NCBI RefSeq assembly: GCF_036780765.1
Contig: NZ_DAIQCG010000007.1
Location: 55,217-119,216, forward strand
DNA: 64,000 nucleotides
Source of the DNA: Epilithonimonas sp.
GTDB lineage: Bacteria > Bacteroidota > Bacteroidia > Flavobacteriales > Weeksellaceae
Direction: 5' to 3'
Shown: in pieces, positions 1-64,000 of the stretch
How the letters are laid out: every line of letters starts with the position of its first letter
Position numbering within the stretch: position 1 is the stretch's first letter
Notes under the pieces: generated by a model
Seen by the model: the letters and a program-made list of their open reading frames with translations, nothing else
What the model was told of the DNA's origin: nothing
Databases searched by the model: none
Translations under genes and position numbers: made by a program

Positions 1-762
1 GTAAAGTTCTTTTACTTTTCCTTTCACAATTTTTCCGTCTGCTTGAGCAAGACCAATCCATTGAGATTCTTTAACCTCACCTCTTGTTACTTTACCGATT
101 GCAATTCTTCCTAAGAAAGAAGAGAAATCTAATGAAGTAATCTGCATCTGAAGGTTACCTTCAGTTACTTTCGGTTCTGGAACGTATTGTAAAATCCCGT
201 CTAATAATGGGAAAATATTATCAGTTTCTTCTAATGAAGTGTTGAACCAACCTTGCTTAGATGAACCGTAGAATGTTGGGAAATCCAACTGCTCTTCTGT
301 TGCATCTAGGTTGAAGAACAAGTCAAAAACTTGGTCGTGAACTTCGTCTGGACGACAGTTTGGCTTATCAACTTTGTTAATTACAACCAAAGGTCTAAGA
401 CCCAGTTCTAAAGCTTTTTGAAGTACAAATCTTGTCTGTGGCATTGGTCCTTCGAAGGCATCCACCAACAAGATTACACCATCAGCCATTTTAAGAACTC
501 TTTCTACCTCACCACCAAAATCGGCGTGACCAGGTGTATCAATTACATTGATTTTTGTGTCTTTGTAATTTACAGAGATGTTTTTTGAAAGAATCGTAAT
601 TCCCCTCTCTCTTTCCAAATCGTTGTTATCCATAATCAACTCACCACTCTCCTGATTCTCTCTGAAGATGTTTGTTGCGTGAATAATCTTGTCAACCAAA
701 GTTGTTTTTCCGTGGTCAACGTGTGCGATAATCGCTATATTTCTAATGTTTTGCATATCCAT
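1..762 (-). CDS. typA: Translational GTPase TypA/BipA, N-terminal part (gene runs off the window start)
   Basis: Absent from the ORF track because it is truncated by the window edge. Reverse translation from the ATG at 760-762 reads [25 protein letters not shown]...[14 protein letters not shown]...VINKVDK, giving G1/G3/G4 GTPase motifs in the TypA arrangement. Confidence 0.9.
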
Positions 763-881
763 TTTTTACGCGTGCAAATGTAGTGAATTTTTATGGGATG
801 ATAAACTCTGATTCAATTATTTTTAAAAATATGGCTAAATAATTAACATCTAATTAAAGCTGTGTTAATCAGTGAATTAAA

Positions 882-2045
882 TTATAGACTTCTTAAGATT
901 TCTTTTCCTTTAACAGATTGCGTGAAAATCAGGTAATGACTTCCGCCGTCATTCAGTTTATATTTTTTCTTGATTTCATCCGGTTTCAAAGGATAATTTT
1001 TAGAAACAATATTAAACATCTCTCCTTTTTTCAAATCTTTTGCGTCGATTTTTTCTATTTCTAAAACTCTTCCAGGAAAGTTTTCGATTTTGTTTTCTGA
1101 AGTATAAAAATGCGTATTTGGATGCAGTTTTTTCAACCCGAATTTTTCTGAAATGATATTAAATGCTCCAGCTTTCAGAATAGAATTGTTTGGAATATAA
1201 AGAAAATTCAAAGTTTCTGAGAACTCTGATTTTGCTGATTTTTCATCATTAAAATTGAATAAAAACTCAGGTTCATCAGATTCAAGATTTACACATTTAA
1301 TAGTTGTTGGTTGTTGGTTGCCGGTTGATAGATTATTTTCAATAATTAAAACTAATTCTTTGACTTCATTTCTAACTGCAATAATTTGAATTTCACTAAT
1401 ATTTTTTAATTCTGAAATCAAATATGAAATATCAATTAAAGGCGATAATTTTACAATGATTTTATCAGAAATTGACATTAATTTTTTTTCGATTTCTAAG
1501 AGATTTGGGGATAAATCTTCTAGCAAGAATTTCTTTTTGTTTTGCTGGTCTCGTCTTGCTGGGTCAAGATAAACAACATCAAATTTTTGTTGATTGCTTT
1601 CTAAAAACTCTTCCAAATTTACATTTATGAAATTGGCTTTTCTTTCTAAAGTTTTCCAATTATTTTCAACGATTGAAATCAATTCTGGATTTTGCTCAAT
1701 TAAAGTAACATCATCAAAATTCTTAGATAAAAAATAAGCGTCAATCCCGAAACCACAAGTCAAATCGAGAAAAGATTTTCCTTTAAGATTTTGTGCTTTA
1801 TATTCTGCGGTTGATTGCGATGAAGCTTGTTCCAGATTGAGATTTGGAGGGAAAATAATTCCTTCCTTTAATAAGAATGAAAACTTCTTCCCAGCTGTTT
1901 TTCTGCCTTTGATTTGTTGCACAATTTCCTGCATCGTAACATCAGAAAATGGCGATTTTTTCAATAATAATTTATTTAAATTAGAATTGAGATTTTGACT
2001 GATATAGTTTTGAATATCAGAAGAAATTAGCTTTGAAAAATCCAT
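882..2045 (-). CDS. Class I SAM-dependent methyltransferase (THUMP-like / RsmD-like)
   Basis: 387-aa ORF. DLTCGFGIDAYFLS (SAM-binding glycine motif) and VVYLDPARR are typical of this methyltransferase group. Confidence 0.7.
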   Translation of the reverse strand: MDFSKLISSDIQNYISQNLNSNLNKLLLKKSPFSDVTMQEIVQQIKGRKTAGKKFSFLLKEGIIFPPNLNLEQASSQSTAEYKAQNLKGKSFLDLTCGFGIDAYFLSKNFDDVTLIEQNPELISIVENNWKTLERKANFINVNLEEFLESNQQKFDVVYLDPARRDQQNKKKFLLEDLSPNLLEIEKKLMSISDKIIVKLSPLIDISYLISELKNISEIQIIAVRNEVKELVLIIENNLSTGNQQPTTIKCVNLESDEPEFLFNFNDEKSAKSEFSETLNFLYIPNNSILKAGAFNIISEKFGLKKLHPNTHFYTSENKIENFPGRVLEIEKIDAKDLKKGEMFNIVSKNYPLKPDEIKKKYKLNDGGSHYLIFTQSVKGKEILRSL

Positions 2046-2166
2046 TTGTATTAAACTTTGAATCGCTCGCAGCCCGACCTGAGTGGAGCTCTTTTTCTTT
2101 TTATTTAAAAAGAAAAAAGCGGGAACGGAGGGCGGATTAAGCTGCCCAAATTTATTAAATTATCTT

Positions 2167-3564
2167 TTAAACTGATTTCATATTATCTCCATCACGGAAA
2201 TTCAATCTTCTAAAAACCAAACCGGAAATAATCGTGAGAAAACCAACGACTAAAAATGTATATCGAAATGCGTTGTGAACCTCGTTATTGATGAATTTGG
2301 TGTCACCTTCGAAAATCTTCAGAACAATCAATCCAAATGCAATCCCGAATCCCATCGCCAACTGCTGATTAACAGCAACCAAAGAATTTCCGCTGCTGGT
2401 CTGATAATTTCGTAAATCCGCTATGGAAATAGTATTCATTGATGTGAATTGTATCGAATTGAAAAATCCTAACAACAGCAACAATGGCACAAACCAATAA
2501 ATGGAATTGTGAACATCAGGGATCGCCAAACAACAAATGATTAAACCAATGATAAAGGTATTGACCATCAATGTGGAACGATAACCAAATCTGTCTAAAA
2601 TCTGGATAACTGCTGATTTTCCGAACATAGAAGTCAATGCCATTGGCGCAACAATCCAACCTGAAGTAAACGCCGATTGTCCATAAGCTATCTGTATCAT
2701 CAAAGGAACTAATAAAGGAATTGAACTAATTCCTAATCTTGTCGCCAAATTCCCTAAAACACCTACTCTAAAGGTGCGAACCTGAAAAAGATTGAGTGGG
2801 AAAATTGGATTATTATCTTTTTTGGCGTGTTTGTAATAAAAATACAACATCAAGAATCCCAATAAAAACACCAACAAAACGGGTGTCATATTCTTAGCAT
2901 TTCCGAATAATTCTAAAGACGTAGAAAGTAATAAAGACGCTAAACCGAAAATGAGAAATCCTTTCAAATCGAAGTCGATGATTGGAGATTTGTAATTCGG
3001 CATATATTTGATACTCAAAACTATTCCTAGAATTCCGATTGGTAAATTAATAAGAAAAATCCAGTGCCACGATAAATAATCGACAATATAACCACCAACC
3101 AAAGGTCCTAAAACCGGACCAATCAAAGCAGGAATAATGGCGTAGTTCATTGCTTTGAGCAATTCGTTTTTGTCAAATGCTTTAATCAATGCGAGTTTTC
3201 CAACTGGTGTCATCAAACTTCCACCAACACCTTGAACAACTCTGGCAATAACCAACTCTGTGAGATTATGAGCCATCGAACAAAGCAATGAACCCAGCGA
3301 AAAGAATATTAATGAGAAAATAAAAACTTTCTTAGTTCCGAATTTGTCCGCCAAAAATCCGCTAACAGGCATAAACAATGCTAAAGTCAATACATAACTA
3401 ATGATTGCATTCTGCATATTAAGCGGAGATTCTCCCAATTCTTTGGCAATTGACGGCAAAGATGTATTGAGAATTGTAGAATCCAACATCTGCATAAATA
3501 TGGCAGTTGCCAATATAAACGGAAGGATTTTTTTGACCGAATCGGTTGTGAGAGTTTCGCTCAT
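2167..3564 (-). CDS. MFS transporter, DHA2 (EmrB/QacA-like, 14-TMS) family
   Basis: 465-aa strongly hydrophobic ORF with an MFS N-terminal signature region (LDSTILNTSLPSIAKEL, GFLADKFGTKKV). Confidence 0.8.
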   Translation of the reverse strand: MSETLTTDSVKKILPFILATAIFMQMLDSTILNTSLPSIAKELGESPLNMQNAIISYVLTLALFMPVSGFLADKFGTKKVFIFSLIFFSLGSLLCSMAHNLTELVIARVVQGVGGSLMTPVGKLALIKAFDKNELLKAMNYAIIPALIGPVLGPLVGGYIVDYLSWHWIFLINLPIGILGIVLSIKYMPNYKSPIIDFDLKGFLIFGLASLLLSTSLELFGNAKNMTPVLLVFLLGFLMLYFYYKHAKKDNNPIFPLNLFQVRTFRVGVLGNLATRLGISSIPLLVPLMIQIAYGQSAFTSGWIVAPMALTSMFGKSAVIQILDRFGYRSTLMVNTFIIGLIICCLAIPDVHNSIYWFVPLLLLLGFFNSIQFTSMNTISIADLRNYQTSSGNSLVAVNQQLAMGFGIAFGLIVLKIFEGDTKFINNEVHNAFRYTFLVVGFLTIISGLVFRRLNFRDGDNMKSV

Positions 3565-3581
3565 TTTTTGAAATTAATATT

Positions 3582-3605
3582 AAAAAAATCCGCTTTTATG
3601 CGGAT
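3582..3605 (-). terminator. Intrinsic terminator after aguA
   Basis: Stem atccgc/gcggat (3588-3593 / 3600-3605). It is followed on the minus strand by a T-run (A-run 3582-3588 on plus). Confidence 0.6.
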
Positions 3606-3612
3606 TATATTT

Positions 3613-4671
3613 TTAAACCAAAGGTTCTTGTTGACTTAGACAATGGAAACTTCCCAATCCCCAAATAATATCGGTAGAATCTATACCAACCACTTCTCTG
3701 TCAGGAAAACATTTTTGAATGATTTCTAAAGCCAATTCATCTTTATCACATCTGTAAGTCGGTACAATGACTGACTTATTGGCGATATAAAAATTAGCAT
3801 AAGAAGCAGGCAATCTTTGTCCATCACAGTAAACTGGGTCTGGCATTGGCAATTGGATGATATTTAATTTTTCGCCTTTTAGCAAAGTCATTTCTTCCAG
3901 TTGACGAAGGTTGGTTTGAAGAATTTCGTAGTTATCATCTTCAGTATTATCTTCGATAACTGTCAGAACTGTATTTTCATTGACGAATCTAATGGTATCA
4001 TCCACGTGACCGTCTGTATCATCGCCTACAATTCCGTCATCGACCCAAAGAACCTGTTTTTGTCCGTAATATTTTTTCAAGAACTCTTCCACTTCTTCCT
4101 GAGAAAGATGCGGATTTCTGTTTTCATTAAGTAAACAAGATTTGGAAGTCAAAACTGTTCCAGCACCGTTAAATTCAACGGAACCTCCTTCCATAATAAT
4201 TCCAGGATAAAGAACAGGCAATCCTTTTTCTTCAGCAATCTTAGTTGGAATTACATCATCCAATTCGAATGGCGGATATTTTCCTCCCCACGCATTGAAA
4301 CCCCAATCCACAATGATTTTCTTTGGTTCTTCTCCATTTTTATTCACTAAAAAAGCGGGTCCGTGGTCTCTGCACCAAGCATCATTGGTTTCATTAAAAT
4401 AAAACTCGACTTTGGAAATATCTGCGCCTGCTTTGGAAATATGTTCCATTGCGAAAGCTTGCATTTCTTGGTCTTTTACATTGATGCAAACGAACTCACC
4501 TTTTGTTAATTCTGCAATAAATTTAGCATAAGCCGGATAAATCAAATCGATTCTTTCCGGCCAAGATTCTTCTTTGTGAGGCCAAGACAACCAAGTAGCT
4601 TCGTGTTCTTCCCATTCTGCTGGGAAAACATATCCATTTTCTAACGGATTAAAATCTTTATCTATAATCAT
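3613..4671 (-). CDS. aguA: Agmatine deiminase
   Basis: 352 aa. Has the PAD_porph-family layout, with a C-terminal GLGSFHCLSQQEP block containing the catalytic Cys. Start overlaps the aguB stop (ATGA at 4671). Confidence 0.85.
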   Translation of the reverse strand: MIIDKDFNPLENGYVFPAEWEEHEATWLSWPHKEESWPERIDLIYPAYAKFIAELTKGEFVCINVKDQEMQAFAMEHISKAGADISKVEFYFNETNDAWCRDHGPAFLVNKNGEEPKKIIVDWGFNAWGGKYPPFELDDVIPTKIAEEKGLPVLYPGIIMEGGSVEFNGAGTVLTSKSCLLNENRNPHLSQEEVEEFLKKYYGQKQVLWVDDGIVGDDTDGHVDDTIRFVNENTVLTVIEDNTEDDNYEILQTNLRQLEEMTLLKGEKLNIIQLPMPDPVYCDGQRLPASYANFYIANKSVIVPTYRCDKDELALEIIQKCFPDREVVGIDSTDIIWGLGSFHCLSQQEPLV

Positions 4672-5546
4672 TAATCTTCGTCAATAAAACGTTTTGTAAT
4701 CGGCGAATAAGTTTCGATCCTTCTATCTCTCAAAAATGGCCAGTGCTTTCTCATATAATCAGTTTGAGCAAGGTCAACTTCAGTTACTGCAACTTCTTCC
4801 TTATCGTGAGAACCAAGATATAACAACTTTCCTTGAGCATTAGTTACAAAACTTCCGCCCCAGAATTTCATAGCGCCGTCTTGTTCAAAACCTACTCTAT
4901 TTACAGAAACCACAGGAACTCCGTTTGCAACTGCGTGCGAACGCTGAATCGTCTGCCAAGCATTGTATTGGTCTTGATTGGTTTCTTCGTCTTGGTCTGT
5001 TGCCCAACCAATCGCTGTTGGATAAAACATAATATCTGCTCCCATTAATGCTGTAATTCTTGAAGCTTCTGGATACCATTGATCCCAACAAATCAACACT
5101 CCGATTCTTCCGAATTTTGTGTCAAAATTTTTGTAACCTAAATCGCCTGGTGTAAAATAGAATTTTTCATAAAAAGCAGGGTCATCCGGAATATGCATTT
5201 TACGGTATTTACCAAGATAAGTTCCGTCTGCATCAATAACAGCCGTTGTATTATGATAAAGACCTTGCGCTCTTTTCTCGAATAATGAAGCGATGATTAC
5301 AACGCCCAATTCTTTAGCAACTGGCGACAATGCATCTGTAGATGGTCCAGGAATCGGTTCTGCCAATTCGAAGTTATCGTAATCTTCTACATCACAAAAA
5401 TACAATGATGTAAAAAGTTCCTGTAAACAAACAATTTGAGCACCTTTTGCTGCTGCTTCTTTTATCTTTTCAATGGCTTTGTTCAGGTTTGACTGCTTAT
5501 CAGCAACACAAGACATCTGAACTGTTCCGATTTTAACCTTTGACAT
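4671..5546 (-). CDS. aguB: N-carbamoylputrescine amidase (carbon-nitrogen hydrolase)
   Basis: 291 aa. Nitrilase-superfamily motifs: CLQELF (Glu), YRKMHIPD (Lys), LICWDQWYPE (Cys). Translationally coupled to aguA. Confidence 0.85.
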   Translation of the reverse strand: MSKVKIGTVQMSCVADKQSNLNKAIEKIKEAAAKGAQIVCLQELFTSLYFCDVEDYDNFELAEPIPGPSTDALSPVAKELGVVIIASLFEKRAQGLYHNTTAVIDADGTYLGKYRKMHIPDDPAFYEKFYFTPGDLGYKNFDTKFGRIGVLICWDQWYPEASRITALMGADIMFYPTAIGWATDQDEETNQDQYNAWQTIQRSHAVANGVPVVSVNRVGFEQDGAMKFWGGSFVTNAQGKLLYLGSHDKEEVAVTEVDLAQTDYMRKHWPFLRDRRIETYSPITKRFIDED

Positions 5547-5719
5547 TTCTAAAAATTTTTACAAAAATACTAAGATTCTAGGGAATCAAAAATTCAACCA
5601 AAAGATTTTAAACTTATATTTCTAAAAATTAATTTAATCATCAATACTTTCTATGATTTAAAACTGTTAAAATCCTCAATAAATTCTACCTTTGCACCAA
5701 ATTAAAATGCTATAGAATT

Positions 5720-6133
5720 ATGATGAATTATCATACTAGAAAATGGATAAAACCAGAAGATCTTAATCCCAATCATTCACTTTTTGGAGGAAGACTTTTG
5801 CAATGGATTGATGAAGAAGCGGCACTTTATGCGATTATTCAGTTAGAAAATTCGAGGGCGGTAACAAAGTATATCTCCGAAATAAATTTTGTAAGTTCTG
5901 CCAAACAAGGCGATATTATTGAGATTGGAATTGAAGCAGTGGAATTTGGTAGAACCTCTCTGACACTAAGATGCGAAGTAAGAAATAAAATGACACATCA
6001 GAAAATCATTACAATTGATAAATTGGTATTCGTAGCTCTTGGCGAAGATGGATTGCCAAAACCGCACGGAAAAACAAAAATCGAATATGTTGAGGATCGA
6101 CTTTATGTTAAAAATACAAACCCAGAATTATAA
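5720..6133 (+). CDS. Acyl-CoA thioesterase (hotdog fold, YciA-like)
   Basis: 137 aa. LFGGRLLQWIDEEAALYA is the typical hotdog thioesterase core. Confidence 0.75.
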   Translation: MMNYHTRKWIKPEDLNPNHSLFGGRLLQWIDEEAALYAIIQLENSRAVTKYISEINFVSSAKQGDIIEIGIEAVEFGRTSLTLRCEVRNKMTHQKIITIDKLVFVALGEDGLPKPHGKTKIEYVEDRLYVKNTNPEL

Positions 6134-6162
6134 TAGAATCTAAATCAGATTCTATTTTTTTT
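6133..6162 (+). terminator. Intrinsic terminator
   Basis: Stem tagaatct/agattcta followed by an 8-T run directly after the stop codon. Confidence 0.65.
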
Positions 6163-6237
6163 GTCTGATATTTCAGTAAGGTTGAATGATCTCTTCCAAA
6201 AATTTTAATTAAATTCGTGAAATTTTAAAATTTTGAA

Positions 6238-8373
6238 ATGAAAAAAATTCTCTTATCAGCTTTTGCATTGTCAACAGTAATGACATTTGCACAGCAATAC
6301 GGAGGAATGTGGATTCCGACAGAAGTTAATGAAAAAGAAATGAAAGAACTGGGAATGAAAATCTCTGCAAAAGATATTTTCAATCCAGAAAAAGCGAGCA
6401 TCAAAGATGCCGTAGTTCAGTTTGATGGTGGTTGTACTGCGGAAATCATTTCAGGAAAAGGATTGTTATTGACCAATCATCATTGTGGTTATGATAATAT
6501 CCAATCCCACTCAACAGTAGAAAATGACCTTTTGACCAACGGATTCTGGGCCAAAGATATGAATGGAGAATTACCAAACCCTGGCGTAACAGTTGATTTC
6601 ATCACCGACATCAAAGAAGTTACAAAAGACATTCTTTCAGGAACCGATGGACTTACTGGAAAAGATTTGGATGCCAAAATTAAACAAAATACAGACGCTT
6701 ATATTGCTTCACAAAAACCTGAGAGTTACCAAAAAATCTCTGTACGTTCTATGTATTATGGTAATAAGTATTATGCTTATGTCATAGAAACTTACAAAGA
6801 TATCCGTTTGGTTGGCGCACCGCCACAGGCTATTGGAAAATACGGTTCTGATACAGACAACTGGGTTTGGCCAAGACATACGGGAGATTTCTCTATGTTC
6901 AGAATTTATGCTGATAAGAATAATAAACCTGCAGAATATTCCAAAGATAATATCCCTTACACGCCGAAACATTTCTTGCCAATTTCTATTAAGGATAAGA
7001 AAGAGGATGATTTCACTTTTGTTTTCGGATTCCCGGGAAGAACAACAGAATATCTTCCTGCTGTGGCGGTAGAAAAAATAATGACGGAGATTGATCCTGC
7101 GATGATTTCTGTTCGGGATGTGACTTTGAAAACGCTTGACGAAAAAATGAGAGTGGACAATGCGACAAGAATCAAGTATGCTTCTAAATATGCAAGAATC
7201 TCCAACGCCTGGAAAAAATGGCAAGGCGAAATAGAAGGCCTTAAAAAGTCTAATGCTGTTGGAAAAAAGCAACAATATGAGCAATCTTTGATTTCAAAAA
7301 ATCCAGCAATCAAAACTACAATTGACGGACTTAATAAACTTTATAATGAACAAGCGCCTTACGCCTTAAACAGAGCTTACTACAGTGAGTTGCCAAGAAA
7401 TGCGGAAACTTTGGCTTTGGGAAGTTTATTCGGAAGTTATGTAGAAGCTGTTGAAAACGGAACTTCTTCTCAGAAATCTTTGGATAATTTGAAATCAAGA
7501 TTGTCTGAAATTTATAAAGATTATGAAAGTGGTCTTGATGCAAAAGTAACTGCAAAAGTTATTGCGCTTTATGCCAACAAAACGCCTCAACAATTTTTAC
7601 CAACTGGCTTTGAGAAGTATAAAGATGTGAATCAAAATATTGCAACAATAGAAAACTGGGCAAAAAGTTCTGTAGTAATGGGAGGCGGAAAAGTGAATGG
7701 TGCAACAGTTTATTCTGACATCGATAAAGTTTTTGCAGATCAAAACGCTTTGGTTCAAGCTCTTAAAAAAGATCCAGTAGTTCAGCTTTATGCATCTATC
7801 AAAGGAACTTATGTAAAAACAACTCACGAAAAAGTAACTTCTTTGCAAACTGAAATTGATGCATTGCAAAAACAGTTTATGGCTCAGCAAATGGAAACGG
7901 ATAAAGACAGAAAATTCTTTCCAGATGCCAATTCTACTTTGCGTGTGACTTATGGTAAAGTGAAAGGTTCCAACCCTAGAGATGCTGTCAATTATGGTTA
8001 TCAAACGCATCTTGCTGGTGTTATGGAAAAATATATTCCTGGAGATTATGAATTTGATCTGCCTAAAAAATTAATCAATCTTTACAACACCAAAGATTAC
8101 GGAATCTATAAAGATAAATCTGGGGATGTTCCTGTAAACTTCACAGCAACCAATCACACAACTGGTGGAAACTCTGGAAGTCCTGCTCTGGATGCTTACG
8201 GAAACCTCATTGGTCTTAACTTCGATAGACAATGGGAAGGCACGATGAGTGACATCAATTATGATCCAAAATTATGTAGAAACATTATGGTGGATACCAA
8301 ATATATTCTTTTCGTGATTGACAAATATGCCGATGCAAAATGGTTAATCAATGAGATGAAAATCGTAAAATAA
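6238..8373 (+). CDS. S46 family dipeptidyl-peptidase (DPP7/DPP11-like)
   Basis: 711 aa with a signal peptide. GGMWIP N-terminus, LTNHHCGYD (His) and TGGNSGSP (Ser) are hallmarks of peptidase family S46. Confidence 0.9.
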   Translation: MKKILLSAFALSTVMTFAQQYGGMWIPTEVNEKEMKELGMKISAKDIFNPEKASIKDAVVQFDGGCTAEIISGKGLLLTNHHCGYDNIQSHSTVENDLLTNGFWAKDMNGELPNPGVTVDFITDIKEVTKDILSGTDGLTGKDLDAKIKQNTDAYIASQKPESYQKISVRSMYYGNKYYAYVIETYKDIRLVGAPPQAIGKYGSDTDNWVWPRHTGDFSMFRIYADKNNKPAEYSKDNIPYTPKHFLPISIKDKKEDDFTFVFGFPGRTTEYLPAVAVEKIMTEIDPAMISVRDVTLKTLDEKMRVDNATRIKYASKYARISNAWKKWQGEIEGLKKSNAVGKKQQYEQSLISKNPAIKTTIDGLNKLYNEQAPYALNRAYYSELPRNAETLALGSLFGSYVEAVENGTSSQKSLDNLKSRLSEIYKDYESGLDAKVTAKVIALYANKTPQQFLPTGFEKYKDVNQNIATIENWAKSSVVMGGGKVNGATVYSDIDKVFADQNALVQALKKDPVVQLYASIKGTYVKTTHEKVTSLQTEIDALQKQFMAQQMETDKDRKFFPDANSTLRVTYGKVKGSNPRDAVNYGYQTHLAGVMEKYIPGDYEFDLPKKLINLYNTKDYGIYKDKSGDVPVNFTATNHTTGGNSGSPALDAYGNLIGLNFDRQWEGTMSDINYDPKLCRNIMVDTKYILFVIDKYADAKWLINEMKIVK

Positions 8374-8396
8374 TTCAATCTTTAAATTAAATATAG

Positions 8397-8433
8397 CTTT
8401 GCCATAGATGATTATCTTTGGCAAAGTTTTTTT
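8397..8433 (+). terminator. Intrinsic terminator after the S46 peptidase gene
   Basis: Stem ctttgcca/tggcaaag plus a 7-T run that abuts the next start codon. Confidence 0.6.
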
Positions 8434-8988
8434 ATGATAAAAGAACTACAACATTTGCACGATTTGATTTTAAAAGAATTGAATCTAAACCTTTCAGAAA
8501 TCACTCCAGATTTGGAATGTGAAGAATATTCTGGTTTTAATTTTAAAATTAATCAAACGAATTTTAAATTCAGAAAGTCAAAATTGACACCAAAGAAGAT
8601 TGGTCAATTTGTAACCTTTTGGAAGAGAGATTCTGATGGAAAAACAGTTCCTTTTGATATTAATGATGATTTCGATTTCTACCTCATTTCGATTGAAGAA
8701 AATGAGAATTCTGGGTTTTTCATTTTTTCTAAAGCTGTTTTAGAAAAACAAGATTTAATCTCCAGCGAAAATAAAACCGGGAAAAGAGGTTTCAGAGTTT
8801 ATGCAGATTGGCATTTCCCAAATAACAAGCAAGCTGTAAAAACCAAAGATTGGCAAACCAAATATTTCATTAATTATTCTGATTCTGATGATTCTGTTTT
8901 AAATCAATTTAGAAAAATCATAAAGCTAAAGTATTCTACTTTTCACAATTACATTCCTCAAAAACAGTTACACGTTGTATCCAATTGA
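8434..8988 (+). CDS. MepB-family protein (function unknown)
   Basis: 184 aa. The segment ECEEYSGFNFKINQTNFKFRKSKLTPKKIGQFVTFWKRD resembles the conserved MepB core as I remember it. Confidence 0.5.
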   Translation: MIKELQHLHDLILKELNLNLSEITPDLECEEYSGFNFKINQTNFKFRKSKLTPKKIGQFVTFWKRDSDGKTVPFDINDDFDFYLISIEENENSGFFIFSKAVLEKQDLISSENKTGKRGFRVYADWHFPNNKQAVKTKDWQTKYFINYSDSDDSVLNQFRKIIKLKYSTFHNYIPQKQLHVVSN

Positions 8989-9350
8989 AATTGATAAATG
9001 ATTTTCTTTAATTTTTTGAGAATTTTATTTCCATTGACAAAACTATGATTTAAACATTGTTTAAAATTAACATAACCTAAAACCAAAATATTAACAGAAA
9101 ATTTAGTTTGATTTTCATCCTCTCTCGGATTTTATCAATCATTGTAAGTCCAAGATGAGGTGCGATACATGGGTAAAAAATCCGAACCTACAACTAAAGT
9201 CGAAATCTATGAAAATGGCGAAGTGAAGAAAACCAGAGTCTATACAAGTTTTGATAATTATTACACTGTTCCTGGCGCAACTTCTCCATAAATTAAACAA
9301 AAAAAGTGAAGCACTTCTGCTCCACTTTATTATTTAGAAATCAATCAAGA

Positions 9351-12263
9351 TTAATATCCAAAAATCTCTTCAAGACTTACTTCTTGGAACTCTCCCATTT
9401 TGTTGACAGACTCCATATTCAGGTTTTCTTTTTTACCAATGATTGCTGTGTTGTATTGCAACGGTTTGATTTCGGTGTTGTAGAAATTGGTTAATTGAGG
9501 CAATGTCAAAGATTGGATCTCTGCATAGATATCTTTTCTCACATCGTGATCAATTCCTAATTTTTTCAAAGATAACTGGTTGTAATAAGTCACCGTTCTG
9601 TTGATTCTACTAGATGCAATTTGTTTAAGAGCTGATCCTTTTGCATTTTCGAACTGAGCTGGAATCTGCGGAAGCTCTGCCATCAATTCAGACATTGCAG
9701 AAACTGCTAAAGGCAATTTGTTCGCCTGAGTTCCGATATAAGTTGTTACATAATTCGGATGGTTTTTCTCAGTCGCATTAGCATAAGAAACGTAAGCTGA
9801 ATAAGCTAAAGACTTACTTTCTCTAATTTCCTGGAAAACGATTGAAGACAATCCACGTCCAAAATACTCATTGAAAACACTTGCTTTTCCGAAGTTCGCT
9901 ACGTTTACATTACCAGCTTTCGCAACTTTAGACATTTCCATTTGTACCATATCGTATGGCGTGAAATAGACTTTGCCAGCAGTTGCAGGTTCAGCATATT
10001 CTTTGGCAGTTGCAGGTTTTAATTTTGCATTAACGATGTAAGGCTTCACAGCTTTCTCCAATCCTTTCTGATCTTCTCCATAAAGGAAAACTTCGTAAGG
10101 ATATTCGTTCAATGTTTTGATTTTAGAAATCAATTCGGTAACGTTGATGCTTTTCAAACGGTCTTTAGAAATCACATCCGTCATTCTGGAGTCTTTACCA
10201 AACTTAGCATAGTTCGCCAAAGCAGCCATAATTCTGTTTTTGTCCTTCTTCGCAACTTCTCTGGATTCCAAAATGGTGTTAACTGTTTGGTCGTAAATTG
10301 CTTGATCTGCTTTCACATTATTAATCCAATGATTCATTAGCTCTACGCCTTTTTTCATATTGCTTTCCAATCCGCTTAGTGCAATAATCATTTGGTCATT
10401 AGAGGTTCTGAATTGATTCGTGATTCCCAGTTTGTAGAATTCTTCCTTCAACTGTTCTGGCGTATATTTATCCGTTCCAAGATACTGAAGAACTGTTACA
10501 CCAAGTGCCAATTCTTTGTCATTATCTGTTCCGAAAGGGAAAACATAATTCACCTGAGCCACTTCATTGTATTTATTTTTAATGAAGCTTACTTTTTTAT
10601 CTTTGATCGTTGAAGTTGCAATAGCCGTTTTGAAATCAACAAACTCTGGTTTGATGTCAGAAGATTTTGTATTGATAATATCTTTCAGGAAAGGCGATTG
10701 CGCTTCTCTGTTCAATTTGATTGGCGTGATTCCTGGGTTTTCTACACGAACCAGTTTATCATTCACACCTTTTTCTTTGTAAACAACTACGTAATTATCC
10801 TTAAAGAAATCGTTAGCAAATTTCACAACATCCGCTTTAGAAATCGCTTCGTATTGGTTGATTTCGTCCAGTTCCTGCTCCCAAGTTCTGTTCCCGATGT
10901 AAGTCGAATACAATGTTGTAGCCAATCCATCAGCCGTTTCCCATCGTTTCATTCTCTGAACTTTCAAGTCGTTCACGATAGCATTTAGCATCCAGTCTGG
11001 GAATTGTCCTTTTTTAACCAAATCAATTTGTTCTAATAACAATTTCTTAGCTTCATCAAAGCTTTGCCCATCTTTTGGTACAACACTTAAAACAAATGCA
11101 CCATAATTTTTGAAAGGAGATTCATAAGCACCAGCACCTAAGGTTTTTTGTTTTTGATTGATGTTAAGGTCAATCAAACCTGCATCTCCACTGTTACTCA
11201 AGATTTCAGCAACCACATCAGCCAATCTTGCTTCTTGAGTTCCGTTAGAATCTGTTCTCCAAGCCATTGTCATTCTTGGTGTAGAAGGACTTTTCACAGT
11301 TCTGGAAACGATGCTTGTCATTGGTTCTTCAGAAACCATTTTCTTCATGGGTAATTCTTTGTACTTGAATGCTCCAAAGTACTGATCTACCAATTTAATA
11401 GTCTTGTCAAAATCCAAATCTCCAACCAAAACTACCGCCATATTATTAGGCACATAGTAAGTATCGAAATATTTATGAATCGCTACCATAGAAGGACTTT
11501 TCAAATGCTCCGAAGTACCGATTGTCGTTTGCTGACCATTTGGATGTTTTGGGAAAAGCGCTTCCATCATTGCATAATTCACTAATCTTCCATCATTATC
11601 CTGAGCACGGTTGTACTCTTCGTAAACCGCTTCCAATTCGGTGTGGAATAATCTTAAAACCAATTCAGAAAAACGCTCGTGTTCAACTTTAAGCCATTTT
11701 TCCAATTCGTTGGATGGGATATTGTTTTTGTAAACCGTTTCGTCTAACCAAGTGTGAGCGTTAGTTCCGGTTGCCCCAAGAGAAGAGATCGCCTTATCAT
11801 ATTCGTTAGCGATGGCATATTTAGAAGCTTCTTGAGAGACTTCATCAATTTTCTTATATATTGCTTTTTTCTTTGCAGGATCTTTTTCAGCTTTGTGCTG
11901 TTCGTATAGATCTGAGATTTGCGTGAGCATTGCTTTTTCCTTAGCCCAATCGCTGGTTCCTAACTTTGACGTTCCCTTGAAAACCATATGTTCCAAGTAA
12001 TGTGCTAAACCTGTATTATCGCTTGGATCATTATTAGAACCGGTTCTTACAGGGATGTAAGTCTGGATTCTTGGCGCATCATCATTTTTAGCTAAATAGA
12101 CTTTTAGTCCGTTTTTTAGTGTATAAACTCGTACGCCAGATTGGTCATTTTTTACGGTTTCGTAAGTATAACCTTGCTTATCTGTAGAGCTTTGTGTTTC
12201 AAATTTCTGTGCCATTGCATTCATCATTAATAATAGTGAAACTGAAATAAATATTTTCTTCAT
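9351..12263 (-). CDS. M16 (pitrilysin/insulinase) family zinc peptidase, double-unit secreted form
   Basis: 970 aa with a signal peptide. Carries the inverted zinc motif HYLEHMVFKG (HxxEH). Confidence 0.9.
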   Translation of the reverse strand: MKKIFISVSLLLMMNAMAQKFETQSSTDKQGYTYETVKNDQSGVRVYTLKNGLKVYLAKNDDAPRIQTYIPVRTGSNNDPSDNTGLAHYLEHMVFKGTSKLGTSDWAKEKAMLTQISDLYEQHKAEKDPAKKKAIYKKIDEVSQEASKYAIANEYDKAISSLGATGTNAHTWLDETVYKNNIPSNELEKWLKVEHERFSELVLRLFHTELEAVYEEYNRAQDNDGRLVNYAMMEALFPKHPNGQQTTIGTSEHLKSPSMVAIHKYFDTYYVPNNMAVVLVGDLDFDKTIKLVDQYFGAFKYKELPMKKMVSEEPMTSIVSRTVKSPSTPRMTMAWRTDSNGTQEARLADVVAEILSNSGDAGLIDLNINQKQKTLGAGAYESPFKNYGAFVLSVVPKDGQSFDEAKKLLLEQIDLVKKGQFPDWMLNAIVNDLKVQRMKRWETADGLATTLYSTYIGNRTWEQELDEINQYEAISKADVVKFANDFFKDNYVVVYKEKGVNDKLVRVENPGITPIKLNREAQSPFLKDIINTKSSDIKPEFVDFKTAIATSTIKDKKVSFIKNKYNEVAQVNYVFPFGTDNDKELALGVTVLQYLGTDKYTPEQLKEEFYKLGITNQFRTSNDQMIIALSGLESNMKKGVELMNHWINNVKADQAIYDQTVNTILESREVAKKDKNRIMAALANYAKFGKDSRMTDVISKDRLKSINVTELISKIKTLNEYPYEVFLYGEDQKGLEKAVKPYIVNAKLKPATAKEYAEPATAGKVYFTPYDMVQMEMSKVAKAGNVNVANFGKASVFNEYFGRGLSSIVFQEIRESKSLAYSAYVSYANATEKNHPNYVTTYIGTQANKLPLAVSAMSELMAELPQIPAQFENAKGSALKQIASSRINRTVTYYNQLSLKKLGIDHDVRKDIYAEIQSLTLPQLTNFYNTEIKPLQYNTAIIGKKENLNMESVNKMGEFQEVSLEEIFGY

Positions 12264-12346
12264 AGTAAACTTTTATTTTTTCGGAGCGTAATTTACGCAA
12301 CATTTCATTAGTCACAACGAATTCAGTATTGTTACTTTGATAGAAA

Positions 12347-12375
12347 ATAAAAAAAAGCACAGAAAAAATCTGTGC
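12347..12375 (-). terminator. Intrinsic terminator after the DJ-1/PfpI gene
   Basis: Stem gcacag/ctgtgc (12357-12375) followed on the minus strand by a long T-run. Confidence 0.65.
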
Positions 12376-12400
12376 CTCTTTACCTATTCTGTGGATTTTG

Positions 12401-13078
12401 TTATAACATCTTAAGAAGTTCTTCCGCTACTTTCTCGGAAGATGCTGGATTTTGTCCGGTAATTAACTTACCATCCACTACAGCGTAAGGTTGCCAATCT
12501 TCCACTTTGCTATATTCTCCGCCGTTCTGTTTTAGCATATCTTCTACCAAAAATGGAACTACATCAGTAAGCTTTACAGCTTCTTCTTCTGTATTGGTGA
12601 AGCCGGTTACTTTTTTACCATTTACGAGATATTCCCCATCGATTTGTACGTGTCTCAAAACACCTGGCGCGTGACAAACAAATGCCACAGGTTTGTCTGA
12701 TTTATAAAAATCTGTGATTAATTGCTGAGAAATTTTATCTTCTGCAAGATCCCAAAGTGGTCCGTGACCGCCTGGATAAAACACCGCATCATAATCAGCA
12801 GGATTAATTTCTGATAAAACTTTTGTATTACGAAGCTTCTCTTGTAATACTTTATCATCATCCATTCTTCTAGTAGCATCTGTTTGCGCAGACGGATCCT
12901 CACTTTTCGGGTCTATAGGCGGCTGTCCTCCTTTTGGAGTTACGATGGTAATTTCCGCACCTTGATCCACTAATACGTAGTATGGTGCTGCTAGTTCTTC
13001 TGTCCAGAATCCTGTTTTAAGTCCTGTGTTTCCAAGATCTTCGTGACTTGTTACCACGAATAATATTTTTTTGTCCAT
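12401..13078 (-). CDS. DJ-1/PfpI family type 1 glutamine amidotransferase-like protein
   Basis: Nucleophile-elbow region VAFVCHAPGVL. I place the start at the internal Met (MDKKILFVVTSHEDLG, 13078) rather than the track start at 13135. Confidence 0.8.
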   Translation of the reverse strand: MDKKILFVVTSHEDLGNTGLKTGFWTEELAAPYYVLVDQGAEITIVTPKGGQPPIDPKSEDPSAQTDATRRMDDDKVLQEKLRNTKVLSEINPADYDAVFYPGGHGPLWDLAEDKISQQLITDFYKSDKPVAFVCHAPGVLRHVQIDGEYLVNGKKVTGFTNTEEEAVKLTDVVPFLVEDMLKQNGGEYSKVEDWQPYAVVDGKLITGQNPASSEKVAEELLKML

Positions 13079-13171
13079 TTTAATAATTTTTAAAATTTGA
13101 TAAGACAAAATTGAGCCAAACGCCATTAAAAACACAGGACATAAGTCACAAAATCATAGTGACGCAGGTCA

Positions 13172-13738
13172 CTATTTTCGAGTAATACGGCTCAAGGTCT
13201 CTCTGGAAACACCGAGATAGGAAGCTATGATAGTTTTGGGAACACGCTGGATAAGCTTCGGATATTGAGCGGAAAATTGCTCAAACCGTTCTTTAGCATC
13301 GGTGGTCAACAAGGACAGAATTCTTTTCTGCAATGCCACATAACCCAAACTGTTTTTGATTCTGAAAAAATGCTCAACTTTGTGATTGTCTAAGCAAATC
13401 TTTTCCAAATCATCTTTGGAAATCGCATACAATTCCACATCTTCCAGACAATGGATGCTCGTAACCGACGGCACGCCAGTATAAAACGCCTGAAAATCCG
13501 AAATCCACCAGTTTTCAATAGCGAATTGGATGATATGTTCCTTTCCGTGGTTATCTATGTAAGAAGCCTTGAGCAGACCTTTGGTAACAAAGTAAATATT
13601 GATAATAGGCTCGTTCTCCTGAATCAGATATTGGTGTTTCTTCAGTTTTCTCAACTTAAAATAAGAAGCGAGCGTTGCAAACTCCTCGTCTGATAACGTT
13701 ATCAATTCCTCAAAATGTTTCCTTAGTTCCAAACTCAT
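13172..13738 (-). CDS. Crp/Fnr family transcriptional regulator
   Basis: 188 aa. N-terminal cNMP-binding beta-barrel and C-terminal HTH (IASYLGVSRETLSRI). Confidence 0.85.
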   Translation of the reverse strand: MSLELRKHFEELITLSDEEFATLASYFKLRKLKKHQYLIQENEPIINIYFVTKGLLKASYIDNHGKEHIIQFAIENWWISDFQAFYTGVPSVTSIHCLEDVELYAISKDDLEKICLDNHKVEHFFRIKNSLGYVALQKRILSLLTTDAKERFEQFSAQYPKLIQRVPKTIIASYLGVSRETLSRITRK

Positions 13739-13812
13739 TAGTGTTGCTTTGAAGGTAGAAGCTTTAAATTGTTAATTAAAGTTAAAAAATAAAGCTGATG
13801 ATTGCTTATCAT

Positions 13813-14847
13813 TTATATCACACTCAAAAAAGCCATTGTATCCACATTATCTGCATAAGTATCCAAAGAAGGATTTTGCGTTTCTCCAAAACCAATCGAT
13901 TCTAATCCCAATTCTGGTTTTGCAACAACAGTTTGGATTTCGTCTTTGTTGGTTTCTACAAATTGCTTCACTTCTTCCAAAGTTTCATAACGAGAAAAAT
14001 TAATCACAGATAAGGGACTAAATAACTTCTCGTCTTCCTTCAACATTACAAAATTATTATCCCAGAACTGGTCTTGATTCAAAAGGTAAATAGCTCTATT
14101 GTAGTCGTAGTTGTTCGCATATTTGTTATGATTGATAACGTCTTTGTAATTGATGAAATTTTCAAACAATTTATCCAATTTCATATCATTTGGAATCAGA
14201 ATTCGGGTAACATTTCTACATCCTAATCCATAATATCGGAAAATATCATTGGCTAACAATTGTAATTCTGCATCAGATTCATCGCCTTTCAAAACTGCAA
14301 CAGAAGTTCTGTTTTTTCTTATGATACTTAAATTATCTTTGAAATAATATTCCAAATATCTTGCAGTATTATTACTTCCAGTTGCAATCACAGCATCAAA
14401 GTTTTCTAACTTTTCTACGATGTGATATTCAATTTCGTTATTAGAAAATTGATTCCATAATTCTAACAAAAAAGGTAAAACCAATCGGTCTTTTGACGAT
14501 AATTTGATGACAGGAATATGATTACTTAAAATTACTGAAATAATATCATGAAACCCAACCAAAGGGATATTGCCAGCCAATATCAATCCTACTCTTTTGG
14601 ATGAGTTTGATAATTGATATTTAGAAAGCCAATTTTCAATATTTTCTTTAGTGAAGAGACTTGCCCATTGCTCCAAGTTATATCTTTGATTCTCTTGTGT
14701 GAACCACGGATTTTCGATCTCAGAACGCTTCATCAGATAAGCCAATCGCTCCTCTTTTTCATTGTAATGCTCATCATCATTTTTAAGGAAATTTTGGATA
14801 AATTCTCCTAACTTTTCGAGTCCTGAAATTTTGTATTCGTTCAGCAT
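13813..14847 (-). CDS. LuxC-like acyl-CoA reductase
   Basis: LILAGNIPLVGFHDIISVILS and GLGCRNV fit the flavobacterial acyl-CoA reductase family. Start placed at Met41 (MLNEYKISGLEKLG); the longer track ORF overlaps the divergent ferredoxin gene. Confidence 0.7.
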   Translation of the reverse strand: MLNEYKISGLEKLGEFIQNFLKNDDEHYNEKEERLAYLMKRSEIENPWFTQENQRYNLEQWASLFTKENIENWLSKYQLSNSSKRVGLILAGNIPLVGFHDIISVILSNHIPVIKLSSKDRLVLPFLLELWNQFSNNEIEYHIVEKLENFDAVIATGSNNTARYLEYYFKDNLSIIRKNRTSVAVLKGDESDAELQLLANDIFRYYGLGCRNVTRILIPNDMKLDKLFENFINYKDVINHNKYANNYDYNRAIYLLNQDQFWDNNFVMLKEDEKLFSPLSVINFSRYETLEEVKQFVETNKDEIQTVVAKPELGLESIGFGETQNPSLDTYADNVDTMAFLSVI

Positions 14848-14896
14848 AGCTGGCTTTTTTTTTGTAATTTTGTGCAAAATTAAAAATAAAATAGCA

Positions 14897-15247
14897 ATGG
14901 CTATCAAGATAACAGACGAATGTATTAATTGTGGCGCTTGTGAACCGGAATGTCCAAACAACGCCATCTATGAAGGAGCAGTAGATTGGAAAGCATCAGA
15001 AGGAACAGCACTGAAAGGAATGGTGGTTTTGTCATCCGGTCTTTCCGTGAATGCGGATGCCGCACAGGAACCCGTTAGTGATGATTATTACTTTATAGTT
15101 ACAGATAAATGTACCGAATGTAAAGGTTTCCACGAGGAGCCACAATGTGCCGCTGTTTGCCCTGTTGACTGCTGTGTTCCAGATGAAGATCATGTAGAAA
15201 CAGAAGAAGAATTATTAGCAAAAAAAGCTTTTCTTCATAACGAGTAG
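14897..15247 (+). CDS. 4Fe-4S dicluster ferredoxin
   Basis: Two cluster motifs: CINCGACEPECP, and CTECKGFHEEPQCAAVCP. Start placed at MAIKITDECINCG. Confidence 0.85.
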   Translation: MAIKITDECINCGACEPECPNNAIYEGAVDWKASEGTALKGMVVLSSGLSVNADAAQEPVSDDYYFIVTDKCTECKGFHEEPQCAAVCPVDCCVPDEDHVETEEELLAKKAFLHNE

Positions 15248-15370
15248 TTAGAAGTTGGACGACCGAAGATTGCAATTCGACAATGCATTTTCTTAAATTT
15301 CTAATCCTGAAAACATAATATTAAAAACCTCCGTCTTCCATCATTGGACATCGGACAAAAAAATAAATAA

Positions 15371-16426
15371 ATGAAAAAACATAATTTTAGCGCAGGTCCT
15401 AGTATTCTTCCTCAAGAAGTTTTTCAGAAAGCATCAGAAGCCATTCTTGATTTCAACGGAATTGGTTTATCTCTTTTGGAGATTTCGCACAGAAGCAAAG
15501 ATTTTGTTGCTGTGATGGACGAGGCTCGTGCTATTGTAAAAAGATTGATGAATCTTGGAGATGATTACGAAGTTCTATATCTCCAAGGTGGAGCAAGTCT
15601 TCAATTCCTGATGGTTCCTTACAATCTTTTGTCTGTTGATGGAAAAGCAGCTTATACTAATACAGGAACTTGGGCATCTGGTGCTATAAAGGAGGCTAAA
15701 ATGATTGGTAATGTAGATGTTGTGGCTTCTTCCAAAGAATCTAATTATAATTATATTCCAAAAGATTTTACAGTAGGTTCAGAGTACGATTATTTCCACT
15801 GTACCTCTAACAATACAATTTTCGGAACTCAGATGAAATCTTTTCCAAAAGTAGATACGCTTTTGGTTTGCGATATGTCTTCTGATATTTTCAGCAGAGA
15901 ATTGGATTTTTCTCAATTTGATTTGATTTATGCAGGTGCTCAAAAAAATATGGGTCCAGCTGGAGCGACGTTGGTTGTGGTTAAAAAATCAATTCTTGGA
16001 AAAACAGGAAGAACTATTCCAACTTATTTGGATTATGCGGTTCATATCGATAAAGAATCTATGTCCAATACACCTCCTGTTTTTGCAGTTTATGCTTCTT
16101 ATTTGACTTTAAAACATTTGGAAGAAAATGGCGGAATTGCTGCTGCTGAAGCTAAAAATAATGCAAAAGCTAAATTGCTTTATGACGAGATTGATAACAA
16201 TCCAAATTTCCAAGGTGTAGCAGCTGTAGAAGACCGTTCTTTTATGAATGTAACTTTCACTTTGACAGATGAGTCTAAGCAAGAAGCTTTTGACGCCGCT
16301 TGGAAAGCAGCAGGAATCAGCGGACTGAACGGACACAGAAGTGTGGGCGGTTACAGAGCAAGTATCTACAACGCAATGCCTATTGAAAGCGTACAAGTTT
16401 TAGTAGATGTGATGAAGAGTATCTAA
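15371..16426 (+). CDS. serC: Phosphoserine aminotransferase
   Basis: 351 aa. MKKHNFSAGPSILP N-terminus and the GAQKNMGPAG PLP-lysine region. Confidence 0.9.
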   Translation: MKKHNFSAGPSILPQEVFQKASEAILDFNGIGLSLLEISHRSKDFVAVMDEARAIVKRLMNLGDDYEVLYLQGGASLQFLMVPYNLLSVDGKAAYTNTGTWASGAIKEAKMIGNVDVVASSKESNYNYIPKDFTVGSEYDYFHCTSNNTIFGTQMKSFPKVDTLLVCDMSSDIFSRELDFSQFDLIYAGAQKNMGPAGATLVVVKKSILGKTGRTIPTYLDYAVHIDKESMSNTPPVFAVYASYLTLKHLEENGGIAAAEAKNNAKAKLLYDEIDNNPNFQGVAAVEDRSFMNVTFTLTDESKQEAFDAAWKAAGISGLNGHRSVGGYRASIYNAMPIESVQVLVDVMKSI

Positions 16427-16450
16427 TCTCTTTTCTATTTATAAATCAGA

Positions 16451-16481
16451 AACGTCCTTGTTAATTCAGGACGTTTTTTTG
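16451..16481 (+). terminator. Hairpin plus T-run between serC and serA
   Basis: Stem aacgtcc/ggacgtt followed by 7 T. Confidence 0.55.
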
Positions 16482-16587
16482 TTAATATAATGTTAATCAC
16501 AAGAAAAAATCGTATCTTAGCCAACCTTGAATTTTAACTCAAACAAGTCGAGGAAACTCAATAACTAAAGGATTTTTGAATTAAACA

Positions 16588-17544
16588 ATGATTGTATTAG
16601 CTAATGATGGAATCTCCGAAAAGGGAATTCAACTTTTGAAAGAAGCGGATATTACGGTTTTGGAAGCCAGAGTATCTCCGGAACATCTGAGCAAATTCAT
16701 CAATGACAACAATGTTGATGTTCTTTTGGTAAGAAGCGCAACTCAGGTAAGACAAAAGCTGATTGACGAATGTCCAAATCTCAAAATCATTGGTCGTGGC
16801 GGAATTGGAATGGATAATATTGATGTAGAATATGCTATTGACAAAGGTATCTACATCATCAATACACCAAAAGCATCTTGCAAATCTGTTGCGGAGTTGG
16901 TTTTCGCTCATTTCTTTTCATTAGCAAGATTCCTTCACGAGAGTAACAGATTGATGCCTTTGGAAGGAGAAACCAATTTCAATTCACTGAAAAAATCATT
17001 CAATAATGCGACTGAACTTTCTGGTAAAACCTTAGGTGTTATCGGAATGGGAAATATCGGAATTGAAGTGATTAAGATGGGGATTTCTCTTGGAATGAAA
17101 ATCTTAGCTTACAACAGAACACCCAAAACTGAGAAAGTTCAGCTTAGCTTTTTCGATGGTCAATCTTTGGATTTTGAAATTAAATCTGTAAATTTAGATG
17201 AAGTTTTAAAAAACTCAGATTTCATCAGCCTCAATACAGGACTTACAGATGGCTATTTGATTGATTCTAAAGAATTAGAACTAATGAAAGAAGGTGTTTT
17301 CATTGCTAATACAGCAAGAGGTGGTGTCATCAACGAAGTAGCTCTTTTAGATGCTATAGAAAGCGGAAAAGTCTATGGCGCTGCATTGGATGTTTTTGAA
17401 AAAGAGCCAACTCCTGAAGTATTAATTCTAATGAATCCTGCTCTTTCTCTTTCTCCTCACGTTGGTGGCAACACGATGGATGCCCAAAATAGAATTGGAG
17501 AAGAATTAGCACAACAAATTATAAAAATAAAAGCTCAACTATAA
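16588..17544 (+). CDS. serA: D-3-phosphoglycerate dehydrogenase / D-2-hydroxyacid dehydrogenase
   Basis: 318 aa. Has the NAD fold GVIGMGNIGIEV and sits next to serC. Confidence 0.8.
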   Translation: MIVLANDGISEKGIQLLKEADITVLEARVSPEHLSKFINDNNVDVLLVRSATQVRQKLIDECPNLKIIGRGGIGMDNIDVEYAIDKGIYIINTPKASCKSVAELVFAHFFSLARFLHESNRLMPLEGETNFNSLKKSFNNATELSGKTLGVIGMGNIGIEVIKMGISLGMKILAYNRTPKTEKVQLSFFDGQSLDFEIKSVNLDEVLKNSDFISLNTGLTDGYLIDSKELELMKEGVFIANTARGGVINEVALLDAIESGKVYGAALDVFEKEPTPEVLILMNPALSLSPHVGGNTMDAQNRIGEELAQQIIKIKAQL

Positions 17545-17547
17545 TAT

Positions 17548-18789
17548 ATGCCAGTATTTAAACCATTTAGAGGAATCAGACCAAATCCTGATTTTATTGA
17601 CGTCTTCCCTACTTATTCTTTGGATAATTTTACACAGGAAGAAATCAATAAAAAAGCACAGCAGGATGATTCTTATATCCAGATGATAAAGCCTGCGGTC
17701 GTAAGTAAATCCAAAGATGTTGATAGAAATCTGAGAAAGATAAGGTCTAACTTCGAAGAATTATTGGATGACAAAAAACTAACTCAAGACGATTCTGCTT
17801 ATTATTTATACGAACAAACGCTTCCAGATAAAACAAGTTTCAGAGGATTGATGGGCTTGGTAAGTGTAGATGATTTCTGGGAAGGAAAAATCAAAAAGCA
17901 CGAATCCACAATTACGGAAAGAAGAATGAAAATGGCGCATTACCTTGAAAAAGTGGGTGTACAAGCAGAGCCGGTTCTTTTAACTTATCATTCCAATTCT
18001 AAAGTCGAATTATTGATGAACCACGAACAAAAGAATGTTCCAATCATCAATTATACGGATGATAAAAAAGTTAGACACAAGATTTGGAGAATCGATAATA
18101 GATTGAAACTTCAACAGTTCAAAGAAGTTCTAGACCCAATCGATTCGTTTTATATTGCCGATGGACACCATAGAATTGGGTCTGTTGCAGAATATGCTAA
18201 AAAGCAAAGAGACAAGTATAAAAGATCTCATGGTACGGAACACTACAACTTTGTTTACAGTTTTATCGTTTCCAACCAGTCTATAAAAATCAACGATTAC
18301 AATCGTCTTCTTAAAGATATCAATGGTTTGTCTGATGAAGAGTTCCTTGAGAAACTAAGAGAAGATTTTCAGATTCACGAAAAAGGTGAAGAACCTTATT
18401 TCCCATCTCAAAAATTCCATATCAGTATGTATCTTGGTGGCAAATTTTACAGTTTGCACGTGAAGCACAACATCCGTGAGGAAAATAAAGATGGTAATGA
18501 CTTAGACCATCATTTGGTGGACAAATATATTTTCGAAAATATAATAGGAATCGAAAATGCGAAACGCACAGATAAAATCACTTATCTAAAAGGAACTTCT
18601 GACATCAACGGAATTGCAGAATTAAAAGAAAAAGTGGACAGCGGAGATTATAAAGTAGGTTTCGGAATCTATCCTATCAGTTTCTCAGACCTTCTGAAAA
18701 TTTCTGATAAAGAAATCAAAATGCCGCCAAAATGTACATTGATTGAACCTAAGTTAATTACGGCTTTGGTAATGTACGATATGAAATAG
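17548..18789 (+). CDS. DUF1015 domain-containing protein
   Basis: 413 aa. The MPVFKPFRGIRPN N-terminus and IADGHHRIGS are characteristic of DUF1015. Starts 3 nt after the serA stop. Confidence 0.75.
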   Translation: MPVFKPFRGIRPNPDFIDVFPTYSLDNFTQEEINKKAQQDDSYIQMIKPAVVSKSKDVDRNLRKIRSNFEELLDDKKLTQDDSAYYLYEQTLPDKTSFRGLMGLVSVDDFWEGKIKKHESTITERRMKMAHYLEKVGVQAEPVLLTYHSNSKVELLMNHEQKNVPIINYTDDKKVRHKIWRIDNRLKLQQFKEVLDPIDSFYIADGHHRIGSVAEYAKKQRDKYKRSHGTEHYNFVYSFIVSNQSIKINDYNRLLKDINGLSDEEFLEKLREDFQIHEKGEEPYFPSQKFHISMYLGGKFYSLHVKHNIREENKDGNDLDHHLVDKYIFENIIGIENAKRTDKITYLKGTSDINGIAELKEKVDSGDYKVGFGIYPISFSDLLKISDKEIKMPPKCTLIEPKLITALVMYDMK

Positions 18790-18809
18790 ATTTCTACAAT
18801 CTCAATGTA

Positions 18810-18837
18810 AAGGTGACGGTTTTTGTCACCTTTTTTA
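18810..18837 (+). terminator. Intrinsic terminator
   Basis: Stem aggtgac/gtcacct followed by a T-run. Confidence 0.65.
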
Positions 18838-19002
18838 TTTTCTACATCATATTATTATTAAAATTTATCATTTGAAATTCAGACTATTAAATCATTTTCT
18901 ACGGAAAGCGACTTAACATAATTATAAAATTAACATTAATTAATTTTAATGTCTATCTTTACTTTTTAAAACACAAAAGATATATCTAATTAACAATTAA
19001 AT

Positions 19003-21204
19003 ATGCACCCAAAAGAATATATCAATTGTGATCAAGAACCTATTCACATCTGTGGAGAATTGCAGGAATATGGTTATCTTATAGGTACTCAAAATTCTAA
19101 AATAGTTTCCTACAGCGAGAATATTTTAGCGTTCTTTTCTCTCGACTCCTCTATACTTGGAAAAGATATCAAAGTTTTGTTAAATGATCTAAATCTTGAT
19201 ATCAATTGGGATAATTATTCTACCAACCAAGAATTGGCTATCCAACATATTGATTTCAAAAATGAAGAATATACTTTAAGCATTCACACCAATAATGAAA
19301 TCACTTTTTTTGAAATAGAAAAGGTAATTCCCAATCATAAAATCAATAAAGAATATGCAGCAATCCAACATATTCTTAGAAATTCCAATGAGGAAAATAT
19401 CTGGAAAGTTCTCCTGAAAGAGATACAGGATATTATAGATTTTGACAGAGCAATGATTTATCAATTCCTTTACGATGGCAGCGGTCAGGTTGTAGAAGAA
19501 CTGGTAAAACCCCATCTTGAAAGTTATCTGGATTTGCATTATCCCGAATCTGATATTCCTGCACAGGCAAGAGCTTTATATCTTAAAAATCCAGTGAGAA
19601 TCACTTCGCACGTTTCTGGAAAAACATTCCCTATTGTTGGTGTAATCCCGAGAGAACAAATAGATTTGACTTATAGCATAACACGTGCATCCTCTCCTAT
19701 TCATAGAGAATATCTCAAAAATGCAAACGTAGAATCAAGCTTCAGCACATCGATTATTGTGAATGGAGAATTATGGGGATTGGTTGCTTGTCAAAATTCT
19801 GCGCCAAAACATCTTGATTTGCAATCTAGATTATTAGCAGAAACATTGACTAGAATTTCGGCTAACGCTTTTGCTTCTTACAAATCTTTACAAACGCTGG
19901 AAGAATATCAGAGAATCAATCTGAATAATATTACACTTCGTCAAAACCTTATGAGTGAAGAAGATTTCGGAAAAGCTTTGGAAACTAATATCAAAGATAT
20001 TATGGACAGTTGTGCTGCAGACGGAATGATTATTAAAATTAATAATGAAATCTTAACTGCAGGTAATGTTCCCAATCATTCTGATATTGAGAAAATTATC
20101 GTTTGGAGCAAAGAGAACAATCAGAATTTTGAAGAGAATATTTTCATAACTAATACACTGTGCCAAGACATCAATGTAGATTTGGACAATCCGGAAATCA
20201 GTTGTGGAATTATCACAAGTGTTTTAGGAAGCAATACATCTGATATGTTGATTTGGCTGAGAAAAGAACAAGGTCAGAAAATCAAATGGGCCGGAAAACC
20301 TGAAAAAGGAACTGTTTCAGAAATCAAAGATGGGGTGGAAATTATCAAATTCTCTCCAAGAAAATCTTTCGAAGTTTGGAAAGAATATGTGAAAGGCACT
20401 TCCCTGCCTTGGAAAATCAAAGAAATAGAATCTGCAAGATGGATTACTTCTGTGATTCTAAAAGCATCACATACCAAATCATCCCAAATTGTTGATCTTA
20501 ACAATCAATTAAAGGAATTGAATCAAGAATTGGACTCTTTCTCTCATACGATTTCACACGATCTTAATACGCCACTAACTGTCATAAAACTAAATGCGCA
20601 ATTAGCAAAAAGAATTCATGATCCGGAAAATGTTCAAAAATCTTTGGATAATATCATTACTCAGATTGATACGATGAGTGAGATGATCCGAAATGTTTTG
20701 GAATTGAGTAAAATCAAAAAATCAGAAATAGAATTGAAAAGAATTGAAGTAGATTCATTAATAAATAAATTAGTGGAGGATTCTAAAATCAGTTTTAATT
20801 CCCCTTATACAGAAATCTTTATCGAAAATACACCAGAAGTTTTAGGTGATAAAACAATGGTTTATCAAGTCTTTTTGAATGTGATTGGTAACGCTATAAA
20901 ATATTCTTCCAAATCAGAAAAACCATTAGTAAAGATTGTGGGAGAAATTTATGAAGATGCGGTAACATACAAAATCTCAGATAACGGAATTGGGATTGAT
21001 AATGAGGAATCTGGCAAAATGTTCAAGATTTTCAGCAGGATGAATAATGCTAAAGGATTCAACGGAAATGGTGTTGGATTGAGTATTGTTCATCATCTGA
21101 TGGAGAAAATGGGCGGGAAAATAAGTTATGAGAGTGAAAGCGGAAAAGGAACAACATTTATGTTAAAATTTCAAAAACCCAATTATGATTTCAGTATTTC
21201 TTAA
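19003..21204 (+). CDS. bphP: Bacteriophytochrome sensor histidine kinase (PAS-GAF-PHY-HisKA-HATPase)
   Basis: INCDQEPIHICGELQEYGYLIG matches the phytochrome N-terminal NCEREPIHIPGxIQxHG block, including the biliverdin-binding Cys. H-box FSHTISHDLNTPL; ATPase G-boxes GIGIDNEE and GNGVGLSIV. Confidence 0.85.
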   Translation: MHPKEYINCDQEPIHICGELQEYGYLIGTQNSKIVSYSENILAFFSLDSSILGKDIKVLLNDLNLDINWDNYSTNQELAIQHIDFKNEEYTLSIHTNNEITFFEIEKVIPNHKINKEYAAIQHILRNSNEENIWKVLLKEIQDIIDFDRAMIYQFLYDGSGQVVEELVKPHLESYLDLHYPESDIPAQARALYLKNPVRITSHVSGKTFPIVGVIPREQIDLTYSITRASSPIHREYLKNANVESSFSTSIIVNGELWGLVACQNSAPKHLDLQSRLLAETLTRISANAFASYKSLQTLEEYQRINLNNITLRQNLMSEEDFGKALETNIKDIMDSCAADGMIIKINNEILTAGNVPNHSDIEKIIVWSKENNQNFEENIFITNTLCQDINVDLDNPEISCGIITSVLGSNTSDMLIWLRKEQGQKIKWAGKPEKGTVSEIKDGVEIIKFSPRKSFEVWKEYVKGTSLPWKIKEIESARWITSVILKASHTKSSQIVDLNNQLKELNQELDSFSHTISHDLNTPLTVIKLNAQLAKRIHDPENVQKSLDNIITQIDTMSEMIRNVLELSKIKKSEIELKRIEVDSLINKLVEDSKISFNSPYTEIFIENTPEVLGDKTMVYQVFLNVIGNAIKYSSKSEKPLVKIVGEIYEDAVTYKISDNGIGIDNEESGKMFKIFSRMNNAKGFNGNGVGLSIVHHLMEKMGGKISYESESGKGTTFMLKFQKPNYDFSIS

Positions 21205-21721
21205 GGAACAGACGAAACAACAACACGACGACACAGAAGCAAAATTGCAATCGCAAAAGATTTTTGATAAATCCTATACTCTTGATGATTACAAGATGCT
21301 TTTGATTCATAACTATCAGCTAATCAGCAGATACGAACCTCAGATCCAAGAGCAGTTGAAAGCTTATCCAGAATTAAAATTAGATTTAAGAAGTAAAATC
21401 GATGCGCTTAAAGTTGATTTGAATAACTTGAACATAGCAACTAAAGACGAAAACCCAACCCAAAATCTGGATAACGAAGCGGAAGCTTTTGGTGCTTTAT
21501 ATGTGATGGAAGGTTCTACGCTTGGAGGAAATGTCATCGCAAAACAACTAAGAAAGAATCCGGAATTCGAGAATATAGAGTTCAATTATTTTGGAGTTTA
21601 TGGCGAGAATACAGGACCATATTGGCAAGAGTTCAAATCGATTATCGACGAGAAGATTACGGAAGAGCAATACAACGATTGTGTTGCCGGAGCGAAGAAA
21701 GCTTATCAGTTATTAGCATAA
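21185..21721 (+). CDS. bphO: Heme oxygenase-like protein (biliverdin-producing, BphO-like)
   Basis: 178 aa. LKEQTKQQHDDTEAKL (proximal His region) and GALYVMEGSTLGG fit heme oxygenase. Overlaps the bphP 3' end by 20 nt. Confidence 0.7.
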   Translation: MISVFLKEQTKQQHDDTEAKLQSQKIFDKSYTLDDYKMLLIHNYQLISRYEPQIQEQLKAYPELKLDLRSKIDALKVDLNNLNIATKDENPTQNLDNEAEAFGALYVMEGSTLGGNVIAKQLRKNPEFENIEFNYFGVYGENTGPYWQEFKSIIDEKITEEQYNDCVAGAKKAYQLLA

Positions 21722-21760
21722 AAAAAACGGAGCGAAATTAATTTGCTCCGTTTTTCTTTT
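21721..21760. terminator. Bidirectional terminator between convergent bphO and the PPIase gene
   Basis: Stem cggagc/gctccg flanked by an A-run and a T-run. Confidence 0.65.
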
Positions 21761-21774
21761 TATTTATTTCTAAA

Positions 21775-22872
21775 TTATTTCTCGATTTTCACCAATTCTA
21801 CATCGAAAACTAACCAAGAGTTTGGCGGAATTACACCTCCTGCTCCTCTTTCGCCGTAGCCTAAAGCTGGTGGAATCAACAATGTTGCCGTTTCTCCTTC
21901 TTTCAGTAAAAGAATTCCTTCATCCCAACCTTTGATCACTTGGCCTACACCAATTGGAATATCGATAGGCTGTCCTCTTTTGAAAGAATTATCAAACTCT
22001 TCTCCATCCATTAATTTCCCTGCATAATGCACAGCAACCGTCTGTCCTGGAGTTGGGTTGGCACCAGTAGAAGTTTTAGTAATCTTATAGAAAAGACCAG
22101 AAGGCGTAGACTGCATCCCAGTTTTCATTTCGTTTACCAATTTCTCCTGATTTGCTGCGAATTCTGCCAATTTCTTAGCTTTCTCTTCTTCAGCTTTTGC
22201 CAAATAAGCTTTGTTTTTTTCTTCGATTTTCGATTTTCCTTCAGCGAAGATTTTTGCAGCATCATAATGTTTGTAAGCATCACCTTTACCGAAGATTGCT
22301 ACTTTTTTTAACACAACATCAGTCTTTGGTTTGTCCTGAGCGCCTTTTTCTACGTTAGCGATAGAATCAATGGTTGCTGTACTACCAACCACTTTACCAA
22401 AAATTGTATGTCTTCCGTCCAACCAAGGTGTTGCAACTTCTGTAATAAAGAACTGAGAACCGTTGGTGTTAGGTCCAGAATTCGCCATAGATAAAATCCC
22501 TTTTCCAGTGTGCTGAAGGTCATTTTTCTCATCAGCAAATTTATATCCAGGATCTCCCATACCAGTTCCTTGTGGATCTCCACCTTGGATCATAAAATCT
22601 TTGATCACTCTGTGGAAGATAGTTCCATCGTAGAAAGGTTCTCCTTTTTTCTTAGATTTGTTCTCGATCTTACCTTCTGCAAGACCAACAAAATTTGCAA
22701 CAGTTACCGGAGATTTTTCATCTTCGAATTTTACAAGGATATCACCTTTGCTTGTTTCAAAATTACCGTAAAGCCCGTCAGGCAAGCTTTTATAAACTTC
22801 TTTGTCTATTTCCAATGTTTTACAATTTAATAGTGTTAATAATGTTATAGAAAGTGCTATAATTTTCTTCAT
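21775..22872 (-). CDS. Dual-domain peptidyl-prolyl isomerase lipoprotein (cyclophilin N-terminal, FKBP C-terminal)
   Basis: Lipobox LLNC. Cyclophilin block FHRVIKDFMIQGGDP...SMANSGPNTNGSQFFI. FKBP block VAVHYAGKLMDGEEFDNSFKRGQPIDIPIGVGQVIKGWDEG...GYGERG. Confidence 0.85.
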   Translation of the reverse strand: MKKIIALSITLLTLLNCKTLEIDKEVYKSLPDGLYGNFETSKGDILVKFEDEKSPVTVANFVGLAEGKIENKSKKKGEPFYDGTIFHRVIKDFMIQGGDPQGTGMGDPGYKFADEKNDLQHTGKGILSMANSGPNTNGSQFFITEVATPWLDGRHTIFGKVVGSTATIDSIANVEKGAQDKPKTDVVLKKVAIFGKGDAYKHYDAAKIFAEGKSKIEEKNKAYLAKAEEEKAKKLAEFAANQEKLVNEMKTGMQSTPSGLFYKITKTSTGANPTPGQTVAVHYAGKLMDGEEFDNSFKRGQPIDIPIGVGQVIKGWDEGILLLKEGETATLLIPPALGYGERGAGGVIPPNSWLVFDVELVKIEK

Positions 22873-22890
22873 AGTTTTATAATATCGTTG

Positions 22891-23403
22891 TTATAAGACT
22901 TTTACCTTAATGATTAAAGGCATATCGTTGGTTATTTTTTTGTTGTCACCATAGGTTCCGTAAGCTAAAACTGAGGGTACTAAAATTTCTGCTTCCTCGC
23001 CTTTTTTCAGATATCGGATGACATCTTCTACTGCATCCATTTCTACAAAATGCCCAAATTCTACATTATTATTTTGAATTGGCATATTGTACAATTTAGT
23101 TCTATCAAAATCATAGATGTCATACTGATAGGATACTTTTTCACCATTATTTTTACGAGGTTGCTTCTCGAGTCCTTCCACATTCACCCAATAGTTCATT
23201 CCCATTGGATAATATTTTACATCCTGAGCTTTGATCCAGTCTTCAATCTGAGCTCTTTCCAAAGTATTGAGTTCTTTGGTTCTGTTTTTTGAAACTTCCA
23301 TTTCGCTTTCAGACATGTACTGATCTTCTGAATGCTGGGAATGGGTCTGTTTTGCGCAAGATGTTGCTAATGCCAGAACTGAGATGTAAAATAATTGTTT
23401 CAT
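22891..23403 (-). CDS. FKBP-like lipoprotein, GldI-like
   Basis: 170 aa. Lipobox LATSC. Divergent FKBP-like C-terminus (VSYQYDIYDF...VPSVLAYGTYGD), adjacent to another PPIase as for gldI in Flavobacterium. Confidence 0.5.
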   Translation of the reverse strand: MKQLFYISVLALATSCAKQTHSQHSEDQYMSESEMEVSKNRTKELNTLERAQIEDWIKAQDVKYYPMGMNYWVNVEGLEKQPRKNNGEKVSYQYDIYDFDRTKLYNMPIQNNNVEFGHFVEMDAVEDVIRYLKKGEEAEILVPSVLAYGTYGDNKKITNDMPLIIKVKVL

Positions 23404-23480
23404 TTTTCAATATTGTTCTTTGAAATCCCTCAAAAACTGTCGCAAAATTAAGAATTTTTGAAGACTTAATTAGTATTAAA

Positions 23481-23507
23481 ACAAAAACCGGAAAATTAAT
23501 TCCGGTT
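23481..23507 (-). terminator. Intrinsic terminator after ilvE
   Basis: Stem aaccggaa/ttccggtt followed on the minus strand by a T-rich run. Confidence 0.6.
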
Positions 23508-23537
23508 TTCACTTTTCAATTTACTTTTTAATTAATC

Positions 23538-24608
23538 CTATACACTGTATACATTTTCTTCAACCAAATATCTCCATCCAAAAGGATCTTCAGATTTATT
23601 AGTCTGGATATTGACAAGATCTGCCTTCAACTGCGCTGCAAAACTCTCTTCATCAGAAAGTTTAGGCAGAGTCAGGTGTTCGCCTTGGTAACCTAAAGCC
23701 TCAAAAATACTTGTAACAACGGCTGTTCCTACGCCCCAAACTTCTTTCAAAGTTCCTTTTTTCTGAGCTTCGATAACATCAGAGACTTTAACATCGTCAA
23801 TAACAACTTCAATTCCTCTTTTTTTAGCCAATTGGATAAAACTATCTCTGGTAACACCATCCAAAATTTTGTCTGATGTTTTAGGCGTATAGATAGTATC
23901 GTTGATTCTAACAAAAACGTTCATCGTTCCACTTTCTTCAAAATACTCGTGAGAACAATCGTCTGTCCAAATGATTTGCTCATAACCTTCTTCTATAGCC
24001 AATTGTGTTGGATAGAAAGACGCAGCATAGTTACCAGCAGCTTTTGCAGCACCTACACCTCCACTAGCCGCTCTGGAATAATGGTCAGAAATTTTAACTG
24101 ATACCGGAGCAGTATAATAGCTTTTTGCTGGTGTTGCAACAATGGCAAACATATATTTTTCAGAGATTCTAGCTTTAAGCGCTTCTTCTGTTGCGAATAA
24201 TAATGGTCTAATATAAAGAGATGTTCCCTCTCCTTGCGGAATCCAATCTCTATCGATATCAACCAATGCTTTTAGCCCATCCATAAAGATCTCTTCGGAA
24301 ATCTCAGGAATTGCCAATCTTTTTGCGGATTTGTTAATCCTTTGAAAGTTCTTTTCTGGGCGAAAAAGGAATACTTGGCCGTCTTTATCTTTATATGCCT
24401 TCATCCCTTCAAAACAAGCTTGTCCGTAGTTCACCCCCATCATTGCTGGGGTAAAACCAATAGGACCATATGGAATAAGTTGCACATCCCCCCATTTTCC
24501 ATTCTCATACTCACAAATAATCATATGATCTATGAAAGTGTTACCGAATGCGAAATTATCAGGATCGAAGGTTGAAATTCTTGGATTAGTAGATTTTTGA
24601 ATTATCAT
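23538..24608 (-). CDS. ilvE: Branched-chain amino acid aminotransferase
   Basis: 356 aa. Class IV aminotransferase blocks (YGQACFEGMKAY, GVGAAKAAGNYA, EESGTMNVF). Confidence 0.9.
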   Translation of the reverse strand: MIIQKSTNPRISTFDPDNFAFGNTFIDHMIICEYENGKWGDVQLIPYGPIGFTPAMMGVNYGQACFEGMKAYKDKDGQVFLFRPEKNFQRINKSAKRLAIPEISEEIFMDGLKALVDIDRDWIPQGEGTSLYIRPLLFATEEALKARISEKYMFAIVATPAKSYYTAPVSVKISDHYSRAASGGVGAAKAAGNYAASFYPTQLAIEEGYEQIIWTDDCSHEYFEESGTMNVFVRINDTIYTPKTSDKILDGVTRDSFIQLAKKRGIEVVIDDVKVSDVIEAQKKGTLKEVWGVGTAVVTSIFEALGYQGEHLTLPKLSDEESFAAQLKADLVNIQTNKSEDPFGWRYLVEENVYSV

Positions 24609-24667
24609 TTTTTAATTTTTTGTTGAGGTATTACAAATATATAATAATTTTTTAATAATCAAAATTT

Positions 24668-25366
24668 ATGTTAAATTTGAAAAAAAATACTTTGAAAAGA
24701 GAATTAATTAGCACAAATGACGGGAGTAAAACCTTATTGATCAATGGATTAGAAGAAACTTACCATTCAAAACATGGCGCGTTGCAAGAAGCCAACCATG
24801 TATTTATCAAAAATGGACTAGATTTAACAAATAGTTACGAAATTAATATTTTAGAGTTAGGTTTTGGAACAGGTCTTAACGTTTTGGTAACATTTGATGC
24901 ATATTTGCGAAATGACAAAAATCATAAAATTAATTATTTTGGGGTCGAAAAATATCCAATTTTTTTTCATGAAGCTTCAGAATTGTCTTATTCTGAATTA
25001 TTTCCGAACCCAATTGTTAAAGATTTGTCTCTGAAAATCCATGAAACCGAATGGGAAAAATTAGTTGAATTGGATTCTAATTTCAATCTTAAGAAAATTA
25101 AAGATGATTTCTTTAACATAAAGAATATGGACTTGCCTCCTATCGATTTGGTTTATTTTGATTGTTTTGGAGCAAGAGTTCAGCCCGACCTTTGGAAAAA
25201 AGAAATATTTGAAGTCGTAGCTTCTAAAATGAAAACTGGTGGTTTGTTGACAACCTATTCATCGAAAGGAACTATGCGAAGAGCCTTGATAGAATTAGGT
25301 TTTGAAGTCGAGAAAAGACAAGGCCCGCCTGGAAAAAGAGAAATGCTGATTGCTTGGAAAAAATAA
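24668..25366 (+). CDS. mnmD: tRNA 5-methylaminomethyl-2-thiouridine methyltransferase MnmD-type (DUF752)
   Basis: 232 aa. ILELGFGTGLN SAM motif and DLVYFDCFGARVQPDLW are typical of the MnmC methyltransferase domain. The exact start is uncertain. Confidence 0.7.
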   Translation: MLNLKKNTLKRELISTNDGSKTLLINGLEETYHSKHGALQEANHVFIKNGLDLTNSYEINILELGFGTGLNVLVTFDAYLRNDKNHKINYFGVEKYPIFFHEASELSYSELFPNPIVKDLSLKIHETEWEKLVELDSNFNLKKIKDDFFNIKNMDLPPIDLVYFDCFGARVQPDLWKKEIFEVVASKMKTGGLLTTYSSKGTMRRALIELGFEVEKRQGPPGKREMLIAWKK

Positions 25367-25400
25367 TTTCGCTAAATTTAGACACTGCAAATCACAATAT

Positions 25401-25817
25401 ATGATAGACAAAATCAACATTCGGGTGTATGCACTTTGTATAAAGGACAACAAAATTCTTGCGCTTCACGAAGAATATGTCGGAGATCATCTTCTTAAAT
25501 TACCTGGCGGAGGATTAGAATTCGGGGAAAGTACTTTAGAATGCCTTAAAAGAGAGTTTCAGGAAGAACTTAATCTTGAAATAGAAATTAAAGATCATTT
25601 TTATACACAAGACGATTTTCTGGTTTCCAGATTCCGAGATAATGAACAATTAATTACTATTTATTATTTGGCAGAAATCTTAAATGAAGAAGATTTATTA
25701 ATCTTAGATCCTTGTATCGAAAAGACAGAATGGATTCCGCTGGAAGGAGAAAATCCTTTTCCATTACCAATTGACAAACGCGTTTTTGATATAGCAAAAC
25801 AAAAATTCCTGAATTAA
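25401..25817 (+). CDS. NUDIX hydrolase
   Basis: Nudix box GGGLEFGESTLECLKREFQEELNL. Start placed at MIDKINIRVYAL rather than the track start at 25350. Confidence 0.8.
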   Translation: MIDKINIRVYALCIKDNKILALHEEYVGDHLLKLPGGGLEFGESTLECLKREFQEELNLEIEIKDHFYTQDDFLVSRFRDNEQLITIYYLAEILNEEDLLILDPCIEKTEWIPLEGENPFPLPIDKRVFDIAKQKFLN

Positions 25818-25844
25818 GATTCAGGAATTTTTTATTTAAAATGA

Positions 25845-26915
25845 TTAAATATTCCAAAGCAAATCTTCATATTTTTTCAGAATAATTTCTGAAGAAAAAC
25901 GAGATTTTATCGAGATTTTGATATTATCTTTGTCATCATTTCTGTGAACTGAATGTTTTATTTTCTCGGCAAAATCATCATAATTTTCGATATTGGAGAT
26001 TTCGCCATTCACTTGATCGATAATAATCTCATCAATCCCACCAGGACAATTATTAGCTAAAGAATAAACACCACAAGTTCCAGCTTCCAAAAGCACATTG
26101 GGAAAACCTTCATATCTGGAAGACAAAATGAAAAGATCAGCAAATTTCAGATATTGATACGGATTACTTTTCTTGCCGTGAAAAATAACGTGATCAAGCC
26201 CCAACATTTCTTTCATCTGCAAAAGCATTTCTTTATCTTTACCATCCCCAAGAATATGAAGTAAAATATTCTGATTTTTGAGTCTGGAAAATACTTTCAG
26301 AAGATTATCAAATCCTTTTCTTGCGGATAAATTCCCAATAGCAACTACATTTTTATGCTGATGAGAAAATTCTACCGGTCGTTCTGATTGCTTCAATTTA
26401 TCTTCTATAAAATTGACATCAACCGGATTATTAATTTTGAATAGTTTATTCTTCTTAATCCCAAAATTCTTGATTAGATCCTCTTCCATATCATTACTTT
26501 GAGCAATGATTTTATCGTAATTATTATAGAATTTATAGAAAAACTTAATCTCTTTTCTTGTAACGTGTTGAGAAACAACATTTGTTTCTCTTGCAATAAA
26601 TTTAGTTTTCGGGAAAAGCTTGATGAATAATGACAAATAAGCATTCACTTCACCAAAGCCGGAAAACACAATATCTGGTTTCCGACGTTTGATTTCCAAA
26701 AGAATTGGCTTCAAAGAATGTCTGATTCTTGGGGTTTGGATATCAATGATTTCTACATCTGGCTTCAACAAATCAAGATAAGCACCTTCTTTCCTTAATA
26801 ATAGAATAGCTGGTGAAAATTTGTCTCTCGGAAGATGATTCGCAAGTGTAGTTACAATACGCTCAGCGCCTCCAGTCTCCAAATCGGGCAATATGAAAAT
26901 GATTGATTTTTTCAT
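25845..26915 (-). CDS. Glycosyltransferase family 4 (GT-B fold)
   Basis: 356 aa. GGAERIV N-terminus and the C-terminal EGFPNVLLEAGTCG motif. Confidence 0.8.
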   Translation of the reverse strand: MKKSIIFILPDLETGGAERIVTTLANHLPRDKFSPAILLLRKEGAYLDLLKPDVEIIDIQTPRIRHSLKPILLEIKRRKPDIVFSGFGEVNAYLSLFIKLFPKTKFIARETNVVSQHVTRKEIKFFYKFYNNYDKIIAQSNDMEEDLIKNFGIKKNKLFKINNPVDVNFIEDKLKQSERPVEFSHQHKNVVAIGNLSARKGFDNLLKVFSRLKNQNILLHILGDGKDKEMLLQMKEMLGLDHVIFHGKKSNPYQYLKFADLFILSSRYEGFPNVLLEAGTCGVYSLANNCPGGIDEIIIDQVNGEISNIENYDDFAEKIKHSVHRNDDKDNIKISIKSRFSSEIILKKYEDLLWNI

Positions 26916-26990
26916 AACTCAAAATTACAAAACCGTAATGGGAAATCCTATAAATAAAAAATGCCGAAACAAGTCCGACATTTTATTTTT

Positions 26991-29201
26991 CTAATTAGCT
27001 ACATCACTAATAAATTTGATTCTGAGAATCCTTACTTCTTCATCTGTGAGATCATCACCATATTCTGCAAGTAAAGTTTTCATACTGTCACTTTCCGAGT
27101 TTTTCATAAAATCCATAAACTCTTCGACAATATCTTCATCAAAATTTTCATCAATGTAATAATCGATATTCAGTTTTGTACCTTGATAAATGATACTTTC
27201 CATCTCGGAAAGAAGTTCTGTCATAGAAAGATTTTTTGCTTTAGCAATATCTTCCAAATCAATCTTTTTATCAGTGTTTTGGATGATAAAAACCTTATGG
27301 CTGGATTTGTTGGCTACTTGTTTCATCACCATATCCTGAGTTCTTTCTATCTCATTATCCTCAACATATTTTTTGATAAAGTCAGCAAATTCTTTTCCGT
27401 ACTTTCTAGCTTTTCCTTCACCAACACCATAGATTTTTGCAACTTCTTCTACAGTTATAGGATATTGCACCGTCATATCTTCCAAACTCGGATCCATAAA
27501 AACCGTGTAAGGTGGAATGCCGTGTTTTTTAGCAACAGTTTTACGAAGTTCTTTTAGTTGATCAAATAATAATTGATCCAACCCGCCTCCAGATTGGGTT
27601 TGAACCTGCTCGCTATCCGCTTTAGATTTGATCTGGTTGAGATCATAAGTTCTGTCTTCCGCTATTAGAAAAGATTCGTTGTAACTACCGTTTAAAACTT
27701 GATTACCTTTTTCAGAAGTTTTTAGAACACCATAAGTTTCTATATCTTTTCTAAGGAAATCCTGAACAGTTGCCTGTCTTATAATAGACTTCCAATAATT
27801 GTCACTTTCAGCTTTCCCAAATCCGAAAAATTCTGTCTGTTCTAATTTATAAGATTTCGTAACCGCAGATTCTTTACCAGCAATTATGGAAATCAAATCT
27901 TTTGTGCGGAACTTTTCACCCAAAGACTTTATCATTTCCAAAACTTTTTTCAAGTCTTGAGTTGCATCTTTTAGTTTTGGTGGATTTTGTGAATTATCAC
28001 ACATCAAAGCACCTTCGCCTTTTATTGGATCAAATTTTTCTCCGAAATAATAAAGCAAATATTGTCTTCTGCTCATCGAAGTTTCTGCATAACCAACCAC
28101 TTCATTCAACAATTGAAGACCAATTTCTCTTTCCGAAACTGGTTTCTGAGCCAGGAATTTTTCTAATTTCTCAATATCTTTTGGATCGTAGAAAGCCAAA
28201 CAATGACCTTCTCCACCATCTCGTCCTGCACGACCAGTTTCCTGATAATAACTTTCCAAAGATTTGGGAATATCATAATGAATTACAAATCGAACATCCG
28301 GCTTATCAATTCCCATCCCAAATGCTATAGTAGCAACAATCACATCAGCTTCTTCCATCAAGAATTTATCTTGATTGGCTACTCTAAGTTTTTGATCCAA
28401 TCCAGCGTGGTAAGGCAAAGCATTCACTCCATTGACTTGCAAAAGCTGCGCAAATTCTTCCACTTTTCTTCTGCTAAGACAATAAACGATTCCTGATTTT
28501 CCTTTATGCTGATTGATGAATCTTAAAATCTCTTTATCTACATTGACTTTTGGGCGGATTTCGTAAAACAAATTAGCTCTGTTAAAGCTTTCCTTGAAAA
28601 CCAAAGCATTGTTCATCCCCAAAGTTTTCTGAATATCATCCTGAACTTTAGGCGTTGCAGTAGCCGTTAACGCAATAACAGGAACATCCGCAATTTTATC
28701 AATTATACCTTTTAGGTTTCTATATTCAGGGCGGAAATCGTGTCCCCATTCTGAGATACAGTGTGCTTCATCTATCGCAACAAAAGATATTTTCACAGCT
28801 TTTAGAAACTCAAGATATTCTTCTTTGATGAGAGATTCTGGAGCTACGTAAAGCAATTTGGTTTTACCCGCTGTGATGTCATCCATCACCTGTTTGGTCT
28901 GTGTTTTATTAAGAGAAGAATTCAGAACGTGAGCAACGCCTTCATCCGAAGATAATCCGTTGACAGCATCTACCTGATTTTTCATCAATGCAATCAATGG
29001 CGAAACTACAATCGCTGTTCCTTCAGAAATCAATGCCGGAAGTTGGTAACAAAGTGATTTTCCACCACCAGTCGGCATCAAAACAAATATATCTTTGCCG
29101 CCGAGAAGTTCTTGTATAATCTGCTCTTGCTGACCTTTGAATTTTGAAAATCCGAAATATTTTTTGAGTTCAGCAGATAAGTTGATGTCTTTTGTGTCCA
29201 T
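26991..29201 (-). CDS. recQ: ATP-dependent DNA helicase RecQ
   Basis: 736 aa. PTGGGKS Walker [18 protein letters not shown], and RQC/HRDC-length C-terminus. Confidence 0.95.
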
Positions 29202-29377
29202 CCTTTAATATAGTTTGCTAAATTTGCATTTTATTGAAAGGTTATACATTAATGGTTAATCCTGACTTTTAGGGATAAAAAAATGAAGCTAAAAAACTTC
29301 ATTTTGCTCTGTTAAATTATTAGCGTGAAGGTACAAAATAAATATTATTAAAAAAAATAATTAAATACTTTAAAATT

Positions 29378-30337
29378 TTGGATCCAAAAGAGATAATAGC
29401 AAACGCCCATCTGGCGCTGGATATAGAAATCAGTGAGTTGAACAATCTCAGAAATAGATTGGATGACAGTTTCATAATAAGTGTTTTGACTATTAATGAA
29501 GCGAAAGGAAAATTAATCATTGTTGGAATCGGAAAATCTGCGCACGTTGCTAACAAAATTGTAGCTACACTAAATTCAACAGGAACACCAGCGCAATTTC
29601 TTCACGCCGCAGAAGCTATCCACGGGGATCTTGGTGTGATTCAGAAACAGGATGTCGTGTTATGTATTTCTTATTCCGGAAATTCGCCCGAGATTGTGAA
29701 CCTTCTACCCTTCCTCAAAGAATATTCGTCAGCTTTGATTGGAATGACTGGAAATCCCGAAAGTAAATTGGGAAAAGCTTCTGACATTATTCTAAATACA
29801 CACGTAGAAAAAGAAGCCTGCCCTAACAAATTAGCTCCTACAAGCTCAACAACTGTTCAAATGGCTTTAGGCGATGCTTTAGCAGTTTGCCTGATGGAAC
29901 TGAATGGATTTAAAGATATTGATTTTGCTAAATTCCATCCAGGTGGAAGTCTAGGTAAAAATTTAACGGCAAAAGTAGAACAATTTGTTTCTCAGAATAA
30001 ACCAGAAGTTTCGCCAGAATCAGGAATTAGAGATGTAATTATTTCTGTCAGCGGTTCTAAACACGGTATTACGGTCGTTATGGAAAACGAAAATATATTG
30101 GGTGTGATTACTGATGGCGATATCCGAAGAATGCTCCTCAATCAAGATGATATCTCTAAAGTTAAAGCTTCTGACATCATTAGTAAAAACCCAAAATCCG
30201 TCGATAAAAATCAATTAGCAAAAGAAGCTATGCAGATTTTGAAACAATTCAATATTGGTCAATTAATAGTGACAAATAACGGAAAATACTACGGAATAAT
30301 AGACATTCATACATTATTAGATGAAGGCATTAATTAA
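29378..30337 (+). CDS. kpsF: KpsF/GutQ-type arabinose-5-phosphate isomerase (SIS + CBS pair)
   Basis: 319 aa. SIS motif GIGKSAHVANKIVATLNSTGTPA. The ORF starts with TTG at 29378 and no nearby ATG is available. Confidence 0.85.
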   Translation: MDPKEIIANAHLALDIEISELNNLRNRLDDSFIISVLTINEAKGKLIIVGIGKSAHVANKIVATLNSTGTPAQFLHAAEAIHGDLGVIQKQDVVLCISYSGNSPEIVNLLPFLKEYSSALIGMTGNPESKLGKASDIILNTHVEKEACPNKLAPTSSTTVQMALGDALAVCLMELNGFKDIDFAKFHPGGSLGKNLTAKVEQFVSQNKPEVSPESGIRDVIISVSGSKHGITVVMENENILGVITDGDIRRMLLNQDDISKVKASDIISKNPKSVDKNQLAKEAMQILKQFNIGQLIVTNNGKYYGIIDIHTLLDEGIN

Positions 30338-31178
30338 TCCTTCTTACTCGGAATAACTTCGTAATATCGCCCGCTGCTTTTGCAACAATTCCTGCTCCGG
30401 TTCCATAAGCCGGAGTTGTGCTTCCTGGCTTAGCAATCGAAATTCTAATCAAATCATTCTGATTAAAAGCCAAAATTGTTCTCGGAAGAATCAAGGTTTG
30501 AGTTTGATTTGAAGAACCATTGTCATAAGGCATTGCTGTTCCTAAAACCGGTGTCCAAGTTGTTCCATTATCTTTTGATTGAGCAATTGAAATCGTAACA
30601 TAAGAATAATTGGAGTTATCGGTTGTTACATTTCTTTTTGGACTAAATGTAAAGTTGGCTAATAACCTGTAATTACCAGCTTGTTTGATTATAAAAGTTT
30701 GATTATTGCTTTGAAGTTCAATATCAGTAGGATCATCAATCAAAATTTCACTTGCCGACCAAGTAACTGGAACATCAAAAGTTTCACTACTATTGACACT
30801 TACAAGCTGAGTTGCCGTTAATGGTTGATTGGTTACAGAACTCAAAACATATTGGTTAGAAGCTGACCCTACATTGATTTCTGCACTGTTAGTAAATTTT
30901 TGCCAAACAGAATTCTGTCTGAAATACAGCGAATTGGCAGAAACGACTGTTGTACCGGAACCAGCTGCTGCTAAGTTGAAAACCAAAAGTCCGTTTGCAG
31001 GATTAGCAATGGTCGTATTATCATTAGTACCAGTAAGATTAACTCTCGGAAGCAGTAAGCCTTTGTTTGTAGAAGTAATGTCTAAAATAGCTGAAGCGTG
31101 TGGTGTTGTGGTTCCAATCCCTACTTGCGAAAATCCAGATGTGAATAATAATGCTGCTAATAAATTATATAATCTCAT
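30330..31178 (-). CDS. Secreted protein, member 3 of a tandem paralog trio (unknown family)
   Basis: 282 aa with a signal peptide. Shares the VGIGTTTP..SA.LD...KG.L.PRV.L...P..GL.V.N block and a single Asp-box-like SKDNGTTW with the two upstream genes. Confidence 0.7.
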   Translation of the reverse strand: MRLYNLLAALLFTSGFSQVGIGTTTPHASAILDITSTNKGLLLPRVNLTGTNDNTTIANPANGLLVFNLAAAGSGTTVVSANSLYFRQNSVWQKFTNSAEINVGSASNQYVLSSVTNQPLTATQLVSVNSSETFDVPVTWSASEILIDDPTDIELQSNNQTFIIKQAGNYRLLANFTFSPKRNVTTDNSNYSYVTISIAQSKDNGTTWTPVLGTAMPYDNGSSNQTQTLILPRTILAFNQNDLIRISIAKPGSTTPAYGTGAGIVAKAAGDITKLFRVRRIN

Positions 31179-31208
31179 AATGAGTGCAATTAATTTTAAA
31201 TAAATCTC

Positions 31209-32120
31209 TTAATTAAGTTTTTGAAATCTTAATAATCTTGAATAAGCCAAGCCTGTTCCCGCCTCCAGATTCAAAGTACTGGTAGACGGGTTGGTTCCGT
31301 GATTAGAAGTTGATCCTTTTGAAATAACTGCTCGGATCAAGTCATTTTCGTTAAGTGCAATGACGAACGGCGCAACAATTACAGATCTATTTCTATCTCC
31401 AGTTCCCACACCCCAAGTTGTACTCGATTTTGCAATTTGAGTCCAAGTAGTTCCATTATTAGTAGATCTTTGAACGATAAAATCCAAAGCTGCAACGCAA
31501 GTAGCCTCAGTTGCATAAGTTGTACAATTTGTTTGAACCCAAGGATTGTAACCAACATAACCTGTAATTTCAAATGTTCCCGATGATAAAATCTTGAAAT
31601 TATTATTAGCCAGAGAAACTCGGTTTCCAACATCTACCTTCATAGCTCCATTAGCAGATGCATCGAAATTTACAACAATGCTATTTCCATTATTAAAATT
31701 AGTCTTATCCAAAGCCTGCATTCCCGTATTTGCAACAATAAAAATCTGTGCGTACAAGTTTTTTTTTATTTTTTCAGTAGTAGAAACATCAATCCAATTG
31801 GTTCCGTTCCAGAAATAAAATGTATTGGCTTCAATCGCTGAATCTGTTGCAGAGTTGGTTGTATTATAAACAATTAATCCAACCGCCGGACTTGCAATGG
31901 TAACTATATCAGTTTTGTTTTGCAGTGCAACGCGAGGAATCAAAACACCTTTTTTATTATTGCTTGCCAAAGAGCTGACATCCAAATCTAAAAGTGCAGA
32001 AGAATTCGGAGTTGCTGTTCCAATTCCAATGCCCTGTGCAGATAATTTCCATGACAATATTAAAGCCGAGAAAGCAAAAAATGTTGTTTTTGATATATTG
32101 AATAATCTACTGTAAATCAT
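31209..32120 (-). CDS. Secreted protein, member 2 of the tandem paralog trio
   Basis: 303 aa with a signal peptide. GIGIGTATPNSSALLDL...KKGVLIPRVAL...PAVGLIVYNT...FYFWNGTNW and STNNGTTW. Start overlaps the stop of the upstream paralog by 14 nt. Confidence 0.7.
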   Translation of the reverse strand: MIYSRLFNISKTTFFAFSALILSWKLSAQGIGIGTATPNSSALLDLDVSSLASNNKKGVLIPRVALQNKTDIVTIASPAVGLIVYNTTNSATDSAIEANTFYFWNGTNWIDVSTTEKIKKNLYAQIFIVANTGMQALDKTNFNNGNSIVVNFDASANGAMKVDVGNRVSLANNNFKILSSGTFEITGYVGYNPWVQTNCTTYATEATCVAALDFIVQRSTNNGTTWTQIAKSSTTWGVGTGDRNRSVIVAPFVIALNENDLIRAVISKGSTSNHGTNPSTSTLNLEAGTGLAYSRLLRFQKLN

Positions 32121-33009
32121 AATCTAAAAGTATCATTGTTAAGCTTTTGGAAATGGGTATTTTGGTTGAAGTTGTTATTGTGGGAACTGGACTTGTTGTA
32201 TTATTTTCTCCGTGCAAAGCTGATTCATCCGTAATTCCGAAAGGATTTTGAACAACTAATCTCAATCTTTGACCAGCTGTGAGATAAATTGGTGTGGAAA
32301 TCAAAATAGCTGTTTTCAAATAATTAGTCGCTTTTACGCCCCAAGCCGTTCTGTTTCCAATCACATCTACCCAAGTTGTGCCATTATCTGTAGATCTTTG
32401 AAGTTTTAAATTAAGGAAAGTTCCTCTTTGTGTTCCGGCAATGGTGGTACGATTGGGATTATAATTAACATAAGCAGAAACCTCATAAAGTCCTGTTACA
32501 TTGATTGTAAAAACATTAGCAGATTTGGTAACGATATTTCCTGTACTGATAGCAACATCTCCATCTGCAAAAGAAACCGGAATCCCACCATTGGCTGCGT
32601 TTGTATTATTAATGGTTGAATATGCCAAATCCTGCGTAGATCTTGAATTAAGACTATAAATCCTGTTTGACAAATAATTTTTTAAAACAGATGTCAAACC
32701 AAGATCTACCCATTGGCTACCATTCCAAAAATAATATCTGTTAGCTAACACATTGGAAGGGAAAGTTCCTGCATCTGCAGTATTATAAACTAGCAAACCA
32801 ACTGCAGGATTAGGAATAGTAGTCGTGTCAGTATTACTTGCCAGTGCAACTCTTGGTCCTAGAAATCCTTTCTTTCTTCCAGTTGCCAAATTATTCGTGT
32901 TAATTTCTAGAGCTGCAGAAGACGAAACCTGACTAGTCTGAATTCCTACCTGAGCAGACAAAAAACAAGAAAAGAAAATAAAACAAACTTTTATTAAATA
33001 TCTATTCAT
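32107..33009 (-). CDS. Secreted protein, member 1 of the tandem paralog trio
   Basis: Signal peptide MNRYLIKVCFIFFSCFLSAQ (start placed at this Met). VGIQT...SAALEI...KKGFLGPRVAL...PAVGLLVYNT...YYFWNGSQW and STDNGTTW. Confidence 0.7.
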   Translation of the reverse strand: MNRYLIKVCFIFFSCFLSAQVGIQTSQVSSSAALEINTNNLATGRKKGFLGPRVALASNTDTTTIPNPAVGLLVYNTADAGTFPSNVLANRYYFWNGSQWVDLGLTSVLKNYLSNRIYSLNSRSTQDLAYSTINNTNAANGGIPVSFADGDVAISTGNIVTKSANVFTINVTGLYEVSAYVNYNPNRTTIAGTQRGTFLNLKLQRSTDNGTTWVDVIGNRTAWGVKATNYLKTAILISTPIYLTAGQRLRLVVQNPFGITDESALHGENNTTSPVPTITTSTKIPISKSLTMILLDYDLQ

Positions 33010-33214
33010 AATGCTATTTGTTGCAAGAAACAAAATTTATTCCAAAAAAAGCCCGTAGAATAAGAAAAATTAAACCCGAGACCACATTTAATATTAAATT
33101 AATGATAGATAAAATTATCAAGCGATAATCAATTATTATTAAATTATTCTAAAATATACAGTAACCTAAAAATTCCGTAATTTCGTGCTCTGATTTTTTT
33201 TCTATAATCAAACT

Positions 33215-34021
33215 ATGAGCGAAGAAAAAGAGATGTCCTTCCTTGGACATATTGGAGAACTGAGATCCCATCTTGTAAGATCTATTTTAGCGATTGTCGT
33301 TTTAGCGATTGTTATTGGTTTTAATATCAATTGGGTAATGGATCATATCTTTTTTGGTCCTACAAGAAATGACTTTTTGACTTTCAGAATTGTGAATCAT
33401 TTTTCCAGAGAATTGACGGGAAATGACAGTTTTATTCTGCCAGCACAATTTAGTGTTCAACAGAAACAGTTGTTTCAGCAATTCAATGTGATGATGGCGG
33501 TTTCCATATTTTCAGGTGTTGTTTTAGCTTTTCCTTATATCGTTTGGGAAATCTGGAAATTCATCAGTCCTGCTCTAATGCCGAATGAGAAAAAGAATTC
33601 GATTTTTTACATCAATGCAATTTGGATGTTATTTATGACCGGCGTTTTAACTGGTTATTTCTTGATTTTACCTTTTGCCATCAACTTCGGTTTGTTGTTC
33701 AAAGTTTCAGATAATATCGTTCAGTTATTTGACTTGTCAGATTATACTACTCTGTTCTTACAAGTCACAATGGGAATGGGTGTGGTTTTTCTTTTCCCGA
33801 TTGCGGTTTACATCTTGACATCAATAGGCATTCTCACTCCAAAATTCCTTAGAACCTATAGAAGACACGCTATTGTTTTAATTATGGTCGTTGCAGCAAT
33901 TATCACTCCTGCTGATGTTTTGAGTATGATGGCAGCAGCACTACCACTGGTTTTACTTTATGAAATTAGTGTGATAATGTCCAATGTCATTTACAAAAAA
34001 ATGCAGAAAAAAAGCAGCTAA
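33215..34021 (+). CDS. tatC: Twin-arginine translocase subunit TatC
   Basis: 268 aa with six TM segments. MSFLGHIGELRSHL N-terminus is typical of TatC. Confidence 0.9.
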   Translation: MSEEKEMSFLGHIGELRSHLVRSILAIVVLAIVIGFNINWVMDHIFFGPTRNDFLTFRIVNHFSRELTGNDSFILPAQFSVQQKQLFQQFNVMMAVSIFSGVVLAFPYIVWEIWKFISPALMPNEKKNSIFYINAIWMLFMTGVLTGYFLILPFAINFGLLFKVSDNIVQLFDLSDYTTLFLQVTMGMGVVFLFPIAVYILTSIGILTPKFLRTYRRHAIVLIMVVAAIITPADVLSMMAAALPLVLLYEISVIMSNVIYKKMQKKSS

Positions 34022-34209
34022 AATATTATCACAATAATTAATTTGAGAGCATCGGTAAATAAACTGATGCTTTGTTAGTGCTTTAAGAATTGATTGTTTA
34101 TTCTGAGTGATGTTTCATTTAATTAAAGATAAAATGTAACATTTTTCAAGGGTGAAAATTTCAGAAAATGCAAGATGCTGGTAAACAGATTTTAGTATAT
34201 TGAAAGAAT

Positions 34210-34244
34210 AAAAAAACGGAAAATCTAAAATATCAGATTTTCCG
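34210..34244 (-). terminator. Intrinsic terminator after tpx
   Basis: Stem cggaaaatct/agattttccg followed on the minus strand by a T-run. Confidence 0.65.
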
Positions 34245-34269
34245 TAATAAGTAAGACTTAATAAAGTTT

Positions 34270-34767
34270 TTATTTTAGCGATTCAATTGCAGCTTCGTAG
34301 TTTGGCTCCTGTCCTATTTCCGGAACTTGCTCTGTGTAGATTACTGTTCCTTTTTCATCCAAAGCAACAACAGCTCTGCTCAATAATCCTCTCAAAGGAG
34401 AATCATCCAAAGTCACACCATAATCTTCTCCAAAATTCCCTCTGAAATCTGACAAAACTTCTACATTATCAAGACCTTCTGCTGCACAAAATCTGTTAAG
34501 CGCAAAAGGCAAATCTCTAGAAACGTTTATTACAACAGTGTTTTCCAAAGAACTAGCTTCTTTGTTGAATTCTCTTGCAGATGCAGCACAAACACCTGTG
34601 TCGATACTTGGGAAGATGTTCAACAATACTTTTTTACCTGTGTAATCTGCCAAATGTTTCTCAGATAAATCTGCTGCAACTAAAGTAAACTCTTGAGCAA
34701 CAGTTCCAACTTTTGGCAAACTTCCTACGGTATTAATCGGACTTCCTTTGAATGTAATTTGTGACAT
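34270..34767 (-). CDS. tpx: Thiol peroxidase
   Basis: PSIDTGVCAASAREFN peroxidatic Cys block. Start placed at MSQITFKGSPINT (34767) rather than the track start at 34857. Confidence 0.9.
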   Translation of the reverse strand: MSQITFKGSPINTVGSLPKVGTVAQEFTLVAADLSEKHLADYTGKKVLLNIFPSIDTGVCAASAREFNKEASSLENTVVINVSRDLPFALNRFCAAEGLDNVEVLSDFRGNFGEDYGVTLDDSPLRGLLSRAVVALDEKGTVIYTEQVPEIGQEPNYEAAIESLK

Positions 34768-34916
34768 TGTTTTTATATTTTCCTCAAAGTTAATATTAGA
34801 TTTTTCCCGACCAAAAATTATTTCTGATTTTAATAAATCTTTAACTTGATATGTCATAAATCACTATTTAAATCTAACAAAAATCACTAAATTTGTATGT
34901 TTTGAAAAAACAGTAA

Positions 34917-37154
<2,238 letters not shown>

Positions 37155-37179
37155 TCCGATTCTTGTTAAAATTAATATA

Positions 37180-37212
37180 AAACCCTCGACAAATGTTGAG
37201 GGTTTTCTTTTG
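37180..37212 (+). terminator. Intrinsic terminator after icd
   Basis: Stem aaccctc/gagggtt followed by a T-rich run. Confidence 0.65.
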
Positions 37213-37263
37213 TTTAATTAATTTGCAGAGAGAAATTAAAATTAATATTTAGAAGCTTTTAGT

Positions 37264-39657
37264 ATGAGAAAATCATTTATATTTTTTCTTTATGTTGTTG
37301 GGATGATGCAGTTTAAAGCGCAGGACAAAATAGACAAAGCCGTCCAGAATCTGGAACAAAATTATATACAAGAAAAAGTCTACGTTTTATTAGACAAAGA
37401 CAATTATATTGTTGGCGATAATATCTATTTCAAGTCGTTTGTATTCAATGGTTATAGTCGTTCAACCATTTCTACTACTCTATTTGTGGAGCTGTATGAC
37501 CACAGCAAAAATTTGGTTGATAAGAGAACAATTGCTCTGAAAAATGGTGAGGGAGATGGTTCTTTCACTTTGACCGAGGCTTTGAAAGAAGATGTGTACT
37601 ACTTGCGAGCTTACACAACGTGGATGGCAAATTTTCCGGAGGAATTCAATTTTATGAAGCAAGTTCCGATTTATAACCCAAACTCTGAACAGAAATTAAC
37701 CTTAACCAAAAACACAAAATGGACTGCGAATGCTTTTCCAGAAAGTGGAACTTTTATCGAGAATATTCTGACCAAGTTTGCGGTAAGAGTTTATTCCGAA
37801 GGTATTCCACCTGAAAGTTGGAGCGGTTATGTTGTAGATTCTGAGAAACCAAATGAAAAATTAACAACTTTCAAAGCTTTGGATAAAAATGTTGGAATCT
37901 TTACGATGACGCCAAAATTTGGTAAGACTTATAAAGTTATTGTTGAAGATAATAAAGGTGCAAAACAAACGATTGCTTTGCCAACAGTTGCTAATTCTGG
38001 AATCAATCTTCACTTAGTCAATGACCCAAAAGGAATCAGTTATCAAATCAAAGGATCTGCGTTGCCACAAGGTTTGCAAGGTTATTCGATTGTTGGAACC
38101 ATCAATAATCAAATGGTTTACAGAGCGAACATAAAAACGACAAATAATGAAGCGTCAAGCATTATCCCAACAAAGGTCAGCAATGATGAAACTGCGGTTT
38201 TGAATATTACAATTTTTGATGAGAAACAAAATCCGGTAGCGCAAAGATTATTTTTCATCAATCCCAAAAAACTGAATCTGGACGAACCAACTTTGAATTT
38301 TTCACTGAATAATGAACCTCGAGCTTTCAACAGTTTTGATATCGAACCGAATGATGACTTTAAAAATTATACGGTATTAGTAAGAGAAAATCAGCCTTCT
38401 GAAAATAAAAATGAAAACACTTTATTGAGTGCGAAATGGTTAACCGGAGATTTTACTTCTTCTATTTTCAATCCGTCACAATATTTTGAAAAAACGGCAA
38501 ATCCTGAAGCTTTTGATGCGCTGTTAATTTCTGAAAAGTGGAAACGTTTTGATTGGGAATCTCTCCTATCAGGAAAAATTCCTGACTTTGTTTATAAGCC
38601 TCAAAAAAATCTTTCTTTTAAAGGAAAAGTGACTAATAATGGGCGTTTCTTGCCTAATAAAAATATCAATCTGTTATTGAAAACAGAAAATTCTGACAAA
38701 AGTTTTGTTCCTGTTACAACAGATGATAATGGATTTATCTATTTGGATAATATTTATTTTGATGAACCTTTGTCGATTTCTTATTACCTTAACAAAGATA
38801 AAAAACAGGTTTCAGAAAGTGACAATTTGAATATAAGCTTCCAATCTTTGGTTTCGAATATTCCATACAGAGGTAATCTACCGTCAACAAATTATCAGTT
38901 GGTAAATTCTGGTCAAACTTCAAATCCTGCTATTGCGAAAGCTCTTCAAAACAAAAAAAATCAGCAGACTTTGAAGACTGCTAATGAAGAAACTCTAATC
39001 GAAGAAGTTCAAGTTGTTGCTAAAAAAGTAGATAAAAAAGCAGAATTGGACAAGGAATTATCCAGTGGAAAATTCAGTAGTATGGATGCTACAATTTTTG
39101 ATTTTGTGAATGATAACAAAGATGCTCAGTCTTCGTACAATATTTTGCAATGGCTACAAGGCAGAGTTGCTGGTGTCACTTTTACAATGGATAGCTCTGG
39201 AAACTATATTCCGTCTATCCGTGGCTCTCAAGCTAATTTATTTTTAGATGAAATGCCTACAGATGCAAGTATGATTAGTTCTTTGTCTGTAAGCAATATC
39301 GCAATGGTAAAAGTAATTAAAAACGGAGGCTTGGTTTCAAATGCTATTGCAATCTATACCAAAAGAGGAAATATGTTGACCGAGGAAGATAAATCCACTG
39401 AAAAAGTCAATAAAACAATATTACGAGGCTACGATAAATCAGTCGAATTTGAATTGCCAGATATCACCAGCGATGCATACAAGAAAATAAAAACCGATAC
39501 GCGAGAAACATTGTATTGGAATCCTTCACTTTCTGAGGAAGGAGGTCTGGCTCCAAGAGCAAAATTCTTCAATAATGATGATGCAAAAAACAGAGAAATC
39601 ATCATTATCAGTTTTGATAAAGACGATAAGATGCTCTATTATAATGAAGTAAAATAA
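37264..39657 (+). CDS. Secreted protein with a C-terminal TonB-receptor Plug-like domain and no barrel
   Basis: 797 aa with a signal peptide. The C-terminal ILQWLQGRVAGVTF...SIRGSQANLFLDEMPTD...IAMVKVIK resembles a Plug domain. The N-terminal region is a large beta-rich module of uncertain family. Confidence 0.5.
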   Translation: MRKSFIFFLYVVGMMQFKAQDKIDKAVQNLEQNYIQEKVYVLLDKDNYIVGDNIYFKSFVFNGYSRSTISTTLFVELYDHSKNLVDKRTIALKNGEGDGSFTLTEALKEDVYYLRAYTTWMANFPEEFNFMKQVPIYNPNSEQKLTLTKNTKWTANAFPESGTFIENILTKFAVRVYSEGIPPESWSGYVVDSEKPNEKLTTFKALDKNVGIFTMTPKFGKTYKVIVEDNKGAKQTIALPTVANSGINLHLVNDPKGISYQIKGSALPQGLQGYSIVGTINNQMVYRANIKTTNNEASSIIPTKVSNDETAVLNITIFDEKQNPVAQRLFFINPKKLNLDEPTLNFSLNNEPRAFNSFDIEPNDDFKNYTVLVRENQPSENKNENTLLSAKWLTGDFTSSIFNPSQYFEKTANPEAFDALLISEKWKRFDWESLLSGKIPDFVYKPQKNLSFKGKVTNNGRFLPNKNINLLLKTENSDKSFVPVTTDDNGFIYLDNIYFDEPLSISYYLNKDKKQVSESDNLNISFQSLVSNIPYRGNLPSTNYQLVNSGQTSNPAIAKALQNKKNQQTLKTANEETLIEEVQVVAKKVDKKAELDKELSSGKFSSMDATIFDFVNDNKDAQSSYNILQWLQGRVAGVTFTMDSSGNYIPSIRGSQANLFLDEMPTDASMISSLSVSNIAMVKVIKNGGLVSNAIAIYTKRGNMLTEEDKSTEKVNKTILRGYDKSVEFELPDITSDAYKKIKTDTRETLYWNPSLSEEGGLAPRAKFFNNDDAKNREIIIISFDKDDKMLYYNEVK

Positions 39658-39666
39658 CTACAGAAA

Positions 39667-39696
39667 AGACTTTCCGAATTGGGAAGTCTTTTTTTG
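39667..39696 (+). terminator. Intrinsic terminator
   Basis: Stem agactttcc/gggaagtct (one G-U pair) followed by a T-run. Confidence 0.65.
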
Positions 39697-39742
39697 TTAA
39701 ATTCCAAATTTTAGACTTATCTTATTAATCATAGTCAATCCT

Positions 39743-39873
39743 ATGCGAAAAATATTCATTATTCTATCATTCATTTTTGGATAATTTCAGTTTGTTACTC
39801 ACAACAAATTAGATATTGCTATCCATAATCTGGAAAAAAATTATTCGCAAAAAGTTTACCTTCTTTTTCTAGA
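39743..39873 (+). pseudogene. 5' fragment of a paralog of the upstream Plug-domain gene
   Basis: Reads MRKIFIILSFIFG*FQFVTHNKLDIAIHNLEKNYSQKVYLLFLD. Compare MRKSFIFFLYVVGMMQFKAQDKIDKAVQNLEQNYIQEKVYVLLD at 37264. There is an in-frame TAA at 39782-39784, and similarity ends near 39873. Confidence 0.6.
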
Positions 39874-39992
39874 CTTTCATTTTCGAGAGGTTCAATCCAA
39901 TCAATAAATTCAACATCCAAAGTTCCAAAATCAATATTATCAAAAACTCTTTTATCAACGCCCAAGCCACTGAAAACATATATTTTATTCAT
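39861..39992 (-). pseudogene. 5' fragment of an alpha/beta-hydrolase-like gene
   Basis: Minus-strand ATG at 39990-39992 gives MNKIYVFSGLGVDKRVFDNIDFGTLDVEFIDWIEPLENESLEKE. This resembles the N-terminus of a common flavobacterial alpha/beta hydrolase. The ORF then runs into the opposing fragment and stops after 57 aa. Confidence 0.5.
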
Positions 39993-40002
39993 ACATAAAT
40001 AT

Positions 40003-40028
40003 AAAAAAAGACTGAAAAATTTCAGTCT
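40003..40028 (-). terminator. Intrinsic terminator after the pseudouridine synthase gene
   Basis: Stem agactgaaa/tttcagtct followed on the minus strand by a T-run. Confidence 0.6.
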
Positions 40029-40034
40029 TTTAAT

Positions 40035-41054
40035 TTATAACATTTTCAAGTTGTTCACTTCTTGCTCCGTTAGGATTCTCCAGTGACCTCGTTTGATGTT
40101 TTTCTTAGTCAAACCAGCAAACATTACCCTATCAAGAGCTTCCACTTCGTAGCCCAATTTTTGGAAAATTCTACGAACTACTCTATTCCATCCGATATGA
40201 AGTTCGATTCCAATTTCATTTTTTGGTTTTCCTTCGATAAAAGAAATACTGTCGATTTCCGCAACACCTTCTTCCAAACGAATTCCTTCCCCAATCAATT
40301 TCATATCATCATTGGTCAATTTTCTGTCCAGCGTCACGTGATAGATTTTTCTCATATTGAATGATGGGTGTGTCAACTTTTTCGTCATATGACCATCATT
40401 GGTCAAAAGTATAACACCAGTCGTCTGTCTGTCCAGTCTTCCAACAGGGAAAATTCTGTAAGGCGAAGCATTCGCTGTCAAATCCATAACAGTTTTTCTC
40501 GCTTTATCATCTTTGGTTGTAGAGATGTAACCTTTTGGTTTGTTCAAAAGAACATAAACTGGCTTTTCCGGCGTGATATTTTGTCCATCAAAAACCACTC
40601 TATCGGTTTTCTGAACTTGGTAACCCATTTCAGTTACCACTTTTCCATTCACTTCCACAAGACCTTGCGTAATCAATTCATCAGCTTCTCTTCTGCTGCA
40701 AATCCCCGAATTAGCAATATATTTATTAAGTCGGATAGTATCTTTGAAAACTTCCTTACTTATTTTATCGAATCTTCTTTTTTGGATAAACGATTTTGTT
40801 TTGTCCTCATCTCTTTCAGCTCTGTTGAAAGGTTTTTTGGGTCCAAATTTTCTATCGCCATTTTCGTATTTGTCTCTACTATCGAAACGGTCTCCGCCTC
40901 TAGTAGTTTTAGGTCCGCGAGAATTTCCAAAAGATTTTCCACTTCCAGAATTTCCTCTGCTATCGCTGGAGCTACGGGTGTTTCCTGAAGGTCTGCTACC
41001 TCCAGAAGTTCTTGGTTTTCTATTTCTACCTGATTGATTTCCGTCTCCGCTCAT
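40035..41054 (-). CDS. rRNA pseudouridine synthase (RsuA/RluB family) with an N-terminal Arg/Gly/Ser-rich extension
   Basis: 339 aa. S4 domain (RLNKYIANSGICSRREADELI) and catalytic GRLDRQTTGVILLTNDG. The first ~100 aa are low-complexity basic sequence. Confidence 0.85.
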   Translation of the reverse strand: MSGDGNQSGRNRKPRTSGGSRPSGNTRSSSDSRGNSGSGKSFGNSRGPKTTRGGDRFDSRDKYENGDRKFGPKKPFNRAERDEDKTKSFIQKRRFDKISKEVFKDTIRLNKYIANSGICSRREADELITQGLVEVNGKVVTEMGYQVQKTDRVVFDGQNITPEKPVYVLLNKPKGYISTTKDDKARKTVMDLTANASPYRIFPVGRLDRQTTGVILLTNDGHMTKKLTHPSFNMRKIYHVTLDRKLTNDDMKLIGEGIRLEEGVAEIDSISFIEGKPKNEIGIELHIGWNRVVRRIFQKLGYEVEALDRVMFAGLTKKNIKRGHWRILTEQEVNNLKML

Positions 41055-41240
41055 TTTCTAAAATTTTTGCAAAGATAGTGAATTAGTTAAGAAATCGCTA
41101 TTATTTGGAAACCCAAAGGTCAATGAAAAATTCAGCGATTGCATATGACAAAAAAAAACAATAAATATCTAAATATGAATTCCGAATTATAAACTCACTT
41201 TTAGTAAAATTGAGAAGAATGAAATTTTAAATCTTGAAAA

Positions 41241-42407
41241 TTATTCAAACATTTCTGCTAAACGAACCGCTTTGATTTTATCAGAATTATAAAGCTCTTC
41301 TACAGATTTTTTCTTTTCTAATTTAGGATAAAGATTTACACCAATGATTTTAATTTTTCCTTCTTCAACCCAACTCTGTTCTTTCACAGCTTGTTCGAAA
41401 ATCATATTCTGAATTTCTCCAGATTTTAGAAGTTCAAGATAACCACCCTTTTCTTCAATTTCAAGGAATAACTTCCAAGATTTTTCAGCGAATTGCTGCG
41501 TAATATCTTCCACGAAATAACTTCCGGAAGTTGCATCTTCAAAAACGTTGATAATACTTTCGTAAGCTAAAACAATCTGTTGTTTGAAAGAAATTTCTTT
41601 TGAAAGTTCTGACGAATCTTCAAATTTATAGTCATTAGAAAAAACTGCATCTGCACCTCCAATCATAGCCGAAGTTAATTCCAAAGTAGAACGTATCAGG
41701 TTATTATCTGCATCATTTTTAGCCTTATTTCTGAATGAAGTTTCAGCAAAAATGTAGGGAATCAAATCTTTTTCAAATTCTTTAGAAAACTGATTGAATA
41801 GATATTTGAAAGCTCTGATTTTAGCAATTTCGAAAAAATAATTAGAACCAATTGCAAATCGAAAAACCAATTTTTCAAGAATCTCCGGACCGAATTTTTC
41901 TACTAATTCCTTAGATTTCGCCAATGCAAAAGCCAATTGCTGAATGATAGAAGCACCAGCATTTTGATGCAAACTTACATCTACACAAATCTGTCTTTCA
42001 AAAGCTTTGGATAATAATTCGCCAGCTAAATGGTCATTGATTTTCGCATTTTCATCATCAGAAAAAACATCAATCAAAGAAAAATAACGATTACTTTCTT
42101 CTGTTAAAATATGTTCTGCTAAATCTGGATTATTGATGAAAATCGCTTTTTCTTCCAAGCCTTCCACATTCTCATTCAAACGAAAAGCGAAAGCCTGCTC
42201 TTCCAAACCATCTTGATATTCTGCAACAAGATGTGTACTTTCTTCAACTTTTGGAAGAATTTTTGTCTCCTGATTATTTTGATAATATGGTTTTACAGTG
42301 ATATTTTCCAGATTATCTTTAGAAAGAATTTCATAAATATTTTCTGTTTTGAGTTGCTTTTTGACAAGCTGTTCCCAATCTTCCAACGTATTTTCTATGA
42401 AACTCAT
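41241..42407 (-). CDS. Methylmalonyl-CoA mutase small-subunit-like protein
   Basis: 388 aa. The N-terminus (LEDWEQLVKKQLKTENIYEILSKDNLENITVKPYY) follows the MCM N-terminal pattern. No B12-binding domain and no adjacent large subunit. Confidence 0.55.
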   Translation of the reverse strand: MSFIENTLEDWEQLVKKQLKTENIYEILSKDNLENITVKPYYQNNQETKILPKVEESTHLVAEYQDGLEEQAFAFRLNENVEGLEEKAIFINNPDLAEHILTEESNRYFSLIDVFSDDENAKINDHLAGELLSKAFERQICVDVSLHQNAGASIIQQLAFALAKSKELVEKFGPEILEKLVFRFAIGSNYFFEIAKIRAFKYLFNQFSKEFEKDLIPYIFAETSFRNKAKNDADNNLIRSTLELTSAMIGGADAVFSNDYKFEDSSELSKEISFKQQIVLAYESIINVFEDATSGSYFVEDITQQFAEKSWKLFLEIEEKGGYLELLKSGEIQNMIFEQAVKEQSWVEEGKIKIIGVNLYPKLEKKKSVEELYNSDKIKAVRLAEMFE

Positions 42408-42412
42408 TTTGT

Positions 42413-42763
42413 TTATTTTTTTGCGATTTTAGAACTGTCAACTACCAATATGAAAATCTCTTCGTTCGGTTTTTTCATAAAGTAATTTTCACGGGCATAT
42501 TTTTCTTTTTCCTGCTTATTATTCATCAGTTTACGATAGAATTTGTCATTCTTTTCGTATTCTGTTTTATAGAATTCACGTTGGTTTTCGTAACGTCCAA
42601 TTTCGCCATTCAGTTCATTGATAACCAAAAAAGAAGTGCTGTCAAAAAATATCATCCAAACCAAAAATCCAACTAATGTCAACACATATTTATTGAACAC
42701 ATAAGTCTGGAAAAACTTAAGTGTCGGCGATTTTTTCTTGATATCTTTGATTAGTTCTTTCAT
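42413..42763 (-). CDS. Septum formation initiator (FtsB/DivIC-like) protein
   Basis: 116 aa. One N-terminal TM helix followed by a coiled-coil-type segment, in the conserved position next to udk. Confidence 0.55.
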   Translation of the reverse strand: MKELIKDIKKKSPTLKFFQTYVFNKYVLTLVGFLVWMIFFDSTSFLVINELNGEIGRYENQREFYKTEYEKNDKFYRKLMNNKQEKEKYARENYFMKKPNEEIFILVVDSSKIAKK

Positions 42764-42774
42764 CGTAAATAATA

Positions 42775-43392
42775 TTAATGAACTTTTTTAAGCGAATTGT
42801 TAATCACAGTCGTTAAGAAATCAATGGCTACAGAATTCTGTTTCATATTCGGAACAATCAAATCTGCTTCATTTTTAGAAGGTTCGATAAATTCTTGATG
42901 CATCGGCTTCAAAGTCGTCTGATATCTGTGTAAAACTTCCTGCAAATCTCTTCCTCTTTCTTGTGTATCTCTACGAATTCTTCGGATTAATCTTTCGTCT
43001 GAATCTGCGTGAACAAACACTTTTAGGTCAAATTCTTTCAATAATTCTTTGCTTGTCAAAACCAAAATCCCTTCTACAATCAAAACATTTCTTGGTTCCA
43101 CAGTAACGTGGTCGCCAGTTCTGGAATGCGTTACGAAAGAATAAATCGGCTGTTCTATGCTCTGATGATTTTTAAGGGCTTTAACGTGTTGCAACATCAA
43201 GTCAAAATCGATTGATTTTGGGTGGTCGTAATTAAGAACTTCTCTTTCTGACAAAGTCAAATTAGGATTGTCGTGGTAATAATTATCTTGAGAAAGCACG
43301 TTAACGCCTTCTAAGTTAAGTTGTTGAAGAATTTTATTAACAACAGTTGTTTTTCCGGAACCTGTTCCTCCGGCTATACCAATCACGAGCAT
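42775..43392 (-). CDS. udk: Uridine kinase
   Basis: 205 aa. P-loop GIAGGTGSGKTT and a typical Udk core (SQDNYYHD, YDHPKSIDFDL). Confidence 0.9.
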   Translation of the reverse strand: MLVIGIAGGTGSGKTTVVNKILQQLNLEGVNVLSQDNYYHDNPNLTLSEREVLNYDHPKSIDFDLMLQHVKALKNHQSIEQPIYSFVTHSRTGDHVTVEPRNVLIVEGILVLTSKELLKEFDLKVFVHADSDERLIRRIRRDTQERGRDLQEVLHRYQTTLKPMHQEFIEPSKNEADLIVPNMKQNSVAIDFLTTVINNSLKKVH

Positions 43393-43461
43393 CTCTACAT
43401 TTTTTACAAAAATACTATTATTTTTTTTTCAGAATCAAATAAAACTTAAAATTACTTGCAC

Positions 43462-43484
43462 AAAAAAAGCTGCAATTTGCAGCT
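43462..43484 (-). terminator. Intrinsic terminator
   Basis: Stem agctgca/tgcagct followed on the minus strand by a T-run. Confidence 0.6.
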
Positions 43485-43492
43485 TAATTATT

Positions 43493-43993
43493 TTATCTTC
43501 TTCCAGAATTTTCTCCCGAACGGACTTCTCTTTGAGGTTGAGCATCTTTTTGGGGAGCATTCCTCATATTATTTTGATTTCTTATTGACTGCTGAGTTCT
43601 CATATTACTCTGATTTCTAGTATTTGACTGCGTTCTCACATTATTTTGGTTTGAATTAATCATTCCACTATTTCTCTGACTTCTCACAGGCTGAATTCTA
43701 ATATTATCATTATGCATTGAGTTTCTTTTCGGCGAAATCACAATGTTATTTCGCAGTCTGGAATTTGATTTATAAATGGCTCCATTTCTGTAATAATTAT
43801 TGTTGTAATCTAAGTAAACAACGTTTGGCGCATACCAGTAACCATCAGGCGATTGATAATAACCGTCTCTGTAACCATCAGAATATCCCATAGAATAAGG
43901 GTCATTATTATAACTATATGAATCTGTCGCCGCGACACAAGAAACCATACTCATCGCAAAAGCAGCCAATATTATTTTGATTGAATTTTTCAT
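43493..43993 (-). CDS. Low-complexity lipoprotein (Tyr-rich N-terminal half, N/Q/R-repeat C-terminal half)
   Basis: 166 aa. Signal with Cys (SMVSCVAA). Degenerate repeats NVRTQSNTRNQSNMRTQQSIRNQNNMRN. Confidence 0.5.
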   Translation of the reverse strand: MKNSIKIILAAFAMSMVSCVAATDSYSYNNDPYSMGYSDGYRDGYYQSPDGYWYAPNVVYLDYNNNYYRNGAIYKSNSRLRNNIVISPKRNSMHNDNIRIQPVRSQRNSGMINSNQNNVRTQSNTRNQSNMRTQQSIRNQNNMRNAPQKDAQPQREVRSGENSGRR

Positions 43994-44095
43994 TTTCTTC
44001 GATTTTATAAGTTATACATTTTCAGTATCGACATATAAATTACAAAGAATCTGCCAAGATTGAAATCGAGAAAAGTGGATAGATAATCTAAAGAT

Positions 44096-44719
44096 TTATT
44101 CTTCAGGAGAAATTCCCAAAACATAATAGAAAACAGCCAAAACTCTGGCAAAAAACTCACGGGTGTGATTTCTGTAGAAGCTTTCATTTTTGCTGACATC
44201 CTGGGCGTCAAATCCAAGCGCATTCATCCCATTATTTCTTGCAAAAAATAAAGCTCTGAGGTTATGAAAACCTTGTGAAACGATAATCACATTTTTTTGA
44301 CCATAAACATTTTTACAACGTAAAATACTTTTATGGGTATTGAATCCTTTGGGGTCTTCAATAATAATATTTTCTGGAACGCCTTCGGTGTAAACCAAAA
44401 AACGTTTCATCGCAGCAGGCTCATCATAATTTTCACTTTTTTCGCCACTGACAATAATTTTTTTGATTTTTCCGTGATGATAAAGTGTTCCAACAGCATC
44501 CATCCTTGCGACAAAATAAGGATTTGCGATGCCAGAACGCATTTTCGGAGAAGTTCCCAGAACCAGAGCACAATCTCTTGATGGAACTTTGCTGATTTTC
44601 GTATAAGTTCTTCCACTTGTAAGAGCAAAAACCCAGAAGTTCGCTAAAATCAACAGCAAAATCCCTAGCTCTACAAGCCTGAAAATAATCTTCAGAAAAT
44701 TAGCAACCTTCTTCAACAT
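44096..44719 (-). CDS. SanA/YdcF (DUF218) family protein
   Basis: 207 aa. N-terminal TM helix plus a DUF218 core (CALVLGTSP..., IVSGEKSENYDEPAAM, IVSQGFHNLRA). Confidence 0.7.
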   Translation of the reverse strand: MLKKVANFLKIIFRLVELGILLLILANFWVFALTSGRTYTKISKVPSRDCALVLGTSPKMRSGIANPYFVARMDAVGTLYHHGKIKKIIVSGEKSENYDEPAAMKRFLVYTEGVPENIIIEDPKGFNTHKSILRCKNVYGQKNVIIVSQGFHNLRALFFARNNGMNALGFDAQDVSKNESFYRNHTREFFARVLAVFYYVLGISPEE

Positions 44720-45855
44720 TAGTTATACAAATCAAAATCTAAATATACATCTTTGCTCATTGCAATGGAAACACAAGGCAAAATTTTCCCCTGAAGTTTT
44801 TCATTTTCGGTCAAATATTCGTCTTCTGTCATATCCACTTCTCCATTTTTCAAATAACAAAGGCAGCTTCCACAAATCCCAGATTTGCAGGAATAAGGCA
44901 GTTTGTAACCTAAATCTAGTAATTGCTGAAGAATTTTTCGTTCATTATTTTTTAAAACAATTCCATCTTTTTCAATATGATTGAATTTGATTTTAACCTT
45001 TACATTTTCAATCAAAGGAAATTCTTTTTCGGTTGGATAAATATCATCATTAAAAGCTTCAAACAATTCAAAATGAATATTCTTTTTCGGGATTCCGTGG
45101 TTGTAACAAGCATTGGCGACGGATTTTATCATCGCACCTGGACCACAAATAAGGACTTTGTCTGTGCTATCCCAAATTGTAGATTCTTCATCATCTTCAT
45201 CGAGATGAAGAATTTGATTAATAATAAGAGAAATCTTCTTTTCGTCCAATCTTCCTTGAAACAATTGGTCTTTTATTTTTTCCTTAGATAAGAAATAAAA
45301 CACTTCGAATCTTCCTACGTTTTCTTTCTGCAAATCTTCCAATTCCTGTTTCAGAACAATATCTTCATAACGTTTGTTCCCATAAAAGAGGAAAATTCTA
45401 GTAAATTGTTCTTCGTTGAGAATGTTCTTAATATGACTAAAAAGCGGTGTAATTCCAATTCCGGAAGCAAACGCAAGAATTGTTCGTTTTTCATTAGGTC
45501 TCGATGGAATAAAAAATCTTCCCAAAGGTTCACTCACGGAAATCTCGTCATCAATATGATAATTCTGAAATAGAAAATTGGTGGAACTTTCGTCGCCATT
45601 AATTTTGATGGCCAAATCAATTTTATTTTCAAAAGGCGCAGATATAATAGAATAATCATTCTGAATTTCCTTTTCATTAAAATGATATTTCAACGTCACA
45701 TATTGCCCAGCCTGATAATTATATTGTGATTTTAATTCCTCAGGAATAGTCAATTCCAATGCAAAAGCATTTTTGGTAAGTTGCCGTTTTTTAGCTATTT
45801 TTAGCCTGTGAAACTGAGGTTGATTCGCGATTGTTAATTGATTCTCCATTGTCAA
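44719..45855 (-). CDS. FAD/NAD(P)-binding oxidoreductase with a C-terminal 2Fe-2S ferredoxin domain (PaaE / ferredoxin-reductase-like)
   Basis: 378 aa. GQYVTLKY...YSIIS flavin-binding pattern, a GSGITP-like FASGIGITP motif, and plant-type cluster Cys in CKSGICGSCLC...C. Its stop shares one base with the sanA-like start. Confidence 0.75.
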   Translation of the reverse strand: MTMENQLTIANQPQFHRLKIAKKRQLTKNAFALELTIPEELKSQYNYQAGQYVTLKYHFNEKEIQNDYSIISAPFENKIDLAIKINGDESSTNFLFQNYHIDDEISVSEPLGRFFIPSRPNEKRTILAFASGIGITPLFSHIKNILNEEQFTRIFLFYGNKRYEDIVLKQELEDLQKENVGRFEVFYFLSKEKIKDQLFQGRLDEKKISLIINQILHLDEDDEESTIWDSTDKVLICGPGAMIKSVANACYNHGIPKKNIHFELFEAFNDDIYPTEKEFPLIENVKVKIKFNHIEKDGIVLKNNERKILQQLLDLGYKLPYSCKSGICGSCLCYLKNGEVDMTEDEYLTENEKLQGKILPCVSIAMSKDVYLDFDLYN

Positions 45856-45935
45856 GTATCAAATTTAATGAAATTTGACAAAAGAAAAAATCTAAATAGC
45901 AAAGCTTGGTTTTCAATTTCAAATAAAATGAAACT

Positions 45936-46583
45936 ATGAGAAAATTCCTGATATATTCCGTTGTGTCACTCAGCTTTTTAGCTTGTAAAAAGAATGATGA
46001 AAAAGTTGTTGAAACTGAAGTAAAAGACTCTTTAACAGACAACTCTTTGAGCTTAGACACAAGTAGTAGCAATGGCAAACTTATTTCATTAAAGGAACTT
46101 TCTCCTGAAAAAATTACGGAAGTTTTAAAGTCCAATCATTCTGACACGCTTTATGTGACCAACTTCTTCGCGACTTGGTGTGGACCGTGTATGCAGGAGA
46201 TTCCGCATTTCAGAAAAAAAATGGATGAGTTAAAAAATCAACCTGTAAAATTCACATTTATAAGTCTTGATAACAAAACAGATTGGGAAACAAAAGTGAT
46301 TGATTTTGCTGATGAATACGAAATAAATCAGAACGTCATTCTTCTTGACGGAATGCTTTTGAAACAAGAGTTTTTCGCACAAAATTTCCAATCTTGGGAT
46401 GGAAGTGCTATTCCTTTTACTTTGATTAGAAAAGGTGATAAATCTGACGAAACCGTTGGTTCTATGAGCGAGGAAATGCTAAATCAGAAAATCGAAAAAC
46501 TATTGGCTCATAATTCCTCTGCAAAAGTTGCTGAGAATAAAGAAAAATCTGGAATCACTGGCCCGAAAAAATCTTTAAAATAA
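45936..46583 (+). CDS. Thioredoxin-fold (TlpA/ResA-like) lipoprotein
   Basis: 215 aa. Lipobox LSFLAC and active-site WCGPC. Confidence 0.75.
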   Translation: MRKFLIYSVVSLSFLACKKNDEKVVETEVKDSLTDNSLSLDTSSSNGKLISLKELSPEKITEVLKSNHSDTLYVTNFFATWCGPCMQEIPHFRKKMDELKNQPVKFTFISLDNKTDWETKVIDFADEYEINQNVILLDGMLLKQEFFAQNFQSWDGSAIPFTLIRKGDKSDETVGSMSEEMLNQKIEKLLAHNSSAKVAENKEKSGITGPKKSLK

Positions 46584-46595
46584 GAATTATTCTTG

Positions 46596-47558
46596 ATGAA
46601 ACGTTTTCCTCTTTTGGTAACATTGATAGTCGTTTTGGCGATTATTGCGTTTTTCATCAATCTTAATATTGGTTTTGCAAAACTGAATTTTTCTGATTTT
46701 TTAAATTCAGAATCAGATAATTTTCAGATTGCAGGATTTAGGATTAACCGCGCTTTAGCAATGCTTTTAGCTGGAATTGCAATCCCGACAAGTGGATTTC
46801 TTTTGCAGGAATATTTTAAGAATCCTTTGGCTGGTCCAGATGTTTTGGGAATCACTTCGGTTTCTAGTTTGTTTGTCGCATTTTATATTTTCTTTTCGCA
46901 AAATATTGTTATTCCTGATTTTTTTCAAAATAGCTTTATCAGTTTATCATCAATCATTGGAAGTATTGTTTTGATGATGATTTTGCTGTTATTTTCAAAC
47001 CGATTTAGGGATAAAAGTTTCATCATTATTTTCGGATTTTTGATTTCGGCTTTAGCTGGAGCTGTTGTTTCGTTTCTTCAGTTTTATGTGGAAAGTCAAA
47101 GTTTGAAAAATTATATGCTTTGGACTTTTGGAGCGAATAATCAAGCAAGTTTAATTCAAATTTCGATTCTTACAGTTTTAATCATTATTGGATTAATTTT
47201 TACTTTCAAATCTATAAAACCTCTAATTGGAAATGCTCTGGGAAGCGCTTATGCACAGAGTTTTGGAATCAGTCAATCGAAACTGAAAATCAGCATTATT
47301 GTAGCTTCTTCCCTACTTTCTGCTTCGGTTACGGCTTTTTTAGGGCCGATTTTATTTATTGGAGTTGTTGTTCCCCATTTTTGCAGAATGATTTGGAATC
47401 CTGCACAACTTTGGCATCAATGGATTCTGAACATGATTTTGGGTGTGTTTATATTGCAGGTTTTCTCGATTATTTCGGAACTGAGTCAATTTCCTATTAA
47501 TATCATCACAACATTCTTTGGAATTCCCGTGATATTGTTGATGTTGATGAAAAGGTAA
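46596..47558 (+). CDS. FecCD-family iron-complex ABC transporter permease
   Basis: About 320 aa, polytopic, with FecCD-like blocks (RINRALAMLLAGIAIPTSGFLLQ, GPDVLGI). The track start at 46593 is TTG; an ATG follows at 46596. Confidence 0.8.
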   Translation: MKRFPLLVTLIVVLAIIAFFINLNIGFAKLNFSDFLNSESDNFQIAGFRINRALAMLLAGIAIPTSGFLLQEYFKNPLAGPDVLGITSVSSLFVAFYIFFSQNIVIPDFFQNSFISLSSIIGSIVLMMILLLFSNRFRDKSFIIIFGFLISALAGAVVSFLQFYVESQSLKNYMLWTFGANNQASLIQISILTVLIIIGLIFTFKSIKPLIGNALGSAYAQSFGISQSKLKISIIVASSLLSASVTAFLGPILFIGVVVPHFCRMIWNPAQLWHQWILNMILGVFILQVFSIISELSQFPINIITTFFGIPVILLMLMKR

Positions 47559-47564
47559 TAAGTA

Positions 47565-47879
47565 ATGAAAAATATCAAAACATATAAAGGATTAATAATT
47601 ATAAATATTTTCTTATTTATTTTAAGTTTTTCTTTTATGGAATATTCTAATATATTTCGTCTTAATCAAGAAAAGCATTGGATTTATTCTACAGCTCATA
47701 ATTGGTATTTATTTTTTGCATTTCCAATATCAATGATTGGTTCTTTAGTATTAAGTATAATCACACTCATTAAAATTCAAAAACAAAAATACATTTGGTT
47801 ATTTTTAAGTTTAATTCCAATTATAATATTTCTTTTATTACCAAAGATTTTGATAATTTTAAATCTAAGAAATCCATAA
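47565..47879 (+). CDS. Small hydrophobic membrane protein, unknown family
   Basis: 104 aa with three predicted TM stretches. Extremely AT-rich and wedged between the permease and ATPase genes (gaps 6 and 7 nt). Confidence 0.45.
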   Translation: MKNIKTYKGLIIINIFLFILSFSFMEYSNIFRLNQEKHWIYSTAHNWYLFFAFPISMIGSLVLSIITLIKIQKQKYIWLFLSLIPIIIFLLLPKILIILNLRNP

Positions 47880-47886
47880 TCATAAA

Positions 47887-48831
47887 ATGAGTTTCCTTAA
47901 AATTAGTAATACAACAATCGGCTATTCAAATCCTTTGGTTTCGGAGATTGATTCGTCTTTGGAATTAGGCGAAGTTTGTTTGTTGATGGGAAATAATGGA
48001 ATCGGGAAAACGACTTTAATTAAAACTATTCTTGGACAAAACAAGCTTTTAAAAGGTGAAATTTCTATTAACGGAAAATCAATTAAAAAGCTGGATTCAA
48101 ATGAAATAGCATCTCAAATTGCCATTGTTTTTTCTAAAGCAGAAATTCCTGATAATTATACGGTCACAGATTTAATTTCGCTCGGTAAATACATTCATTA
48201 TCCTTATTATTTTAAATTGAATGAAACTGACAAACAGGAAGTTTCTGCTATTATAAACAAACTCAATCTATCAGAATATCAAAACAAAAAACTAACCGAA
48301 TTATCTGACGGAAATCTTCAAAAAGCTTTTATAGGAAGGGCTTTGGCTCAGAATTCTCCTTTTATTATTCTGGATGAACCAACCACACATTTGGATGAAG
48401 AAAATAAATTGATGATTCTCTCACTTCTAAGAAATCTCGCAAAATCAGAAAACAAACTGATTCTTTTTTCTTCTCACGATTGGCGATTAGCAAAAGAATT
48501 TGCCGATAAAATCTGGTGGATAAAGGACAAAAAACTCATCAGCGGAATTTCTGAAGAAGTCATTCTCAACAATCCCCAATTGATTATGCCAAAGATTTTA
48601 GAATTTAATCAAACCTTTCACGCTCCAGAAATTGATGCACCGAAATTGGAAAAAGAAATGATGTTTTCTTATCTCCAAAAAAACTTCTATCAAGATTTAC
48701 GAAAAATCAAATTGACGTTTAAAAATGATTTTTGGGAACTAAATTCGGAGGATTTTTATGATAATTGTCATAATTTATTCGAAATTAAACAGTCTCTGCA
48801 AACATTGATTAAAACAAGCAATTCTAACTAA
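47887..48831 (+). CDS. ABC transporter ATP-binding protein with a ~90-aa C-terminal extension
   Basis: Walker A GNNGIGKTT, signature LSDGNLQK, Walker B FIILDEPTTHLD. Confidence 0.85.
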   Translation: MSFLKISNTTIGYSNPLVSEIDSSLELGEVCLLMGNNGIGKTTLIKTILGQNKLLKGEISINGKSIKKLDSNEIASQIAIVFSKAEIPDNYTVTDLISLGKYIHYPYYFKLNETDKQEVSAIINKLNLSEYQNKKLTELSDGNLQKAFIGRALAQNSPFIILDEPTTHLDEENKLMILSLLRNLAKSENKLILFSSHDWRLAKEFADKIWWIKDKKLISGISEEVILNNPQLIMPKILEFNQTFHAPEIDAPKLEKEMMFSYLQKNFYQDLRKIKLTFKNDFWELNSEDFYDNCHNLFEIKQSLQTLIKTSNSN

Positions 48832-48913
48832 ATAGATTTTTATCAATTTTATTTAATAAGATTTGCATAATAATTAATCAATTGTAAATCAATAATTTAA
48901 ACAACCAAACAAC

Positions 48914-48939
48914 AAAATACTATGCATGCATAGTATTTT
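48914..48939. promoter_or_regulatory. Perfect palindrome (candidate MarR operator and/or terminator of the ABC operon)
   Basis: aaaatactatgcatgcatagtatttt is a perfect inverted repeat. It lies just upstream of a TAtaTTTG -7 box (48943-48950), which is 16 nt before the marR ATG. Confidence 0.5.
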
Positions 48940-48966
48940 TTTTATATTTGTAAAAAGCACTTCAAT

Positions 48967-49428
48967 ATGCTAGTTATGGAAAAGAAAAATTCAGAAAAAG
49001 TCGAAAGTGTTGACTTGATGTTAAAGTCGGCTTGGTTAGCGGTCTCGAAAATGTATTCGGATCAAGCTTCTCTGTACAATTCAACTGCAGTTCAAGCATT
49101 GACGTTACTTAAAATTGACCCAAAAGAAGGAACAAGAAGTACGAATCTTGGTCCCAAAATGGCGATTGAACCTACTTCTTTGACAAGAATCATCAAACTT
49201 CTCGAAGACAACGGTTATATCTACAAAGAAAAAACCACAACAGATAAACGAGAAGTGATTATAAAACTGACGGAAAAAGGAGTCAACTCCAGAAATCTAT
49301 CAAAAGAAGTTGTCGTTAATTTCAATAAAAAAGTAGTAGAAAGAATTGCTCCAGAGAAATTTGAAGTTTTCAAAGAAGTGATGACAGATATTCTAAAGAT
49401 TGCAAACGAACTAAATCATAAAAAATAA
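48967..49428 (+). CDS. MarR family transcriptional regulator
   Basis: 153 aa. Winged-HTH region (LGPKMAIEPTSLTRIIKLLEDNGYIYKEKTTTDKREVIIKLTEKG). Confidence 0.85.
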   Translation: MLVMEKKNSEKVESVDLMLKSAWLAVSKMYSDQASLYNSTAVQALTLLKIDPKEGTRSTNLGPKMAIEPTSLTRIIKLLEDNGYIYKEKTTTDKREVIIKLTEKGVNSRNLSKEVVVNFNKKVVERIAPEKFEVFKEVMTDILKIANELNHKK

Positions 49429-49439
49429 ATCTCATATAA

Positions 49440-51812
49440 ATGAACAGAAAAATTAAACACGTTACAGTGCTTGGTTCCGGCGTTATGGGTTCCGGTATTG
49501 CATGTCATCTAGCAGGTAACGGCATTCAGGTTTTGATGTTGGATATGCCTCCGAAAGATTCGGAAAATGCCGACAAAAAAACAAGAAACAGCGTTGCGCA
49601 AGGTCATCTTAACAACGCTTTGAAAAGTAATCCTTCACCAATCTATGACAAATCCTTCGCTTCCAGAATTACCGTTGGAAACTTTGAAGATGATTTGGAG
49701 AAAATCAAAAATTCGGATTGGGTTATTGAAGTGATTGTCGAAAGATTGGACATCAAACAATCGATGTTCGAAAAAGTAGACCAACTTCGCAAACCAGGAA
49801 CTTTAGTCACTTCTAATACATCGGGAATTCCGATTCATTTGATGTCGGAAGGAAGGTCAGAAGATTTCCAGAAACATTTCTGCGGAACGCACTTCTTCAA
49901 TCCACCGAGATATTTGAAATTATTTGAAGTCATTCCAGGGCCGAAAACAGACCAGTCTGTTATTGATTTCTTTATGTCTTACGGCGAGAAATTCCTTGGA
50001 AAAACAACTGTTCTATGTAAAGATACACCTGGTTTTATCGGAAACAGAATTGGTGTTTACTCGATGGCTAAGATTATGGAATTGACGGAAGAAATCGGTT
50101 TAACGATTGAAGAAGCTGATTCCTTGACTGGAGATTTACTGAATCGTCCAAAAACCGGAACTTTCAAATTGGGAGATTTGGTTGGTTTGGATACAGCTTT
50201 CAATGTAACCAAAGGACTTCAAGCCAATCTTAAAGACGATGAAATGGTTCAGGCGCTTAAAGATTCTAAAACTTTGAATTTCCTTATTGAAAATAAATTC
50301 CTTGGTGATAAAGCTAAAAAAGGATTTTATTATAAAGAAAAAGATGCTGGCGGAAATGTGAATCGTTTCGTTCTTAATTATGAAACGCTGGGCTACGAAC
50401 CAACAAAACAGCCGAAACTTTCTATCGTTGCTTCAGCAAAAGAAGCCGGAAGTTTGAAAAACCGTTTGCCAATTTTGTTGAAAGACCAATCCAAAGCTGG
50501 AGAATTGATTAGAAAACATTTCGCTTCATTGTTCGCCTATGTTTCGCAAAGAGTTCCAGAAATCACGGATGTGTTCTACTCGATTGATGATGCTATGAAA
50601 ACTGGTTATGCCTGGAAATACGGACCATTCGAAAACTGGGATTTTGTAGGAATCCAAAAAGGAATTGATTTGGTTGAAAGTGAAGGTTACAAAGTTGCTG
50701 ACTGGGTTAAGGAAATGGTGGCATCAGGACACCAATCTTTCTACAAGCTGGAAAACGGAAAACAGTTATTCTATAATCAGAATACGAAAACTTACGAACC
50801 AATTCCTGGTCAGGATGCTTTCATCATTCTTAATAATATTAGAAAAGAAAAAACAGTTTGGTCTAATTCCGAATCTGCTTTGATTGACCTTGGCGACGGT
50901 ATTTTGAATTTCGAATTCCGTTCAAAAATGAATTCTCTTGGAGGAGGCGTTTTGGAAGGTCTTAATAAATCTATCGACATTGCTGAGAAAGATTACAGAG
51001 GTTTGGTTGTAGGAAATCAAGCTGAAAATTTCTCAGTCGGCGCTAATCTAGCAATGGTAATGATGATGGCTGTTGAACAAGATTGGTACGAACTAAATAT
51101 GGCAATCGCAATGTTCCAGCAGACTTCTATGAAGTTGAGATATTCATCAATTCCAGTAATCGCTGCACCTTTCGGAATGACGCTTGGTGGTGGCTGCGAA
51201 TTCTCTATGCACTCGGATAAAATCGTAGCAGCAGCGGAAACTTACATCGGTTTAGTAGAAGTTGGCGTTGGTTTGATTCCAGGCGGCGGTGGAACAAAAG
51301 AGTTTGCTTTGAGAGCGCTAAAAGGAGCACTTCCTGATGATGTAAAAACCAATCATTTGAGAAATTACTTTATGAATATTGCAACAGCAAAAGTAGCGAC
51401 TTCTGCTCACGAAGCTAAGCAAATGGGAATTCTTACAGAAAAAGACATCATCGTTGTCAACAAAGACAGACAAATTGCGGAAGCAAAACGTCAGGCCATT
51501 GTTTTGGACGAATTAGGATATACGCCGCCAGTTCCTGAGAAAGTTAAAGTTCTTGGAAACGAAGCAATGGGAATGTTCTACGTTGGTACTGATCAAATGG
51601 TTGCAGGTGGCTACGCATCAGAACACGACAGAAAAATCGCTAACAAAATTGGTTATGTAATGACTGGCGGTAATCTTTCTGAGCAGACAGAAGTTTCTGA
51701 ACAATACTTATTGGATTTGGAAAGAGAAGCATTCCTTTCACTTTGTGGCGAAAGAAAAACTTTGGAAAGAATCGGTGGAATGTTGAAAACAGGGAAGCCG
51801 GTCAGGAATTAG
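49440..51812 (+). CDS. fadN: 3-hydroxyacyl-CoA dehydrogenase / enoyl-CoA hydratase fusion (FadN-type order)
   Basis: 790 aa. N-terminal NAD fold VLGSGVMGSGIA and a C-terminal crotonase-like domain. Size and order match Bacillus-type fadN. Confidence 0.85.
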   Translation: MNRKIKHVTVLGSGVMGSGIACHLAGNGIQVLMLDMPPKDSENADKKTRNSVAQGHLNNALKSNPSPIYDKSFASRITVGNFEDDLEKIKNSDWVIEVIVERLDIKQSMFEKVDQLRKPGTLVTSNTSGIPIHLMSEGRSEDFQKHFCGTHFFNPPRYLKLFEVIPGPKTDQSVIDFFMSYGEKFLGKTTVLCKDTPGFIGNRIGVYSMAKIMELTEEIGLTIEEADSLTGDLLNRPKTGTFKLGDLVGLDTAFNVTKGLQANLKDDEMVQALKDSKTLNFLIENKFLGDKAKKGFYYKEKDAGGNVNRFVLNYETLGYEPTKQPKLSIVASAKEAGSLKNRLPILLKDQSKAGELIRKHFASLFAYVSQRVPEITDVFYSIDDAMKTGYAWKYGPFENWDFVGIQKGIDLVESEGYKVADWVKEMVASGHQSFYKLENGKQLFYNQNTKTYEPIPGQDAFIILNNIRKEKTVWSNSESALIDLGDGILNFEFRSKMNSLGGGVLEGLNKSIDIAEKDYRGLVVGNQAENFSVGANLAMVMMMAVEQDWYELNMAIAMFQQTSMKLRYSSIPVIAAPFGMTLGGGCEFSMHSDKIVAAAETYIGLVEVGVGLIPGGGGTKEFALRALKGALPDDVKTNHLRNYFMNIATAKVATSAHEAKQMGILTEKDIIVVNKDRQIAEAKRQAIVLDELGYTPPVPEKVKVLGNEAMGMFYVGTDQMVAGGYASEHDRKIANKIGYVMTGGNLSEQTEVSEQYLLDLEREAFLSLCGERKTLERIGGMLKTGKPVRN

Positions 51813-51843
51813 AAGTGAGAAGTTAGATATTAGAAGTTAGATG
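51812..51843. repeat. Left arm of the inverted repeat flanking the first four-helix-bundle gene
   Basis: The segment tagatattagaagttagat within this arm is the near-exact complement (one mismatch) of atctaacttctaacatcta within 52220-52254. Confidence 0.6.
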
Positions 51844-52203
51844 AAAGCGCATAGATTACAAGACTTGCAGATTTGGAAAAGGTCGATGAATTTGGTTAAA
51901 AGAATTTATATCATTACTCAAGATTTACCTACTGAAGAAAAATTTGGATTAATAAGTCAAATCAGAAGATGTGCGGTTTCAATTCCTTCTAATATTGCCG
52001 AAGGCGCAGGAAGAAATAACGTTAAAGAATTTATTCAATTTTTAGGAGTAACTTCAGGTTCTGCTTATGAATTAGAAACTCAATTAATCCTATTATTTGA
52101 ATTAGAATTTAAAACGGAAATTGAGGTTGCGCCTTTAATCAACGAACTTTCTGAAATTCAGAAAATGATTTATTCATTCAAAACTAAATTAAATAACAGT
52201 TAG
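51841..52203 (+). CDS. Four-helix-bundle protein (23S rRNA intervening-sequence protein family)
   Basis: 120 aa. QIRRCAVSIPSNIAEGAGRNN and GSAYELETQL are signature blocks of this family. Confidence 0.85.
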   Translation: MKAHRLQDLQIWKRSMNLVKRIYIITQDLPTEEKFGLISQIRRCAVSIPSNIAEGAGRNNVKEFIQFLGVTSGSAYELETQLILLFELEFKTEIEVAPLINELSEIQKMIYSFKTKLNNS

Positions 52204-52219
52204 AATTTATTTAAAGTTT

Positions 52220-52254
52220 AAATCTAACTTCTAACATCTAAACTCTAACATCTT
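52220..52254. repeat. Right arm of the inverted repeat flanking the first four-helix-bundle gene
   Basis: Its reverse complement contains tagatgttagaagttagat, which pairs with the left arm at 51812-51843. Confidence 0.6.
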
Positions 52255-52262
52255 ATAAAAAT

Positions 52263-53438
52263 ATGGAAGCATATATAGTAACAGGATACAGAACAGCAGT
52301 TGGTAAAGCGCCGAAAGGGTCTTTGCGTTTTACACGTCCAGATGATATGGCGGCAACTGTAATAGAACGTCTTATGAAAGATGTTCCAAATCTAGACCCG
52401 GCTCGCATCGATGATTTAATTGTCGGATGTGCAATGCCGGAAGCAGAACAAGGACTGAATGTCGCAAGACTGATTTCATTAATGGGATTGGATACCGATA
52501 AAGTTCCGGGTGTAACAGTCAACAGATATTGTGCATCTGGCTCAGAGTCGATTGCGATTGCAGCAGCAAAAATCAAGGCTGGAATGGCAGAATGTATCAT
52601 CGCTGGTGGCGCAGAAAGTATGTCTTATATCCCGATGGGTGGTTACAAACCAATTCCGGACACGGATTTAGCAAAATCAAATCCCGATTATTATTGGGGA
52701 ATGGGATTGACAGCAGAAGCGGTTGCCAATGAATTCAAAGTGAGTCGTGAGGAGCAAGACCAGTTTGCTTACAACTCTCATCAGAAAGCAATGAAAGCGA
52801 TACAGGAAGGAAAATTCGACAATCAGATTGTTCCGATTGATGTGAAATATAATTTCCTTGATGAAAAGGAAAAAATTCAGACCAAAGAATATGCATTCAA
52901 ACAAGACGAAGGTCCAAGAGCTGATACTTCAATCGAAGCTTTAGCAAAATTACGTCCGGTTTTCGCAGCTAATGGTTCTGTAACCGCAGGTAATTCTTCT
53001 CAAACTTCTGACGGTGCTGCTTTTACAATGGTAATGTCGGAAAGAATGGTGAAAGAATTAAACTTGACTCCAGTGGCAAGACTTCTCTCCTATTCGACGG
53101 TCGGAGTTCCACCAAGAATTATGGGAATCGGACCAATGTATGCCATTCCGAAAGCGTTGGAACAAGCTGGCCTTAAACAATCGGATATCGATTTATTTGA
53201 ATTGAATGAAGCTTTTGCTTCTCAATCAGTTGCCATTTTAAGAGAATTGAACATCAATCCTGAAATCGTCAACGTAAATGGTGGCGCAATCGCACTTGGA
53301 CATCCACTTGGTTGTACAGGAACAAAATTAACTGTTCAACTTCTTGACGAAATGAAACGAAGAAACAGCAAATACGGCGTAGTGACAATGTGCGTTGGAA
53401 CAGGTCAAGGCGCTGCAAGTGTGTTTGAACTACTTTAA
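52263..53438 (+). CDS. fadA: Acetyl-CoA C-acyltransferase (thiolase)
   Basis: 391 aa. NRYCASGSESI (active Cys) and GHPLGCTG. Confidence 0.95.
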   Translation: MEAYIVTGYRTAVGKAPKGSLRFTRPDDMAATVIERLMKDVPNLDPARIDDLIVGCAMPEAEQGLNVARLISLMGLDTDKVPGVTVNRYCASGSESIAIAAAKIKAGMAECIIAGGAESMSYIPMGGYKPIPDTDLAKSNPDYYWGMGLTAEAVANEFKVSREEQDQFAYNSHQKAMKAIQEGKFDNQIVPIDVKYNFLDEKEKIQTKEYAFKQDEGPRADTSIEALAKLRPVFAANGSVTAGNSSQTSDGAAFTMVMSERMVKELNLTPVARLLSYSTVGVPPRIMGIGPMYAIPKALEQAGLKQSDIDLFELNEAFASQSVAILRELNINPEIVNVNGGAIALGHPLGCTGTKLTVQLLDEMKRRNSKYGVVTMCVGTGQGAASVFELL

Positions 53439-53440
53439 TA

Positions 53441-53473
53441 ATTATAGATTTTAAATTATAAATTTTAGATGAG
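53441..53473. repeat. Left arm of the inverted repeat flanking the second four-helix-bundle gene
   Basis: aattataaattttagatg here pairs with the complement of catttaaaatttataatc within 53839-53876 (about 16 of 18). Confidence 0.5.
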
Positions 53474-53830
53474 ATGAGCTTCAAAGAAGATAATTTGATT
53501 CAGAATAAGACATTTGAATTTGCATTGAGTATAATTAAATTTTATACGATTTGTAAATCTCAGAATGAATACATTCTTTCAAAGCAGATTCTTCGTTGCG
53601 GAACTTCGATTGGTGCAAATGTAGAAGAAGCAATTGCAGCACAATCAAAGAAAGATTTTATCTCAAAACTTTCTATTGCAAATAAGGAAGCGAGAGAAAC
53701 AAAATATTGGTTGAAGCTTTATCAATCTTCAAATCTTGTACAGATTGATATTGATTCTTATTTAAAAGAAATTGAGAGCATCATTAATATTCTAACTAAA
53801 ATCATCAAAACTTCATCTGAAAATTTATAA
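53474..53830 (+). CDS. Four-helix-bundle protein (23S rRNA intervening-sequence protein family), second copy
   Basis: 118 aa. QILRCGTSIGANVEEAIAAQSKKDF and ANKEARETKYWL are signature blocks. Confidence 0.85.
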   Translation: MSFKEDNLIQNKTFEFALSIIKFYTICKSQNEYILSKQILRCGTSIGANVEEAIAAQSKKDFISKLSIANKEARETKYWLKLYQSSNLVQIDIDSYLKEIESIINILTKIIKTSSENL

Positions 53831-53838
53831 CAGCGAAT

Positions 53839-53876
53839 CTTACATTTAAAATTTATAATCTAAAATTTAAAATCAC
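53839..53876. repeat. Right arm of the inverted repeat flanking the second four-helix-bundle gene
   Basis: See the left arm at 53441-53473. Confidence 0.5.
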
Positions 53877-53882
53877 AATAAT

Positions 53883-55670
53883 ATGTCAACAGAAACTAAA
53901 ACATTAGATGGCGGCGAATTTCTAGTAAAAGAAATCACTGCAAACGAAATATTTTCTATCGAAGAATTGTCCGAAGAACAAAAAATGCTTCGTGATTCTG
54001 CAAAGGAATTCATAGATAAAGAAGTCGTTCCGAATAAGGAAAGATTTGAGAAAAAAGATTACGCTTATACGGAAGAAGTTATGCGTAAAATCGGGGAAAT
54101 GGGATTCTTGGGAATTGCTGTTCCGGAAGCTTTTGGCGGATTAGGAATGGGATTTGTGACTACAATGTTGGCTTGCGATTACCTTTCGGGTTCTACAGGT
54201 TCATTGGCAACAGCTTATGGTGCGCATACGGGAATCGGGACATTGCCAATTTTGCTTTACGGAACCGAAGAACAAAAACAAAAATACCTTCCGGACTTGG
54301 CTGCTGGAACTAAATTCGGTGCTTATTGTTTGACTGAGCCAGATGCAGGTTCTGATGCCAACAGCGGAAAAACAAGAGCAAAACTTTCTGAAGATGGTAA
54401 ACATTACATCATCAATGGTCAAAAAATGTGGATTTCCAATGCAGGATTTGCAGATACGTTCACATTGTTTGCTAAAATAGATGATGACAAAAACATCACT
54501 GGATTTGTAATCAACCGTTCTGAATTGGAAAATCCTGAAAGTCTGACTTTCGGAGAAGAGGAACACAAATTGGGAATCCGTGCGTCTTCTACGCGTCAGG
54601 TTTTCTTCAATGATATGAAAATCCCTGTGGAGAACCTTTTGGGCGAAAGAAACAACGGTTTCAAAATCGCTCTTAACGCACTTAACGTTGGTCGTATCAA
54701 ATTGGCGGCGGCTTGTCTGGATGCCCAAAGAAGAATCCTGAACCATTCTTTGACTTATTCTACGGAGAGAAAGCAATTTGGGGTTTCTATCAATACATTT
54801 GGAGCGATTCGCAAGAAGTTGGCAGAGATGGCAACTGGCGCTTTCGTGAGTGAAGCGGGTTCTTACAGAGCTGCGAAAAATGTGGAAGACAAAATCGAAG
54901 AATTGGTTGCTGGTGGAATGAACCACGAGCAGGCGGAACTGAAAGGTGTGGAAGAATTTGCGGTAGAATGTTCTATCCTAAAAGTTTTCGTATCAGATTT
55001 AGCACAGCATACAGCAGATGAAGGCATCCAAATTTACGGTGGAATGGGCTTTTCGGAAGATACACCAATGGAATCTGCTTGGAGAGATTCAAGGATTTCC
55101 AGAATCTACGAAGGAACCAACGAAATCAACAGACTTCTAGCCGTTGGGATGTTAATCAAACGTGCGATGCAAGGCAAAATCGATTTGTTAACGCCTGCGA
55201 AAAACGTAGCTAAAGAATTGATGGGCATTCCGTCTTTTGACATTCCAGATTATTCAGAATATATGTCTGAGGAAAAAGAAGTGATTAAGAATTTGAAGAA
55301 AGTATTCTTAATGGTTTCCGGTTCTGCGCTTCAAAAATATATGATGGACATCGAGAAGCAGCAGCATTTGCTACTGAACGCTTCCGAAATCCTGAACCAA
55401 ATCTATATGGCAGAATCAGCAATCCTAAGAGCTGAGAAACATTTCGACACAGATTCTGTGGAAGCTGCAATGGCAAGACTGAACCTTTACAAAGCGGTGG
55501 AAATCATCACAACCAATGCCAAAGAAGGTATCGTTTCTTTCTCAGAAGGCGACGAGCAAAGAATGATGTTAGCAGGATTAAGACGTTTTACAAAATACGT
55601 GAACACGCCAAATCCAATTGCATTAACAGAAAAAGTTGCCGCTCATTTTATTGAGAAAGGTTCTTACTAA
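53883..55670 (+). CDS. fadE: Acyl-CoA dehydrogenase (long FadE type)
   Basis: 595 aa. ACAD blocks (CLTEPDAGSDA, QIYGGMGFSEDTPMESAWRDSRISRIYEGTNEI). Confidence 0.9.
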   Translation: MSTETKTLDGGEFLVKEITANEIFSIEELSEEQKMLRDSAKEFIDKEVVPNKERFEKKDYAYTEEVMRKIGEMGFLGIAVPEAFGGLGMGFVTTMLACDYLSGSTGSLATAYGAHTGIGTLPILLYGTEEQKQKYLPDLAAGTKFGAYCLTEPDAGSDANSGKTRAKLSEDGKHYIINGQKMWISNAGFADTFTLFAKIDDDKNITGFVINRSELENPESLTFGEEEHKLGIRASSTRQVFFNDMKIPVENLLGERNNGFKIALNALNVGRIKLAAACLDAQRRILNHSLTYSTERKQFGVSINTFGAIRKKLAEMATGAFVSEAGSYRAAKNVEDKIEELVAGGMNHEQAELKGVEEFAVECSILKVFVSDLAQHTADEGIQIYGGMGFSEDTPMESAWRDSRISRIYEGTNEINRLLAVGMLIKRAMQGKIDLLTPAKNVAKELMGIPSFDIPDYSEYMSEEKEVIKNLKKVFLMVSGSALQKYMMDIEKQQHLLLNASEILNQIYMAESAILRAEKHFDTDSVEAAMARLNLYKAVEIITTNAKEGIVSFSEGDEQRMMLAGLRRFTKYVNTPNPIALTEKVAAHFIEKGSY

Positions 55671-55693
55671 ATCATCAATTTGATATAATAAAA

Positions 55694-55726
55694 AATCCCA
55701 TTTCAAAGTTTGAAATGGGATTTTAG
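55694..55726 (+). terminator. Intrinsic terminator of the fad operon
   Basis: Long stem aatcccatttcaa/ttgaaatgggatt followed by T-rich sequence. Confidence 0.7.
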
Positions 55727-55749
55727 TTTTTAAAAATATCAATAGGAAT

Positions 55750-55858
55750 GGGCTTTAGCCCATTTAACAATGCAATAATTATTGGCTTTAGCCTAAATTT
55801 ATTTAAGTTTTGGCTAAAGCCAATTTTGATTTTTACCTTTACATCGGGCTGAAGCCCG
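55750..55858. repeat. Array of four GGCT-N2-AGCC mini-palindromes
   Basis: gggctttagccc (55750), ggctttagcc (55784), ggctaaagcc (55812) and cgggctgaagcccg (55845), spaced about 28-35 nt apart. Confidence 0.7.
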
Positions 55859-55865
55859 ACGCTAT

Positions 55866-56087
55866 TTATAAATTAAAGAACTCCCTTTGTTTATCTTTTG
55901 AAATATTTGTGGTTTTTCCAGATTCTGCTTGTTCAATAGATTTATCAATCTTCTTATAAAAATCTTCTTCAGAAAGCAAAGTTTCATCTTTTTCACCAAT
56001 TTCAAAACGAACTTTAAGTTCCTCTAAAAGAGATTTGAGCAAAGATTTTTGCTTTTCGTCTTTTGGGTAAATTGTTATACTTTCCAT
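55866..56087 (-). CDS. DUF2683-like small protein (putative orphan antitoxin)
   Basis: 73 aa. MESITIYPKDEKQKSLLKSLLEELKVRFE matches the pattern M..I.V.P.N.EQ...LK.FL.ALK..FE that I associate with DUF2683. No toxin ORF follows. Confidence 0.5.
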   Translation of the reverse strand: MESITIYPKDEKQKSLLKSLLEELKVRFEIGEKDETLLSEEDFYKKIDKSIEQAESGKTTNISKDKQREFFNL

Positions 56088-56172
56088 AATTTTAAACTAT
56101 TAAACAAAAATATAATGATTTTCTGATTTAATTTTTTGAGATTGATTTTTTTTCAATTTGATTTAAATAATA

Positions 56173-56197
56173 AACCCTCTGATTTTTTCGGAGGGTT
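56173..56197. terminator. Hairpin directly after the stop of the three-gene operon
   Basis: Stem aaccctc/gagggtt with T-rich flanks on both strands. Confidence 0.5.
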
Positions 56198-56198
56198 T

Positions 56199-56627
56199 TT
56201 AGTTTAAATAGCACTCAGATATTTTAGGGAGTTCAGCTATTTTTGGATTATTAAAGAAAAATTTTTCTCGACTCGGATGTAATCTTTGATAATTAGAAAA
56301 GTCGGAAACTTTTTCTTTTGTATGGATTAGATACATTGTATTCCTCCTTTGTTTATCATAGCTAACACCTACTGTATTAGTTGTATCAATTTCTGCTTTA
56401 TGGGTTTTTATTTCGTAAAAACTTACATATCCAATCTCAGTTAAAATTGTTTCTTCACTCATAGTTAGAAATTTTTTTCCTATTGATTCTGCCAACTCAA
56501 AAAATTCATCTTCTAACTTTCTAAAAAAAGTAAGGTCTAAGTTTTTTTCGCTTAAAATGAAACCTTTATTTCCAGTTTCAAACAAAACGTAGAAATAGCT
56601 TTTGCCGTCGAATTTGTAGTTTGTCAT
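56199..56627 (-). CDS. Hypothetical protein C of the AT-rich three-gene operon
   Basis: 142-aa ORF, 9 nt downstream of protein B. No family recognised. Confidence 0.55.
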   Translation of the reverse strand: MTNYKFDGKSYFYVLFETGNKGFILSEKNLDLTFFRKLEDEFFELAESIGKKFLTMSEETILTEIGYVSFYEIKTHKAEIDTTNTVGVSYDKQRRNTMYLIHTKEKVSDFSNYQRLHPSREKFFFNNPKIAELPKISECYLN

Positions 56628-56636
56628 TATAAAATA

Positions 56637-57266
56637 TTATATTATTTGATCAAAACAAAATTTGGTCAAATCATTAACTCCTCTAAATAAAATTGTAGGA
56701 CTGGCCCCATTTTCATTATCTTCTTTTAGAATGAAGTGTTTTTTTCCAATATATAAATTATCAAATCCATATTCTTCAATAATAACTTTGATAAAACTTG
56801 AATCTATTGTATGCGGAAATAATGATTTTGGGAAATTTATATTAGAATAAGATGGTAAAGGTGTAATAGGAAATGTAAGTGGATTATGATTTAAATAATC
56901 GTAATTAATAATGAGCACTTCAGAAATAGCATATAGTATATTTTCAAAAGCTTCCTCCTTAGATTTTCCCTCGGTTATACAGCCTCTTAATTCAGGACAC
57001 CATATACTGTAATTACCATTATAATTTGAGTTCAGAATTTCAATAGAAAAAGTTATGTCTAAATCCCTAAAAGGAACTTTTATATCTTTTATTGTTTGTA
57101 TCTCTCCATCATCCTCAAAGCGACAAATTTGTTCAATGTTATAATTTAGATTCTTTTCTAAAAATTTTTCATATACAATTATATCTTCTTCAACTAGATT
57201 AATTAACTCAATTTTCGGAAAATTTCTTTGTAGGTTTCTAAGCCCTCTTTTCACTATAATATTCAT
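56637..57266 (-). CDS. Protein B: HicB-N-terminal-like domain fused to a HicA-like C-terminal domain
   Basis: 209 aa. FSIEILNSNYNGNYSIWCPELRGCITEGKSKEEAFENILYAISEVL fits the UPF0150/HicB antitoxin pattern. FIKVIIEEYGFDNLYIGKKHFILKED...PTILFRGVNDLTKFCFDQII fits the HicA/YcfA spacing. Confidence 0.6.
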   Translation of the reverse strand: MNIIVKRGLRNLQRNFPKIELINLVEEDIIVYEKFLEKNLNYNIEQICRFEDDGEIQTIKDIKVPFRDLDITFSIEILNSNYNGNYSIWCPELRGCITEGKSKEEAFENILYAISEVLIINYDYLNHNPLTFPITPLPSYSNINFPKSLFPHTIDSSFIKVIIEEYGFDNLYIGKKHFILKEDNENGASPTILFRGVNDLTKFCFDQII

Positions 57267-57276
57267 AATTAGATAT

Positions 57277-57675
57277 TTATAAATTGTTTAAAGACCATTT
57301 TAAAAGTAAATGAGGAATGTAAATTTGATTTATAATTCGTTGTTGATTCTCTAAATCAGTTTTTATAAATTCATCTTCTAATTCAATTTGGATATACATT
57401 AACAATAAAGAAATTGAACTTTTAGCTTCTAATAAAGTGTCAAAATTTCTATCAACAGTAGTAAATTCTAACAGCCCAGAATTTATATTAGAATACCAAT
57501 TGAATTTATTTTTACTAAGCAAAATTGTTTCTTTATTCCAAACACCAACATTTTCTTGTAAATGTCCACTTTGTTTTTTCATTAATTTGTAACAAACTTC
57601 CAAAGAAATTTTTAAAACATCGTTCTTTGATATTGTACTATATTTTTGATTAATTAAATTTTCTAGCTCTTCCAT
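57277..57675 (-). CDS. Hypothetical protein A of the AT-rich three-gene operon
   Basis: 132 aa from the ATG at 57675 (the track start at 57681 is TTG). No family recognised. A TAttTTTG -7 box lies at 57694-57701. Confidence 0.55.
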   Translation of the reverse strand: MEELENLINQKYSTISKNDVLKISLEVCYKLMKKQSGHLQENVGVWNKETILLSKNKFNWYSNINSGLLEFTTVDRNFDTLLEAKSSISLLLMYIQIELEDEFIKTDLENQQRIINQIYIPHLLLKWSLNNL

Positions 57676-57779
57676 ACGCAATTTAGTTTTTCACAAAAAT
57701 ATAAAGAGGAATTCAATAATTATTACGGGAATCCGTATTTATTCGCAACTATCAATTCTATGACCTCAAACAATAATAT

Positions 57780-58082
57780 TCAAATCTTAATACTCAACTC
57801 CAACCGTCCACCAAAACCAAGTTCAACAATTTTTTGAAGTGTAGAGATTCTCGCTTCTTTCAGGTTATTCTCAATTTTAGAAATATAAGATTTAGTCGTT
57901 CCTAATTTTTCAGCCAACTGTTCTTGCGTCATTCCCAATTATAAACGTGTATCGTGAATGAGCGCCCCAATATTAAAATTTTCGTAACCAGATTCTAGTT
58001 CATCACGTTCTTTGGTTCCACGCTTACCAAAATTTTTATTTTTGAACTCATCAAGAGTTGTTAGATTATTTACTATCTTCAA
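57780..58082 (-). pseudogene. XRE/HigA-like HTH gene with an in-frame TAA
   Basis: Minus-strand reading gives LKIVNNLTTLDEFKNKNFGKRGTKERDELESGYENFNIGALIHDTRL*LGMTQEQLAEKLGTTKSYISKIENNLKEARISTLQKIVELGFGGRLELSIKI. The stop codon is at 57939-57941, and the start is TTG only. Confidence 0.65.
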
Positions 58083-58125
58083 ATTTTAATCTGATTTTAC
58101 TCTCACTATTTCTACATTATAAATA

Positions 58126-58158
58126 TAAAAAAGTTTCACTAAAGTGAAACAAAAAAAA
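58126..58158 (-). terminator. Hairpin after the DUF763 gene
   Basis: Perfect gtttcac-N4-gtgaaac (58133-58150) with A/T runs on both sides. Confidence 0.55.
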
Positions 58159-58196
58159 TAGAAAGTTCTTGATTTACAAAAATAAAATACTGAAAA

Positions 58197-59408
58197 TCAA
58201 AACAAACTCAACTGTATCCCATCATTCCCTTTCATAGGCTTCGCATCACCAAAAACAGATTTCCCACCAAATCGCCACGAGTTTTGTCGCTCCTCTTCTA
58301 TCACTTTTTCAAGACTAAAATCGGGTATGAAATTCTCTTCGGTTCTCACAGCAATTTCGTGTAGTTTTTTAATCGCAAGATTCTTATCCGTATTCCCCAA
58401 CTTAGCTTTCTCGATTCCAGTTCTAAGGATAGAAATCGTTTCGTCATAAGTTTGGGTCGGAACAGGAAACGGATGTCCGTCTTTTCCTCCGTGTGCAAAA
58501 GAAAACCTCGCTGGGTCTGTAAATCTGGAAGGCGCCCCGTGAATCACTTCGCTCACCAAAGCAAGAGACTGCATCGTTCGCGGACCAATACCTTTCAACA
58601 TCAGCAAATCTTCAAAATTCTCAGGTTCATTTTCTCTCGCCAGCCAAAGAATATTGCCCAGCTTTTTCATATCCACATCGCTCGCTAAAACTTCGTGATG
58701 AGCCGGCAAAATCAAACGTTGGAAATCCTGCATCCATTTCTCCGAATCGGTTTTTGTGATGTCAACTATTCCGTTTCTGTTTTGTTCGGCTTCAGAAGAT
58801 GTGAGATTTAGAATATTGCCACGATTAACGCCGGAGATTCCCGTGTGAGGTTCGTTGACAAAAGAAGTTACATTTTCTGACAGCCAATGATAACGTCTCG
58901 CTGTTCCGTCAGAATCGTGCATCCCTTGCTGAACAACGGCCCAATTTCCTTGGTCAGACAAAATAAAATTATGCAGATAAAGCTGATAACCATCTTGGAT
59001 AGCCGTATTATCAACCTTCGCAGACAACTTACTGCAACGCACCAATTCATCACCATTCAACCCTGTCGAATCTGCAATTCTCAGCAATTCATTCGGTGCA
59101 TCTTTGGAGAATTTTCCTTTTCCGCCGGCAATATAAATTCCAAGAGATTTTGAATTCGGATTGATGGCTCGTTTCAAAGCGCCCATCACAGAGGTCGTGA
59201 TTCCTGAAGAATGCCAGTCCATTCCCATCACCGCTCCAAAACTCTGAAACCAAAATGGGTCGGCTAAACGTCGAAGAACTTCATCTTTTCCATAATCTGC
59301 CAAAATCACTTCCACAATCGCCAGCCCAAGTCTGGACATACGCTCATAAAGCCAAGGCGGAACCTGACCGTAATGAAGGGGTAAATCTGCAGTTCCGGAA
59401 CGTTTCAT
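58197..59408 (-). CDS. DUF763 domain-containing protein
   Basis: 403 aa. MKRSGTADLPLHYGQVPPWLYERM...DPFWFQSFGAVMGMDWHSSGITTSVMGALK matches the conserved DUF763 N-terminus as I recall it. Confidence 0.7.
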   Translation of the reverse strand: MKRSGTADLPLHYGQVPPWLYERMSRLGLAIVEVILADYGKDEVLRRLADPFWFQSFGAVMGMDWHSSGITTSVMGALKRAINPNSKSLGIYIAGGKGKFSKDAPNELLRIADSTGLNGDELVRCSKLSAKVDNTAIQDGYQLYLHNFILSDQGNWAVVQQGMHDSDGTARRYHWLSENVTSFVNEPHTGISGVNRGNILNLTSSEAEQNRNGIVDITKTDSEKWMQDFQRLILPAHHEVLASDVDMKKLGNILWLARENEPENFEDLLMLKGIGPRTMQSLALVSEVIHGAPSRFTDPARFSFAHGGKDGHPFPVPTQTYDETISILRTGIEKAKLGNTDKNLAIKKLHEIAVRTEENFIPDFSLEKVIEEERQNSWRFGGKSVFGDAKPMKGNDGIQLSLF

Positions 59409-59411
59409 TAT

Positions 59412-59768
59412 TTATTTTTGATGATCAAAAAAAGCATTCAGATTTTCAAGATTCTTTTTATCACTTCCTGCAAAAACTTCATCATCTGTGATGAAAACCG
59501 GACGCTTCAAAAAACTGTAATGATCAAGAATTAATTTCTTAAAATCCTTTTCTTTCAAAGAACTCACATCAATTCCTCTTTCCTTGATTTGCGTCGATTT
59601 TTTACTAAAAAGCGCTTCATAGGATTTCGTTTTGTTGTACATTTCTTCCAGTTCAGCTTCAGTCACAGGTTGAGATTTTATTTCTCTCAATTCCCAATCA
59701 GAAAGGTCAAGAGGTGTCATTATTTTCTTGTTGGTTCCGCAGGTTTTGAGATAGAATACTTTTTTCAT
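59412..59768 (-). CDS. ArsC/Spx-family small redox protein
   Basis: MKKVFYLKTCGTNKKIM...LKRPVFITDDEV is the ArsC-family pattern. Start placed at the MKKVFY Met. The stop is 3 nt before the DUF763 start. Confidence 0.7.
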   Translation of the reverse strand: MKKVFYLKTCGTNKKIMTPLDLSDWELREIKSQPVTEAELEEMYNKTKSYEALFSKKSTQIKERGIDVSSLKEKDFKKLILDHYSFLKRPVFITDDEVFAGSDKKNLENLNAFFDHQK

Positions 59769-59891
59769 TGTTGTTAAAGTCAAGAGATTTAAAATAGAAT
59801 TTAAGAATCACAAATTTAGTGCAAATGTCAAATGAATAAAAGGTTGTAATCTAAAAATTCTTCCCTATTTTTGAATCTTAATAAGAATAAA

Positions 59892-60359
59892 ATGGAAAAT
59901 AAACCGGTTACATTTCAGTTCATTTCTGAACCGACAGACATTAATTTTGGAGGCAATGTTCACGGAGGAAGCGTGATGAAATGGATAGACCAAGTCGGTT
60001 ACGCCTGCGCGAGCAATTGGTCGGGAACATATTGCGTAACGGTTTATGTTGGCGGAATCCGATTTTATCAGCCAATCAAAATCGGAGATATTGTAAAGCT
60101 GGAATCACACGTCATTTTCACAGGAAGCACAAGTATGCATATCGCTATTGATGTATTTTCGAGAAATGTAAAAGAGAAACAATTTGAAAAGAAAACGCAT
60201 TGCATTATTGTTTTTGTAGCAGTTGACGAAAATGGAAAAGCTATGGAAGTTCCGAAATGGCAACCAACTACGGAAAAGGAAATTCAGCTAGAACAGTATG
60301 CAAAAAAACTAATGAATCTGAGAAAAGATATCGAAGACGAGATGAAACCATTTTTATAA
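59892..60359 (+). CDS. Acyl-CoA thioesterase (hotdog fold)
   Basis: GGNVHGGSVMKWIDQVGYACA core. Start placed at MENKPVTFQF. Confidence 0.8.
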   Translation: MENKPVTFQFISEPTDINFGGNVHGGSVMKWIDQVGYACASNWSGTYCVTVYVGGIRFYQPIKIGDIVKLESHVIFTGSTSMHIAIDVFSRNVKEKQFEKKTHCIIVFVAVDENGKAMEVPKWQPTTEKEIQLEQYAKKLMNLRKDIEDEMKPFL

Positions 60360-60411
60360 ATTTTCGTAAAAAATAGTTGTAGAATTAAAAATCATTTCTA
60401 AATTTGCTGTA

Positions 60412-60489
60412 ATGAAAACAATGAACACAAAAAATTGGTGGTGGCTTTCAAACTCTTTGTCGGGTCTGAAAGGATTATCAGTGTTCTAA
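60412..60489 (+). CDS. trp operon leader peptide (25 aa, three consecutive Trp codons)
   Basis: ATG at 60412 gives MKTMNTKNWWWLSNSLSGLKGLSVF*, with TGG TGG TGG at 60436-60444. It lies 110 nt upstream of trpE and is followed by a strong terminator. Confidence 0.7.
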   Translation: MKTMNTKNWWWLSNSLSGLKGLSVF

Positions 60490-60520
60490 AATTGTGAACT
60501 AACTATAACTCAATCATAAT

Positions 60521-60554
60521 AGACTTTGACAAATTTTGTTGAAGTCTTTTTTTT
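60521..60554 (+). terminator. trp attenuator (intrinsic terminator in the trpE leader)
   Basis: 12-bp stem 60521-60532 / 60536-60547 (two G-U pairs, 3-nt loop), then a T-run 60547-60554. It sits 46 nt before the trpE ATG. Confidence 0.7.
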
Positions 60555-60600
60555 GTTAATGACTTCGACAAGCTTTAATAAAAATTGAAAATTATTTAAA

Positions 60601-62025
60601 ATGAACTTGGAAAACATAATTAATATAAAAACTGTTGTCAAATCTCAATTGGCAGATTTGTTTACGCCAATCGGGATTTACCTTCGTCTGCGCGACCAGT
60701 TTCGGGACACGATTCTTTTGGAAAGTGCAGGAAATCAGAACTCTGAAAATTCGTTTTCTTTTATCTGTGTGAATGCTATTGCTGGAATAGAAATCCGAAA
60801 TTACAACGAAGCTGAACTGAAATTCCCACTTGAAAATCCTCAGAAAATCAATTTAGAAAATGAAAAATTATCTGATTTGATGCAGGAATTTTCAAACTGT
60901 TTTAAATCTGAAAAACCCAACCTCGAGATTGGAAAACAAGCGCAAGGATTTTTCGGATATACAAGTTATGATGCGATTCCTTTTTTTGAGAATATTAAAT
61001 TCAAAGAGCAATCGGATGAAAATAAAATCCCTTTGATGCGTTATCGCCTTTATCAATACGTGATTGCAATCAATCATCATAATGACGAAATGTTCCTGAT
61101 TGAAAATAAAATCAATGGATTGAAGTCTGAACTTTCAACCCTTGAAAGCATTATCAATCAAAAAAACGCTCCGGTTTTCCCTTTCGAATCTTTAGGCGAA
61201 GAAACTTCAAATCTAACGGATTCAGAGTTTTTGGAATCTGTAGAATTTGCGAAAAAACACTGTTTCCGTGGCGACGTTTTCCAATTGGTTTTGAGCAGAA
61301 GATTTGAACAGAAATTCCAAGGTGATGAGTTCAATGTTTATCGTTCATTGCGAAATATAAATCCTTCTCCTTACCTATTCTTCTTCGATTATGGCGATTA
61401 CAAATTGATGGGTTCCAGTCCAGAAAGTCAATTGATTATCAAAAACGGAAAAGCCATTATTCATCCGATTGCGGGAACTTTCAAAAGAACCGGAAACATA
61501 GAAAAAGATTTGGAATCTGCAGAAGAGCTCAAAAAAGACCCGAAAGAAAATGCGGAACACACGATGTTGGTGGATCTGGCAAGAAATGATTTGAGCATTC
61601 ACGGGAAAAATACAACGGTTTCCAAACTTAAAGAAATCCATTTTTTCTCTCACGTGATTCATATGGTTTCGGAAGTCGTAACCGATGTTAAAGAAGACCA
61701 AAATCCATACGAAATGATTGCAACTACTTTTCCGCAAGGCACTTTAAGTGGCGCTCCAAAATACCGAGCAATGCAATTGATTGATGAACACGAGAAAACT
61801 TCCAGAAGCTATTATGCAGGTTGTATTGGGTTTGTAGGCTTTGATGGAAGTTGTAACCAAGCGATTATGATTCGAACTTTTTTGAGTAAAAACAACACTC
61901 TATTTTATCAAGCTGGAGCTGGAATCACCGCCAAATCTGTTTCAGAAAGTGAGTTACAGGAAGTTAATAACAAACTTGGTGCTTTGAAAAAAGCGATTGT
62001 AAAAGCAGAACGAATTGTAAATTGA
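60601..62025 (+). CDS. trpE: Anthranilate synthase component I
   Basis: 474 aa. Chorismate-binding blocks (LLESA, PSPYLFFFDYGDYKLMGSSPE, GTLSGAPKYRAMQLIDE). Confidence 0.95.
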   Translation: MNLENIINIKTVVKSQLADLFTPIGIYLRLRDQFRDTILLESAGNQNSENSFSFICVNAIAGIEIRNYNEAELKFPLENPQKINLENEKLSDLMQEFSNCFKSEKPNLEIGKQAQGFFGYTSYDAIPFFENIKFKEQSDENKIPLMRYRLYQYVIAINHHNDEMFLIENKINGLKSELSTLESIINQKNAPVFPFESLGEETSNLTDSEFLESVEFAKKHCFRGDVFQLVLSRRFEQKFQGDEFNVYRSLRNINPSPYLFFFDYGDYKLMGSSPESQLIIKNGKAIIHPIAGTFKRTGNIEKDLESAEELKKDPKENAEHTMLVDLARNDLSIHGKNTTVSKLKEIHFFSHVIHMVSEVVTDVKEDQNPYEMIATTFPQGTLSGAPKYRAMQLIDEHEKTSRSYYAGCIGFVGFDGSCNQAIMIRTFLSKNNTLFYQAGAGITAKSVSESELQEVNNKLGALKKAIVKAERIVN

Positions 62026-62027
62026 TT

Positions 62028-62108
62028 TTGTCATTCAGAACGAAGCATAGCGTAGTGAAGAATCTCAAAAAATTTGAATTAAGATTCCTCCTCTAGTCGA
62101 AATGACAA
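62028..62108. repeat. Hairpin-type intergenic element, 'empty' copy
   Basis: The 38-nt core 62028-62065 is repeated at 63801-63838 (3 mismatches). The termini ttgtcatt / aatgacaa and the inner gaatct / agattc are inverted repeats. Confidence 0.7.
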
Positions 62109-62134
62109 AAAAATGACAAACTAAAAATATTAAA

Positions 62135-62752
62135 ATGGAAAATAATATAAAACCATCAACTAAAATTCTGGTGTTTGACAATTACGACAGTTTCACCTAT
62201 AATTTGGTTCAAATCATCGAACAAATTGTAGGCGAGAAAATAGATGTTTACAGAAATGACCAAATCCCTTTGGAAGACATTGAAAAATACGATAAAATCA
62301 TTCTTTCACCAGGTCCTGGGATTCCAGAAGAAGCTGGAATTTTGCTAGAAGTGATTAAAAAATATGCACCTACTAAATCTATTTTCGGAGTTTGTCTCGG
62401 TCAGCAGGCGATTGCCGAAGCTTTTGGTGGAAGTTTGATTAATCTTTCAGAAATCTATCACGGTGTTGCGACTGAAGCTACTCAAACCAGTGAACATCAT
62501 ATTTTCAATAATTTACCTAAAACTTTAGAGGTTGGAAGATACCATTCCTGGGCAGTAAATCCAGACGATTTTCCAGCAGAATTAGAAATCACAAGTATTG
62601 ATAAAAACGGAATGATTATGAGTTTGAAACATAAAACTTACGATGTTCACGCCGTTCAATATCATCCTGAAAGTATTTTAACGCCTGATGGAAAAAAGAT
62701 TTTAGAGAATTTTTTAAAGACGAATGCTGGAAGTCAGAAGTTAGAAGAATAA
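62135..62752 (+). CDS. trpG: Anthranilate synthase component II (glutamine amidotransferase)
   Basis: 205 aa. GVCLGQQAI nucleophile Cys and VQYHPES. Confidence 0.95.
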   Translation: MENNIKPSTKILVFDNYDSFTYNLVQIIEQIVGEKIDVYRNDQIPLEDIEKYDKIILSPGPGIPEEAGILLEVIKKYAPTKSIFGVCLGQQAIAEAFGGSLINLSEIYHGVATEATQTSEHHIFNNLPKTLEVGRYHSWAVNPDDFPAELEITSIDKNGMIMSLKHKTYDVHAVQYHPESILTPDGKKILENFLKTNAGSQKLEE

Positions 62753-62804
62753 ATATAACGCACAAATACTTCCGACTTTAGACATCTGACTTCGGACAAA
62801 TATT

Positions 62805-63791
62805 ATGAAACAAATCCTACAATACTTATTCAATCACCAAACTTTGACCAAAGCCGAAGCCAAAGCCATTTTGATTGAAATTTCACAAAATAAATTCAAC
62901 GAAAGCGAAGTCATTTCTTTCATTACAGTTTTCTTAATGCGAACTATTAGTCTGGAAGAACTAGAAGGTTTTCGTGAAGCACTTTTACAATTAGCAAAAC
63001 CTGTCGATTTGGGAACCAGAGATTTGGTAGATATCGTCGGAACAGGAGGTGATGGAAAAAACACCTTCAATATTTCCACTTTAGCAAGTTTCATCGTTGC
63101 AGGAACTGGACAAAAAGTAGCCAAACAAGGCAATTACGGCGCATCATCTATTTCTGGTTCGTCCAATGTTCTGGAAGAATTGGGTTACAAATTCAAAAAT
63201 AATTCTGAAGATTTGAAAGCCGATTTGGAAAAAGGAAATATCTGTTTTCTGCACGCACCGTTATTTCATCCCGCTTTGAAGTCGGTAGCTCCGCTCAGAA
63301 AACAACTTGGTTTGAAGACATTTTTCAATCTTTTGGGACCGTTGGTCAATCCTGCTCGCCCGGATTTCACAATGATTGGCGTTGCAAATCTTGAAATTGC
63401 GCGCGTTTATCAATATCTTTTGCAAAAACAAAAAAGCGAGTTTATGATTGTACACGCTTTGGATGGTTATGACGAAATTTCCTTAACTGGAGATACCAAA
63501 ATTTTCAGTAAAACTGGCGAGAAAATTTATTCCGCAGAAGATTTGAAATTCAAAAATATTGCACCAGAAAGCATTTTCGGAGGCGAAACCAAAGAACATG
63601 CAGCGAAATTATTTATCAAAATATTGGAAGGAAACGGAACGGAAGAACAAAGTTCTGTGGTTCTTGCTAATGCTTCAATTGCTTTGGAAAACACCGGAAA
63701 ATATGGCAATTATGATAGTTGTTTGGCTTTGGCCAAAGAAAGTTTGGAAAATGGAAAAGCGTTACAAAGTTTGAAAAACATTATCAAATAA
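62805..63791 (+). CDS. trpD: Anthranilate phosphoribosyltransferase
   Basis: 328 aa. GTGGDGKNTFNIST motif. Confidence 0.95.
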   Translation: MKQILQYLFNHQTLTKAEAKAILIEISQNKFNESEVISFITVFLMRTISLEELEGFREALLQLAKPVDLGTRDLVDIVGTGGDGKNTFNISTLASFIVAGTGQKVAKQGNYGASSISGSSNVLEELGYKFKNNSEDLKADLEKGNICFLHAPLFHPALKSVAPLRKQLGLKTFFNLLGPLVNPARPDFTMIGVANLEIARVYQYLLQKQKSEFMIVHALDGYDEISLTGDTKIFSKTGEKIYSAEDLKFKNIAPESIFGGETKEHAAKLFIKILEGNGTEEQSSVVLANASIALENTGKYGNYDSCLALAKESLENGKALQSLKNIIK

Positions 63792-63800
63792 ATTGAAAAT

Positions 63801-63838
63801 TTGTCATTCAGAACGTAGCATCGCGGAGTGAAGAATCT
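63801..63838. repeat. Second copy of the 38-nt core element, immediately upstream of the GIY-YIG gene
   Basis: ttgtcattcagaacgTagcatCgcgGagtgaagaatct compared with the copy at 62028-62065. Confidence 0.7.
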
Positions 63839-63852
63839 TTTTAAATTAAAGT

Positions 63853-64000
63853 ATGAAAACTTTAGGAACACATAATTATTATGTTTATATTCTGACAAAT
63901 AAGAATAAAACAGTTCTTTATACTGGAGTAACTAATGATTTGAAAGGCCGATTATTTTGGCATATGAATCCTGAATCTCATACTAATCATTTTACATATA
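63853..64000 (+). CDS. GIY-YIG nuclease family protein, N-terminal part (runs off the window end)
   Basis: MKTLGTHNYYVYILTNKNKTVLYTGVTNDLKGRLFWH contains the GIY-YIG core (YVYIL...LYTGVTNDLKGRL). Confidence 0.8.
   Translation, partial: MKTLGTHNYYVYILTNKNKTVLYTGVTNDLKGRLFWHMNPESHTNHFTY

Follow-up and report, generated by a model that had tools for sequence, protein, structure and literature searches.

Three genes, here called A, B, and C, lie on the minus strand of the window, which is the whole stretch of 64,000 nucleotides of Epilithonimonas sp. DNA that was analysed. Gene A (57277–57675) encodes 132 aa from an ATG, and a TTG two codons upstream is a possible start. Genes B (56637–57266, 209 aa) and C (56199–56627, 142 aa) follow, with intergenic gaps of 10 nt between A and B (57267–57276) and 9 nt between B and C (56628–56636). 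Coordinates, lengths, strand, and gaps were exactly as given in the preliminary description. The –7 box reported there, TATTTTTG, is also present; it matches TAnnTTTG (Bacteroidetes type) and was read directly from the sequence at 57694–57701 on the minus strand, 19 nt upstream of the ATG of A. This box is a candidate promoter of an A–B–C transcript. Matches to TAnnTTTG were common in the window (109 observed vs. 86 ± 8 expected); hence, the motif alone is weak evidence, and the argument rests on the position of the box. The sigma-70 promoter scan was uninformative, as it gave fewer sites than in shuffles and concerned a promoter type that is wrong for Bacteroidetes. An intrinsic-terminator-like hairpin (56172–56198, minus strand) is located directly after the stop of C, and a U-rich tail comes next. 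The hairpin is real, as had been claimed, with a dG of −12.1 kcal/mol and z = −3.5, and none of 200 shuffles folded as well.

The GC contents of A, B, and C were 22.6%, 26.0%, and 28.4%, respectively, whereas those of fadE, DUF763, and the window were 40.8%, 43.8%, and 34.5%. The deviating composition of the trio relative to its neighbours, noted earlier from single lines of sequence, was therefore present over the entire genes. The window was scanned in 2.5-kb stretches (mean 34.5%, sd 2.1%), and the lowest-GC stretch coincided with the islet at 55671–58196, which had a GC content of 26.4%. The dN/dS values across the three genes were 0.12–0.57 (A, 0.14–0.37; B, 0.19–0.57; C, 0.12–0.30). This purifying selection on all three indicates that A, B, and C are real genes.

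The first gene of the islet throughout the relatives is an XRE-family HTH gene (57780–58082, minus strand; HTH_3, E = 3e-13 on the distal half), and C is the last islet gene in all of them. The HTH gene is inactivated here, having a TTG instead of the ATG and an in-frame TAA nonsense codon at 57939–57941, according to a DNA alignment with intact orthologues of 100–103 aa. A Gp49/HigB-like toxin gene is found upstream of the HTH gene in three of the compared loci (L007, L009, and L042). The DUF2683 gene (55866–56087, minus strand; Pfam DUF2683, E = 2e-9) encodes an antitoxin-like protein of 73 aa, and in L011–L013 it overlaps a downstream ParE_toxin/YoeB_toxin gene. In the window, the homology to this type of module stops at the DUF2683 stop codon, and the ParE/YoeB-family partner has been lost. 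The ParE gene is replaced by a non-coding stretch (55671–55865) with small palindromes of the GGCTnnAGCC type and a 15-bp perfect hairpin (55692–55724), which can act as a terminator for fadE as well as for the DUF2683 gene. Boxes similar to TAnnTTTG also occur upstream of the HTH gene (58177–58184) and of the DUF2683 gene (56105–56112). The HTH pseudogene and the lost ParE gene indicate ongoing erosion of the islet in this strain.

TA-like modules, namely Gp49-HTH, DUF2683-ParE, and Fic, occupy the same slot in relatives. The dS values for A and B together were 0.04–0.15, far below those for fadE (0.41–0.79), which indicates a recent exchange of A and B. Neither an integrase nor recognisable att repeats were seen at the islet, and the locus is not embedded in a large defence island. 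In PADLOC-DB v2, A, B, C, and the DUF2683 gene were unmatched, and the generic HTH fragment matched HTH-type models only. No copies of A, B, or C were found in phage genomes, no copies of B or C in IMG/VR contigs, and the sole match of a plasmid search with B was a canonical Anabaena HicB. Hence, a phage or plasmid origin is not supported. The locus is a small variable islet of TA type, with an XRE-HTH gene, cargo, and C in this order, which is horizontally exchanged and lies between DUF763 and fadE. In Epilithonimonas/Chryseobacterium, it illustrates neatly and on a small scale how cargo is swapped at one fixed position of the chromosome.

The domain structure of B was evaluated by profile comparison and by an AF2 model, which had a pLDDT of 90.6 and a pTM of 0.90 with an alignment of 20 sequences. 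The model was confident only with this alignment and was unusable with 5 close sequences (pLDDT 43). Residues 1–55 (57102–57266, minus strand) are an N-terminal extension of no known family, modelled as two helices and a short strand (H3–15, E20–23, H26–48) with pLDDT 82–98. The hhalign comparison gave no similarity of this part to HicA or HicB, in keeping with the earlier remark that a region of no recognised family precedes the two domains of B.

Residues 56–124 (56895–57101, minus strand) form a HicB N-terminal (UPF0150/RNase-H-like) antitoxin domain according to hhalign, PHROGs, and Foldseek, so that the assignment proposed beforehand held. The domain matched 30 curated Class 2 HicB proteins with a probability of 98.5% (E = 4e-15, 48 columns) and 12 HicB proteins adjoining a Pfam-verified HicA with 98.8%. 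Moreover, B matched phrog_497, 'HicB-like', at E = 1.6e-5. The modelled secondary structure of this part was E56–66, E69–78, E85–89, E97–100, and H103–124. Local superposition by Foldseek gave an rmsd of 1.8 Å over 49 columns for 2dsy_B and 2.2 Å over 51 columns, with 27% identity, for 6g1c_V (HicB-N); the global E-values were not significant because the query is multi-domain. C90 and G95 were invariant among 20 members of the B family, and P91, E92, A113, and E116 were kept in at least 90% of them. The Pfam model HicB_lk_antitox (PF15919) remained below its gathering threshold of 27 bits, with 15.4 bits for whole B and 18.3 bits for the isolated domain, and just 4 of the 20 members were matched by it at all. 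No HTH or RHH was detected by Pfam in the whole protein or in the isolated domain. A proline-rich inter-domain linker follows at residues 125–155 (56802–56894, minus strand; AF2 and family alignment), with no regular secondary structure, the lowest model confidence (block means 66–84), and poor family conservation.

Residues 156–209 (56640–56801, minus strand) constitute a divergent HicA-like domain of dsRBD fold, as the preliminary description had suggested for the C-terminal part. In the AF2 model, DSSP gave an alpha-beta-beta-beta-alpha topology (H157–166, E170–173, E177–181, E191–193, H199–208) with block pLDDT values of 84–94. The comparison with 31 curated HicA proteins by hhalign reached 89.4% (E = 2.1e-6, score 32.5, 51 columns). 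The shuffle null for this comparison had a mean of 7.8 and a maximum of 15.7, with 0 of 150 as good, and the reversed-sequence control scored 7.5. With increasingly diverse HicA profiles, the probability rose from 5% through 37% to 89%, and 0/200 and 0/150 shuffles were as good; ten cross-controls gave E-values of 0.12–0.69. Furthermore, the whole B family aligned with artificial Class 2 HicB+HicA fusions in one collinear match (99.0%, E = 2.7e-18, 126 columns). Pfam HicA_toxin (PF07927) had no match at E ≤ 10 for B, the isolated domain, or any of the 20 family members, and a profile search of PDB sequences with B returned no HicA and chance-level matches only. Foldseek with the full-length model found no HicA chain among the best 50, where dsRBD proteins recurred at E of about 1, and no match at E ≤ 0.001 for the whole model in PDB or BFVD; the informative part of the Foldseek results is limited to the local superpositions on HicB. 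That standard HMMs miss the HicA domain of B suggests that annotation underestimates the number of fused or cryptic HicA domains.

The catalytic histidine of HicA, which sits in a G-S-H loop, aligns with H177 of B (codon CAC, 56736–56738, minus strand). H177 is conserved in 16 of the 20 family members and is Asn in the other 4; G174 is kept in 15 of 20, with the Gly shifted by one residue (GKKH). The HicA motifs 'GSH' and 'VP.H' are altered in B, to GKKH and, in the clade of B, to TILFRG. A 'QGKH' variant of the GSH motif is present in the curated genuine HicA PIU56918, and PDB 4c26 has an Ala at the position of the catalytic His (GSAHH). The altered motifs and the Asn in 4 of 20 members mean that the HicA-like domain of B could be catalytically dead.

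The failure of the Pfam models, together with the neighbouring HTH pseudogene and the deleted ParE partner of DUF2683, would fit a decayed, non-functional fusion that drifts as a pseudo-TA in an AT-rich junk islet. This reading is very improbable, given the dN/dS of 0.19–0.57, the intact reading frames in all homologues, a family that reaches down to about 25% identity with the core motifs kept, and the confident model.

An orphan immunity array against polymorphic toxins, in which B would bind an incoming toxin by means of re-used HicB-like and dsRBD-like folds, was also considered, as it had been in the preliminary description. The ORFs are small, AT-rich, mosaic, and variable between strains, and their domains are shuffled. 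These features are in line with such an array, as are the lack of a cognate separate toxin and a B relative in L035, which stands in an unrelated context, fused to MORN repeats, among small lipoprotein-like genes. However, Pfam gave no Imm, SUKH, or other immunity-family matches among the three proteins and the alternative cargo, and no toxin, Rhs, T6SS, or T9SS remnants or trafficking domains were found in the loci compared. The collinear HicB-HicA order with a conserved His at the catalytic position has the look of a TA module, and the neighbouring modules are of TA type. The immunity array found no direct support and is distinctly improbable, though an immunity role of A and C is conceivable.

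The companions of B were compared across loci. No match was obtained for A or C in Pfam, NCBIfam, PADLOC, or PHROGs, and PDB sequence-profile searches gave only chance-level matches for both. The homologues of A fall into 5 clusters, all Epilithonimonas-like, and A is an orphan family that serves as a variable cargo gene. Those of C, likewise an orphan family, fall into 16 clusters at 78–94% identity, in addition to homologues of 45–46% identity in L040 and L044, and a metagenome scan for C gave two loci only. A common fold shared by C, by a shuffled cargo module of ~80 aa, and by the HicA-like domain of B was considered on a weak BLAST match (E = 0.066) and rejected, as the hhalign E-values of 0.035–0.19 were unsupportive. 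A scan of genome contigs with the B motif recovered canonical short HicB genes only and no full-length relative of B. In the exhaustive search, P0039 and giant repeat proteins were rejected as homologues because they were repeat- or composition-driven artefacts.

The complete trio was found in the window, L005, and L041, and in L042 the contig breaks off after A and the first part of B. B and C occur without A in L001, homologues of A and C without B in L040, and a distant relative of B is solitary in L038. No homologue of C lies near the B relatives in L035 and L038, and the neighbouring genes in L035 are not paralogues of B. C follows other, unrelated cargo in L007, L009, L011, and L044. The close spacing of the genes between one promoter box and one terminator, the retention of the trio in these loci, and the same recent transfer history of A and B (dS of about 0.04 for each, window vs. 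L005) would be compatible with a three-component defence system, with A and C as infection sensors that release the self-inhibited effector B. This scheme, proposed for the locus at the outset, is quite unlikely, since B occurs with C but without A, A with C but without B, and B-family members alone; in addition, PADLOC gave no match. The trio is limited to a few very close Epilithonimonas strains, and conserved co-occurrence and order beyond them were not found among the loci compared. The free re-assortment (L001, L007, L009, L011, L035, L038, L040, and L044) speaks against A and C as functional partners of B.

B might alternatively be an antitoxin only, with C as its toxin in a non-canonical two-gene TA; the HicA-like domain would then be an adaptor or a defunct relic. 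In favour of this, B immediately precedes C at a distance of 9 nt in the window and in L001, L005, and L041; C is a conserved protein under purifying selection with numerous invariant charged residues; and the NCBI name of the B orthologue in E. hominis is 'HicB family antitoxin'. Nevertheless, C is preceded by at least six unrelated genes across genomes, and besides B these are A (L040) and genes of 201 aa (L009), 93 aa (L007), 197 aa (L011), and 209 aa (L044), the last having no relation to A or B. At least five genes other than B stand before C at 80–94% identity of C, and a gene so freely swapped is unlike a cognate antitoxin. Moreover, relatives of B occur without C nearby, and the Pfam, NCBIfam, PADLOC, PHROGs, and PDB profile searches linked C to no toxin family. 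We consider such a pair unlikely. A cassette-exchange platform is conceivable as a wider arrangement, in which C would be a common downstream effector or stabiliser for swappable sensor/toxin modules, including a single-chain HicBA between the XRE-HTH gene and C. It is a doubtful reading; if true, the platform would represent a type of modular defence locus so far undescribed in Flavobacteriia. As far as gene order and homology can tell, A and C appear to be interchangeable co-transcribed neighbours in this islet and no obligate partners of B.

B is most probably a rare, single-chain HicB–HicA toxin–antitoxin, with A and C co-transcribed and not obligate partners; this reading is favoured with some reservation. 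It is based on the domain homologies, the collinear HicB-to-HicA order, the confident compact model, purifying selection, and a B family that moves as a self-contained gene. The protein would comprise the helical N-terminal extension and HicB-type domain, a proline-rich tether of ~30 residues, and the HicA-type dsRBD-fold domain. In the resting state, the HicA domain would be covered in cis by the HicB domain; this putative inhibitory interface is suggested by the pTM only. The trigger might be a phage protein bound to the N-terminal/HicB part or a cut in the linker. The RNase domain would then be freed, RNA would be cut, and the cell would arrest. RNA cleavage and phage-triggered release by B are presumed by analogy, as the mechanism follows the CapRel/EzeT logic that Gerdes put forward for fused HicBA. 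The N-terminal extension is possibly the sensor. All function at the locus is presumptive. Fused TA proteins such as CapRel are current models of direct phage-protein sensing by bacteria, and the compact (209 aa), self-contained B with its confident model is a convenient candidate for testing the idea of a self-inhibited RNase.

The islet resembles variable defence/TA hotspots in its fixed slot between DUF763 and fadE, its frame genes (HTH and C), its mosaic strain-specific cargo, its low GC content, and a cargo dS much lower than the core dS. It differs in being very small (about 2.5 kb) and in its cargo, which has no match to catalogued defence systems. TA genes cluster in defence islands (PMC10865869). 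In comparison with the canonical two-gene hicBA of Class 2, B has the same domain order and the HicB core motif CPEL.GC.t.G.s..EA..N. However, Class 2 modules consist of two separate proteins, so that the antitoxin is separately degradable, whereas the two domains are covalently linked in B. Genuine Class 2 examples were verified by Pfam, among them L015 (HicA, E = 4e-17; HicB, E = 1e-10).

A toxin and its neutralising domain are joined in one polypeptide in CapRelSJ46, a fused toxSAS that senses a phage capsid (PMC9712102), and in EzeT, a fused zeta toxin, as in B. Both are activated by relief of auto-inhibition and are the analogue cited for fused HicBA (PMC10865869). Their folds are unrelated to B, and they act by tRNA pyrophosphorylation and as a UNAG kinase, respectively, whereas B is a putative RNase. 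Furthermore, CapRelSJ46 and EzeT are experimentally tested, whereas fused HicBA proteins are predicted. Fused hicBA/hicAB genes are Classes 11–13 of Gerdes (2024, mBio 15:e03293-23; PMC10865869), with fused hicBA in Classes 12 and 13; the proteins are known as predictions, and CapRel-like self-inhibition has been proposed for them (PMC10865869). To regard such a fusion as without precedent would therefore be too strong. B was not found among the listed entries of Table S1 of that work (PMC10865869). In the Class 12 example, HicB spans residues 12–60 and HicA residues 74–127 (PMC10865869). As in B, one ORF encodes a HicB RNase-H-like domain that lacks a DBD and is followed by a HicA dsRBD domain, and the logic proposed for both is a cis-inhibited toxin, possibly anti-phage. 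In contrast, B, at 209 aa, is additionally extended by ~55 aa at its N-terminus and has ~30 aa of linker between its domains, and its HicA domain is too divergent for Pfam. Class 12 is monocistronic, whereas B in the window is closely flanked by A and C in a unit that has one promoter box and one terminator. The B family extends the fused HicBA class with an extra N-terminal module.

The domain content of B, the middle gene (56637–57266, minus strand, 209 aa) of the three packed ORFs, was evaluated with HicA and HicB reference profiles built from genuine pairs in three successive sets. The first set consisted of Pfam-verified cyanobacterial hicBA loci, the second added three PDB HicA sequences, and the third comprised 31 HicA and 30 HicB sequences that Gerdes had curated, drawn from a portion of Table S1 (Gerdes 2024, PMC10865869). 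With increasing diversity of the HicA profile, the hhalign probability of the C-terminal domain of B went up from 5% through 37% to 89%. In the last alignment, the E value was 2.1e-6 and the score 32.5 over 51 columns, that is, the whole domain. Column shuffles reached at most 15.7 (0/150 as good), the reversed sequence gave 7.5, and ten hhalign cross-controls had E values of 0.12–0.69. The middle domain matched HicB with 98.5% probability (E 4e-15), and the whole B family aligned with artificial HicB+HicA fusions in one collinear stretch of 126 columns (99.0%, E 2.7e-18). H177 of B (codon 56736–56738) was aligned with the catalytic histidine of HicA; it was kept in 16/20 family members and was Asn in the remaining 4/20. 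The GKKH of B resembled the QGKH of one curated genuine HicA in that portion of the Gerdes set. In the standard domain libraries, HicA had no match in B, and HicB_lk_antitox was sub-threshold (15–18 bits versus a 27-bit cut-off). Residues 72–120 gave a significant HicB-like match in PHROGs (E 1.6e-5). B was concluded to be a probable single-chain HicB–HicA protein that carries an additional N-terminal extension and whose HicA domain is too divergent for Pfam detection. The preliminary description had assigned a HicB domain and a HicA-like C-terminal domain to B, and this interpretation was right under stringent controls.

The AlphaFold model of B, built from a 20-sequence alignment, was confident (pLDDT 90.6, pTM 0.90). 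Residues 3–48 formed two helices and a short strand, residues 56–124 formed four strands and a long helix, residues 125–155 were a proline-rich linker without regular structure, and residues 157–208 adopted an alpha-beta-beta-beta-alpha order. The middle domain was superposed by Foldseek on TTHA0281 (2dsy_B; 1.8 Å, 49 columns) and on the HicB N-domain of B. pseudomallei (6g1c_V; 2.2 Å, 51 columns, 27% identity). Foldseek gave no significant global match for the whole model, with dsRBD proteins as weak matches only. The B family was very rare, with four clusters (61–94% identity) among 5.8 billion proteins. At E < 1e-10, 16 relatives, most of similar length, were found among 1.8 billion representatives; the next matches were ordinary short UPF0150/HicB proteins (E 1e-4 to 1e-3). 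A core-motif scan of 185,579 species-representative genomes revealed no family member, and searches of phages, plasmids and IMG/VR contigs yielded no copies.

B was flanked on the minus strand by A (57277–57675, 132 aa) and C (56199–56627, 142 aa), with gaps of 10 nt (A/B) and 9 nt (B/C), exactly as first described. The match to the Bacteroidetes -7 consensus, TATTTTTG (57694–57701), was present as claimed and lay 19 nt upstream of the ATG of A. The motif was frequent in the AT-rich window (109 matches versus 86 ± 8 expected); hence, only its position was suggestive. The hairpin reported right after the stop of C (56172–56198) was real (dG -12.1 kcal/mol, z = -3.5, 0/200 shuffles folding equally well). 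The deviant composition was likewise borne out: GC was 22.6% in A, 26.0% in B and 28.4% in C, versus 40.8% in fadE, 43.8% in DUF763 and 34.5% in the window as a whole. Of all 2.5-kb stretches in the window, the one lowest in GC coincided with the AT-rich islet between DUF763 and fadE (55671–58196). Purifying selection acted on A, B and C (dN/dS 0.12–0.57). A second low-GC patch, at about 47.3–48.3 kb, lay in an ABC-transporter operon (46593–48831; permease, 104-aa membrane protein and ATPase), which appears ordinary, its low GC probably being a membrane-protein composition effect. Between the thiolase gene and fadE, at 53474–53830 (plus strand), lay a gene for a 23S rRNA intervening-sequence protein, a bAvd-like four-helix bundle (Pfam E 7e-24), and one or two extra copies occurred elsewhere in the same neighbourhood in relatives.

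The DUF763–fadE slot was compared in Epilithonimonas hominis, Chryseobacterium sp. NEB161 and metagenomic Epilithonimonas-like contigs (loci designated L001 and so on). The compared slots always started with an XRE-HTH gene and ended with C, and the genes between them varied. A and B were carried in the window, L005, L041 and L042; B without A, together with an upstream Fic module, in L001; 164-aa and 201-aa proteins in L009 and L010; 267-aa and 93-aa proteins in L007 and L008; and 398-aa and 197-aa proteins in L011 to L013. These alternative cargo proteins were mosaics of shuffled modules (L007 4888–5976; L009 4865–5978; L011 3286–5079), among which an ~80-aa module (…VKDFMK..GYISVH…IIKGFF…), a C-terminal tail (NWLxDAxGTNDPxTMNDVYWNLD) and an ExoX-like_C N-terminal motif were recombined. 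Some loci had a Gp49/HigB-like toxin gene ahead of the HTH gene, others a DUF2683–ParE pair behind C; hence, the slot collects TA-type modules. In L005, the contig of the closest relative, DUF763 (1177–2388) was split into 52-aa and 343-aa ORFs by a frameshift, as a pseudogene or through an assembly error.

A, B and C had been proposed as a three-partner system, which was not supported by the loci: L001 had B and C without A, and in L040 (3643–4634) an A homologue with 70% identity lay upstream of a C homologue with 45% identity, B being absent, at a different chromosomal site adjoining a different acyl-CoA dehydrogenase. Moreover, a distant B relative was solitary in L038, and the 387-aa family member P0022 (L035 2746–3909), in which ~170 residues of MORN repeats precede the complete B architecture, lay in a row of small lipoprotein-like genes on the same strand; neither had an A, C or HTH homologue nearby. 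In L044 (518–1595), a distant C homologue was preceded by an unrelated 209-aa gene; the distant C homologues of L040 and L044 had 148 aa and 45–46% identity. Further upstream in L044, a small ORF had a C-terminus that was RelE/ParE-like by eye, without a significant match. These varied combinations indicate free re-assortment of A, B and C, with C as the constant anchor and B as a mobile gene that is complete in itself. A and C had no detectable family and no solved relative. Synonymous divergence of A, B, C and fadE was compared between the window and L005, L041 and L001. Among the window, L005 and L041, dS was 0.04–0.15 for A and B, far below the 0.41–0.79 of the adjacent core gene fadE; hence, the A+B block was exchanged horizontally and recently. 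The dS of C was intermediate (about 0.26), and these sequence comparisons imply a putative breakpoint in or near C.

The results show that B has homologous domains in the HicB–HicA order, a compact model of high confidence and a conserved histidine at the catalytic position, and that its gene is under purifying selection, autonomous and mobile. In the proposed mechanism, the HicB domain would mask the HicA domain in cis, and a trigger binding the N-terminal/HicB part, or cutting the exposed linker, would free the RNase. The freed RNase could then arrest the cell, with abortive infection or addiction as the outcome, a logic like that of CapRelSJ46 and EzeT. The upstream XRE-HTH protein, whose gene was only 12 nt from B in L001, may provide in trans the DNA binding that the DBD-less HicB lacks. 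This gene (57780–58082, minus strand) was broken in the window: TTG replaced the ATG start, and a GAA-to-TAA nonsense codon (57939–57941) truncated it at codon 48, whereas the orthologues in relatives were intact (100–103 aa). Should the HTH protein be the islet repressor, the strain may have lost repression of A-B-C. The DUF2683 antitoxin-like gene (within 55671–56087) had about 99% DNA identity to L011, and the homology stopped exactly at its stop codon. Its overlapping ParE/YoeB-family toxin gene was absent, with ~170 nt in its place containing four small palindromes of the GGCTnnAGCC type and one perfect hairpin of 15 bp (55692–55724).

The architecture of B had been described as non-canonical. 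The HicB–HicA fusion stood, but fused HicA/HicB genes have already been classified (Gerdes 2024, PMC10865869), namely Class 11 (HicA–HicB–DBD), Class 12 (small HicB–HicA) and Class 13 (a large helical N-terminal region with HicA), and CapRelSJ46/EzeT-like logic was proposed there for fused HicBA. The literature search found no experimental study of any fused HicBA, and the B family was absent from the portion of Table S1 considered (PMC10865869). B shares the HicB–HicA architecture of Class 12; however, it differs in its ~55-aa N-terminal extension and long linker, in its extremely divergent HicA domain and in being embedded in a predicted three-gene transcript in the window. B is thus a variant of a kind that is catalogued yet known from prediction.
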